This document shows, in pieces, positions 1 to 10,462 of a stretch of 10,462 nt of DNA. How positions within the stretch are numbered: position 1 is the stretch's first letter; the number at the start of each line of letters is the position of its first letter. The stretch is taken from the IMG/VR virus record IMGVR_UViG_2703718824_000015; one strand, 5' to 3'. Source of the stretch: a virus (Duplodnaviria; Heunggongvirae; Uroviricota; Caudoviricetes). The translations under genes were made by a program, and so were the position numbers. Under the pieces are notes generated by a model, which saw nothing but the letters and a program-made list of their open reading frames with translations, searched no databases and was not told the origin of the DNA.

Positions 1-240
1 TATGCGTGATATTTACCTCGAAACAATAGACCGCGCATTTCTTGCACTTTCTCACAGTGAAAACATGCTGGAAATATTGCGCATATAGCTTGAAACACTT
101 GGCGACAATGAACGCGACAAACAAAAATCAAGAATTGCCACGGCATTAATAACGATTCTTGAGCATGTAATAATGGAACTGCAAGAAATAGATCTATTGC
201 ACGACAGATATAAAGAACAGCACACCGGAGAATAAAAATA

Positions 241-540
241 ATGAAATTTAAATATTCTGGCTTAACTGCCAGTGGCAACACTCACCCTAAATTTACGCGC
301 GGTGATATTTACCGCGACCAGTACGGCGGCACGGTAATGATTAAGGGCGTGGCGGGACGGTGCGTAACTTACCGCCGTGAAGGTTACGAATATGATTGCG
401 TGATGCCTGTTTATCAGTTCCGGCGTGATTTTTCTCTTGTGCAGGCCGTACCGCGTAACGTGCCCACCAGCAGGGAGAAAGCACGCGCCAATATTCAGAA
501 GATGAAAAACATGATTAACGGATTCAGGGGCAAAAAATGA
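241..540 (+). CDS. hypothetical small protein (99 aa), translationally coupled to the downstream primase gene
   Basis: ATG at 241 with GGAG about 10 nt upstream; stop TGA overlaps the ATG of the next gene (ATGA at 537-540); no recognisable motif. Confidence 0.5.
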   Translation: MKFKYSGLTASGNTHPKFTRGDIYRDQYGGTVMIKGVAGRCVTYRREGYEYDCVMPVYQFRRDFSLVQAVPRNVPTSREKARANIQKMKNMINGFRGKK

Positions 541-2291
541 AACTGGCACCGAACGTAAAACAGCAGCCACGCGGCATAAAACACAAAGAAACAGAAGTCA
601 TTATTTTTGCGGGTAGTGATGCCTGGTCACACGCGAAACAATGGCAGGAACATGACGCGCGTATGGCCGGAGATAATGAGCCTCCTGTGTGGCTTGGGGA
701 GCAGCAGTTATCAGAACTGGATAAGCTGCAAATTGTGCCGGAAGGCAGAAAATCCGTGCGCATATTCAGGGCCGGATATCTTGCGCCAGTAATGATAAAG
801 GCGATTGGTCAGAAGCTGGCGGCGGCAGGCGTACAGGATGCAAATTTTTACCCTGATGGTATGCACGGTCAGAAGGTGGAGAACTGGCGCGAATATCTGG
901 CCAGTGAGCGCCAGAATCTTTCTGATGGGCTGGTTATTGAGCTTCCTGTAAAGCAAAAGGCGCAACTTTCGCAGATGGCGGACAGTGAGCGCGCTCAACT
1001 TCTTGCCGGACGATTTGATGGCGTTTGCGTGCATCCTGAAAGTGAAATCGTTCACGTATGGCGCGGCGGGGTATGGTGTCCGGTCAGCACAATGGAACTT
1101 AGCCGCGAAATGGTGGCGATCTATTCAGAGCACAGGGCCACTTTCAGCAAGCGCGTAATCAATAACGCCGTGGAAGCGTTAAAAGTTATTGCCGAACCAA
1201 TGGGCGAGCCGTCCGGCGATTTGCTGCCGTTTGCCAATGGTGCGCTTGACCTGAAAACGGGGGAATTTTCCCCGCACACGCCGGAGAACTGGATCACCAC
1301 GCACAACGGTATTGAGTACACGCCACCAGCACCAGGGGAGAACATCCGCGATAACGCGCCAAACTTTCATAAATGGCTTGAGCACGCAGCCGGAAAAGAC
1401 CCGCGCAAGATGATGCGGATATGTGCCGCGCTGTACATGATTATGGCGAACCGGTACGACTGGCAGATGTTTATTGAGGCCACCGGAGACGGCGGGAGCG
1501 GTAAAAGTACATTCACACACATAGCCAGCCTTCTGGCAGGGAAACAGAACACGGTAAGCGCTGAAATGACATCGCTTGATGATGCTGGTGGACGTGCGCA
1601 GGTTGTCGGGAGTCGCCTTATCGTCCTGGCTGACCAGCCGAAATATACAGGCGAAGGAACGGGCATCAAGAAAATCACGGGCGGTGACCCCGTGGAAATT
1701 AACCCGAAATATGAAAAGCGTTTTACGGCGGTAATCAGGGCGGTGGTGCTGGCGACCAACAACAACCCGATGATATTCACCGAACGGGCCGGAGGTGTGG
1801 CACGTCGTCGCGTGATTTTCCGTTTCGACAATATCGTCAGTGAGGCCGAAAAAGACAGGGAGCTACCGGAAAAGATTGCGGCTGAAATCCCTGTCATTAT
1901 CCGCCGATTGCTGGCGAACTTTACCGACTCTGAGAAAGCACGGGCTTTACTACTGGAACAGCGTGACGGTGATGAAGCTCTGGCAATAAAGCAACAGACG
2001 GATCCGGTTATTGAGTTTTGCCAGTTCCTGAATTTTCTGGAGGAAGCGCGCGGCCTGATGATGGGGGGCGGTGGTGATTCAGTGAAGTACACGACCAGGA
2101 ACAGCCTTTACCGCGTCTATCTGGCGTTTATGGCATACGCAGGCAGGAGCAAACCGCTAAACGTGGCTGAGTTCAGCAAGGCCATGAAGCCAGCGGCGAA
2201 AGTTTACGGGCATGAATATATTACGCGAAAAGTTAAGGGAGTAACGCAGACCAACGCAATTACAACAGACGATTGCGACGCGTTTTTATAA
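537..2291 (+). CDS. P4/PICI-type replication initiator: primase with SF3-helicase-like P-loop NTPase domain
   Basis: 584-aa ORF with Walker A motif GDGGSGKST followed by a hydrophobic stretch ending in D (LIVLAD); overall resemblance to phage/plasmid primase P4-family C-terminal domain proteins; iteron array lies immediately downstream. Confidence 0.85.
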   Translation: MKLAPNVKQQPRGIKHKETEVIIFAGSDAWSHAKQWQEHDARMAGDNEPPVWLGEQQLSELDKLQIVPEGRKSVRIFRAGYLAPVMIKAIGQKLAAAGVQDANFYPDGMHGQKVENWREYLASERQNLSDGLVIELPVKQKAQLSQMADSERAQLLAGRFDGVCVHPESEIVHVWRGGVWCPVSTMELSREMVAIYSEHRATFSKRVINNAVEALKVIAEPMGEPSGDLLPFANGALDLKTGEFSPHTPENWITTHNGIEYTPPAPGENIRDNAPNFHKWLEHAAGKDPRKMMRICAALYMIMANRYDWQMFIEATGDGGSGKSTFTHIASLLAGKQNTVSAEMTSLDDAGGRAQVVGSRLIVLADQPKYTGEGTGIKKITGGDPVEINPKYEKRFTAVIRAVVLATNNNPMIFTERAGGVARRRVIFRFDNIVSEAEKDRELPEKIAAEIPVIIRRLLANFTDSEKARALLLEQRDGDEALAIKQQTDPVIEFCQFLNFLEEARGLMMGGGGDSVKYTTRNSLYRVYLAFMAYAGRSKPLNVAEFSKAMKPAAKVYGHEYITRKVKGVTQTNAITTDDCDAFL

Positions 2292-2304
2292 TTTTTTGTA
2301 AAAG

Positions 2305-2531
2305 CCCTCTACCCCATCTACCTGAATAAAATAAACGCATATTATTCAACATGATAAGTGGGTAGAGGGCCAGGTAGAAGGCTAATAAAAGCTCTCTACC
2401 TCTTCTACCTGATTTTATCAGTTTCAGGTAGCAGGGTAGACGGCAGGTAGAGGAGCCAAAAAAGCTATCTACCCGCTGAAAGCCGCGCCATTACTGACAT
2501 GATGAGCATTCGGGTAGATGGGTAGAGGGGG
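2305..2531. repeat. iteron array / putative replication origin (about 12 copies of a GGTAGA(G)-type heptamer, mostly in tandem pairs, in both orientations)
   Basis: Direct reading: CTCTACC 2307-2313, ATCTACC 2316-2322, GGTAGAG 2361-2367, GGTAGAA 2373-2379, CTCTACC 2394-2400, TTCTACC 2403-2409, GGTAGCA 2427-2433, GGTAGAC 2435-2441, GGTAGAG 2446-2452, ATCTACC 2467-2473, GGTAGAT 2513-2519, GGTAGAG 2521-2527; AT-rich spacers; position directly 3' of the initiator gene. Confidence 0.6.
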
Positions 2532-2576
2532 GGAGGCACAACTCAAAACTTTTTAAACGAGGGGGTAAAAATAAAT

Positions 2577-2855
2577 ATGCACACTTCAGGGAAATTTAAT
2601 AAATCACTCAAAAAACACAGAGACAGAACAGAACCGAAATATCGCGCGTTAGACATGACAGAGCACGCTTTAAAGGTGGCAATTAGAACGATAGACCGCC
2701 ACGCGGGGGAAGGATACGCGAAGGAACATCCCGACCTGATAAGCGCATTCATGACCACAGCAGCGGCAAACTTTGCCACGCTAACAGAACGGGAGATTGC
2801 CGAAGCGGAACAGGTGACAACCATCAACGTTAAAACCGGAGAGGTGGAATTATGA
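2577..2855 (+). CDS. hypothetical protein (92 aa), first gene of a small operon with the SSB-like gene
   Basis: ATG at 2577 with GAGGGGG about 10 nt upstream; stop overlaps the next ATG (ATGA at 2852-2855); no recognisable motif. Confidence 0.5.
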   Translation: MHTSGKFNKSLKKHRDRTEPKYRALDMTEHALKVAIRTIDRHAGEGYAKEHPDLISAFMTTAAANFATLTEREIAEAEQVTTINVKTGEVEL

Positions 2856-3262
2856 CGGCACAGATAGCCGCTTACGGGCGGCTGGTGGACGACCCGCAGG
2901 TAAAACAGACCAGCAAGGGCACACCGATGACGCTGGCGCGTATGGCGGTATCTTTGCCATGCAGCCAGGCACAGGACGGACAGGCGACGTTATGGTTATC
3001 GGTTATCGCATTTGGCAAACAGGCCGATTTCCTGGCTAAACATCAAAAAGGCGATGTTGCCAGCGTATCCGGCACGATGCAGGTAAGCCAGTGGACCGGA
3101 CAGAACGGGGAAACGCGGCGGGGGTATCAGGTTATTGCAGACAGCGTAATCAGTGCCCGCGCGGCACGTCCAGGCGGGAACAGACGCAAAACCACAGGCA
3201 CACAGGGTAATCAGCCACCAGCGGGAGGCGATGACCCTTACGGTGACGGTATTCCGTTCTGA
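2852..3262 (+). CDS. ssb: single-stranded DNA-binding protein-like (OB fold with acidic C-terminal tail)
   Basis: 136 aa; conserved SSB-like core pattern (GRLVDDP...W..V.AFGK.A......KGD...V.G......W....G..R) followed by a Gly/Pro/Gln-rich linker and a C-terminal DDPYGDGIPF tail resembling the canonical SSB DDDIPF tip; GGAGAGG RBS upstream. Confidence 0.65.
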   Translation: MTAQIAAYGRLVDDPQVKQTSKGTPMTLARMAVSLPCSQAQDGQATLWLSVIAFGKQADFLAKHQKGDVASVSGTMQVSQWTGQNGETRRGYQVIADSVISARAARPGGNRRKTTGTQGNQPPAGGDDPYGDGIPF

Positions 3263-3272
3263 GGGGGTGACG

Positions 3273-3521
3273 ATGGTACATGACCGCATAGCGGAGGAAC
3301 TCGAGGCAAAAGGCTTTTACCGGAGGGCGTCGGCGCGATGGGGTGAAGTCATGCAACTGGTGGAGACAGACAAGGAACGGCATCAGGTTACGATGCGACG
3401 GCTGGAATGTTCCAGGAAGGCACAGAGGCCACCGGAGCCGCCAACGGAGAACTACGCAGACCTGAGAAATGCAGTAAATCGCACTTACGCAGACATGGGG
3501 CTGAGCAAATTAGCAGAGTAG
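3273..3521 (+). CDS. PerC-family transcriptional activator homologue
   Basis: 82-aa product MVHDRIAEELEAKGFYRRASARWGEVMQLVETDKERH... matches the PerC/Pch signature (E.LE.KG.[WY]RRAA.RW..V.....E.ER); start chosen at ATG 3273 (GAGGGGG 6 nt upstream) rather than the ORF-track start 3153, which would overlap the SSB gene. Confidence 0.65.
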   Translation: MVHDRIAEELEAKGFYRRASARWGEVMQLVETDKERHQVTMRRLECSRKAQRPPEPPTENYADLRNAVNRTYADMGLSKLAE

Positions 3522-3543
3522 GAATATCAGAACCACACCATAC

Positions 3544-3566
3544 AGCCGGAGCAATCCGGCTTTTTG
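3544..3566 (+). terminator. rho-independent terminator after the PerC-like gene
   Basis: Stem AGCCGGA / TCCGGCT with GCAA loop, followed by a TTTTT run extended by further T-tracts. Confidence 0.5.
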
Positions 3567-3825
3567 TTATTTTTTGTAAATTATTTGTTCGTGGTTGTTC
3601 CACGTTGTTCACTGAGCGGATCGGCATATTTTACCCGAACTGAATCATGATTATTCTCGCCCGTGGTGCCAGGACGCTGGGGCCACTTTCCCGCCTGTTA
3701 ATGTGCTCGCCAATATTCATTACCAGGCGGGAAAACGATCGGTGCGATTGCTGATTTCCTTATGAAAAACGGTTGAGTGTTTGCCGCGTCCTGGAGTTCC
3801 TTACTTAACCCCAGGACTTTTTTTT
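3567..3825 (+). promoter_or_regulatory. structured intergenic region upstream of the head operon (phased T-tract/TTGTTC repeats, 11-bp inverted repeat, hairpin plus T8); probable late promoter/control region
   Basis: TTGTTA 3564, TTGTAA 3575, TTGTTC 3585, 3595, 3605 at about 10-bp phasing; perfect inverted repeat TTTCCCGCCTG 3687-3697 / CAGGCGGGAAA 3724-3734; GTCCTGG 3788-3794 / CCAGGAC 3811-3817 followed by T8 abutting the capsid ATG. Confidence 0.3.
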
Positions 3826-4983
3826 ATGCCGAGAATAATCGAATTACGCCAGCAGAAAACCGCCATTAAAAATCAGATGCGCGACATGCTGGAGAACGCT
3901 GAAAAAGAAAACCGCAGTCTTAACGATGCTGAGGGCGCAAAATTTGACGAATTACGCGCTAAAGCTGAATCCCTCGATAAAGACATTTCCCGCCTTGAAG
4001 CCATTGCAGACGAAGAGCGCAGCAAGCCAGGTAAAAGCAGTCAGACCACTGACCCCGCAGAACTACGAAACTACATTCTGACGGGTGAAACCCGCGCATT
4101 AAGTACAGGCGTTCCCGCTGATGGTGGTTATACCGTTATCCCCGAACTGAACACCGAAATCATGCGAATGCTGACGGATGAATCCACCATGCGCCGCATC
4201 TGTACCGTGAAGAAAATCAGCAGCAACGAGTTTAAGCAGCTTGTTTCCGCTGGCGGTGCGACCGTTAACCACGGTGAAGAGGGTAAGGCACGCGAACAGA
4301 CCAGCACCCCGCAGATTAACGAGGTGAGCATTAAGCTGTATCCGGTCTATGCGTACCCGCGCACCACACAGGAAATCGTGGATTTTTCCGATGTGGACAT
4401 CCTTTCATGGCTGACGGGTGAGATTGGCGACACCTTCACGGAAACCGAAGAAAGCGATCTGGTTGTGGGCGACGGTGACAAAAAAGCAAAAGGTTTTTTA
4501 TCCGTACCCCGTGCAGAGAAGAACGACAAAGAGCGTGATTTTGGTACGTTGCAGGTAATTAAACCTTCCGAATCTCTGGCGTGGACATCTGCGGACCCGT
4601 TGATCGACCTGAAATTTGCATTACGTAAAAAATACCGCAAAAACGCGGTCTGGGTGGTTAACTCCACGACGGCGGCAAAACTTCAGAAGGTGAAGAACGC
4701 GAACGGTGATTACATCTGGCGCGACCGTTTACAGGCGGGTGATCCTGATACGTTGCTGGGCCTTCCGGTCGAATATCTGGAGTTTATGCCTGATAACGTT
4801 ATTGCCCTGGGTGACTTCAAACGCGGTTACTACATTGTTGATCACGAAACAGGTGTTCGCACCAGACCGGACAACCTCACAGAGCCGGGCTTCATCAAAA
4901 TTTTCACGCAGAAATATTTAGGCGGTGGCGTGGTGGATTCGAACGCGATCAAGATTCTGGAACTGCCACAGGACGACGATTAA
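3826..4983 (+). CDS. major capsid protein, HK97 family, with N-terminal coiled-coil (delta/scaffold-like) domain
   Basis: 385-aa product; charged N-terminal region predicted coiled-coil (ELRQQKTAIKNQMRDMLENAEKENRSL...), then HK97-type capsid body with C-terminal GDPDTLLGLPV and GDFKRGYYIVD motifs; start set at first ATG (3826), the ORF track extends to TTG 3781; no obvious SD. Confidence 0.85.
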   Translation: MPRIIELRQQKTAIKNQMRDMLENAEKENRSLNDAEGAKFDELRAKAESLDKDISRLEAIADEERSKPGKSSQTTDPAELRNYILTGETRALSTGVPADGGYTVIPELNTEIMRMLTDESTMRRICTVKKISSNEFKQLVSAGGATVNHGEEGKAREQTSTPQINEVSIKLYPVYAYPRTTQEIVDFSDVDILSWLTGEIGDTFTETEESDLVVGDGDKKAKGFLSVPRAEKNDKERDFGTLQVIKPSESLAWTSADPLIDLKFALRKKYRKNAVWVVNSTTAAKLQKVKNANGDYIWRDRLQAGDPDTLLGLPVEYLEFMPDNVIALGDFKRGYYIVDHETGVRTRPDNLTEPGFIKIFTQKYLGGGVVDSNAIKILELPQDDD

Positions 4984-4994
4984 CAGCATACAGA

Positions 4995-5022
4995 AGGGGC
5001 TTAAAAGCCCCTTTAGTGTTTT
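4995..5022 (+). terminator. putative intrinsic terminator/attenuator after the capsid gene
   Basis: Stem AGGGGCT / AGCCCCT with TAAA loop followed by TTTAGTGTTTT. Confidence 0.4.
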
Positions 5023-5037
5023 ATGGGTGAAAAAATT

Positions 5038-5595
5038 ATGAAGAGTATGGAAATCCGGTCATCGGAAATCACCACCAGCGGAGCCGGTACGCTGACGGGC
5101 TACGTTGTTCGCTGGGATAAGCTTTCAGAACTGTTATGGGGTGAGTTTTACGAAAAATTCCAGCGGGGAGCGTTTACTGAATGGCTTGCAGCGGGTAATG
5201 ACGTTCGCGGCCTGTATGAGCATGACCACAGTATGTTACTGGGGCGTACCCGTTCCGGCACGCTGAAACTGGAAGAGGACGAAACAGGGTTACGCTTTGA
5301 ACTGACCCCACCGGATACCAGCACAGGGCGGGACGTTATCGAACTGGTTAAACGTGGTGATATATCCGGCATGAGCTTTGGCTTTCGTTCCCGTAAGGAT
5401 GTATGGGATACCACAACAGATCCATGCGTGCGCACCGTGCTGGTGGCGGAACTGTACGAAATTACCGTTACATCCGTTCCGGCTTACCCTGATTCCGGCG
5501 TGGAGCTGGCCCGCCGTTCCCTGTATGAGCAGCACCCCGAAAAAATGCCGCGTGCGGATAATCGCCGCTGGTGGGTGGATTTAGCGGGGGTGTGA
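5038..5595 (+). CDS. prohead maturation protease, HK97 family
   Basis: Resembles HK97 prohead protease (Peptidase S78/U35): N-terminal G.L.GY.V.W...........E.F..GAF pattern and conserved central region; start ambiguous (ATG at 5023, 5038 or 5047), 5038 chosen for GGGTGA spacing. Confidence 0.8.
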   Translation: MKSMEIRSSEITTSGAGTLTGYVVRWDKLSELLWGEFYEKFQRGAFTEWLAAGNDVRGLYEHDHSMLLGRTRSGTLKLEEDETGLRFELTPPDTSTGRDVIELVKRGDISGMSFGFRSRKDVWDTTTDPCVRTVLVAELYEITVTSVPAYPDSGVELARRSLYEQHPEKMPRADNRRWWVDLAGV

Positions 5596-5596
5596 T

Positions 5597-6808
5597 ATGT
5601 GGCCTTTCAGAAGAAAAAAAGAGCAGCGCAGCATGACGCTTGATGAATTTATGGCGCTGGCTGGCACATCGAACACGGGGGCGGGTGAGTACGTATCATC
5701 GGGGACAGCGGAATCACTGCCCGCCGTCATGAACGCCGTCACGGTCATCTCTGAGGCGGTGGCTACCATGCCGTGTTACCTGTACCTGGTACGCAATGAG
5801 AAGGGGAAGGAGGCCCGCGAGTGGCTTGATTCTCATCCGGTCGATCACATCCTCAACGAGCGCCCGAACGCATGGCAAACCCCCTACCAGTTTAAGCGAA
5901 TGATGATCCGCCACTGCCTGTTAAACGGTAATGCTTATGCGGTGATTCAGTGGGGGCGTGATGGTTTTCCGGCGGCTTTACATCCTTACCCGCCGCAGTC
6001 GGTGAACGTGGAGCAGACAGGCGAACACAACTGGCGCTACTGCATCACTGACGCCTACACCGGAAACACCCGCAACTATTTACCGTGGGAAGTACTTCAC
6101 CTTCGTTACTCCACGGATGACGGCTTTATGGGGCGCTCACCTGTAACCATCTGCCGCGAATCGCTGGGGCTTGGGCTGGCCCAACAACGCCACGGCGCGA
6201 GCGTGATGCGTGATGGCATGATGGCGGCAGGGGTTATCACGTCAGGCGAATGGCTGGACGGCGTGAAGGGCAAACAGGCATTAGCCGCACTGGAACGCTA
6301 CAAAGGGGCCAGAAACGCCGGAAAAACGCCCATCCTTGAAGGGGGGATGAGCTATCAGCAGCTGGGCATGAGTAATCAGGATGCTGAATGGCTGGCCTCC
6401 CGTCGCTTCACCATTGAAGACATCGCCCGAATGTTCAACGTCTCGCCGATTTTTTTGCAGGAATACAGCAACAGCACCTACAGCAATTTCAGCGAGGCAA
6501 GCCGCGCATTTCTCACCATGACGATGCGCCCGTGGCTGGCGAACTTTGAGCAGCAGATAAAAAACGCCCTGCTGGTGGCCTCGCCTGTACCTGGTATCCG
6601 GTATCAGGTGGAGTTTGACAGCGCGGACCTGTTACGGGCCACACCTGGCGAACGCTTTGCCACCTATGAGCGCGGCATCAAATCCGGCGTAATGTGTCCG
6701 AACGAAGCCCGCGAACGTGAAGGACTGTCACCGCGTGATGGTGGTGATGAGTTCAGCCAGGCATGGAAACAGGAAGTAAAAATCAGCGAGGGAGAAAAAC
6801 CGGAATGA
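5597..6808 (+). CDS. portal protein, HK97 family
   Basis: 403-aa product with typical portal N-terminal region (SGE.V....A..L.AV..AV..ISE.VA..P) and overall HK97-portal-like length and composition; GGGGG RBS upstream; stop overlaps next gene start. Confidence 0.85.
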   Translation: MWPFRRKKEQRSMTLDEFMALAGTSNTGAGEYVSSGTAESLPAVMNAVTVISEAVATMPCYLYLVRNEKGKEAREWLDSHPVDHILNERPNAWQTPYQFKRMMIRHCLLNGNAYAVIQWGRDGFPAALHPYPPQSVNVEQTGEHNWRYCITDAYTGNTRNYLPWEVLHLRYSTDDGFMGRSPVTICRESLGLGLAQQRHGASVMRDGMMAAGVITSGEWLDGVKGKQALAALERYKGARNAGKTPILEGGMSYQQLGMSNQDAEWLASRRFTIEDIARMFNVSPIFLQEYSNSTYSNFSEASRAFLTMTMRPWLANFEQQIKNALLVASPVPGIRYQVEFDSADLLRATPGERFATYERGIKSGVMCPNEAREREGLSPRDGGDEFSQAWKQEVKISEGEKPE

Positions 6809-7143
6809 ACATAGGGCGATTGCGTGACAGGATAACGATTCAGACCCTGAAACAGACCAGGGATATAACCGGCGAAATACTCGAAACGTGGGAGGACGGT
6901 CACACACTCTGGGCAAGCGTGAACATGGTCAGCAGCAAGGAGGCCATTTCATCGGGTGCAGAGCTGGCGATTGGTACCGTAAGGATCTGGATACGGTACC
7001 GGAAGGACATCAACGCCACCAGCCGGATAAAGGTCAGTACGGGGCCGCTGGCGGGGCGTGTACTGAATATCATCGGGCAGCCGCTGCCGGATGCCGCCAG
7101 GACACGCCTTGAAATTCTTTGTCGTGAGGGCGCGGAAAAATGA
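6805..7143 (+). CDS. head closure / head-tail adaptor protein (SPP1 gp16-like)
   Basis: 112 aa starting MNIGRLRDRITIQ, a typical N-terminus for this family; ATGA overlap with the portal stop and with the next gene. Confidence 0.7.
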   Translation: MNIGRLRDRITIQTLKQTRDITGEILETWEDGHTLWASVNMVSSKEAISSGAELAIGTVRIWIRYRKDINATSRIKVSTGPLAGRVLNIIGQPLPDAARTRLEILCREGAEK

Positions 7144-7436
7144 CAGAAGAACTTATCACCCTGGAAGAAGTGAAACTCCATTGCCGCATCGATGGCGACG
7201 AGGAAGACCAGTTAATCAGCGGATACATTGCCGCATCGCTTGAGGCGTGCCAGATACACATAGGCAGGCGCTTTGATGACGGGCTGGAGTTCACGCCAGC
7301 CATAAAGATTGGCTGCATGATGTTTATCGCTCACCTGTATGAGAATCGCCAGATTGTCGCGGATAACGCAAAAACACGCGTACCCATGACGATTGGCGCA
7401 CTCTGGACGGCTTACCGTGATGTGGGGGTGTACTGA
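7140..7436 (+). CDS. gp6-like head-tail connector protein
   Basis: 98 aa; N-terminus ITLEEVKLHCRIDGDEEDQLISGYIAAS is the characteristic gp6-like motif; translationally coupled on both sides. Confidence 0.65.
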   Translation: MTEELITLEEVKLHCRIDGDEEDQLISGYIAASLEACQIHIGRRFDDGLEFTPAIKIGCMMFIAHLYENRQIVADNAKTRVPMTIGALWTAYRDVGVY

Positions 7437-7876
7437 TGCCGTGGCAACCATTAAGACGATGCACAGAACCAGGCTGTAACAGGCGCGTTAAATCCGGCAA
7501 GTGTGAAGAGCACAGGCGGGCGGCATGGCGTGCAGAGGATGCCAGACGAGGACACCGCCGCGCGCGTGGATATTCCAGACAGTGGGACAAATACCGCGCC
7601 ATGTATCTGAGTAAAAACCCGTTATGCGTGCGATGCCTTGAGAAGGGGATATATACGCCCGCCGTGGTGGTGGATCACATTATCCCGATTAATGGCGGTG
7701 ATGATGTTCTCTTCTGGCCCGAATGGAACCATCAACCATTGTGTCAGGCGTGTCATAACCAGAAAACGAAATGGCTTGATCCGGCAACAAAAAGCAAGCG
7801 TGCCGCAGGTGGATTTCGTGAAGAGGAAGAACGGGCCGCTAACCGCAATAACTGGATGTATGACGCTGATGAATGA
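7436..7876 (+). CDS. HNH endonuclease (terminase-associated, HK97 gp74-like)
   Basis: 146 aa; Cys pairs (C..C, C..C) and the HNH core DHIIPINGG...N.QPLC..CHN.KT; located immediately upstream of the terminase small-subunit gene. Confidence 0.8.
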   Translation: MPWQPLRRCTEPGCNRRVKSGKCEEHRRAAWRAEDARRGHRRARGYSRQWDKYRAMYLSKNPLCVRCLEKGIYTPAVVVDHIIPINGGDDVLFWPEWNHQPLCQACHNQKTKWLDPATKSKRAAGGFREEEERAANRNNWMYDADE

Positions 7877-8045
7877 GCGGGAACAAAACCGCCTTATCCG
7901 TGGACTTATAAGGCAGCGTGACGCATGGAAGACACAGGAAACAGGGCATAAAGATAAAGCGTCAGGACGTGCAGAACGCATCACAGCGAAGCGATTAACC
8001 GACCGTGACCGCGAGGTTATGGAATGTTTCCGCAATCGCTGGTGA
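7860..8045 (+). CDS. hypothetical small basic protein (about 61 aa), overlapping the 3' end of the HNH gene
   Basis: ORF in a different frame from HNH (ATG at 7860 or 7869); Arg/Lys-rich product (...NEREQNRLIRGLIRQRDAWKTQETGHKDKASGRAERITAKRLTDRDREVMECFRNRW); no motif recognised, may be spurious. Confidence 0.3.
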   Translation: MTLMNEREQNRLIRGLIRQRDAWKTQETGHKDKASGRAERITAKRLTDRDREVMECFRNRW

Positions 8046-8165
8046 TGCTGTATGACGGGGTGGGGGGCGTTTTCAGGACAAACCCGACCCCGCCGGGCAC
8101 CGAACGCCTCCTCAAATTTTTATGCACGGGAATTTTTTGAAAAATAATCTGGCGAAAAAATAAGC
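8046..8165. other. candidate cos / packaging-initiation region between the HNH and terS genes
   Basis: Noncoding 120 bp with G-run GACGGGGTGGGGGGCG (8054-8069) and imperfect partner CCCGACCCCGCCGGG (8083-8097), flanked by AT-rich tracts; position matches cos in HK97-like phages; purely positional and compositional. Confidence 0.25.
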
Positions 8166-8522
8166 ATGGCAAGACCACCGAAAGCCCCCGCCTACCTGGA
8201 TGATATCGCCGTGAAGCAGTGGCGGGAAAAATCGCGGCAGCTTGCGGAACGGGGTGACCTGACCCCCGCCGACTGGAGTAATCTGGAACTGTATTGCGTC
8301 AATTACTCGATATACCGGAAAGCCGTCGCAGACCTTGCGGCGCGCGGGTTCAGCATTGTTAACAGTCAGGGCGGAGAGAGCAGAAACCCCGCATTAAGCG
8401 CGAAATCCGACGCGGAAAGAGTGATGATAAAAATGGCCTCCTTGCTCGGTTTTGACCCGATAAGCCGCCGTAAAAATCCACCGGAAACAGAAGAAGAGGA
8501 CGAGCTTGACCGCCTGGAATAA
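8166..8522 (+). CDS. terS: terminase small subunit (P27 family-like)
   Basis: 118 aa; resembles P27-family small terminase, including the N-terminal region and acidic C-terminus (EEEDELDRLE); directly upstream of and overlapping the large terminase gene. Confidence 0.8.
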   Translation: MARPPKAPAYLDDIAVKQWREKSRQLAERGDLTPADWSNLELYCVNYSIYRKAVADLAARGFSIVNSQGGESRNPALSAKSDAERVMIKMASLLGFDPISRRKNPPETEEEDELDRLE

Positions 8523-10167
8523 GTACGCAGAAGACGTAAAAACGGGCAAAATTCCGGCCTGTAAACGGCTGAAACAGGCCGTTAAACGGTACTTTTCGGA
8601 CCTTGAAAGCCCCCTTTACACGTTCGATCGTGAGGTTGTGGAGCGGTTTATTGCCTTTTCCAGGGTGTGCCCGCACGTAAAAGGGCCGATGCGTGGCAGA
8701 CCCATTGAGCTGGAGCCGTGGCAGCAGTTCGCCTTTGCGTGCATCCTCGGCTTTAAGGTTAAGGCCACCGGACGGCGCAAATACACGAGCGCCTTTATCG
8801 AAGTGCCGCGCAAAAATGCGAAATCCACGACCGCCGCGATTCTGGCTAACTGGTTTCTGATTATGGAGAACGGGCAGCAGGATATTTACACCGCAGCGGT
8901 GAGCCGTGACCAGGCGCGGATCGTTTTTGATGATGCGCGTCAGATGTGCCTTTTATCCCGACCGTTACGCAGGCGGGTGAATATTCAGGCCCACAAGGTG
9001 ATGCACCCGAAAAGCAACAGCCTGTTAAAGCCGCTGGCAGCAAAAGCGGCAACCATCGAGGGAACAAACCCCAGCCTTTCCATCGTGGACGAATACCACC
9101 TACACCCCGATAACGGCGTTTATTCCGCGCTTGAGCTGGGGATGGGCGCACGTCCCGAAGGGCTGTTATTTGCCATTACCACATCGGGCAGTAACGTCGT
9201 TTCAACCTGTAAACAGCACTATGATTATTGCTGCCAGATCCTGGACGGCGAAGAGGTCAACGATTCAATTTTTGTGCTGATTTACGAGCTGGACGACGAA
9301 AACGAGGTTGATGATCCGGCGATGTGGATAAAGGCTAACCCTAACATCGATGTTTCCGTGGATCGTGAAAAACTGGCCTCAACCATCCAGAAAGCGCGGG
9401 GTATTCCGTCGCAATGGGTGGAGATGATGACAAAGCGATTTAATATCTGGTGCCAGGGGGCTACCCCGTGGATGGGTAACGGCGCATGGGCTGAGTGTGC
9501 CGGAACGTTCACGGAGGAAGATTTACACGGGCAGGAGTGTTACGCGGGGCTGGACTTATCATCAACCAGCGATATTTCCAGCGTGTGCTATGCCTTTCCG
9601 GTCGGTAAAAATATCATGCTGGTTTCCCGTCATTATCTGCCGGAGTTCCAGCTACAGAACCCCGCCAATAAAAACCGCGCTGTCTATCGCCAGTGGGCTA
9701 AAGCGGGCTGGATACGCACAACGCCAGGTGACTGCATTGATTACGACCGGATCAGAGATGACATCATGCAGGATGCGGAGAAATTTAATATCAGGCTGGT
9801 GGGCTTTGATACGTGGAACGCCACGCATCTCAGGACGCAATTACAGGGGGCTGGTTTTGAGGTGGAGCCGTTCCCGCAAACCTACCTCAGATTCAGTCCG
9901 GCGGCGAAATCGTTCGAAGTTTTTGTTAACCGCAGGGTGATTGTGCATCGTGGCGATCCGGTGTTGTCCTGGTCGATGAGTAACGTCGTGATGCAGAGTG
10001 ACGCGAACGCCAATATCAAGCCGAACAAGAAAAAATCACCGAACAAGATAGACCCGAGCGTGGCGGCGCTGATGGCGTTTGGTACATTCCAGGCAGAGCA
10101 TGAGGATTTTGCTTTTGATATAAGCGACAGCCACCGCCAGAAACTGGAAGAATTTAGCGGGGTGTAA
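8506..10167 (+). CDS. terL: terminase large subunit (Terminase_1 family)
   Basis: 553 aa; N-terminal YAEDVKTGKIPACKRLKQAVKRYFSDLE typical of large terminases, deviant Walker A (VPRKNAKST), C-terminal nuclease-like region; likely TTG start at 8506 with AAGAGGA SD 6 nt upstream, overlapping the terS 3' end. Confidence 0.9.
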   Translation: MTAWNKYAEDVKTGKIPACKRLKQAVKRYFSDLESPLYTFDREVVERFIAFSRVCPHVKGPMRGRPIELEPWQQFAFACILGFKVKATGRRKYTSAFIEVPRKNAKSTTAAILANWFLIMENGQQDIYTAAVSRDQARIVFDDARQMCLLSRPLRRRVNIQAHKVMHPKSNSLLKPLAAKAATIEGTNPSLSIVDEYHLHPDNGVYSALELGMGARPEGLLFAITTSGSNVVSTCKQHYDYCCQILDGEEVNDSIFVLIYELDDENEVDDPAMWIKANPNIDVSVDREKLASTIQKARGIPSQWVEMMTKRFNIWCQGATPWMGNGAWAECAGTFTEEDLHGQECYAGLDLSSTSDISSVCYAFPVGKNIMLVSRHYLPEFQLQNPANKNRAVYRQWAKAGWIRTTPGDCIDYDRIRDDIMQDAEKFNIRLVGFDTWNATHLRTQLQGAGFEVEPFPQTYLRFSPAAKSFEVFVNRRVIVHRGDPVLSWSMSNVVMQSDANANIKPNKKKSPNKIDPSVAALMAFGTFQAEHEDFAFDISDSHRQKLEEFSGV

Positions 10168-10180
10168 TGAGGTCAGCAGC

Positions 10181-10462
10181 ATGACAGAAGCCGAAATAAC
10201 GGGATTAATCCGCCGCGTTGCCGGAATCAGCCAGCAGGCTGACGAACAGGCCACGCAGCCGGACAGCGTGACAGCCGAAAACTATGCGCGTGTTGTTGCT
10301 GAGGTGATGCGCCGTGATGGTATAGAACTTAATGGCGTGGATATGCGCAACATACGAACCAGAGTTCTTGAGTTGCTGGCCTACCGTCGCCGTGTGGAGA
10401 TGTATCGGGAGAAGGAGAAAATAACGTACCACTGGAAGAAGCCGGAGCGGTTGCGGCGGTAA
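10181..10462 (+). CDS. hypothetical protein (93 aa) downstream of terL
   Basis: ATG at 10181 with GAGG SD about 8 nt upstream; complete ORF ending TAA at the window edge; no motif recognised. Confidence 0.45.
   Translation: MTEAEITGLIRRVAGISQQADEQATQPDSVTAENYARVVAEVMRRDGIELNGVDMRNIRTRVLELLAYRRRVEMYREKEKITYHWKKPERLRR

Follow-up and report, generated by a model that had tools for sequence, protein, structure and literature searches.

The satellite P4 has no capsid, portal, protease or terminase genes of its own: Sid alters the size of P2 capsids for it, and packaging relies on the cos and terminase of its helper. The phage HK97, by comparison, forms a capsid with T=7 geometry. The prototype of the capsid-forming PICIs (cf-PICIs) is EcCIEDL933 of E. 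coli O157:H7 EDL933 (Alqurainy et al., bioRxiv 10.1101/2022.09.08.507074; He et al., bioRxiv 10.1101/2025.02.11.637232), which we located on the EDL933 chromosome beside roxA. Island protein has been found in EcCIEDL933 capsids and high-frequency, helper-dependent transfer has been shown experimentally; among cf-PICIs, induction by a helper, small capsids of island protein, exclusive self-packaging and the use of helper tails have been demonstrated only for this island and a few others. In the published experiments, EcCIEDL933 is induced by phages HK106 and HK446 in an alpA-dependent manner, its capsids measure 46 x 42 nm, and by cryo-EM the capsid is T=4 and 47.5 nm. Mutants of its packaging module lose transfer for every gene but 1792, whose mutant transfers poorly, and transfer is abolished by mutations in helper tail genes; tail compatibility is set by the adaptor and connector proteins, according to published cf-PICI work.

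The stretch of DNA analysed here, 10,462 nucleotides in length and hereafter called the window, very probably comprises two modules, one for replication and one for capsid and packaging, of an integrated E. coli cf-PICI, a close mosaic relative of EcCIEDL933. The initial annotation had proposed a cf-PICI from the window alone, and this reading is supported by an integrase, AlpA and att repeats in a contig (L006) that carries the complete element and differs from the window by a single mismatch across all 10,462 bases, as well as by 97.2% DNA identity between window positions 3539-10462 and EcCIEDL933 (6,924 bases, ungapped). The element is thus already known: its family has been described, and the copy is near-prototype rather than new.

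The capsid and packaging operon

Gene calls rest on Pfam curated cut-offs, PHROGs and NCBIfam. Profile searches of the ORFs against these collections identified every gene that the initial annotation had named, each intact and on the plus strand, with Pfam scores that exceed the curated cut-offs. A single co-directional operon runs from the capsid gene through protease, portal, head closure, connector, HNH, orf61, TerS and TerL to orf93. All eight genes of the cf-PICI head and packaging set are there, in the described order and with 96-100% protein identity to EcCIEDL933, the percentages below being identities to that prototype unless stated otherwise:

3687..3734, no strand: inverted repeat in the capsid-operon leader, 17-nt arms 94% complementary
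3826..4983, plus strand: HK97-fold major capsid protein, 385 aa (Pfam), 99.7%
5023..5595, plus strand: prohead serine protease (Peptidase_S78), 190 aa, 97.4%
5597..6808, plus strand: portal, 403 aa, 99.3%
6805..7143, plus strand: head closure/completion protein (Phage_HCP; PHROG 'head closure Hc1'), 112 aa, 96.4%
7140..7436, plus strand: gp6-like connector (PHROG 'head-tail adaptor Ad1'), 98 aa, 100%
7436..7876, plus strand: HNH endonuclease, 146 aa, 99.3%
7860..8045, plus strand: conserved small ORF orf61, 61 aa (phrog_3173), residues 1-60 100% identical
8046..8165, no strand: non-coding gap between orf61 and terS, candidate location of cos
8166..8522, plus strand: TerS, P27 family (Terminase_4, TIGR01558), 118 aa, 100% over 106 aligned residues
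8506..10167, plus strand: TerL, ATPase and nuclease domains, 553 aa, 98.2%
10181..10462, plus strand: orf93, 93 aa (phrog_1561), last gene of the island; the classical PICI L005 has it at its right end too (89% DNA identity)

The major capsid protein differs from that of EcCIEDL933 at a single residue, and likewise at one from PDB chain 9gyi_B (A155 against T155). It shares with HK97 the capsid fold and the SxGxxAD maturation motif, which begins here at S93, and the head module as a whole consists of the same protein families as that of HK97 and follows the same logic of cos packaging assisted by HNH. HNH endonucleases of such a type are partners of the terminase in HK97-type cos packaging. 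Unlike HK97, the island has no tail, lysis or lambdoid regulatory genes and places the capsid genes first and the terminase last; the T=4 capsid of the near-identical prototype also differs from the T=7 capsid of HK97.

We consider that the cos site probably lies within 8046-8165, where there is a conserved G-rich box (8055-8079); in a related packaged genome, the linear record ends at this box. From the sequential numbering of the genes, orf61 is probably the 'gene 1792' of EcCIEDL933, and the inverted repeat in the operon leader may serve as an operator or form a hairpin in RNA. A sigma-70 consensus scan returned five sites; because this is fewer than the shuffle mean of 8.6, no promoter is claimed. 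Terminator-like sites number 17, against a shuffle mean of 12.4 (sd 4.1), about one standard deviation higher, and a search of the window for structured RNAs with Rfam at a permissive threshold gave nothing credible.

Searched against Pfam and PHROGs, the ORFs of the window gave no match to tail, baseplate, tape-measure or lysis families, and for the island as a whole the gene calls in L006 include no tail or lysis gene. The further suggestion that the small ORFs are accessory or helper-interference cargo did not survive comparison with EcCIEDL933, which keeps them at 81-100% protein identity; judged by this conservation, they are core genes rather than variable cargo. PADLOC defence models matched none of the small ORFs in the window, and a role as defence cargo was dropped; PADLOC likewise returned nothing for two genes, of 264 aa and 331 aa, that lie between int and alpA in L006 and in a second locus, L008. 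The observation that orf93 also ends L005 led us to consider it as the packaging-redirection protein Rpp, classical PICIs of the Rpp type being those that steer the TerS of the helper to their own cos. This candidate was rejected because orf93 has no solved-structure match, an argument that applies if the Rpp structure was deposited, as the abstract of PMC6739421 appears to imply; PHROGs assigns orf93 no function.

Boundaries and attachment site

In L006 the complete element spans 15,565 bp between att repeats, inside the range of approximately 10-18 kb given for cf-PICIs in the literature and close to the 10-15 kb or so anticipated from the window for an element without tail or lysis genes. 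It reaches approximately 4.36 kb to the left and 0.75 kb to the right beyond the window. On the left are a tyrosine integrase at the end of the island, a nearby AlpA regulator and small early genes, and on the right there is only 747 bp of non-coding DNA:

L006 5297-6517, outside the window: integrase, 406 aa (Arm-DNA-bind_3 and Phage_integrase)
L006 7400-7624, outside the window: AlpA (PF05930)

The integrase and the alpA-like regulator that the initial annotation anticipated in the flanks are therefore both located, as are the direct repeats. The att core, AGAAATACCCGTAT, is a 14-bp direct repeat within the TPP riboswitch of thiM and is present at both island ends in perfect copies. When the flanks are joined with one copy of the repeat, the empty site so reconstructed aligns with E. 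coli genomes at 100% and in a single piece, and at least 80% of the empty-site sequence is found in one place in 4,728 of 5,426 genomes. The chromosomal neighbours of the island are rcnR to its left and thiM to its right, where an ordinary HK97-like prophage, with a genome of about 40 kb, would have continued into a full set of tail and lysis genes. A 60-bp direct repeat near both ends of L006 was rejected as att, as it sits inside the island; the true core is the riboswitch repeat.

At least 80% of the window is found in one place in 294 of the 5,426 complete E. coli genomes, and the best coverage of the window by any phage in a collection of 50,697 records is 19% or less. An equivalent design of approximately 15 kb occurs at three chromosomal sites with differing integrases: thiM, tqsA (a relative of approximately 15.3 kb) and the roxA-phoQ interval.

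The position of the island has a further aspect. The int gene now follows the thiM promoter and the aptamer's 5' half, which read into it on the same strand from 190 bp upstream, and thiMD sits behind 15.6 kb of co-directional island genes and keeps just the 3' half of the aptamer. Insertion inside the aptamer might conceivably affect regulation in ways not yet described, although we regard this as rather unlikely; if it were so, carriage of the island could free the thiamine-salvage genes from TPP control, or couple int expression to the thiM promoter.

Replication module and module switch

The island has a replication module of its own, with an initiator carrying D5_N, DUF5906 and Pox_D5, an iteron cluster and an SSB. 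The features on the left of the window are as follows:

2..235, plus strand: early ORF, 77 aa in relatives (phrog_2196), shortened here by the nonsense change W29* at position 87
241..540, plus strand: DUF4222 protein, 99 aa (Pfam), 81% identical to its EcCIEDL933 counterpart
537..2291, plus strand: replication initiator (pri-rep), 584 aa, with D5_N, DUF5906 (SF3 helicase) and Pox_D5
2308..2526, no strand: putative replication origin, 11 TCTACC iterons, mostly closely spaced pairs in both orientations
2577..2855, plus strand: conserved ORF, 92 aa (phrog_1231), 91% identical to its EcCIEDL933 counterpart
2852..3262, plus strand: SSB, 136 aa (Pfam)
3273..3521, plus strand: PerC-family transcriptional activator, 82 aa (Pfam, PHROGs), closing the replication and regulation module
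3544..3575, plus strand: terminator-like hairpin and T-run after perC, coinciding with the module switch point

The stop of the DUF4222 gene overlaps the start of the initiator gene. The initiator had been described as a P4-like primase/helicase, a description that stands for its D5_N and SF3-helicase part: the C-terminal domain is common to P4, and the protein scores 108.9 bits against the C-terminal model TIGR01613 ('phage/plasmid primase, P4 family'; cut-off 108.7). The primase half of the description is not supported: domain searches of the initiator detected no primase catalytic domain. The iteron origin, on the other hand, holds up: TCTACC occurs 11 times in the window, each time within 2308-2526, the interval that directly follows the initiator gene, and none of 200 shuffles reached this count (mean 2.5, maximum 8). 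An A+T-rich stretch at approximately 2323-2355 adjoins the iterons.

Comparison with L005, a classical Gram-negative PICI of the EcCICFT073 type, reveals a change of relatedness at the end of this module. The pri-rep protein of L005 is identical to that of the window, and its DNA is 98.7% identical over window positions 2-3499, which takes in the early ORF, DUF4222, the initiator, the origin, orf92, SSB and PerC; its left end is int-alpA, as in the element here. Identity to L005 stops at 3499 and high identity to EcCIEDL933 begins at 3539. Beyond the shared part, L005 has features of its own, namely a lambda E-like capsid homologue, a gpD-like protein and a Nu1-like protein, and it has no protease, portal, connectors, HNH, TerS or TerL; it therefore depends on helper capsid and terminase proteins.

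EcCIEDL933 has the same gene order from DUF4222 through the last ORF and a size of 15.4-15.5 kb, as against 15.6 kb here. Its initiator is a 710-aa DUF927 protein, whereas that of the window is the 584-aa D5_N/DUF5906 protein, and the two can be aligned over the first 227 residues only (64% identity). Its integrase, of 409 aa, is found at the roxA-phoQ interval, whereas that of the element here has 406 aa and is found at the thiM riboswitch. The element here has an additional 264-aa gene between int and alpA, and EcCIEDL933 an additional 74-aa ORF between perC and the capsid gene. Because the initiators differ, details of replication and induction may differ as well. On these alignments, module shuffling is all that separates the copy from the prototype, the exchanged parts being the integrase with its attachment site and the initiator.

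Alternative readings and predicted life cycle

An island that is a cf-PICI by descent may nevertheless be inactive, through a lesion outside the packaging genes or for want of a compatible helper. The 77-aa early ORF is prematurely stopped in the window and intact in six related copies, and there is a precedent for decay: a Shigella flexneri copy has lost approximately 90 bp spanning the start of terS, so decayed copies exist. However, all genes of known role are intact and near-identical to those of the functional prototype, and the att repeats are perfect, which leaves inactivity improbable. The nonsense change itself is of one base and may reflect either an error in sequencing or a mutation that arose very recently.

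Still less probable, to the point of being very doubtful, is a decayed HK97-like prophage from which tail and lysis genes were deleted, and which would not be a satellite. The capsid and packaging proteins do belong to HK97-type phage families, but the unit of 15.6 kb lies within precise att repeats with chromosomal genes on either side, its integrase is intact, and the packaging ORFs are all full length relative to the functional prototype. The recurrence of the 15-kb design with different integrases at three sites, the number of genomes that carry most of the window and its low coverage by phage records also speak against decay, as does replication and regulation of the PICI type (alpA, pri-rep), with a replication module common to a classical PICI. 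That the element belongs with the classical PICIs or the P4-like satellites and remodels helper-encoded capsids can practically be dismissed: its initiator reaches the P4-family model and is identical to that of L005, and like P4 it is a satellite that integrates, has a tyrosine integrase and needs a helper for virion parts, but it encodes its own capsid, protease, portal and connector, and its own TerS, TerL and HNH, no window ORF matches the P4 Sid, Psu or Delta families in Pfam or PHROGs, so that remodelling genes of the Sid type are absent, and orf93 is not Rpp if the deposition implied by PMC6739421 is accepted.

We therefore return to the cf-PICI reading, for which the steps of the life cycle can be carried over from the published work on EcCIEDL933, given the 97% DNA identity across the packaging module; for the copy here, we infer the helper, the promoters and cos. 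A helper prophage or an infecting phage would turn on alpA, and the island would excise and then replicate from its own origin. Its own proteins would form small T=4 capsids of the HK97 fold, and its own TerS, TerL and HNH would cut and package island concatemers at the island cos, probably in 8046-8165. The head-closure and connector proteins would then join the DNA-filled heads to the tails of a helper phage. Because the head-closure protein is 96% and the connector 100% identical to those of EcCIEDL933, usable tails are predicted to be of the HK106-type siphovirus kind.

The copy brings no new principle. Recognising cf-PICIs avoids labelling them as defective prophages or small 'phages' in databases, and these elements move DNA among strains, and even genera, via tail-less, DNA-filled capsids that take tails from various phages. 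The comparisons made here indicate that a single replication module is common to classical and capsid-forming PICIs, and that the packaging cassette is swapped as a block, with its junction at the perC terminator, among islands of differing integrases and initiators.

Gene content and relation to EcCIEDL933

The + strand carries every substantial gene of the window. Taking Pfam assignments above curated cut-offs, we recovered the whole HK97-type capsid and packaging set and the SSB that the initial annotation had read from the sequence alone. It had also claimed an absence of tail and lysis genes, and indeed no window ORF matched a tail, baseplate, tape-measure, holin or endolysin family in Pfam or PHROGs. 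Four small ORFs (2577-2855, 7860-8045, 10181-10462 and the DUF4222 gene) fall into PHROGs without known function.

Features of the window (Pfam assignments on the + strand; small ORFs in + strand coordinates) and protein identity to the island EcCIEDL933
241-540, +, DUF4222
537-2291, +, 584-aa initiator (D5_N, DUF5906, Pox_D5)
2577-2855, small ORF
2852-3262, +, SSB
3273-3521, +, PerC-type activator
3826-4983, +, Phage_capsid (HK97 family), 99.7%
5023-5595, +, protease (Peptidase_S78), 97.4%
5597-6808, +, portal (Phage_portal), 99.3%
6805-7143, +, head closure (Phage_HCP), 96.4%
7140-7436, +, gp6-like connector (Phage_connect_1), 100%
7436-7876, +, HNH, 99.3%
7860-8045, 61-aa ORF, 100% (60/61 residues aligned)
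8166-8522, +, TerS (Terminase_4), 100% (106/118 residues aligned)
8506-10167, +, TerL (ATPase and nuclease), 98.2%
10181-10462, 93-aa ORF, 87%

In published cf-PICI work, EcCIEDL933 of E. coli O157:H7 EDL933 is the 15.4-15.5 kb island that defined the capsid-forming PICI (cf-PICI) family, and it comprises int, alpA, rep, capsid, protease, portal, head-tail connector, HNH, TerS and TerL, with no tail genes. We traced it to the roxA-phoQ interval of the EDL933 chromosome, and its alignment with window 3539-10462 is gap-free across 6,924 bases at 97.2% identity. PDB chain 9gyi_B (a 385-aa 'Major head protein') and the window capsid are one residue apart (A155 versus T155); 9gyi_B aside, the best solved matches of the capsid (3826-4983) are the Rhodobacter capsulatus gene transfer agent capsids 6tb9 and 6tba (E ~1e-46), which belong to another small-capsid HK97-fold system. 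On our reading 9gyi_B is the EcCIEDL933 capsid solved by He et al., an identification that the PDB match itself does not give. The SxGxxAD maturation motif described for the EcCIEDL933 capsid (He et al., bioRxiv 10.1101/2025.02.11.637232) occurs in the window capsid as STGVPAD, starting at S93. The initiators, in contrast, differ: that of EcCIEDL933 is a 710-aa DUF927 protein that can be aligned to the window's only over the first 227 residues (64%).

The window initiator had been described as a P4-like primase/helicase. This stands for the helicase part, NCBIfam TIGR01613 ('phage/plasmid primase, P4 family') being reached at 108.9 bits (cut-off 108.7), but domain searches found no primase catalytic domain in the 584-aa protein, and the term P4-type is therefore valid for its helicase part only. 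The proposed iteron origin is borne out: all 11 window copies of TCTACC lie within 2308-2526, in the 285-bp gap 3' of the initiator gene, a count that none of 200 shuffles gave (mean 2.5). The copies form mostly close-set pairs in both orientations and adjoin an A+T-rich stretch, an arrangement typical of iteron origins.

Island boundaries and the thiM riboswitch site

Many public contigs encode exactly the window's initiator protein. Contig L006 (GCA_020098575.1) covers window 1-10462 at its positions 9465-19926, with 10,461 of the 10,462 bases the same; the sole difference, A for G at window 87, changes Trp29 to a stop in a conserved 77-aa early ORF (2-235, phrog_2196) that is intact in six related copies. 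Extending the window on this contig, as had been proposed, revealed on the 5' side a 406-aa tyrosine integrase, a 264-aa family-less protein and AlpA (PF05930), together with a YlcI/YnfO-family protein on the opposite strand, an Icd-like protein and several ORFs of 64-77 aa; rcnR, rcnA, rcnB and yeh fimbrial genes lie upstream of int. On the 3' side, 747 bp without a called gene are followed by thiM and thiD. A 14-bp direct repeat, AGAAATACCCGTAT, forms the att core at both ends (L006 5095-5108 and 20660-20673).

The thiM TPP riboswitch is split at this core, the left copy closing its 5' half and the right copy opening its 3' half (L006 5060-5108 and 20660-20740, both outside the window); the Rfam TPP match at the right junction reaches 36.4 bits (gathering score 54.3) and leaves the model's 5' half unmatched. 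The 5' aptamer half and the thiM promoter face the island int, which lies on the same strand 190 bp further downstream, and thiMD in the island-carrying contig is left with the 3' aptamer half only. We rebuilt the empty site by joining the two flanks with a single core copy; the resulting 836 bases found 100% single-piece matches spanning the junction in E. coli genomes (with rcnR, 'riboswitch' and thiM annotated), and at least 80% of them lie in one place in 4,728 of 5,426 E. coli genomes. An uninterrupted copy of the site is missing from some 13% of the complete genomes of E. coli.

From the att repeats, the integrase, AlpA and the lack of any tail or lysis gene, we conclude that the element is one discrete, 15,565-bp insertion with no contiguous tail and lysis set and with int and att boundaries in place. 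At the sequence level it has the size, int, regulator and replication module used in the published cf-PICI search, and a complete packaging module in Proteobacterial order without tail or lysis genes; with 97.2% DNA identity to EcCIEDL933 across window 3539-10462, the original reading as a cf-PICI-like satellite is upheld. Unlike P4, the island itself encodes a capsid and a terminase, and it is without Sid, Psu and Delta, which rules out a P4-like satellite; nor is it a classical Rpp-type PICI or an HK97-like prophage. The element is of a described kind, nearly the described prototype EcCIEDL933, and as such already known. The papers searched contain no mention of thiM linked with PICIs in this context, and insertion inside the thiM TPP riboswitch is the only untreated angle that we see for this element.

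Just inside the island ends lies a perfect 60-bp direct repeat (L006 5204-5263 and 20537-20596) that holds a tandem TGTGTGGTCAGT, and an island at the tqsA site with a different integrase (L001) has an analogous 23-bp repeat, CGGTGTAGTCACTGGTGTAGTCA (L001 5072-5094 and 20142-20164). These inner repeats are probably arm-type integrase binding sites, a prediction made because they would flank the att core after excision.

Mosaic structure and distribution

A classical PICI between roxA and phoQ (L005) carries a lambda E-like capsid homologue and gpD-like and Nu1-like genes, without portal or terminase genes. Its initiator protein is identical to the window's, its DNA (L005 9466-12960) matches window 2-3499 at 98.7% identity, and the 93-aa terminal ORF also ends this island (16651-16932, 89% DNA identity). 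The match to L005 ends at 3499 and the high match to EcCIEDL933 begins at 3539; perC stops between these points (codon at 3519-3521), and just after them comes a terminator-like hairpin plus T-run (3544-3575). Given this switch at the end of perC, the window reads as a PICI replication and regulation module joined to an EcCIEDL933-type capsid and packaging cassette. Since a classical PICI shares the initiator, window 2-3499 and the 93-aa ORF, the capsid-forming cassette is exchanged as a block that joins at the perC terminator (window 3500-3540). At 3687-3734, about 90 bp 5' of the capsid start in the packaging-operon leader, the window has an inverted repeat (17-nt arms, 94% complementary, 14-nt spacer); it matches no Rfam family and may be an operator or an RNA hairpin.

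The small ORFs had been put forward as accessory or helper-interference cargo, a suggestion that we abandon: they are kept in EcCIEDL933 at 81-100% protein identity, the 93-aa ORF is present in L005 too, and none matches a PADLOC model. In cf-PICIs the regions that vary are those on either side of the packaging operon and the one downstream of alpA (He et al., bioRxiv 10.1101/2025.02.11.637232). EcCIEDL933 has a 74-aa ORF between perC and the capsid gene, whereas this slot is empty in the window element; the int-alpA slot, outside the window, varies among near-identical copies, holding the 264-aa family-less protein or a 331-aa DUF6387 protein.

Some match to the window occurs in 1,729 of 5,426 complete E. 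coli genomes, and 294 have at least 80% of it in one place. The whole-window arrangement is found in tqsA behind a 409-aa integrase, at 96.7-96.9% identity, in E. coli PCN033, FAH and others. A Shigella flexneri relative has the same gene order with a capsid at 99% identity, and the order recurs in Rosenbergiella, Citrobacter amalonaticus, Erwinia psidii and Gilliamella at 66-74%, in agreement with the published cf-PICI taxonomic range. Within the phage collection, coverage of the window by any record is 19% at most, which agrees with the published distance of cf-PICI modules from those of known phages.

Packaging and proposed mode of action

Packaged cf-PICI DNA has published cohesive cos ends, and we infer a putative cos in the 120-bp gap (8046-8165) between the 61-aa ORF and terS. 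The record LR881103.1 ('Escherichia phage vB_KppS-Ant', an induced prophage of 16.5 kb) begins with terS and terL, followed by int, a primase-type gene, capsid, portal and connector; one ORF is annotated as tape measure and there are no other tail genes. The record shares the layout of this family and resembles a packaged cf-PICI that was submitted as a phage genome. At the end of its linear sequence stands the box GGGGTGGGGG.GTTTTCAGGAC, conserved at window 8055-8079, a weak pointer to cos at this box since record starts are often the depositor's choice. The copy in Shigella flexneri SFBU1023 (L013, ~14263-14269) is without the stretch matching window 8095-8185; the putative cos region and the start codon of terS are lost with it, so the copy is probably packaging-defective.

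Given the near-identity to the functional EcCIEDL933, together with the gene set, iterons and boundaries, we carry the mode of action over from the EcCIEDL933 experiments. In the published work, induction of EcCIEDL933 depends on alpA together with a helper phage (HK106 or HK446, for example), and the island would be induced likewise. EcCIEDL933 forms capsids of 46 x 42 nm, phage DNA being found only in large and island DNA only in small capsids; with T=4 symmetry and a diameter of 47.5 nm, the capsid accommodates the 15.5-kb genome (He et al., bioRxiv 10.1101/2025.02.11.637232). The island would similarly build small capsids for its own DNA. Mutating each packaging-module gene abolished EcCIEDL933 transfer, the exception being 'hypothetical gene 1792', whose mutant transfers poorly; as the capsid gene is '1786' (He et al., bioRxiv 10.1101/2025.02.11.637232) and numbering is sequential, the 61-aa ORF at 7860-8045 is likely the counterpart of '1792'. 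Transfer was also lost when helper tail genes were mutated, and island heads would, as in EcCIEDL933, borrow the tails of a helper phage. Tail fit is set by the adaptor and connector proteins, EcCIEDL933 taking HK106 tails and not HK022 tails; because the connector is identical and the head closure protein 96% identical to those of EcCIEDL933, HK106-type tails are the predicted partners of the island's heads.

Follow-up and report, generated by a model that had tools for sequence, protein, structure and literature searches.

The twelve short iterons that directly follow the initiator gene in the window (our term for the whole stretch of DNA analysed, 10,462 bp) very probably constitute the cis-acting replication origin of a capsid-forming phage-inducible chromosomal island (cf-PICI). 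The feature belongs to the Gram-negative PICI pri-rep/ori replicon, and both its kind and, in effect, its sequence are already known: we regard the window array as an allele of the origin tested in EcCICFT073 (from E. coli CFT073), because the window initiator and the EcCICFT073 Pri-Rep are identical at 575 of 584 residues (98%) and the EcCICFT073 ori (in the CFT073 island) aligns with window 2270-2600 over its full length. The array would mark where a widespread phage satellite starts its own copying after induction, and the repeat core could be used as a typing marker for satellite replicons and as a predictor of islands that compete for the same initiator.

The iteron array

When both strands of the window were searched, GGTAGA was found 11 times, and all 11 copies fall within 2308-2526; a twelfth iteron is the variant GGTAGC at 2427-2432. 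The preliminary description, made from the sequence alone, had spoken of about 12 GGTAGA-type copies, mostly in adjacent pairs and in both orientations, immediately 3' of the initiator gene, and this description holds. Five iterons lie on the minus strand and seven on the plus strand (Table 1), arranged as four pairs, one triplet and one single with start-to-start distances of 8-12 bp within groups, and the first of them begins 16 bp past the initiator stop codon (2289-2291). Shuffled sequence contained 2.41 ± 1.66 copies of GGTAGA (maximum 7), none of 200 shuffles reached 11, and 11 sites placed uniformly would all land in a single 219-bp stretch with a probability of about 2e-16. No ORF of at least 50 aa crosses 2292-2542, and the array DNA is non-coding. 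Written with < for minus-strand sites, > for plus-strand sites and } for GGTAGC, order and start-to-start distances read < (9) < (44) > (12) > (22) < (9) < (23) } (8) > (11) > (22) < (45) > (8) >.

Two details of the earlier account need adjusting. The seventh base, given there as G, A or T, is nearly exact, since the core is followed by G in five copies, T in three, A in two and C in one. The spacers, described as AT-rich, are so at 2323-2360 and 2410-2426 (each 76% AT), with lower values at 2379-2394 and 2452-2467 (56-62%); the 39-bp spacer at 2474-2512, which holds a conserved GC-rich block, has only 46% AT and does not fit.

Table 1 Features of the initiator gene and the downstream array in the window
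Feature	Position	Strand	Remarks
Initiator gene	537..2291	+	584 aa; N-terminal domain aa 1-~130, D5_N + SF3 helicase core, C-terminal origin-binding domain
Predicted iteron-binding domain, coding region (aa 488-576)	1998..2264	+	phmmer match to 1KA8 chain A residues 2-89, E=8.2e-6
Whole intergenic region	2292..2576	.	Ortholog of the 'ori' deleted in EcCICFT073 plasmid pJP2028; primer mapping, aligns to L096:8975-9310 (CFT073 island)
Iterons 1-2, TCTACC at 2308, 2317	2308..2322	-	Outer pair, left half; invariant in five E. coli alleles
AT-rich spacer, candidate DNA-unwinding element	2323..2360	.	76% AT; contains degenerate IHF-like site 2344-2356
Iterons 3-4, GGTAGA at 2361, 2373	2361..2378	+	
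Iterons 5-6, TCTACC at 2395, 2404	2395..2409	-	
Centre of imperfect dyad, TGATTTTATCAGTTTCA	2410..2426	.	76% AT
Iterons 7-9, GGTAGC at 2427, GGTAGA at 2435, 2446	2427..2451	+	
Iteron 10, TCTACC, sole inverted copy of right half	2468..2473	-	
Conserved non-iteron block CTGAAAGCCGCGCCATTACTG	2476..2496	.	In long spacer of right half
Iterons 11-12, GGTAGA at 2513, 2521	2513..2526	+	Outer pair, right half; inverted repeat of iterons 1-2
AAAACTTTTT motif after last iteron pair	2545..2554	.	
Small ORF (phrog_1231, 92 aa, 2577-2855) and SSB gene	2577..3262	+	Replication-module context; no covariation of either sequence with repeat type

Several elements accompany the iterons. With a dG of -31.9 (window mean -42.2, standard deviation 3.2), the segment 2327-2356, inside the candidate unwinding element, ranks third among the least stable 30-mers of the window. 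The two least stable ones, 229-258 upstream of the DUF4222 gene and 3560-3589 upstream of the capsid gene, are both intergenic and may be promoter regions. An IHF-like site (WATCARNNNNTTR) stands 2-4 bp ahead of the first plus-strand iteron in many relatives, across iteron classes, and about 52 bp past the initiator stop in L012, L019, L090, L093 and others. Exact matches to it occur in 4 of 50 dereplicated loci (0.7 expected) and matches with at most one mismatch in 20 (11.6 expected); the copy of the window is degenerate, with two mismatches. DnaA boxes (TTATNCACA, at most one mismatch) are rarer than expected by chance, with none inside the array, and TTATCCAC, seen in the A-rich spacer of some EcCICFT073-type alleles, is absent from the window. 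The CTGAAAGCCGCGCCATTACTG block is conserved in the E. coli alleles and still recognisable as ...AAAGCC..GCCAY..TGG in Raoultella, Symbiopectobacterium, Xenorhabdus and Rosenbergiella; RNAalifold predicted no pairs, and no conserved hairpin, in 15 diverse orthologous versions of the 2474-2512 spacer. The AAAACTTTTT motif trails the last iteron pair in all GGTAGA-type origins, distant genera included, and similar A-run/T-run motifs close both crr units of P4. An Rfam scan of 2150-2700 returned only a sub-threshold plant miRNA match (22.7 bits, cut-off 46.5), an artefact of the inverted repeats in the array.

The initiator protein

The protein encoded upstream of the array is, to judge from its matches to 7OLA, 1KA8 and P4 alpha, a predicted helicase-plus-origin-binding initiator that does without the N-terminal 323 residues of alpha. 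It matches the Pfam families D5_N, DUF5906 and Pox_D5 (SF3 helicase) and, at the family cut-off, TIGR01613 (P4-family primase C-terminal region). Among solved structures, 7OLA, the SaPI5 PriRep helicase, is matched by residues 195-432 (E=4.5e-15) and 1KA8, the P4 alpha origin-binding domain, by residues 488-576 (E=8e-6); residues 141-573 share 40% identity with P4 alpha residues 324-756 (433 aa). Nothing in the window initiator aligns to P4 alpha residues 1-323, the region upstream of the helicase, which we take to be the primase domain.

The N-terminus of the window protein has other affinities. Residues 1-140 matched no Pfam or NCBIfam family, a single-sequence AlphaFold model of the N-terminal domain was of low confidence (pLDDT 59), and Foldseek searches against the PDB gave no match at E <= 0.001. 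Amino acids 1-125 (window 537-911) share 62% identity with the N-terminal part of an unrelated AAA_25/RepA-type helicase from an O157:H7 island, and a DUF927-type initiator is matched at its N-terminus as well (loci compared: L008:1902-3302 and L011:981-3125). From these alignments it looks like an uncharacterised domain common to three helicase classes.

An allele of the tested EcCICFT073 origin

The Gram-negative PICI origin has been described as two iteron sets flanking an AT-rich region, and the EcCICFT073 pri-ori segment maintains a temperature-sensitive plasmid at 44 °C, an ability abolished by deletion of pri and strongly reduced by deletion of ori (Fillol-Salom et al. 2018, ISME J, PMC6092414). 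Replication at 44 °C was weak in this assay, and the ori deletion lowered colony numbers without abolishing them (PMC6092414). According to the published primers, the homology arm of the delta-pri construct includes the first two iterons (CTGTCTACCCTGTCTACC), the delta-ori clone stops 6 nt past the pri stop, and the pri-ori clone stops about 20 nt into the next ORF. The limits of the pri-ori, pri-delta-ori and delta-pri-ori constructs coincide exactly with those of the intergenic region to which the window array aligns, and this region is the segment missing from the pri-delta-ori plasmid.

The window reproduces this organisation. Its array lies immediately 3' of the initiator gene, the pairs at 2308/2317 (minus strand) and 2361/2373 (plus strand) flank the AT-rich segment 2323-2360, and both initiator and ori are orthologous to those of the characterised element. 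The two islands share the GGTAGA core, the outer iteron pairs, the conserved block, the AAAACTTTTT/RBS end and the position of ori, as well as the flanking DUF4222 and small-ORF/SSB genes. They differ in the bases that follow the cores (GG in the window, A in EcCICFT073), in the packaging module (HK97-type in the window island, gpE/gpD-type in EcCICFT073) and in the left half of the array, grouped 2+2+2 in the window against 2+1+3 in EcCICFT073 and most relatives (2361-2409 compared with L096:9065-9115), a difference of one inverted iteron with the same total of sites. In most relatives the place of iteron 4 (2373) is taken by a minus-strand copy further right. The left half of STEC313 is arranged as in the window, with the first plus-strand core mutated to GGTATA.

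The requirement for both a cis-acting ori and the initiator has been shown for the EcCICFT073 ortholog, and by sequence it probably extends to the window allele. Against such an extension stand the two differences from the tested ori in the centre of the left half (the inverted iteron) and in the core-flanking bases.

Conservation of the repeats and covariation with the initiator

Iteron cores are preferentially preserved. Across five E. coli alleles, with nucleotide identities to window 1700-2900 down to 77.5%, 56 of the 72 iteron-core columns are invariant, against 50 of 169 in the rest of the array (Fisher p=6e-12). In Rosenbergiella, Xenorhabdus, Symbiopectobacterium, Yersinia and Raoultella, site number, order and orientation are kept while the spacers can no longer be aligned. 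The case that would have spoken against an origin, i.e., repeats absent or unconserved alongside a conserved initiator, was looked for and is not what we see: the repeats are conserved in at least seven genera and change together with the DNA-binding domain of the initiator.

This covariation was followed in 80 loci from other genomes plus the E. coli set, 82 of which had a usable C-terminus and downstream DNA. Where the C-terminal domain is at least 46% identical to that of the window protein, 22 of 23 relatives carry 6-13 copies of GGTAGA right after the gene, the sole exception being an Aeromonas locus with eight copies of the one-base variant GGTAGG; of the remaining relatives, 56 of 58 have none or one. 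Helicase identity is not predictive, as three loci with helicases 70-71% identical to that of the window (L013, L017, L018) have no copies and two at 52% (L078, L079) have 11. Among 37 dereplicated loci with a clear repeat, the median identity of the DNA-binding domain is 52% between loci with a common repeat and 35% between loci with different ones, and this domain separates the two kinds of pair with an AUC of 0.82, compared with 0.63 for the helicase. L031 and L012, with helicases 98% and DNA-binding domains 65% identical and with repeats GGTAGACAGT and GGTGAACAGT, amount to a natural domain swap.

The same position, between the same flanking genes, is occupied by AAGTGAG arrays in islands with RepA-type (AAA_25) initiators and by GGGACRAC arrays in islands with DUF927-type initiators. 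Neither flanking gene tracks the repeat: the ORF downstream of the window array is 93-95% identical to those of the AAGTGAG islands and 74% to that of EcCICFT073, which carries GGTAGA, and the DUF4222 protein follows the same pattern. The covariation rule is strong and yet not absolute, because the GGTAGAC arrays of L031 and L068 go with a P4-like DNA-binding domain that has only 31-34% identity to that of the window, and because L017 (Pseudocitrobacter faecalis) and L018 (Escherichia sp. ESNIH1), with helicases 99% and C-terminal domains 95% identical, have different dominant repeats (GGTATACA and GTGTTCAT). The latter difference reflects either a recent specificity switch via few residues or one degenerate site, GGTRTWCAT. 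The earlier proposal that the repeat consensus would define the replicon specificity of the element is supported by the covariation with the C-terminal domain, and we consider it likely.

A dyad of two six-site halves

The array is an imperfect dyad of two inverted six-repeat halves around 2410-2426. The reverse complement of 2303-2414 aligns to 2422-2533 (z=5.9 against shuffles), and an inverted-repeat search found the outer iteron pairs to be 93-100% complementary. In EcCICFT073 the symmetry of spacing is exact, with six sites per half: < 9 < 46 > 22 < 11 < 9 < on the left, 31 between the halves, and (>) > 11 > 22 < 46 > 9 > on the right. The spacings of the right half in the window (8, 11, 22, 45, 8) can be set beside those of the annotated P4 ori (10, 11, 24, 41, 10); this 3+1+2 spacing recurs in both halves in relatives such as EcCICFT073 and in the right half only in the window. 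Two relatives depart further from this plan. The Pantoea stewartii locus has the left half only, with six sites. In E. coli PapRG-04-4 (L007:3093-3408) the halves are swapped, right first, and a RepA-helicase pseudogene follows, an arrangement that suggests recombination between replicon cassettes.

A more general reading of these data is attractive, and we offer it tentatively, as a possibility that is rather less probable than its converse. The origin would be a fixed dyad of two inverted six-site units (three direct, one inverted and two direct sites, with spacings of ~9-11, 22 and 45 bp), each equivalent to a single P4 ori unit. With one site in each unit for every C-terminal domain of a helicase hexamer, the layout itself would template a head-to-head double hexamer. 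Specificity across the P4-alpha/PICI initiator family would be set mainly by the two central bases of a common GGTnnACAGT (AG here, GA in P4, AT, GC or GG elsewhere), and cassettes of DNA-binding domain plus iterons would be swapped between islands to escape incompatibility. With regard to the earlier literature, the dyad of P4-ori-like units, the related core family and the cassette exchange would, on present sequence comparisons, amount to modest refinements; they could guide the biochemistry of self-loading SF3 helicase assembly and leave the classification unchanged.

Comparison with P4, SaPI and plasmid origins

The preliminary description had likened the array to P4 alpha and PICI Rep origins, an apt comparison in view of the homology to P4 alpha, the 98% identity with EcCICFT073 Pri-Rep and the ori alignment. 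Like P4, the window has an alpha-type helicase with a C-terminal origin-binding domain, short iterons in both orientations, a right half with the 3+1+2 geometry of the P4 ori, an array placed (as is P4 crr) immediately 3' of the initiator gene, and an A-run/T-run motif after the last pair. It lacks three other features of the P4 alpha/ori-crr system: the iteron is GGTAGA and not the P4 GGTGAACA (type 1, TGTTCACC), the sites form one compact array whereas P4 ori and crr are ~4.7 kb apart, and the N-terminal primase domain is missing, as an unrelated 130-aa N-terminus stands in place of alpha residues 1-323. In sister islands from E. coli, Klebsiella, Raoultella and Citrobacter (L012, L054, L026 and L048) the dyad layout is the same but is built of the P4 type 1 iteron (GGTGAACAG = TGTTCACC), and their C-terminal domains are ~50% identical to that of P4 alpha, against 35% for the window protein.

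SaPI origins follow a rule of 6-12 penta- or hexanucleotide iterons right downstream of rep, with an AT-rich region and at least two oppositely oriented iterons per side (Qiao et al. 2022, PMC9371898). The window, with twelve hexamers, an AT-rich region and opposed pairs, conforms to this layout, and the two systems have in common an SF3 helicase with a C-terminal iteron-binding domain and iterons immediately downstream of its gene. They differ in that the window lineage is Gram-negative and its iteron sequence unrelated, and in that its C-terminal domain matches P4 alpha and, in a sequence search, no SaPI structure; SaPI origins are moreover backed by direct binding and melting data, and that of the window is inferred from sequence. 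With iteron plasmids of the pSC101, R6K and RK2 class the window shares repeated initiator sites and, next to them, an AT-rich unwinding element (a candidate in the window); an IHF site may be a further common trait. Plasmid Rep proteins, however, are not helicases and need DnaA together with DnaB/DnaC loading, and their iterons are typically direct repeats of 17-22 bp. The sites of the window are 6-9 bp long and occur in both orientations, and DnaA boxes are not enriched.

Proposed course of initiation

After helper-phage induction and excision, the initiator (SF3 helicase core, C-terminal origin-binding domain of P4-alpha type) would be made, and its C-terminal domains would bind the GGTAGA iterons, as homology and covariation suggest. 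No published EMSA or footprint for a Gram-negative PICI initiator was found in the literature, and for this reason we count the binding as inferred. By analogy with the SaPI Rep model (PMC9371898), hexamers could then assemble on the two inverted six-site halves around 2410-2426. The DNA would open at an AT-rich stretch, the best candidate by base-stacking stability being 2323-2360, between the sites at 2308/2317 and 2361/2373. The helicase would be self-loading, with no need of a separate loader, and copying of the island would then pass to the host replisome. Priming may come from the host, because the initiator is devoid of the N-terminal primase region of P4 alpha.

Alternative roles of the array

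Only one other role carries any weight, because P4 crr occupies the same position relative to alpha. The array could be mainly a copy-control, incompatibility or auxiliary cis site, of the type of P4 crr or of handcuffing iterons, that binds the initiator while initiation takes place elsewhere in the island. In P4 the iterons immediately 3' of alpha are indeed crr and not ori proper, the left half of the window array resembles a crr unit in spacing, and in EcCICFT073 the ori deletion lowered plasmid maintenance rather than abolishing it (PMC6092414). We nevertheless consider this improbable, since the 10.4-kb window contains no further GGTAGA site, the EcCICFT073 pri-ori fragment supported replication with this region only, the right half is built like the P4 ori itself, and the left ~5 kb of the island, outside the window, are dispensable in the EcCICFT073 plasmid assay. 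Still less credible, and in our view very unlikely, is that the repeats are operators at which a transcription factor regulates the genes that follow (an operon of small ORF, SSB, PerC and packaging genes). The array does lie directly upstream of this operon, with the conserved block and the A/T tract ahead of the ribosome-binding site, but a scan of 2150-2700 found no sigma-70-like promoter or terminator, and the repeats covary only with the initiator DNA-binding domain, the downstream ORF being closer to its counterparts in the AAGTGAG islands than to that of EcCICFT073. Read-through transcription could still be influenced secondarily when the initiator binds.

cf-PICIs package their own DNA with their own TerS, TerL and HNH, and terminase-binding sites are often short repeats, so that the array might be thought a packaging recognition site (a cos/pac accessory) for the small terminase of the island. 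This we exclude with hardly any reservation, because one repeat type goes with more than one packaging module and one module with more than one repeat: the GGTAGA array is found in the EcCICFT073 and Nissle 1917 islands, which have a gpE/gpD-type capsid module and no HK97-type TerL, and cf-PICIs with the HK97-type module of the window carry AAGTGAG repeats. EcCICFT073, moreover, encodes no TerS and uses helper cos sites (PMC6092414), and the array is ~5.6 kb away from terS. As for a chance or low-complexity cluster without function, the shortness of the motif is all that speaks for it; the shuffles, the tight clustering and the conservation of position, number and orientation across genera with diverged spacers rule it out, with a residual probability that is negligible.

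The host island

The gene content of the window, together with that of a related chromosomal island, indicates that the window belongs to a cf-PICI. By Pfam and PHROG, its gene order is DUF4222; D5_N/DUF5906/Pox_D5; a phrog_1231 small ORF; SSB; HK97-type capsid, prohead protease, portal, head-closure and HNH genes; and TerL. Over its whole length the window shares 96.9% identity with an island of ~15 kb that sits in tqsA of E. coli PCN033. This island begins with genes for an integrase and an AlpA-like HTH protein and lacks tail and lysis genes; the gene content of the two agrees with the published definition of cf-PICIs. A search of a phage database gave only partial matches of 75-78% identity, in the terminase and portal genes, consistent with a satellite and not a phage. 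About one third of complete E. coli genomes contain window-related DNA.

The DUF4222 gene (window 241-540) overlaps the initiator start with its stop codon at 537-540. It stands ahead of the initiator in every initiator class (D5_N, RepA and DUF927), its sequence is independent of repeat type, and its product may be a general replication-module partner. Replicon type and packaging-module type assort independently, as L008, L009, L014 and L096 show when set beside the window: the GGTAGA replicon is combined with the HK97-type module in the window and with the gpE/gpD-type module in CFT073 and Nissle, and the RepA/AAGTGAG replicon is likewise found with both.

What the first reader, a model, noticed from the sequence alone, without database searches (positions are those of the whole stretch)
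3273..3521. PerC-family activator homologue between the replication and capsid modules
PerC/Pch-family proteins are known as activators of ler and the LEE virulence island in EPEC/EHEC, and are often prophage-borne. Here a PerC-like gene is the last gene before the head operon of a satellite-like element. It could be the element's own activator of the downstream late (capsid) promoter, could cross-talk with host virulence regulation, or both.
Basis: partly seen in the sequence, partly recalled or inferred. Interest (0 to 1): 0.6.

Follow-up and report, generated by a model that had tools for sequence, protein, structure and literature searches.

The report
PchE-type PerC gene in a capsid-forming satellite
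The gene is a real PerC-family regulator, the counterpart of the already studied PchE of E. coli O157, carried as optional cargo in a known kind of phage satellite, and comparison with related satellites argues against it being the switch for the neighbouring capsid genes.

Summary
Window 3273-3521 (+) encodes an 82-aa PerC-family protein (Pfam PF06069, E=1e-35). The window is the interior of a capsid-forming phage-inducible chromosomal island (cf-PICI) with the architecture of E. coli O157 OI-51/Sp7 (EcCIEDL933). There the gene at the same position is pchE; the two proteins are 80% identical. RefSeq already holds this exact allele as a "PerC family transcriptional regulator", and PerC genes in PICIs are described in the literature.

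- Published work reports that PchE-type proteins do not activate LEE1. PchE represses curli and adhesion and raises flagellar expression.
- The "own late activator" idea is not supported. 26 of 74 related cf-PICI loci have no PerC gene, yet their capsid control regions are 91-100% identical to those of PerC-carrying elements.
- In other satellites PerC follows SSB with no capsid module downstream.
- A terminator and a variable gene slot separate perC from the capsid operon.
- The predicted fold is a small TPR-like helical bundle with no helix-turn-helix.

The capsid operon has its own conserved control region: phased TTGTT repeats, a weak sigma-70-like promoter and a covarying 5' hairpin. This is an ordinary, known feature, of low interest.

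The parts
3273..3521 (+). PerC-family gene, PchE type, 82 aa. It lacks the C-terminal (I/V)(F/W)R(N/R)Y motif of the family.
   Evidence: Pfam PF06069 E=1e-35. 80% identical to Sakai PchE, 44% to a PchABC-type protein, 41% to EPEC PerC. Alignment A4.
3261..3267 (+). Shine-Dalgarno GAGGGGG of the PerC-like gene, overlapping the SSB stop codon
   Evidence: Read from the sequence.
2577..2855 (+). orf92 (phrog_1231, unknown function), first cistron of the orf92-ssb-perC unit
   Evidence: Homologue of Sakai ECs1586, which in strain PA20 starts the polycistronic pchE transcript (PMC7369912). The promoter region itself is not homologous to Sakai.
2852..3262 (+). Single-strand DNA-binding protein gene. 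Its start overlaps the orf92 stop (ATGA).
   Evidence: Pfam SSB E=5.8e-17. It lies directly or closely upstream of PerC in 10 other Enterobacterales loci.
3544..3571 (+). Intrinsic terminator ending the orf92-ssb-perC unit
   Evidence: Terminator scan. Hairpin of -12.6 kcal/mol, z=-4.1, followed by a T-run. Duplicated around the inserted gene ECs1589 in Sakai.
3564..3614 (+). Five phased (10-11 bp) TTGT(T) repeats, including the block TTTGTAAAT (3573-3581) that is invariant in the five-lineage alignment A8. Candidate binding array at about -50 to -100 of the predicted capsid promoter.
   Evidence: Arrays of four or more phased copies occur elsewhere only just upstream of int (attL side) and between int and alpA in related elements, and 3-copy arrays lie near attR. 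None were found in 200 shuffles.
3630..3657 (+). Predicted weak sigma-70-type promoter of the capsid operon: -35 TTTACC, 16-bp spacer, -10 TATTCT
   Evidence: The hexamers and the spacing are kept in all 30 distinct anchored upstream sequences, while the spacer and discriminator vary freely. It scores 8/12 to consensus, so the default scan misses it. The start site was not mapped.
3663..3686 (+). Hairpin at the predicted 5' end of the capsid-operon leader, with a GACG loop
   Evidence: -15.6 kcal/mol. 97.8% of cells paired, 6 of 9 pairs with compensatory changes, slid controls 30-58%.
3687..3734 (+). 17-bp inverted repeat or long leader hairpin
   Evidence: -23.5 kcal/mol, z=-6.3. The stem is kept and the loop replaced in L024.
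3788..3825 (+). Terminator-like hairpin plus a T8 run that ends at the capsid ATG. The AGGA ribosome-binding site lies in its 3' arm.
   Evidence: Stem and T-run are kept in L024 with a different loop. Absent from the second leader type.
3826..4983 (+). HK97-type major capsid gene, first gene of the head and packaging operon
   Evidence: Pfam Phage_capsid E=1.8e-61 and TIGR01554 E=4e-88.
241..540 (+). RgdR-like DUF4222 protein with the RGD motif at residues 20-22
   Evidence: Pfam DUF4222. 81% identical to Sakai ECs1581/RgdR, the published LEE1 activator of OI-51 (PMC3378721).
2299..2530 (.). Iteron-rich region (GGTAGAGGG / CCTCTACC repeats), probably the replication origin
   Evidence: Repeat families D1-D3, D9 and I1-I24. 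The position after the primase gene agrees with published PICI ori locations (PMC6092414, PMC10111431).

Best explanation
The ORF encodes a group-3 (PchE-type) PerC-family protein. It is carried as optional cargo at the boundary between the replication zone and the late zone of a capsid-forming PICI of the EcCIEDL933/OI-51 type.

Shown here:
- Family membership and orthology to PchE.
- It is the last cistron of a tightly packed orf92-ssb-perC unit that ends at an intrinsic terminator.
- The predicted fold is a small TPR-like helical bundle with no helix-turn-helix.
- The gene is absent from about a third of related cf-PICIs whose capsid control regions are otherwise the same.

Inferred:
- It works through protein-protein contacts on nucleoid-protein or regulator complexes. 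This is shown for PchA, which relieves H-NS silencing, and suggested by the weak ANR resemblance.
- By orthology with PchE it tunes host regulons from the integrated element: curli and adhesins down, flagella up, no LEE1 activation.
- It is not the switch for the capsid operon. That operon has its own control region: a phased TTGTT array that also occurs upstream of int, near attR and in the int-alpA region of related elements, a weak conserved promoter, and a structured leader.
- The most likely driver of that region is the satellite's AlpA-type regulator, perhaps with a helper-phage signal.
For: - Family and orthology. The same gene order occurs in Sakai Sp7/OI-51 and in two tqsA-integrated elements. 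RefSeq annotates the identical 82-aa protein.
- Transcription unit: overlapping or adjacent cistrons and a terminator.
- Variable slot after perC: the gene ECs1589 is inserted between duplicated terminators in Sakai, and a homologous small gene sits there in L024.
- Dispensability: of 74 cf-PICI loci with enough upstream sequence, 48 have PerC and 26 lack it. A six-frame whole-locus search confirmed the absences. L025 and L026 carry ProQ/FinO plus a small gene in that position instead.
- PerC-carrying and PerC-less elements share 91-100% identical 265-bp capsid control regions.
- In 10 diverse Enterobacterales loci PerC follows SSB with no capsid module downstream.
- Literature: PchE does not activate ler/LEE1, represses csgD and curli, raises flagella, has basal expression and drops 3-7 fold on SOS induction (PMC6265319, PMC7369912, PMC11773190). 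Pch acts by relieving H-NS silencing and has no known DNA-binding homology (PMC4764244). AlpA is the PICI activator (PMC6092414).
- Capsid control region.
Against: - Nothing was tested on this 82-aa allele. It lacks the C-terminal (I/V)(F/W)R(N/R)Y motif present in PerC, PchABC and PchE, so its activity may differ from that of PchE.
- The PchE phenotypes come largely from plasmid over-expression.
- Every element with the window's own leader type carries PerC: 37 of 37 in the >=98% capsid class, plus L024 and L089. A lineage-specific link to the capsid promoter therefore cannot be excluded.
- The region upstream of the promoter is AT-rich, 39% GC against 55-60% in the flanking genes. That is the kind of DNA H-NS silences and Pch relieves.
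- PerC-less elements might receive a PerC homologue in trans from another element in the same genome.
- The loci surveyed are not phylogenetically independent.
- That AlpA binds the TTGTT array is an inference only. L024 and L026 keep the array at the capsid operon but not at their att or int regions.
Confidence: 0.6

Rival explanations
1. The PerC-like protein is the satellite's own activator or counter-silencer of the capsid-operon promoter. It would relieve H-NS-type silencing of the AT-rich TTGTT/TTTGTAAAT region so that the weak promoter at 3630-3657 can fire.
For: - It lies immediately upstream of the capsid control region.
- The promoter is weak and non-consensus.
- The upstream region is AT-rich.
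- Pch proteins are anti-silencers (PMC4764244).
- All elements with the window's leader type carry PerC.
Against: - 26 of 74 cf-PICI loci lack PerC.
- Control regions are up to 100% identical between PerC-carrying and PerC-less elements.
- A terminator and inserted genes separate perC from the promoter.
- PerC occurs after SSB in satellites without capsid genes.
- pchE is expressed in uninduced cells and falls on SOS or prophage induction (PMC6265319, PMC7369912), the opposite of a late activator.
- No DNA-binding fold is predicted.
Confidence: 0.12
2. It is an establishment or maintenance factor of the mobile element, linked to the SSB and replication module. It would counter host xenogeneic silencing or modulate regulators when the satellite enters a new cell, as plasmid leading-region genes do, rather than serve as a host-virulence regulator.
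For: - SSB-PerC linkage is conserved across Escherichia, Enterobacter, Kluyvera, Shimwellia, Atlantibacter and Buttiauxella satellites.
- 217 plasmids carry PerC-family genes.
- In the four plasmid contexts inspected, two have a ProQ/FinO gene within a few kb and one has FinO and Hha nearby.
- The slot is filled by ProQ/FinO in PerC-less cf-PICIs.
Against: - There is no direct evidence.
- The linkage may only reflect inheritance of a module.
- In the four plasmid contexts inspected PerC is not next to ssb.
- The published PchE phenotypes concern chromosomal host regulons.
Confidence: 0.13
3. It is an ANR-like anti-activator that represses AraC-family-dependent or LEE virulence genes, as reported for EcCIMP1_025.
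For: - Weak match to the ANR family NF033650: E=0.0024 over residues 7-52.
- EcCIMP1_025, about 40% identical to the PICI PerC-like proteins, silences LEE1-lux in Citrobacter rodentium (PMC11773190).
- Plasmid PerC genes are often paired with a divergent 244-aa helix-turn-helix protein gene.
Against: - The ANR score of 17.7 bits is below the curated cut-off of 32.
- No AraC-family gene lies in the window.
- PchE was reported to have little effect on LEE1 fusions (PMC11773190, PMC6265319).
Confidence: 0.1
4. The 82-aa allele is a decaying, functionless remnant.
For: It lacks the last ~8-13 residues of the family, including the conserved FRNY-like motif. The 3' end of the gene is a divergent mosaic segment.
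Against: - The intact reading frame has a good ribosome-binding site.
- dN/dS is below 1 in the N-terminal domain.
- The identical allele is present on 1000 or more contigs.
- L024 carries another short allele.
Confidence: 0.05

Closest known systems
PchE (ECs1588) of E. coli O157:H7 Sakai Sp7 / OI-51 / CP-933C = cf-PICI EcCIEDL933
   Same: 80% amino-acid identity, with the first 57 residues nearly identical. Same position after orf-SSB and before the capsid operon, and the same flanking control region at 98% nucleotide identity.
   Different: The window allele is 82 aa rather than 90 aa, with a different C-terminal tail lacking EIWRNY. Sakai has an extra small gene (ECs1589) between pchE and the capsid control region. 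The primase and ori upstream are of a different type.
EPEC PerC (pMAR2) and EHEC PchA/B/C (group 1)
   Same: Same Pfam family, with the shared N-terminal LE-KG(L/F)YRRA--RW motif and Cys46.
   Different: Only 41-44% identity. Those genes sit on a virulence plasmid next to perA/perB or late in lambdoid prophages. They activate LEE1, which group 3 reportedly does not (PMC6265319).
EcCIMP1_025, the PerC-like protein of the classical PICI EcCIMP1
   Same: A PerC-family gene carried by a Gram-negative PICI (PMC11773190).
   Different: About 40% identity to the EcCIEDL933 protein according to that paper. It represses LEE1 in C. rodentium, and its element has no capsid module.
ANR (AraC negative regulator) family, e.g. 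Aar
   Same: Small helical proteins that act by protein-protein contact. A weak profile match covers residues 7-52.
   Different: The score is below the family cut-off, and there is no AraC-family partner gene in the element.
Satellite or phage late activators (P2 Ogr / P4 Delta; SaPI use of helper LtrC/RinA)
   Same: This resemblance is from my own knowledge of those systems.
   Different: There is no sequence or fold resemblance. Only PerC was found in Pfam, and the fold is TPR-like. Comparative data argue against this role.

Membership tests
PerC family (Pfam PF06069) | Profile match above the curated gathering score | tested here: met
   122.3 bits against a cut-off of 22.6, E=1e-35.
PerC family (Pfam PF06069) | Conserved N-terminal motif D--AE-LE--G(L/F)YRRA--RW and the conserved Cys near residue 46 | tested here: met
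   L10, E11, R17, A19 and W23 are invariant and C46 nearly invariant in 44 family members, and all are present in the window protein.
PerC family (Pfam PF06069) | C-terminal MG(I/L)...(I/V)(F/W)R(N/R)Y segment (profile positions 78-90) | tested here: not met
   The window protein ends at MGLSKLAE, and only profile positions 1-77 of 90 are matched. The MG(I/L) part is present; the FRNY-like part is absent.
PerC family (Pfam PF06069) | Activation of the LEE1/ler promoter, the activity that named the family | not testable with these tools
   The literature reports none for the orthologue PchE (PMC6265319, PMC11773190). This allele has not been tested.
Group 3 Pch (PchE type) | High identity to ECs1588 and the same genomic position in an OI-51-type element | tested here: met
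   80% identity. Identical gene order orf-SSB-PerC-capsid.
Group 3 Pch (PchE type) | Represses csgD/curli and adhesion, and stimulates flagella | not testable with these tools
   Known for PchE in strain PA20 (PMC6265319, PMC7369912).
ANR (AraC negative regulators, NF033650) | Profile score above the curated cut-off | tested here: not met
   17.7 bits against a cut-off of 32, E=0.0024.
Capsid-forming PICI (cf-PICI), the host element | Primase/replication module plus capsid, protease, portal, connectors, HNH, TerS and TerL, with no tail or lysis genes | tested here: met
   The window covers only the interior of the element.
Capsid-forming PICI (cf-PICI), the host element | int and alpA at the left end, with a dedicated att site | tested here: inconclusive
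   These lie outside the window. They are present in the nearest complete relatives: L001 and L027 in tqsA, and Sakai Sp7 next to phoQ.
Dedicated late-operon activator of the satellite | Co-inheritance with the operon it controls and with that operon's control region | tested here: not met
   26 of 74 loci lack PerC, and control regions are 91-100% identical with and without it.
Dedicated late-operon activator of the satellite | A recognisable DNA-binding domain | tested here: not met
   TPR-like helical model with no helix-turn-helix or zinc finger. No related solved structure by sequence.

The most novel reading that the evidence does not exclude
In the window's own lineage, the PerC-like protein acts as a counter-silencer. 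It would open the AT-rich TTGTT/TTTGTAAAT region upstream of the weak capsid promoter, or more generally license satellite genes in a new host. PerC-family cargo on satellites and plasmids would then be anti-H-NS establishment factors rather than virulence regulators.
Probability: 0.1. Interest if true: 0.55.

Novelty: already known. Interest (0 to 1): 0.22.

Why it matters
The finding itself changes little. PerC-family genes in Gram-negative PICIs are published, the orthologue PchE has been characterised, and this allele is already annotated in RefSeq.

The useful outcome is negative. The tempting idea that PerC switches on the satellite's capsid genes is unlikely. The capsid operon instead has its own conserved control region, for which no description turned up in the cf-PICI papers read here. 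That region gives a concrete target for working out how cf-PICIs time capsid production. The window also encodes an RgdR homologue. One satellite therefore carries two host-directed regulators whose published effects on motility and Congo-red binding are opposite.

Tried and rejected
- Rfam scan of the whole window at E<=1: only a chance snoRNA hit.
- Sequence search of solved structures: nothing significant.
- Default sigma-70 scan of 2200-3900: no promoter. The conserved promoter emerged only from comparing lineages.
- Transferring the mapped pchE start site from Sakai/PA20: rejected. The region upstream of orf92 is not homologous, because the primase and ori are of a different type.
- Pseudomonas AlpA antiterminator as a model for the leader with a terminator-like hairpin: rejected as a membership argument. 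In the structure paper functional residues of that protein reach position 142 (PMC9371919), whereas the PICI AlpA is 62 aa, so it does not look like the same protein.
- Shared k-mers between the int/att regions and the capsid upstream region in L024 and L026: nothing convincing. The link between AlpA and the TTGTT array therefore stays an inference.
- Phage genomes: only 5 of 50,697 records hold a PerC relative, so PerC does not look like a usual part of phage head modules.
- Locus search with the 44-sequence alignment failed for lack of a conserved stretch and was repeated with 10 closer sequences.
- Compensatory changes in the terminator-like hairpin before the capsid ATG: only wobble or single-sided changes were seen.

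Full report
**1. Observation.**
The + strand ORF from ATG 3273 to TAG 3521 encodes 82 aa. A GAGGGGG ribosome-binding site precedes it, and it starts 10 nt after the stop of the preceding SSB gene. It matches Pfam PerC (PF06069) at E=1e-35, 122 bits against a cut-off of 22.6, and phrog_994 at E=1.6e-38. A weak sub-threshold match to the ANR family covers residues 7-52.

- Upstream: a DUF4222 protein (241-540), a P4-type primase (537-2291), an iteron-rich region (2299-2530), orf92 (2577-2855) and SSB (2852-3262).
- Downstream: an HK97-type capsid gene (3826-4983), prohead protease, portal, head closure and adaptor proteins, HNH, P27-type TerS and TerL.

**2. What the element is.**
The window matches E. 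coli chromosomes at up to 96.9% identity over its whole length. In strains PCN033 and 2015C-3121 the element lies within the tqsA gene and starts with a tyrosine integrase and a 62-aa AlpA-family regulator.

The same architecture is found in prophage-like element Sp7 of O157:H7 Sakai. This is O-island 51 / CP-933C (PMC3378721) and, as far as the papers allow me to tell, the prototype capsid-forming PICI EcCIEDL933 (bioRxiv 10.1101/2022.09.08.507074). In Sakai the gene at the same position is annotated pchE (ECs1588). The window protein is 80% identical to it, with almost no change in the first 57 residues and a different, shorter tail.

The identical 82-aa protein is annotated in RefSeq as a PerC family regulator and was seen on at least 1000 contigs. 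Identity to a PchABC-type protein is 44% and to EPEC PerC 41%. The gene therefore belongs to the PchE-type group 3.

**3. What is already published.**
- PICIs of Gram-negative bacteria are reported to carry PerC alleles (PMC6092414, PMC11773190, PMC13612085).
- Groups 2 and 3 (PchD, PchE) are reported not to be needed for ler expression and not to activate LEE1 fusions (PMC6265319 and PMC11773190, citing Iyoda 2004 and Porter 2005; I could not read either primary paper).
- PchE represses csgD and curli, biofilm and HEp-2 adhesion, and raises flagellar genes and motility (PMC6265319, PMC7369912).
- pchE is transcribed with the two upstream genes, is expressed at a low steady level, and falls 3-7 fold when prophages are induced with SMX-TM (PMC6265319, PMC7369912).
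- The PerC-like protein of PICI EcCIMP1 represses LEE1 (PMC11773190).
- PchA acts by relieving H-NS/StpA/Hha silencing and has no homology to known DNA-binding proteins (PMC4764244).
- The regulator of OI-51 that does activate LEE1 is RgdR, ECs1581 (PMC3378721). Window 241-540 encodes a protein 81% identical to it, with the RGD motif at residues 20-22.

**4. Test of the "own late activator" idea.**
I collected 80 loci from IMG/VR that encode relatives of the capsid protein.
- Of the 74 loci with at least 900 bp upstream, 48 have a PerC gene within 2.5 kb and 26 do not.
- All 37 in the nearly identical capsid class have PerC. It is missing in 11 of 15 loci of the 74-75% class and in 15 of 22 of the 63-69% class.
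- A six-frame profile search over the whole loci confirmed the absences.
- Two complete-genome examples, L025 and L026, have SSB, a ProQ/FinO protein and a small unknown protein in front of the capsid operon, and no PerC.
- For each of the nine PerC-carrying elements of the second leader type, the closest PerC-less element has a 265-bp capsid upstream region that is 91-100% identical.
- In 10 loci from Escherichia albertii, E. ruysiae, Enterobacter, Kluyvera, Shimwellia, Atlantibacter and Buttiauxella, a PerC homologue follows SSB (with primase or DUF4222 further upstream in some) and no capsid module lies within 7 kb downstream.
- Only 5 of 50,697 phage records hold a PerC relative.
- Between perC and the capsid control region there is an intrinsic terminator. 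In Sakai and L024 there is also an inserted small gene, flanked in Sakai by a duplicated terminator.

Together with the published fall of pchE expression on induction, this argues that PerC is optional cargo and not the switch of the capsid operon. Three caveats apply. The loci are not independent. Every element with the window's own leader type does carry PerC. A PerC homologue could also act in trans from elsewhere in the genome.

**5. The protein.**

The family conserves L10, E11, R17, A19 and W23 strictly, and D4, A7, G14, R18, R22, C46 and G76 nearly so. The window allele lacks the terminal (I/V)(F/W)R(N/R)Y motif seen in PerC, PchABC and PchE. dN/dS of the N-terminal domain is 0.09-0.57, from small counts. 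I infer a protein-protein adaptor acting on nucleoid-protein or regulator complexes. This was not tested.

**6. What controls the capsid operon instead.**
Comparison of 60 distinct upstream sequences shows a common layout in 59 of them. In window coordinates it is:
- the terminator, 3544-3571;
- the block TTTGTAAAT at 3573-3581, invariant in the five-lineage alignment A8, inside five phased TTGT(T) repeats at 3564-3614;
- a weak promoter, -35 TTTACC (3630-3635), a 16-bp spacer and -10 TATTCT (3652-3657), whose hexamers and spacing are kept while the spacer and discriminator vary freely;
- a hairpin at 3663-3686.

The hairpin has 97.8% of cells paired and compensatory changes in 6 of 9 pairs, against 30-58% paired in the slid controls.

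The window-type leader continues with a 17-bp inverted repeat (3687-3734). It ends in a hairpin plus T8 run directly before the capsid ATG, and that hairpin contains the ribosome-binding site.

Arrays of four or more phased TTGT copies occur in the related complete elements only just upstream of int (attL side), inverted between int and alpA, and upstream of the capsid gene. A 3-copy array lies near attR. None were found in 200 shuffles. Excisionase-like proteins of the AlpA/Vis/TorI kind bind phased direct repeats (my own knowledge), and AlpA is the experimentally shown PICI activator (PMC6092414). I therefore think AlpA, or the integrase arm-binding domain, is the likeliest binder. This is inference. 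L024 and L026, which carry other AlpA and integrase alleles, keep the array at the capsid operon but not at their att sites.

**7. Verdict.**
The family and the context are right. LEE activation and control of the late promoter are not supported.
- The feature is already known and annotated, and interest is low.
- The most novel reading not excluded is that PerC-type cargo acts as a counter-silencer for satellite genes. I give it about 10%.

Noticed in passing
window 241-540 (+): A DUF4222 protein 81% identical to RgdR (ECs1581), with the RGD motif at residues 20-22. RgdR is the published LEE1/T3S activator and motility repressor of OI-51, with effects on motility and Congo-red binding opposite to those reported for PchE. 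The element thus carries two host-directed regulators with opposing published phenotypes.
   Followed up: partly
window 3564-3614; L001 4030-4069, 5392-5441 (inverted), 11576-11626, 19100-19129; L002 2803-2842, 4189-4213: Phased (10-11 bp) TTGT(T) repeat arrays occur only upstream of the capsid operon, just upstream of int, between int and alpA, and near attR. None appeared in 200 shuffles. This suggests one DNA-binding protein (AlpA/excisionase-like, or the integrase arm domain) acts at the att sites, the alpA region and the capsid operon.
   Followed up: partly
window 3630-3686: A conserved weak promoter (-35 TTTACC, 16-bp spacer, -10 TATTCT) is followed at the predicted start site by a hairpin with clear covariation across about four lineages. 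The cf-PICI papers I read do not discuss promoters or transcription of the capsid operon.
   Followed up: yes
window 3649-3659 with 3830-3840; 3788-3825: An 11-nt perfect long-range complement pairs the -10 region with the first codons of the capsid gene. It would exist only in read-through transcripts from upstream. Separately, a terminator-like hairpin plus T8 holds the ribosome-binding site right before the ATG. Both look like locks on capsid expression.
   Followed up: partly
L002 10046-10400 (Sakai ECs1589); L024 11712-11972; L025 8730-8978: A variable slot sits between SSB/PerC and the capsid control region. A small conserved gene of unknown function (74-86 aa, no Pfam match) is present in some elements. 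In Sakai it is flanked by a duplicated terminator hairpin. ProQ/FinO genes fill the slot in PerC-less elements.
   Followed up: partly
window 2299-2530: A dense set of direct and inverted GGTAGAGGG / CCTCTACC iterons lies between the primase gene and orf92, probably the satellite origin. It is only 73% identical to PCN033 and has no match in Sakai, which has a different primase.
   Followed up: partly
L026 (NZ_AP042630.1 1389584-1407634): A PerC-less cf-PICI sits inside a prophage large-terminase gene, whose fragments flank it on both sides. It is probably a helper-embedded PICI of the kind described in PMC10111431.
   Followed up: no
L006, L016, L017, L019, L022 (about 7350-11800 in each): In several non-Escherichia satellites PerC is followed by a lipoprotein-like gene, a conserved 106-108-aa gene and a gene of about 860-1140 aa, not by capsid genes. 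The content of this late zone was not identified.
   Followed up: no
L028, L111, L113, L112 (plasmids): On plasmids, PerC-family genes are often paired with a divergent 244-aa helix-turn-helix protein gene. In one Salmonella plasmid the PerC gene lies near finO and hha.
   Followed up: no
window 7877-8165: A 290-bp non-coding gap between HNH and TerS. By analogy with HK97-like phages (my own knowledge) this is where the cos site would be expected. Not examined.
   Followed up: no
protein clusters: The 90%-identity clusters holding the window protein and PchE also contain 136-aa SSB proteins. This looks like a clustering artefact from adjacent or extended gene calls.
   Followed up: no

Follow-up and report, generated by a model that had tools for sequence, protein, structure and literature searches.

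Transcription attenuators and riboswitch platforms, among them the trp and pyrBI leaders and the T-box RNAs, place three mutually exclusive elements in a 5′ leader: an anti-antiterminator, an antiterminator, and a terminator whose U-tract lies directly before the first gene. The leader described here precedes the capsid gene of a capsid-forming PICI (cf-PICI) and appears to be laid out in the same way, these roles falling to the 3′ arm of its first hairpin (P1), to the 5′ arm and loop of P1, and to a final hairpin with its U-tract. Here too, pairing is predicted to favour the antiterminator as long as the 3′ arm of the terminator has yet to be transcribed. The cf-PICI leader departs from attenuators in that it lacks a leader peptide, a module for binding tRNA and a conserved pocket for a ligand. 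It also differs in that the U-tract adjoins the start codon and the 3′ arm holds Shine-Dalgarno (SD)-like bases, so that termination and initiation would be under the control of a single hairpin. Among SD-sequestering hairpins and U-rich S1 enhancers (MS2 coat, ribosome standby; PMC5934652), a highly expressed structural gene likewise has its ribosome-binding region covered by a stable hairpin, and a U-run directly before its start codon; the cf-PICI hairpin differs from these by its dedicated upstream competitor (P1) and by its full terminator anatomy in one class of leaders (class A).

At the lambdoid PR′ promoter (6S RNA, tR′, Q) and at Pseudomonas alpB (tB, AlpA; PMC7969949, PMC9371919) the promoter first yields a short terminated transcript, with the late or structural genes beyond it and more terminators in the operon, and the cf-PICI locus appears to share this layout. 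It differs from both in three respects: the island has no recognisable Q-like protein, P1 showed no conserved -10-like pause element, and a helper is unneeded. Pfam and PDB sequence searches of the small proteins of the island found no Q-like antiterminator. The AlpA of Pseudomonas, according to PMC9371919, resembles 21Q and has residue numbers above 140. The island AlpA has 62 aa and belongs to PF05930; when it was compared by phmmer with solved structures, a single AlpA-family chain (8c3t) came back and no Pseudomonas AlpA chain. Pseudomonas AlpA antitermination was rejected as a lead, the shared name being a coincidence.

The putL element of HK022 consists of two stem-loops at about +3 to +72 (PMC9378689). 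P1 and the second hairpin of the cf-PICI leader, P2 (together 3663-3734, 72 nt), are similarly two adjoining stem-loops of about 70 nt from the transcript 5′ end, 5′ of terminators. The differences are that P2 is hypervariable and that P1 is complementary to a downstream hairpin, which put does not need. Comparison of the leader with the HK022 genome gave chance-level short matches only, with no similarity to putL/putR or to the late region, and none was found with the late regions of other phages.

The gene content and synteny of the window (the whole analysed stretch of viral DNA, 10,462 nt) are those of an EcCIEDL933-type cf-PICI. To our knowledge, no satellites other than cf-PICIs are known to build capsids of their own. 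The particles that they release, even in the absence of any helper phage, are tail-less capsids filled with DNA and are produced at high level (preprint 10.1101/2025.02.11.637232). In the cf-PICI literature that we searched, no regulation of the packaging operon is described beyond a requirement for AlpA.

The control region upstream of the capsid gene

In the 280 bases 5′ of the capsid gene, the putative promoter of the packaging operon is joined to a conserved, previously undescribed folded mRNA leader. The last hairpin of this leader resembles both a terminator and a mask over the ribosome site, and probably gates capsid production. Every feature listed in the first-pass annotation of this DNA was found in its place and each exceeded chance expectation. 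The view expressed there that this is a control region is supported, the controlled unit being the capsid (packaging) operon. The features are collected in Table 1.

Table 1. Elements of the control region, by position in the window
Feature	Position	Strand	Basis and details
Intrinsic-terminator-like hairpin and T-run	3544..3571	+	Terminator scan: stem of 7 pairs (5 G-C), 4-nt loop, T-rich tail
Array of five TTGT(T/A)(A/C) elements, spaced 10-11 bp	3564..3610	+	Clustering beyond all shuffles; box core at fixed distance
Putative sigma-70 core promoter	3630..3657	+	-35 TTTACC 3630-3635, 16-nt spacer, -10 TATTCT 3652-3657; 8/12 consensus
P1, 5′-terminal hairpin	3663..3686	+	GTGGT-G-CCAG-GACG-CTGG-G-GCCAC; folding and class-B homologue
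P2, long hairpin	3687..3734	+	17-nt arms 3687-3703 / 3718-3734; inverted repeat and folding
Linker, two weak predicted hairpins	3735..3785	+	Folding (about 3737-3756 and 3770-3786); 4-codon mini-ORF 3764-3778
Terminator/sequestor hairpin, putative	3786..3825	+	3788-3798 with 3807-3817, then U8 3818-3825; 5′ arm region GCGTCCTGG 3786-3794
AGGA, sole SD-like core	3813..3816	+	In hairpin 3′ arm, 9 nt before ATG
Major capsid gene (HK97 fold)	3826..4983	+	PGAP start and homologues

A region made of two parts, a promoter module at the DNA level and a leader RNA, was seen across about 110 unique related leaders. The leader RNA would be about 160 nt long, with its 5′ end near 3663, and contains in order P1, P2, and the final hairpin with the U8 that adjoins the ATG. 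Folding of the region was more stable than that of shuffled sequences (z -4.5 for 3600-3860 and z -3.25 for 3664-3855). The capsid start assumed in the first-pass annotation agrees with the PGAP annotation, and ATG 3826 aligns with the invariant M1 of five homologues of 69-75% identity. The homologues give no support to the start of the mechanical open reading frame, TTG 3781, which would make the frame span the hairpin and the U-tract.

The leaders fall into at least four classes, and three of these carry a competitor/sequestor design. Class A comprises 19 unique variants, mostly more than 98% identical; for class B, covariation was analysed on 80 leaders. Islands of class C have the same promoter module followed by a short unstructured leader, so the structured leader must be dispensable for the life cycle. 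Searching Rfam at a permissive threshold gave chance-level matches only, the leader family being absent from that database, and a literature search with the exact leader sequences found no paper describing it. What appears to be new is thus this leader RNA, lacking an Rfam family and a describing paper among those found; its general kind, the attenuator-type leader, is already known.

Upstream DNA elements and the putative promoter

The elements of the region had been said to follow an intrinsic terminator, and the scan indeed finds a hairpin at 3544-3561 (AGCCGGAGCAATCCGGCT, then a T-run). This terminator-like hairpin would close the upstream (replication/perC) transcription unit and insulate the capsid promoter. 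It is common to the CFT073-type islands (H76), and in a sister island (L177) it is present twice, flanking both sides of an inserted small gene.

Downstream of it, the five phased TTGT(T/A)(A/C) elements were located at 3564, 3574, 3585, 3595 and 3605, all in the + strand, with spacings of 10, 11, 10 and 10 bp. The whole window contains just 14 such hexamers in both strands, and none of 300 dinucleotide shuffles of the window gave even four within 47 nt. Inside the array, at 3573-3588, lies a conserved box, TTTGTAAATTATTTGT. In 111 of 112 unique relatives of classes A and B the TGTAAA core of this box is found 85-88 nt 5′ of the first base of P1, which is the presumed transcription start; in the window this distance is 88 bp. 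The box region is also common to a second type of E. coli cf-PICI, whose leader is otherwise different. The first-pass annotation offered binding sites or intrinsic curvature as explanations of the array, and we retain both: the array and box probably form an upstream promoter element acting at the DNA level, 5′ of the presumed start, either as a site for a protein or as a curvature element.

Two other readings of these elements were rejected. The array is not a replication origin of the iteron kind: the iterons of the island are of an unrelated GGTAGA type, present in many copies and both orientations at 2296-2531, directly after repA. A TyrR box does not fit TGTAAA...TTTAC, as read from the sequence, the spacing being 15-52 nt and not 6. 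As to PerC, comparison gave no support to its being a dedicated activator: the gene directly 5′ of the leader varies by lineage and may be perC, one encoding small proteins of another family, or one that runs in the opposite direction.

The core promoter of the window (TTTACC-16-TATTCT) matches the sigma-70 consensus at 8 of 12 positions, below the scan threshold, and was not called. In 99 unique class-B upstream regions the hexamers TTT(A/T)C(A/T) and TAT(c)TT are kept at the same distances from P1, with positions T1, A2 and T6 of the -10 conserved in 96-99% of them and the -35 peaking at TTT. In one relative (L014) the scan does call a promoter at the same position (TTTACA-16-TATGTT, 9/12). 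In another (L016) the upstream region has been replaced, and the promoter called there (TTGCGA-16-TATAAT, 10/12) ends 6 nt before P1. The spacer of the promoter contains a conserved element, TTTTTCATG / ATCATG. From the promoter and the position of P1 we infer that transcription starts at about G3663.

Transcription had been proposed to depend on a helper or an activator, and this stands in part. A core of limited strength below a conserved upstream element at a fixed distance fits an activator input; dependence on helper phage does not agree with the formation of capsids without helper (preprint 10.1101/2025.02.11.637232). A sigma-54 reading of the TGGCAC present in class-B P1 was discarded, there being no -12 element after it in the sequence. 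An 11-nt complement between 3649-3659 and codons 2-5 of the capsid gene (3830-3840) was kept out of the model: its upstream half lies 5′ of the presumed start and overlaps the -10. It is missing in L016, and in some alleles one base is altered.

The hairpins of the leader RNA

The sequence of P1 is nearly invariant. Its class-B homologue, GTGGC-A-CTCA-GACG-TGAG-CC-GCCAC, has the same GACG loop and compensatory changes in both helices, the inner helix being CCAG/CTGG in class A and CTCA/TGAG in class B. Within the 80 class-B leaders, three pairs of P1 show double changes. An automatic rule, applied to another 80 viral contigs, placed the class-B motif 120-146 nt 5′ of the cf-PICI capsid start in 78 of them; one more (L207) was recognised by eye, and the last one ends too early to judge. 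The P1 motif marks cf-PICI capsid operons in sequence data.

The perfect 11-bp inverted repeat noticed in the first-pass annotation is part of a longer one, with arms of 17 nt, 94% complementarity and a loop of 14 nt, which we designate P2. Among the 80 class-B leaders, 11 of the 12 pairs of its outer stem are changed on both sides and several pairs are G-U. Taking the paired elements of these leaders together, 90% of cells pair, compared with 33-46% when the partners are slid. Between lineages the sequence of the P2 stem is entirely different while pairing is kept, and length and topology vary as well. Because compensatory changes keep the stem while its sequence is not conserved, P2 is better read as an RNA hairpin than as a DNA operator. 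The same variability makes P2, the largest element of the leader, an improbable ligand pocket.

The linker between P2 and the final hairpin is given little weight, because this segment is replaced in one related leader (L127). A leader peptide encoded by its mini-ORF (ATGAAAAACGGTTGA, 3764-3778) is unlikely: the mini-ORF is not conserved, being missing in L127, and where some class-B leaders have an in-frame upstream ATG, other leaders of the class carry AGG, ACG or AGT.

The hairpin described directly before the capsid gene was confirmed by folding (GTCCTGG(A)GTT / AAC(C)CCAGGAC, 3788-3817, dG -14.1, z -3.98), and the T8 at 3818-3825 abuts the ATG. Its anatomy is that of an intrinsic terminator, a G+C-rich stem-loop with a U-tract (typically about 7-9) at once after it, which we take as a prediction of termination at this point. 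The copy in the window was not called by the simple terminator scan because of an A-C mismatch; the L016 allele, with 11 pairs followed by C and T7, was called. The stem is preserved despite a C-to-T and other changes in L016, L026 and L127. In class B the last hairpin shows no double changes and is not followed by a U-tract; termination is therefore not general to the family.

The capsid gene was originally described as having no recognisable SD. A four-nucleotide core, AGGA, does exist; what remains true is that this SD is weak and masked, since its pairing with the anti-SD amounts to -4.0 kcal/mol, where most other genes in the window reach -6 to -12, and the final hairpin encloses it in its 3′ arm. 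A weak or absent SD is found across the family. A second terminator-like hairpin with a T-run is present at 4993-5014, directly before the SD-less ATG of the protease gene.

Alternative pairing and its possible explanations

The segment CCAGGACGC of P1 (3669-3677) is perfectly complementary, 9/9, to 3786-3794. A complement of at least 9 nt to the 5′ arm of the terminator occurred in only 0.16% of shuffled leaders (P = 0.0016). For transcripts ending at 3797-3810 the fold containing this helix, the antiterminator, is the minimum-energy fold. In the complete transcript the terminator fold takes its place, with an equilibrium probability of 0.999 and an energy of -60.6 kcal/mol, compared with -54.1 for the constrained antiterminator, a gap of 6.5. 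The competitor segment is itself held within the P1 hairpin, 3663-3686, which corresponds to the anti-antiterminator position. The 5′ inner arm and loop of P1 are therefore by position a candidate antiterminator/anti-sequestor, and its 3′ arm (CTGG) a candidate anti-antiterminator.

In class B an equivalent pairing joins the loop and 3′ arm of P1 (GACGUGA) to UCACGUC in the last hairpin in 97% of cells. It contains one compensated position in four sequences and two wobble changes, and where P1 has G in place of U, both of its alternative partners carry a compensating change; the energy gap between the alternative folds is 6.3 kcal/mol. Class A has its own antiterminator helix, which shows no covariation among its closely similar variants. 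In class D, of unrelated sequence, an early copy CATGCGGG mirrors the SD-bearing arm CATGUAGGAG. Classes B and D thus repeat the three-element logic with different sequences, and this recurrence, like the elements themselves, their excess over chance, their conservation and their covariation, is a direct observation.

These data could be explained by the following mechanism. The packaging (capsid-protease-portal-...-terminase) operon would have in this region a promoter of its own and a 5′ leader that regulates it in cis. The terminator at 3544-3561 would end the upstream operon, after which a promoter module of fixed geometry, consisting of the box TTTGTAAATTATTTGT, TTGT and T-tract repeats in phase, and a sigma-70 core of low strength, would start a transcript at about G3663. 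The final hairpin with U8 would act as an intrinsic terminator and also bury the AGGA. Since CCAGGACGC in P1 copies the 3′ arm of the terminator, it could pair with the 5′ arm (GCGUCCUGG). While P1 is closed, the terminator/sequestor would form, transcription would stop at U8, and any read-through mRNA would be poorly translated. If P1 is opened or out-competed, the antiterminator helix would form and RNA polymerase would enter the capsid gene; in this state the AGGA would be exposed together with the U-tract, on which ribosomal protein S1 might land. Candidate triggers are an RNA-binding protein of the island made after AlpA induction and kinetic competition during transcription. The hairpin at 4993-5014 before the protease gene would be a second site calling for read-through.

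We consider an attenuator-type leader of this kind, in which a promoter and a P1/terminator switch couple read-through to ribosome access, the best explanation, with about an even chance of being correct; termination at the hairpin and switching are, like the start, inferred. The earlier idea of antitermination control or unusual translation initiation was hence a reasonable one: the hairpin and T8 stand in a terminator/antiterminator arrangement and also mask the sole SD-like bases. A search for a sensor found no aptamer, tRNA or leader-peptide module: there was no Rfam match and no conserved leader peptide, and P2 is hypervariable. The locus offers a testable regulatory anatomy, with a promoter module of fixed geometry below a near-universal upstream box and modular leader RNAs, and it is likely to be a joint gate of transcription and translation on the most abundant structural protein. 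The anatomy of P1 and the leader may help to find the factor that times capsid production and to engineer PICI-based delivery particles.

It is possible, though unlikely, that the leader is static. P1 would then be a 5′-terminal stabiliser, P2 a stabiliser or an RNase III site, and the hairpin with U8 a constitutively leaky terminator of fixed low read-through, doubling as a U-rich, S1-bound translation enhancer; expression would be set only by promoter activity and the copy number of the island. This would agree with P1 beginning at the presumed +1, with the terminator fold dominating at equilibrium (0.999) and with the failure to find a sensor. The hairpin and T-run before the SD-less protease ATG also suggest a general style of expression rather than a sensor, and translation of E. 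coli rnd reportedly requires a leader hairpin with U8 after it. However, a static leader leaves unexplained the 9-nt copy of the terminator arm in P1 (P = 0.0016), the compensation of a change in the P1 3′ arm in its distal partner, and the rebuilding of the three-element logic from other sequence in class D.

Processive antitermination is, in our estimate, quite improbable. According to this model, polymerase becomes termination-resistant, either through the nascent P1-P2 RNA in the manner of HK022 put or through a protein that it acquires at the promoter, in the manner of lambda Q or of Pseudomonas AlpA acting at alpB, and reads through both the leader terminator and 4993-5014, unmodified polymerase yielding the 160-nt RNA only. 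The order of promoter, short terminated RNA, late genes and a further internal terminator-like site is what such a model expects, and so are the two stem-loops of about 72 nt from the transcript 5′ end, comparable to putL, the almost invariant sequence of P1 and the conserved spacer element TTTTTCATG / ATCATG. Against it, there is no sequence similarity to HK022 put, to the HK022 late region or to any phage, and P2 varies in sequence, length and topology, unlike stem II of put with its specific contacts. Moreover, the 62-aa PF05930 AlpA of the island is unlike the 21Q-like protein of Pseudomonas, sequence searches recognise no Q-like protein in the island, class-B leaders have no terminator needing bypass, and helper factors are unneeded (10.1101/2025.02.11.637232).

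More speculatively, and with little confidence, the P1-P2 leader may be envisaged as a new class of regulatory RNA peculiar to satellites, with functions beyond attenuation. It could provide protein-independent or ProQ/FinO-assisted read-through of internal operon terminators, put-like and independently evolved, or the terminated 160-nt RNA could act in trans on transcripts of the helper phage or host; the latter, if true, would add an RNA layer to the conflict between satellite and helper. It is very unlikely that the 160-nt unit from promoter to terminator serves mainly as a small RNA acting in trans, for example against mRNAs of the helper phage or host, and that its place before the capsid gene is secondary. 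A compact structured RNA ending in a hairpin and U8 is typical of Hfq- or ProQ-binding sRNAs, and sister cf-PICIs encode a ProQ/FinO-family protein two genes 5′ of the leader. However, class B has homologous P1 and P2 and no terminator, hence no discrete sRNA would be released; the fixed range of P1 before the capsid start (120-146 nt, 78 of 80 contigs) fits a role in cis, and Rfam and the literature search yielded no matching sRNA family or paper. Finally, it is hardly credible that the inverted repeats act as operators in the DNA, as palindromes binding dimeric repressors or activators, and not as RNA hairpins. Although the 17-bp repeat is nearly perfect and the complementary strand folds well too (z -2.66), the pairing of P2 is kept without its sequence (11 of 12 pairs double-changed), G-U pairs, which pair solely in the + strand RNA, are tolerated, and the repeats lie 3′ of the presumed start in the sense orientation, together with a U-tract.

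Island setting and relatives of the capsid upstream region

Hundreds of E. coli genomes carry a chromosomal island to which the 801 bases around the region are 99-100% identical; in the best-matching record it sits between roxA and phoQ. Its genes run integrase, a 62-aa AlpA-family regulator, small ORFs, DUF4222, RepA helicase, SSB and a PerC-family gene, followed by major capsid, HK97-type protease, portal, head closure, connector, HNH, small terminase and large terminase. This organisation matches that of EcCIEDL933, the prototype capsid-forming PICI or cf-PICI (10.1101/2022.09.08.507074). The region studied is intergenic and 304 bp long, with the perC stop codon (3521) on one side and the capsid ATG (3826) on the other. 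We know of no function for PerC-like genes of PICIs within the island. Since the gene at the perC position, 5′ of the capsid control region, varies among lineages, the comparison does not support a dedicated link between PerC and the capsid promoter.

Related loci (175, from three collections) were found by searching with the capsid protein or a capsid alignment, and about 110 unique upstream regions were kept, from capsids at least 60% identical to that of the window. They fall into four leader classes: A, the window's own type; B, the majority, including the second E. coli type, Citrobacter, Erwinia, Rosenbergiella and many viral and metagenome contigs; C, short, A/C-rich and unstructured; and D, with a true AGGAG within a hairpin arm.

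Features of the capsid upstream region and related elements of the window
Feature	Position	Sequence or composition	Remarks
GGTAGA-type iteron array	2296-2531	TGGGTAGAGGG, CAGGTAGA and similar	both orientations; dense, with AT-rich spacers; directly 3′ of repA
PerC-family gene	3273-3521	PF06069, E 1e-35	directly 5′ of capsid control region
Terminator-like hairpin	3544-3561	T-rich tail	called by terminator scan
TTGT(T/A)(A/C) elements	3564, 3574, 3585, 3595, 3605	five copies	+ strand
Box (upstream promoter element)	3573-3588	TTTGTAAATTATTTGT	unique within island
Candidate sigma-70 core	3630-3635; 3652-3657	-35 TTTACC, 16-nt spacer, -10 TATTCT	inferred start ~G3663
P1 (5′-terminal leader hairpin)	3663-3686	GTGGT-G-CCAG-GACG-CTGG-G-GCCAC	transcript from ~3663
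P2 (long hairpin)	3687-3734	arms 3687-3703 / 3718-3734	directly 3′ of P1
Mini-ORF	3764-3778	ATG AAA AAC GGT TGA	four codons, inside leader; without SD; not conserved in related locus L127
AGGA	3813-3816	4-nt SD core	9 nt to ATG, workable spacing; within 3′ arm of final hairpin
Second terminator-like hairpin	4993-5014, element to 5022	GAAGGGGCTTAAAAGCCCCTTT then AGTGTTTT	9 pairs, T-run; directly before protease ATG 5023

A putative promoter module

The first-pass annotation placed an intrinsic terminator and five phased TTGT(T/A)(A/C) elements here, and both lie at those positions, the first as a terminator-like hairpin. Only 14 such hexamers occur in the window, both strands counted, and none of 300 dinucleotide shuffles of the window gave four or more copies within 47 nt. 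In 111 of 112 unique class A/B regions the TGTAAA core of the box lies 85-88 nt 5′ of P1. Between box and -35 the content varies by lineage with its length kept: GTTGTTC repeats in the E. coli types, elsewhere either CATGTTT repeats or a terminator hairpin with a T-run that overlaps the -35. Because of this fixed distance and kept length we read the phased elements as a DNA-level upstream promoter element, probably a site for a putative protein, or a bend. As a replication origin the array was ruled out, since the island's origin is almost certainly the GGTAGA iteron array.

For promoter conservation, 99 unique class-B upstream regions were aligned with the first base of P1 as anchor. Conservation peaks at TTT (-33 to -31), inside TTT(A/T)C(A/T), and at TAT(c)TT (-11 to -6; 96-99% at its positions 1, 2 and 6), with a T-rich 16-nt spacer between. 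To judge from the alignment, this is a sigma-70 promoter signature that would direct transcription from the first base of P1. At the corresponding position in L014, of the second E. coli cf-PICI type, the scan calls TTTACA-16-TATGTT. The sole exception to the box spacing, L016, provides a natural experiment: all DNA 5′ of P1 is swapped for unrelated DNA carrying TTGCGA-16-TATAAT (10/12), a promoter match that ends 6 nt before P1; this supports a promoter starting transcription at P1. The window's own core is weak (8/12 consensus) and below the scan's calling. In the alternative hexamer GATTAT the critical second-position A is G in several alleles.

Three further observations concern this module. 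A small protein family (~74-90 aa, C-terminal motif like ...HGF...SGE.LA...EQ.D.LIE.L..., no Pfam match) is often encoded directly 5′ of the box TTTGTAAAT; the window has no member, and those found are L177 742-966 and upstream genes in L003, L090, L129, L120 and L067. In L177 the gene is inserted between perC and the leader, with a duplicated terminator on both flanks. The box core (3569-3581) is repeated by ATTTTTTGTAAA at 2289-2301, directly past the repA stop at the origin edge, which could be chance or a common protein site. Finally, GATTATTCTCG (3649-3659, overlapping the inferred -10 and 5′ of the inferred start) is an 11-nt perfect complement of CGAGAATAATC (3830-3840, capsid codons 2-5); it is absent from L016 and has one base altered in some alleles. 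Such pairing would be relevant only to read-through transcripts begun further upstream, in which it could hide the start region.

Leader RNA, final hairpin and translation start

As RNA, 3600-3860 folds better than its shuffles (z -4.5), as does 3664-3855 (z -3.25). The 11-bp inverted repeat noted previously is real and extends to 17 nt with 94% complementarity, forming P2. Class-B P1 is homologous to that of the window (GTGGC-A-CTCA-GACG-TGAG-CC-GCCAC; same loop, inner helix changed) and is likewise followed by P2. Over 80 distinct class-B leaders, 90% of cells pair in the specified P1-P2-P3 structure versus 33-46% with partners slid by 1-3 columns, and both-sided changes occur in 11 of 12 pairs of the P2 outer helix and in three pairs of P1. 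The P2 stems GGCCGTTTAA, GTCCACCCGG, GCCGCCTGAC and GGCAGCTTACTC and the window's TTTCCCGCCTG have no common sequence, and the comparison includes G-U pairs, which pair only in + strand RNA. As pairing is kept, sequence is not and G-U pairs occur, the comparison identifies the inverted repeat as a hairpin of the RNA rather than an operator.

The final hairpin before the capsid gene was reproduced by in-silico folding (3788-3817, dG -14.1 kcal/mol, z -3.98), with T8 at 3818-3825 and the ATG directly after. The ATG itself is the annotated start; in an alignment with five homologues (69-75% identity) it coincides with their invariant first methionine. The claim that it has no Shine-Dalgarno stands in part: anti-SD pairing is weak (-4.0 kcal/mol vs -6 to -12 for most other genes of the window), but an AGGA core exists inside the hairpin arm. 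A weak or absent SD is a family trait, median energies being -4.0 in class A, -3.5 in class B and about +1 in class C; class D alone reaches -6.5, and its SD sits in a hairpin arm. In the folding model the window's AGGA would be masked by the hairpin, with the U8 run located at the expected binding place of ribosomal protein S1. The protease ATG likewise lacks an SD (anti-SD dG -0.1). As the protease gene thus repeats the capsid pattern, whole-operon expression must pass at least two terminator-like sites; the hairpin before it implies read-through control inside the operon and may set the capsid-to-protease/portal ratio.

The 5′ inner arm and loop of P1, CCAGGACGC (3669-3677), are perfectly complementary to the final hairpin's 5′ arm, GCGTCCTGG (3786-3794); the 3′ arm of that hairpin, CCAGGAC, is copied in P1. 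A complement this long to the 5′ arm arose in 0.16% of shuffled leaders. Growing transcripts were folded to compare the competing states: with the 3′ end at 3797-3810 the antiterminator helix, in which P1 is open, has the lowest energy, and once the 3′ arm is transcribed P1 plus terminator is favoured by 6.5 kcal/mol (-60.6 vs -54.1). This is the anti-antiterminator, antiterminator and terminator layout of a classic attenuator.

Relatives support this switch logic more than the exact sequence. Class A is nearly invariant in sequence. In class B, 97% of cells pair between the P1 loop and 3′ arm (GACGUGA) and UCACGUC, which lies on the 5′ side of the last hairpin. A U->G change in the P1 3′ arm (four sequences only) is accompanied by A->C both in its partner inside P1 and in its distal partner, and loop changes A->G and C->U keep wobble pairs. 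The two class-B folds differ by 6.3 kcal/mol, and in 80 leaders the last hairpin shows neither double changes nor a U-tract. Classes A and B share the GACG:CGUC pairing of loop with distal segment. In class D the SD-bearing arm CATGUAGGAG has an early copy, CATGCGGG, and the lowest-energy fold is the open form; class C lacks any structured leader.

Proposed switching and its alternatives

We put at about even the chance that the region is a packaging-operon promoter with an attenuator-type leader that switches as follows. With P1 closed, the final hairpin would form, terminate transcription at U8 and hide AGGA; with P1 opened or out-competed, the antiterminator would form, letting polymerase read into the capsid gene and exposing the ribosome site. 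Candidate triggers are an island RNA-binding protein or kinetic competition during transcription. Of the earlier suggestion of antitermination or unusual initiation, the layout and an AGGA predicted to be masked are present, while the switching and its trigger are what we infer. The suggested helper dependence is not supported: non-lysogenic cells are reported to make cf-PICI capsids at high level, and EcCIEDL933 reproduction has been driven by over-expressing alpA (10.1101/2025.02.11.637232), so a helper-phage factor is an unlikely trigger. This clear and conserved anatomy can be tested directly and bears on when capsids are produced in an unusual satellite class, a timing still without explanation.

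A static leader, in which a 5′ hairpin has a stabilising role, the terminator is leaky and a U-rich stretch acts as enhancer, is possible but a good deal less probable than the attenuator. Slightly more doubtful is processive antitermination of the put or Q type. Its form fits, P1 and P2 together spanning 72 nt from +1 like HK022 putL (PMC9378689), but there is no sequence similarity to HK022, P2 is hypervariable, no Q-like protein is recognisable and the island AlpA belongs to another family than the Pseudomonas antiterminator AlpA. Action of a trans-acting sRNA is improbable, and DNA operators, against which the RNA-level pairing of P2 argues, are the most improbable.

At least 120 viral contigs carry the class-B P1 motif. 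For 78 of the 80 contigs listed, an automatic rule places a cf-PICI capsid start 120-146 nt 3′ of the motif; in L207 the start was found by eye, and the last contig is too short to judge. No real phage was found with any of these leaders, and HK022 gave chance-level matches only. The few phage-collection matches covering most of a leader include a 16.5-kb 'induced prophage' record and a short record from Salmonella; a partial match comes from one Klebsiella phage record of 106 kb. No Rfam family matches the leader and the literature search found no paper containing the leader sequences. The mechanism type is well known, but neither this leader RNA family nor the promoter module has a description in Rfam or the literature searched.

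Two observations on related islands may be added. In the second E. coli cf-PICI type, a ProQ/FinO-family RNA chaperone gene lies two genes 5′ of the structured leader (L014 3209-3739, L015 3190-3732), making its product a candidate partner for the leader RNA of these sister islands. The metagenome contig SKEG01003675.1 (L127) encodes a capsid 69% identical overall, yet has a class-A leader and class-A N-terminus (MPRIIELRQQ), which suggests recombination moving the leader and first codons as a single module.

Follow-up and report, generated by a model that had tools for sequence, protein, structure and literature searches.

The capsid-first, terminase-last packaging operon of a viral record is very probably that of an EcCIEDL933-type cf-PICI

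Identity of the element

The stretch of DNA analyzed here, referred to as the window, comprises 10,462 nucleotides of IMG/VR record IMGVR_UViG_2703718824_000015. We conclude with high confidence that the window represents the right-hand two thirds of an EcCIEDL933-type capsid-forming phage-inducible chromosomal island (cf-PICI), a phage satellite, and that its gene order, that of the gammaproteobacterial cf-PICI clade, is fixed and ancient and not the outcome of a recent rearrangement. The window contains a replication module (D5-type primase and SSB), a PerC-like regulator and a complete nine-gene packaging operon. The capsid-first, terminase-last order of this operon is real. It is also an already published hallmark of cf-PICIs and hence not new, as Alqurainy et al. 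describe exactly this order for proteobacterial cf-PICIs. The value for this window is therefore the right label, together with the recognition of a mosaic allele (below), and not a new biological principle. The correct annotation of cf-PICIs matters: they are abundant, they assemble heads of their own and fit them with phage tails, and according to the published work they are able to cross species boundaries.

Gene content of the window

Genes were assigned by Pfam and PHROGs profile matches, and all genes and hairpins described here lie on the + strand. The operon starts with an HK97-fold major capsid protein (MCP, 385 aa) at 3826-4983 (PF05065, 1.8e-61), followed by an S78 prohead maturation protease at 5023-5595 (PF04586, 7e-48; phrog_80) and a portal protein at 5597-6808 (PF04860, 2.5e-90; phrog_12). 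Then come the head closure protein Hc1 at 6805-7143 (PF05521, 1.7e-23; phrog_25), one of the two genes named head-tail adaptor/connector in cf-PICI papers, and the gp6-like head-tail adaptor Ad1 at 7140-7436 (PF05135, 8.4e-12; phrog_40). The remaining genes encode an HNH endonuclease, which assists terminase as an accessory factor in packaging, at 7436-7876 (PF01844; phrog_144, 8e-45), a 61-aa ORF (orf61) at 7860-8045, TerS of the P27/Terminase_4 family at 8166-8522 (PF05119, 1.3e-23; phrog_83), and TerL with ATPase and nuclease domains at 8506-10167 (PF03354 and PF20441; phrog_9, 5.9e-179). Every ORF of the module is intact.

A cf-PICI is expected to carry its own packaging module, and all eight components (capsid, prohead protease, portal, head-tail adaptor, head-tail connector, HNH, TerS and TerL) gave strong Pfam and PHROG matches. 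The ORF coordinates and junctions place them in the conserved order capsid-protease-portal-head connectors-hnh-terS-terL. An earlier note on this DNA had read the same order, with all genes on one strand, and the profile matches confirmed the gene families. They support every assignment, which disposes of the reservation that these ORFs might not be head and packaging proteins. The gene list given there for 3826-10167 is right for the genes that it named, but it overlooked orf61 between HNH and terS. This ORF is homologous to gene 1792 of EcCIEDL933, with 100% identity across 60 aa to the ORF in EDL933; it had no Pfam or PADLOC match, and a PADLOC search of the small ORFs and HNH found nothing.

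Direct reading of the sequence bore out the overlaps that the note had reported at 6805, 7140 and 7436. These are ATGA at 6805-6808 (portal/Hc1) and at 7140-7143 (Hc1/Ad1), and TGATG at 7434-7438 (Ad1/HNH junction). The protease/portal spacer is 1 nt, and the HNH/orf61 and TerS/TerL junctions are 17-nt overlaps. Only two real gaps exist in the operon: one of 39 nt behind the capsid gene, containing a hairpin, and one of 120 nt ahead of terS.

On its replication/regulation side, the island includes a DUF4222 protein at 241-540 (PF13973, 1.9e-23), with a homolog at the matching position in both the E. coli PCN033 and EDL933 islands. The primase/replicase module expected of a cf-PICI is present as a D5-type DNA primase/helicase of 584 aa at 537-2291 (PF08706 (D5_N), PF19263 (DUF5906) and PF03288 (Pox_D5); phrog_864, 5e-175) and a single-stranded DNA-binding protein (SSB) at 2852-3262 (PF00436, 5.8e-17; 99.3% identical to EcCIEDL933). 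Directly upstream of the packaging operon lies a PerC-family transcriptional activator at 3273-3521 (PF06069, 1e-35), and the matching gene in the PCN033 and EDL933 islands is annotated as PerC family as well. A terminator-like hairpin at 3544-3561, a consensus match from the pattern scan, may close this upstream module. The pattern scan found no sigma-70-like promoter upstream of the capsid gene on the + strand. After TerL, a 93-aa protein at 10181-10462 (phrog_1561, unknown function, 2.9e-56) occupies a variable accessory position; it is 87% identical to its EDL933 counterpart, and of the codons that differ 12 are synonymous and 12 nonsynonymous.

Neither tail nor lysis genes turned up in the ORF list or in the Pfam and PHROGs matches across the 10.46 kb of the window, and the PCN033 and EDL933 islands, both complete, have none either; the contiguous tail and lysis modules of an HK97-like prophage are thus absent from all three. 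The window does not reach as far as the integrase, alpA or the att sites. The integrase and the AlpA-type regulator lie beyond its left edge and are present in the PCN033 island and EcCIEDL933. The latter two islands measure ~15.2 kb and 15.4 kb, respectively, within the cf-PICI range of about 10-18 kb, and the window itself is left-truncated.

Comparison with EcCIEDL933 and the PCN033 island

EcCIEDL933 is the prototype cf-PICI, located in E. coli O157:H7 EDL933 (NZ_CP008957.1, 1680329-1694760). It is colinear with window positions 3539-10462 at 97.2% nt identity, and its gene order matches from SSB through the ORF following TerL. The head proteins are 99.7% (MCP), 97.4% (protease), 99.3% (portal), 96.4% (Hc1) and 100% (Ad1) identical; the corresponding values for the packaging proteins are 99.3% (HNH), 100% (orf61), 100% (TerS) and 98.0% (TerL). 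The nine module proteins thus range from 96.4 to 100%, and the published range for packaging proteins among cf-PICI family members is 50-90% identity to EcCIEDL933. The window MCP shares 384 of 385 residues with PDB 9GYI, a cryo-EM structure named in its paper as the EcCIEDL933 capsid. Because 125 codon differences from the prototype are synonymous and 25 nonsynonymous, the module is under purifying selection. Unlike the window, EDL933 has one more small ORF ahead of the capsid gene.

The nearest full-length relative is the island in tqsA of E. coli PCN033 (NZ_CP006632.1, about 1754000-1769500), which is colinear with the window from end to end at 96.8-96.9% nt identity, that is, about 3% divergence. 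The PCN033 island is flanked by split tqsA and carries integrase, AlpA-like HTH and Icd-like genes at its left end, whereas the EDL933 island sits between roxA and phoQ. The best match to the window among complete E. coli genomes was 96.9%, with no exact match, and related elements were present in 1729 of 5426 such genomes. A 1.6 kb record, ECO95 1-6-1, was considered as EDL933's own island and rejected, since it is a different cf-PICI variant. Three other stretches of the EDL933 chromosome were inspected and are ordinary lambdoid prophages.

The two islands differ in their resemblance to the left part of the window. The primase of EcCIEDL933 is of the DUF927 type, whereas that of the window is of the D5 type, with 98.5% aa identity to PCN033 and only 64% over 233 aa to EDL933. 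Since the left part thus carries a different replication module, the window is, as judged from its sequence, a mosaic allele that combines an EcCIEDL933-type packaging module with a primase of another type.

A conserved non-coding block upstream of terS

The spacer at 8046-8165 contains a block that is conserved across genera: GGGGTGGGGG..GACAAA..CCTCAAATTTTTAyGCACGG..TTTTTTGAAAATAA. It is 99.2% identical to EDL933 and is placed relative to HNH and terS as the HK97 cos is. Its conservation and position suggest that cos probably lies within 8046-8165. Alignment of the block with the HK97 cos junction gave a score of 23, against 20.5 +/- 3.5 for shuffled sequences, which is not significant; because the score is no better than that of the shuffles, we do not claim homology to the HK97 cos. 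The termini of the vB_KppS-Ant record were rejected as a definition of cos, as about 80 bp of the conserved block are missing there relative to homologs.

Conservation of the order and alternative explanations

The earlier note had proposed that synteny be compared in other genomes. In our survey, the capsid-to-TerL order proved not to be due to chance: it was retained in 58 loci under 30 genus labels, and no locus had head genes downstream of TerL. Identical order was seen in E. coli, Shigella, Klebsiella, Proteus, Xenorhabdus, Gilliamella, Pasteurellaceae and others, at protein identities of 57-99%; the Hc1 gene was absent from nine surveyed loci. Other gammaproteobacterial cf-PICIs (elements of 10-16.5 kb) have the same capsid-protease-portal-Hc1-Ad1-HNH-terS-terL order and show 38-84% protein identity, the connectors being the most divergent (Hc1, 24-55%). 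Named relatives are a locus in K. pneumoniae ATCC 13883, the 'phage' vB_KppS-Ant and the Pasteurella 'phages' Pmp7 and Pmp8. The K. pneumoniae locus may be KpCIDSM30104, provided that the strain is DSM 30104. In databases, several cf-PICIs still carry the label 'phage' or cryptic prophage.

Decayed copies were also encountered, namely four remnant loci and, in Shigella flexneri, a copy from which a deletion has removed ~92 bp spanning window positions 8095-8185. Their existence, and the position of the left end beyond the window, leave some room for the window being derived from a cf-PICI but immobile by now, for example because the integrase, alpA or att sites beyond its edge were lost, so that the order would be a family fossil. 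We consider this improbable, given the intact module ORFs, the near identity of the 8046-8165 spacer to that of the functional prototype, the mostly synonymous substitutions relative to that prototype, and the completeness of the closely similar PCN033 island.

Sequence searches separated the module from phages. For MCP, satellite-type records were at least 58% identical and every true phage among the matches at most 40%; for TerL, the values were at least 68% and at most 36%, the phage values being those of the closest true-phage homologs found. By this identity gap, capsid and TerL stand apart from their phage homologs, in agreement with the capsid and TerL trees of Alqurainy et al., in which cf-PICIs form satellite-only clades apart from phages. 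The gap, the trees and the nucleotide identity to EcCIEDL933 together uphold the proposal of the earlier note that this is a satellite-type lineage distinct from prophage late operons. They also bear on whether the window is a cryptic, degraded HK97-like prophage without tail and lysis genes, as the EDL933 element was once treated. All structural proteins do belong to HK97-type families, and the annotation of the ST64B record cites similarity to 'CP-933C'. Even so, this origin is very unlikely: the tail-less architecture of roughly 15 kb recurs throughout the surveyed loci, the module is under purifying selection and far from true phages, both the PCN033 island and the EDL933 island have a PICI-like left arm, and published work concludes that cf-PICIs are not recent products of prophage degradation. 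That a standard prophage late operon was recently rearranged in this genome only, a reading that nothing favors except the non-canonical order itself, can practically be dismissed, as the order is identical across genera of the Enterobacterales, Pasteurellales and Orbales.

Proposed life cycle

In the paper on EcCIEDL933, which numbers the genes 1786 to 1792, mutation of each packaging gene abolished transfer of the island but not of the phage, with a severe reduction in the case of 1792. Mutations in the capsid or packaging genes of the helper abolished phage transfer but not island transfer, and helper tail-gene mutations abolished both. In addition, alpA was needed for induction of EcCIEDL933. 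Given its 96-100% protein identity to the prototype, we infer that the window copy would likewise be induced by a helper, make its own small capsids and depend on phage tails only. In such a cycle, the helper phage would turn on the island alpA, leading to excision and replication of the island. The island capsid protein, protease and portal would then form a small T=4 HK97-fold head. The island HNH, TerS and TerL would cut the island cos and the head would be filled with roughly 15 kb of island DNA only. Finally, Hc1 and Ad1 would close the head and dock phage-derived tails.

A hairpin after the capsid gene

The pattern scan identified a GC-rich hairpin with a T-run at 4993-5014, right after the capsid stop codon, which resembles an intrinsic terminator. 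A GGGGC-loop-GCCCC hairpin was found in the MCP-protease spacer of 50 of the 52 surveyed loci. HK97 likewise has an annotated putative terminator after its capsid gene, gp5. The hairpin is a putative intra-operon attenuator: placed after the first gene, it would lower transcription of the downstream genes, whose products are needed in far fewer copies. It is conceivable, though we regard it as doubtful, that the capsid-first order and the post-capsid hairpin form a built-in stoichiometry device. The capsid gene would then be fully transcribed, and read-through into the protease, portal, connectors and terminase would be attenuated. If this were so, the satellite would obtain correct protein ratios without a phage antiterminator, and the frozen gene order in the gammaproteobacterial cf-PICI clade would be explained. 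We found no description of such a device in the cf-PICI literature examined. Two minor details, the post-capsid hairpin and the conserved non-coding block upstream of terS, may be undescribed.

Comparison with known systems

HK97-like phages (HK97 and the published helper HK106) have the same protein families as the window, and share with it the HNH-assisted cos terminase and the HK97-fold capsid with prohead protease. Their order differs. The baseline in the earlier note, terS-terL-portal-protease-capsid-connectors, is correct: HK97 and ST64B have the canonical terS-terL-portal-protease-MCP-Ad1-Hc1, in HK97-like phages followed by tail genes, and the window instead runs MCP-protease-portal-Hc1-Ad1-HNH-terS-terL. 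Its description of the layout as non-canonical stands for the position and order of the head genes but not for the contiguity of HNH, cos, terS and terL. HNH is located at the right-hand end and terS at the left-hand end of the HK97 genome, and this contiguity is canonical because circularization joins the two ends. What departs from the canonical layout in the window is therefore only where the head genes lie and how they are ordered among themselves, including Hc1-Ad1, which is reversed relative to Ad1-Hc1 of HK97. The head is reported to be T=7 in HK97 and T=4 in the satellite.

Among solved capsids, the next closest after 9GYI is that of the Rhodobacter capsulatus gene transfer agent (PDB 6TB9 and 6TBA; E about 9e-47), a distant relative that is a different kind of element and not a family member. 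E. coli PICIs of the classical kind (EcCICFT073 and EcCIED1a) have, according to the paper, the left arm of int, alpA and rep and alpA-mediated helper induction in common with cf-PICIs. They differ in having no capsid, portal, connector or TerL genes, and redirect the packaging machinery of the helper.

Identity with EcCIEDL933 and the PCN033 island

The major capsid protein (MCP) of the window differed at 1 residue of 385 from PDB 9GYI, which its depositing paper names as the cryo-EM model of the capsid of EcCIEDL933, the prototype capsid-forming phage-inducible chromosomal island (cf-PICI) of E. coli O157:H7 EDL933. We located EcCIEDL933 in the roxA-phoQ interval of the EDL933 chromosome (NZ_CP008957.1 1680329-1694760). 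It aligned without gaps to window 3539-10462 at 97.2% nucleotide identity, and all nine packaging-module proteins were 96.4-100% identical. The nearest full-length relative, a ~15 kb island of E. coli PCN033, was colinear with the entire window at 96.8-96.9%. This island splits tqsA, begins with a tyrosine integrase, a short AlpA-like HTH gene and Icd-like genes, and carries neither tail nor lysis genes. Related sequence was present in 1729 of 5426 complete E. coli genomes, nearly always in the chromosome.

The window does not reach the integrase, alpA and att sites. Ahead of the packaging operon it encodes a DUF4222 protein, a D5-type primase (537-2291), an SSB (2852-3262) and a PerC-family transcriptional activator (3273-3521; PF06069, 1e-35); prophage late operons are not preceded by such a set. 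EcCIEDL933 encodes a DUF927 primase, whereas the D5 primase of the window is of the PCN033 type (98.5% identical). The window is therefore a mosaic allele that joins the packaging module of the prototype to another replication module. When window 1-3500 was aligned with locus L007 (12743-16483), nucleotide identity broke at window 958-2601 and 3499-3539. The activator gene is the last before the packaging operon, and a terminator-like hairpin (3544-3561) comes after it; the activator might control that operon or interplay with host PerC/Pch regulons.

Organization of the packaging operon

Window 3826-10167 is a co-directional, closely packed operon on the + strand. It encodes the MCP (3826-4983; PF05065, 1.8e-61), an S78 prohead protease (5023-5595), the portal (5597-6808), head closure protein Hc1 (6805-7143), a gp6-like adaptor, Ad1 (7140-7436), an HNH endonuclease (7436-7876), a P27-type small terminase, TerS (8166-8522), and the large terminase, TerL (8506-10167). 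Pfam and PHROGs bore out every head and packaging assignment of the earlier note, and direct reading of the sequence confirmed that genes overlap by ATGA at 6805 and at 7140 and by TGATG at 7434-7438. The note had overlooked a 61-aa ORF (orf61, 7860-8045) that overlaps the 3' end of the HNH gene. This ORF had no family match; it is the homolog of EcCIEDL933 gene 1792, to which it corresponds by position, counting from the capsid gene as 1786. Of the 58 order-keeping loci described below, tblastn detected it in only ~22. The nine genes from capsid through TerL differed from EcCIEDL933 by 125 synonymous and 25 nonsynonymous codons. The ORF after TerL (10181-10462; phrog_1561, function unknown) differed by 12 and 12, and is far less constrained than the packaging genes.

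The operon has only two true spacers, 39 nt after the capsid gene and 120 nt before terS. The first contains a GC-rich, terminator-like hairpin with a T-run directly after the capsid stop codon (4993-5014). A GGGGC-loop-GCCCC hairpin occupied the capsid-protease spacer in 50 of 52 surveyed loci (all but L041 and L055) and recurred despite turnover of its loop and flanks. A putative terminator is likewise annotated after the HK97 capsid gene. From this arrangement, a capsid gene placed first and followed by a hairpin would yield more capsid than downstream transcript.

The second spacer (8046-8165) probably contains cos, as judged from its sequence and position. It was 99.2% identical to that of EcCIEDL933 and included a non-coding block, GGGGTGGGGG..GACAAA..CCTCAAATTTTTAyGCACGG..TTTTTTGAAAATAA, conserved across genera though the flanking proteins had diverged to 60-80% identity. 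HK97 cos is placed likewise with respect to HNH and terS; direct comparison of the block with HK97 cos gave no significant similarity. In a Shigella flexneri SFBU1023 locus (L011), ~92 bp matching window 8095-8185 are absent at about 9681-9687. The deletion removes this block and the first part of terS from a copy that is otherwise 97-98% identical and is probably packaging-dead.

Gene order in related loci and in phages

A synteny survey anchored on TerL, with one genome per GTDB species, retrieved 80 loci. It showed MCP, protease, portal, Ad1, HNH, TerS and TerL in the order of the window in 58 loci under 30 genus labels, from Enterobacterales, Pasteurellales and Orbales. Head genes followed TerL in none of the 80. 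The four loci that had sufficient upstream DNA yet an incomplete module have decayed to remnants; in two, fragments of the lost head genes persist at the same relative positions.

Nine loci (L022, L030, L033, L035, L060, L061, L070, L071 and L086) form a head-closure-less sub-variant. They leave no room for an Hc1 gene because the portal abuts Ad1 and Ad1 abuts HNH, and Hc1 was not found among the other ORFs scanned in the L071 island. The latter, from Yersinia aleksiciae, carries an Abi-alpha-like abortive-infection gene directly after TerL on the opposite strand (11765-13498, - strand), which fits the expectation of the cf-PICI papers that defence cargo lies beside the packaging module. Single genomes of Xenorhabdus khoisanae and X. 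kozodoii contained five or six distinct TerL loci from the family (L023, L029, L032, L045, L046, L050, L066, L069, L072 and L073); an apparent capsid-protease duplication in L072 lies beside a 100-N scaffold gap and likely reflects misassembly.

In HK97 the order is terS-terL-portal-protease-MCP-Ad1-Hc1, with the tail genes next, and ST64B has the same canonical arrangement. Because the HNH gene of HK97 lies at the right genome end, HNH-cos-terS is contiguous in its circular form. Against this baseline only three features of the window are non-canonical: the head genes precede HNH instead of following terL, the head trio is reversed (MCP-protease-portal), and so is the connector pair (Hc1-Ad1). 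An EDL933 lambdoid tailed prophage (L005 3210-11566), some genes of which are frameshifted or truncated, is annotated HNH-terS-terL-capsid (645 aa)-hypothetical-portal-connector-head closure; therefore, capsid before portal alone is not unique to satellites.

In phage databases, all bona fide phages were at most 40% (MCP) or 36% (TerL) identical to the window. Records at least 58% (MCP) or 68% (TerL) identical fell into three groups only: 10-16.5 kb entries sharing its architecture (vB_KppS-Ant, Pmp7 and Pmp8), one 3.8 kb fragment, and the last 16 kb of the Klebsiella phage P12620-1 record of 106 kb (PQ569648.1 90.6-106.5 kb, L010). The P12620-1 record ends in an entire cf-PICI and is probably a misassembled chimera. 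Several GenBank "phage" records of 10-16.5 kb are really cf-PICIs (LR881103.1, L002; OR544138.1; OR544139.1, L008).

Comparison with published cf-PICIs

Both cf-PICI preprints have reportedly since appeared in peer-reviewed journals. Alqurainy et al. named the family and stated its gene order as a family trait (bioRxiv 10.1101/2022.09.08.507074). In that work, mutation of each EcCIEDL933 packaging gene abolished island transfer (severely reduced it for 1792) and left the helper phage unaffected; helper capsid or packaging mutations blocked the phage and not the island, and helper tail mutations blocked both. For induction, the island's alpA and a helper phage (HK106, for example) were both needed. 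The capsid and TerL phylogenies proposed in the earlier note are likewise already in print there: cf-PICIs form satellite-only clades with long branches to phages, and the authors rejected both a recent origin from phages and an origin by prophage degradation. The later preprint (10.1101/2025.02.11.637232) reported the T=4 capsid structure, showed that particles are released without tails, and traced the choice of fitting tails to the adaptor and connector genes. SatelliteFinder defines the family by a set of 11 core components and forbids tail and holin genes.

The steps shown experimentally for EcCIEDL933 can be carried over to the window by near-identity. A helper would trigger alpA expression, leading to island excision and replication; capsid, protease and portal, all encoded by the island, would build a T=4 head; the island's HNH-TerS-TerL complex would cut cos and package the DNA; and Hc1 and Ad1 would close the head and dock borrowed tails.

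The earlier note was correct that the order capsid-protease-portal-Hc1-Ad1-HNH-terS-terL is non-canonical, and this is a published cf-PICI trait; its proposal of a separate lineage, of satellite type, is sound given the near-identity of every module protein to EcCIEDL933. What little is new lies in the hairpin after the capsid gene, the candidate cos block and those family members that lack a head-closure gene. The window itself is closely allelic to the most thoroughly studied member of a family already described, and the finding is a known one.

Follow-up and report, generated by a model that had tools for sequence, protein, structure and literature searches.

The gene-free region at positions 8046-8165, which lies directly upstream of terS, very probably represents cos in a capsid-forming phage-inducible chromosomal island (cf-PICI) of the EcCIEDL933 type, and it would be a site of the HK97/phiE125 class, the members of which work together with an HNH nuclease. 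The window, i.e., the whole stretch of DNA that was analyzed, has a length of 10,462 nucleotides. The cut is most likely located in a C-rich block about 45 bases 3' of a conserved G-run. The preliminary description had proposed a cos site in this gap, and the proposal is supported by assemblies of related islands that break within the gap, one of them with an exact loss of 10 nt, and by the register that the region shares with the cos sites of phiE125 and HK97. A cos site between the HNH gene and terS is the textbook arrangement in HK97-like packaging modules. The site is ordinary and expected for a known cos class in a known satellite family.

The Window Belongs to a Capsid-Forming Island

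The window is a cf-PICI, a satellite in E. coli, and it is about 99% identical to copies of the EcCIEDL933 type, i.e., the O157:H7 island. Islands of this kind have a size of about 10-18 kb and carry an integrase, an alpA/rep module and genes for capsid, protease, portal and connectors as well as hnh, terS and terL, but no tail or lysis genes. The window fits this definition according to its Pfam assignments and to the RefSeq neighborhood of a copy with 99% identity. In the 99%-identical O157:H7 copy the genes from integrase to terL reside inside tqsA, with the integrase gene at the start of the island, and tail and lysis genes are absent (RefSeq). The segment 7436-8600 was present with an identity of at least 80% in 514 of the 5426 complete E. 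coli genomes, and it was chromosomal every time. EcCIEDL933 has been described as a capsid-forming PICI with a matching architecture (10.1101/2022.09.08.507074). The packaging modules of EcCIEDL933 and KpCIDSM30104 have the same gene set and the same gene order as the window (capsid, protease, portal, connectors, hnh, terS, terL).

The features of the window are listed in Table 1. The previously described order of HNH gene, gap and terS was borne out, and terL comes next. The HNH protein is 39% identical to HK97 gp74 (E=2e-19), and TerL is 27% identical to HK97 gp2 (E=5e-47). Immediately 3' of terL, an additional ORF (10181-10462) reaches the end of the window; it matches phrog_1561 (E=2.9e-56), a family without known function.

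Table 1. Genes of the window and elements of the predicted cos region. Entropies are column entropies over 207 unique relatives; signed numbers are positions relative to the predicted top-strand cut.
Feature	Position	Strand	Evidence or remark
D5-type primase	537-2291		Pfam
HK97-fold major capsid protein	3781-4983		Pfam
S78 prohead protease	5023-5595		Pfam
Portal	5597-6808		Pfam
Head completion protein	6763-7143		Pfam
gp6-like connector	7140-7436		Pfam
HNH endonuclease, HK97 gp74 homologue (accessory nuclease, cos cleavage)	7436-7876	+	Pfam HNH E=1.8e-8; phrog_144 E=8e-45
Conserved 61-aa basic ORF, hypothetical protein	7860-8045	+	phrog_3173 E=8e-37
Whole non-coding cos region (predicted), small ORF to terS	8046-8165	.	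ORF table; assemblies of relatives break here
Conserved G-block CGGGGTGGGGGGCGTTTTCAGGAC	8056-8079	+	Entropy 0.275; right-end side of predicted cos
Hypervariable spacer, contains dyad partner 8083-8092	8080-8094	+	Entropy 0.94, similar to synonymous sites
Segment GGGCAC	8095-8100		Entropy 0.52
Predicted 10-nt 3' cohesive end 5'-CGAACGCCTC-3'	8101-8110	+	Entropy 0.48, moderate conservation
Conserved left-end block CTCAAATTTTTATGCACGGGAATTTTTTGAAAAATAAT	8111-8148 (+1..+38)	+	Entropy 0.276
Predicted TerS recognition site CACGGGAATTTTTTG	8125-8139 (+15..+29)	+	Analogy with HK97
Variable terS leader and ribosome-binding region	8149-8165	+	Entropy 1.05; several unrelated variants
Small terminase TerS, P27/Terminase_4 family	8166-8522	+	PF05119 E=1.3e-23; phrog_83 E=2.6e-39
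Large terminase TerL, HK97 family, ATPase and nuclease	8506-10167	+	Pfam PF03354, PF20441

The preliminary description did not contain the conserved small ORF in the interval between the HNH gene and the gap. It shares 17 nt with the 3' end of the HNH gene, it is annotated as hypothetical protein in RefSeq as well as in vB_KppS-Ant, and a Pfam search with it yielded no match. The ORF ends with TGG TGA (8040-8045) in the window versus TGA TGA in O157 and most other copies, so that 61 rather than 60 amino acids are encoded. A small ORF is also found at the equivalent position in the Acinetobacter phage AbIPP1. The cf-PICI preprint mentions a "hypothetical gene 1792" of the packaging module, the mutant of which was merely reduced in transfer; this gene may be identical with the small ORF.

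Two Blocks of the Gap Are as Conserved as Coding Sequence

The gap of 120 bases is free of annotated genes and is the largest one between the capsid gene and terL; the next largest comprises 39 nt. Column entropies were computed over 207 unique relatives, and they revealed a sharp alternation of conserved and variable segments (Table 1). For comparison, the entropies at codon positions 1, 2 and 3 of terS were 0.29, 0.23 and 0.86, respectively. Two non-coding blocks, the G-block and the left-end block, had values of about 0.28 versus 0.86 at the third positions of terS, and they are thus under selection equal to that of protein-coding positions (codon positions 1 and 2 of terS).

The G-block contains the G-run GGGGTGGGGGG at 8057-8067, which occurs only once in the window and has the positions -54 to -44 relative to the predicted top-strand cut. 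The length of the G-run differs among near-identical E. coli copies (L007, L021, L034), in which the second run comprises 5 to 8 G; homopolymer slippage or sequencing error could be the reason. The spacer downstream of the G-block exists in at least 10 unrelated variants, while its length is constant, and the distance between the G-block and the block beginning at +1 is constant in the 207 relatives. Most spacer variants contain short palindromes (8080-8094) with differing registers. Inspection of the variants therefore gave no reason to claim a compensatory hairpin within the spacer.

Assemblies of Related Islands Break in the Gap

Physical ends were found in the metagenomic contig IMGVR_UViG_3300022664_000095, which is linear, has the size of an island (15,518 bp), and has both of its ends within the gap. 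It originates from a Klebsiella-type relative, the TerS of which is about 80-85% identical to that of the window. The contig ends with ...AAGGCAC, i.e., ...CAAGGCAC / ...GGTTTTCAGGACAAAACCCAAGCCGCAAGGCAC, and it begins with CTCAAATTTTT, i.e., CTCAAATTTTTACGCACGG / CTCAAATTTTTACGCACGGTGATTTTTTTG..., 60 nt 5' of terS. In 128 of the 128 intact gap variants, exactly 10 nt are present at this point between the GGCAC-type and the CTCAAATTTTT-type sequence, e.g., CACCCGCCCC, and exactly these 10 nt are missing at the junction of the contig. The fact that the 10 nt are lost and not duplicated would fit 3' overhangs that were trimmed by end-polishing; 5' overhangs would have been filled in and duplicated.

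Two patterns were run against IMG/VR and one against bulk metagenomes, and a second contig with clean cos ends was not found. Further matches near the ends of loci were dismissed, as they were due to the boundaries of storage chunks or, e.g., in L404, to unrelated sequence. A look-up of contigs encoding the TerS of the window yielded chromosomal copies only.

Two virion-derived assemblies of related islands also break in the gap. One of them is LR881103.1 (vB_KppS-Ant), a linear cf-PICI record of 16.5 kb; the assembled reads came from a Nextera XT library of virion DNA of K. pneumoniae DSM 30104. Both ends of the record are in the gap: it ends with ...GGGGTGGGGGAGGTTTTCAGGAC and starts 22 nt 5' of terS, and in comparison with L204, an intact contig that matches it, 69 nt are missing from the middle of the gap (about 8080-8148 of the window). 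The second one is PQ569648.1, the cf-PICI part of which extends from codon 2 of terS through the end of the small ORF and lacks the entire gap. Cohesive ends have been reported for cf-PICIs, including KpCIDSM30104, the island carried by K. pneumoniae DSM 30104 (10.1101/2025.02.11.637232).

Both records carry names of phages. "Escherichia phage vB_KppS-Ant", which was called a filamentous ssDNA prophage in its paper, is a cf-PICI genome, and its gene content comprises capsid, protease, portal, HNH, TerS, TerL, integrase and primase. The virome clone MF417951 is 90% similar to it. PQ569648.1, "Klebsiella phage P12620-1" (106.5 kb), seems to be chimeric, with a cf-PICI in its last approximately 15.9 kb (90.64-106.5 kb) that is joined to unrelated sequence.

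The Predicted Cut Is in Register with Mapped cos Sites

At the positions that correspond to the contig ends, the window contains GGGCAC (8095-8100), followed by CGAACGCCTC (8101-8110) and by CTCAAATTTTT (8111 onward). Based on the ends of the relative's contig and on the register with phiE125 and HK97, the most likely positions of the nicks are predicted to be 8100/8101 in the bottom strand and 8110/8111 in the top strand, which would result in the 10-nt 3' end 5'-CGAACGCCTC-3'.

For comparison, the sequences of several phages were anchored on their mapped ends, and that of the window on its inferred ends, and they were compared without gaps over 105 nt, including 5000 shuffles. The results are shown in Table 2. 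The similarity to HK97 stems partly from low-complexity runs, and a scan of alignment offsets between the window and HK97 gave peaks at -1, 0 and -2. In the case of PhiS63 the in-register similarity was not significant (30/105, p=0.22); nonetheless, its G-run ends at -44 and it has a T-tract at +24 to +29.

Table 2. Anchored comparison of the predicted cos site of the window with those of phages.
Site	Last duplex bases	Overhang	Post-cut bases	Identity to window	Shuffles
Window (predicted)	GCAC	CGAACGCCTC	CTCAAATTTTTATGCACGGGAATTTTTT		
phiE125	GGAC	CGCCCGCTTC	GTCGAATTTTCACGCCCGCGAAATT (+1 also given as GTCGAATTTT)	51/105	0/5000 reach
ST64B	GGAC	TGCCCGCCCC	CTCGAATTTTTATACCCGCG	45/105	0/5000 reach
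Pmp8	GAAC	CGCCCCCCCA	ATCAAATTTTTACGCAAGGCAATTTTTT	62/105	0/5000 reach
Zirinka	ACAC	CGGCTGGGGA	GCTCGCTTTTTACACGC	42/105	p=0.0014
HK97	TGAC	CGCCGCCAAA	GTTTGAATTTAACGCTAACCCGATTTTTTT	40/105	p=0.002

The window, phiE125, ST64B, Pmp8, Zirinka and HK97 have in common AC/C or AC/T at the bottom-strand nick (slash), a 10-nt overhang (nick and overhang are predicted in the case of the window), and (G/C)TC(G/A)AATTTT at +1. A G-run that ends at about -41 to -45 relative to the top-strand cut is present in HK97, phiE125, Zirinka (Gordonia), PhiS63 (Clostridium), Pmp8 (Pasteurella) and ST64B (Salmonella), and in most of these six anchored phages a tract rich in T or A is found near +23. In the papers that were consulted, a description of this shared geometry of G-run and T-tract was not found, nor was a published test of the role of the G-run or G-block in cos.

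The Burkholderia phages phiE125, phi1026b and phi644-2 have a 10-nt 3' extension with the sequence 5'-CGCCCGCTTC-3'. For phiE125 and phi644-2 the 10-base 3' extensions, with this sequence at the right end, were determined experimentally (PMC2920897), and CGCCCGCTTC represents the final 10 nt of the phiE125 record. The TerS of phiE125 is also a member of the P27 family and is 29% identical to that of the window. Further similarities are the upstream G-run, GAC/C at the bottom-strand nick, the C-rich 10-nt overhang, and the sequence at +1 (GTCGAATTTTCACGC versus CTCAAATTTTTATGC). In contrast, the overhangs, which are mapped for phiE125 and predicted for the window, differ at 4 of the 10 positions, the gene just 5' of the right end of phiE125 is annotated as holin rather than HNH, and phiE125 is a full phage whereas the window is a satellite.

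HK97 and HK106 share with the window the order HNH, cos, terS, terL, homologous TerL and HNH proteins, and a 10-nt 3' overhang (predicted in the case of the window). The G-run of HK97 comprises nine G and ends at -43, that of the window at -44. For HK97, 10-nt 3' overhangs have been mapped, and the minimal TerS site extends from +15 to +29 and includes an A-tract (PMC9410871, PMC11331095). The T-tract of the window is at +23 to +28, versus +24 to +30 for the tract in HK97, which is inside the mapped minimal site (PMC11331095). The sequences differ, i.e., the overhang is CGCCGCCAAA in HK97 versus CGAACGCCTC in the window, and the TerS site CTAACCCGATTTTTT versus the putative site CACGGGAATTTTTTG. 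A comparison of the TerS of the window with HK97 gp1 revealed no detectable similarity. HK97 TerS belongs to an unrelated sequence family and was dropped as homologue of the island TerS, and the transfer of the +15 to +29 site to the window is therefore an analogy only.

The cos of lambda (cosQ, cosN, cosB) follows the same logic as that predicted for the window, with a nick site, a region downstream of it that is bound by TerS and adjoins the terminase genes, and a conserved element on the side of the right end. It differs in its 12-nt 5' overhangs and its symmetric cosN, lambda has no HNH protein, its TerS and TerL are unrelated, and a similarity between the sequences of the two cos sites was not seen.

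Alternative Explanations

The preliminary description had put the emphasis on a G-run with an imperfect dyad partner and on flanking AT-rich tracts. The dyad is indeed present in the sequence; CGGGGTGGGG (8056-8065) and CCCGACCCCG (8083-8092) are complementary at 9 of 10 positions and are 17 nt apart. Together with the strong conservation of the G-run arm, this could suggest a cut within or between the two arms (8056-8092), analogous to the symmetric cosN of lambda. Such a cut is highly improbable. The partner arm falls into the segment of the gap that varies most (entropy of 0.94 versus 0.28 for the G-block in the 207 relatives), and in Klebsiella-type and Pasteurella islands this segment is swapped for unrelated sequence. 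Folding of the gap as single-stranded DNA had a z-score of 0.20, and 111 of the 200 shuffles folded equally well or better; a hairpin or cruciform in the gap was dropped, because there was no structure signal. In addition, the ends follow the G-run at a distance of about 33-44 nt both in the linear contig and in phiE125, HK97 and Zirinka, the ends of which are mapped. The G-run thus counts as a conserved component of cos; the dyad does not represent a real feature, and the predicted cut is located downstream of both arms. An A/T-rich stretch follows the G-run toward terS (about 8114-8165), and no such tract is present on the other side.

Conserved non-coding sequence could in principle also have a regulatory role, and the gap is directly 5' of terS, with a variable leader as its last 17 nt. 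It might therefore contain nothing else than a signal for terS/terL expression, e.g., a ribosome-binding region, an internal promoter or an RNA element, with the packaging site elsewhere or of the pac type. This is very unlikely, because an Rfam search of the gap at E-values up to 1 gave no match, and terminator-like sites and forward-strand promoter-like sites were not found in the gap. The lone promoter-like site nearby is on the minus strand at the terS end (8172-8144), and the counts were not above those of shuffles, so that a reading of the gap as promoter or terminator was dropped. Furthermore, the assemblies of three relatives break in the gap, one of them with a clean 10-nt loss, cohesive ends are reported for cf-PICIs (10.1101/2025.02.11.637232), and the conserved blocks agree with mapped cos sites at the level of single bases. 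Headful packaging is also at odds with a TerL of the HK97 cos family and with the unique ends of the relative's contig. Somewhat less improbable, yet still unlikely, is that the gap is a cos site with other nick positions or another polarity, e.g., a 5' overhang or, in the E. coli lineage, a cut displaced by a few bases. The block of the overhang is only moderately conserved, its sequence is CGAACGCCTC in the window versus the CACCCGCCCC type in the relative with clean ends, and a single clean contig was found. However, the spacing between the G-block and the +1 block is invariant, a loss of 10 nt rather than a duplication fits 3' overhangs, and phiE125, HK97 and Zirinka agree in the register of their 10-nt 3' ends.

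A Model for cos Cleavage and Packaging

The features of the HK97/phiE125-type class that were found in the window are the flanking HNH and terS-terL genes, TerL and HNH proteins that are homologues of gp2 and gp74, and the register with mapped sites. For a cos site of this class, analogy suggests the following course of events. The island TerS would bind to the conserved block at about 8125-8139, including the T-tract, just 3' of the cut. TerL, aided by HNH, would then make staggered nicks in the top strand (8110/8111) and in the bottom strand (8100/8101), with a putative assignment of the strands to the two nucleases, and would leave 10-nt 3'-protruding cohesive ends with the sequence 5'-CGAACGCCTC-3'. 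Packaging would proceed rightward from terS around the genome of about 15 kb and would stop at the next cos, so that the HNH gene, the small ORF and the G-block would enter the head last. The G-block (-54 to -44) would be an element of the right end, which may aid termination, similar to cosQ, or may position the nucleases HNH and TerL. Published coordinates or sequences of cos were not found in the cf-PICI papers that were consulted.

Island and Helper Phage

HK106 and HK446 are helpers of EcCIEDL933, and HK106 has been proven. The terS DNA of both phages is 100% identical to that of HK97, and the cos region of HK106 equals that of HK97 with the exception of a run of ten instead of nine G. 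Nearly all genes of the island packaging module are needed for transfer of the island, while the helper homologues are dispensable (10.1101/2022.09.08.507074). Conversely, the helper phage can dispense with the packaging genes of the island (10.1101/2022.09.08.507074). Island and helper share the geometry of the cos site. The sequences of the overhang and of the putative TerS site are different, and so is the family of TerS; these differences fit the reported mutually exclusive packaging of island and helper (10.1101/2022.09.08.507074). The earlier suggestion that the packaging specificity of the island is distinct from that of its helper gained support, because HK106 has the cos of HK97, with another overhang and another TerS-site sequence.

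A tentative reading, somewhat short of an even chance, is that satellite and helper have an identical cos geometry in spite of unrelated TerS proteins because it is set by the shared machinery of TerL, HNH and portal, with the G-run as a universal element. If this is true, TerL, HNH and portal would set the geometry across phages of Gram-negative bacteria, of actinobacteria and possibly of clostridia, and the exclusivity of packaging would rest on few bases in the overhang and in the segment from +12 to +22. The G-run would then be a universal functional element of cos sites that work with an HNH nuclease, perhaps similar to cosQ of lambda. Two public "phage" records are, or contain, cf-PICI genomes that are broken at cos. 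The prediction of a cf-PICI cos at the level of single bases suggests a minimal packaging signal of about 8056-8148 for plasmids or synthetic cargo, and it opens the way for tests of how island and helper exclude one another from packaging despite an equal layout of their cos sites.
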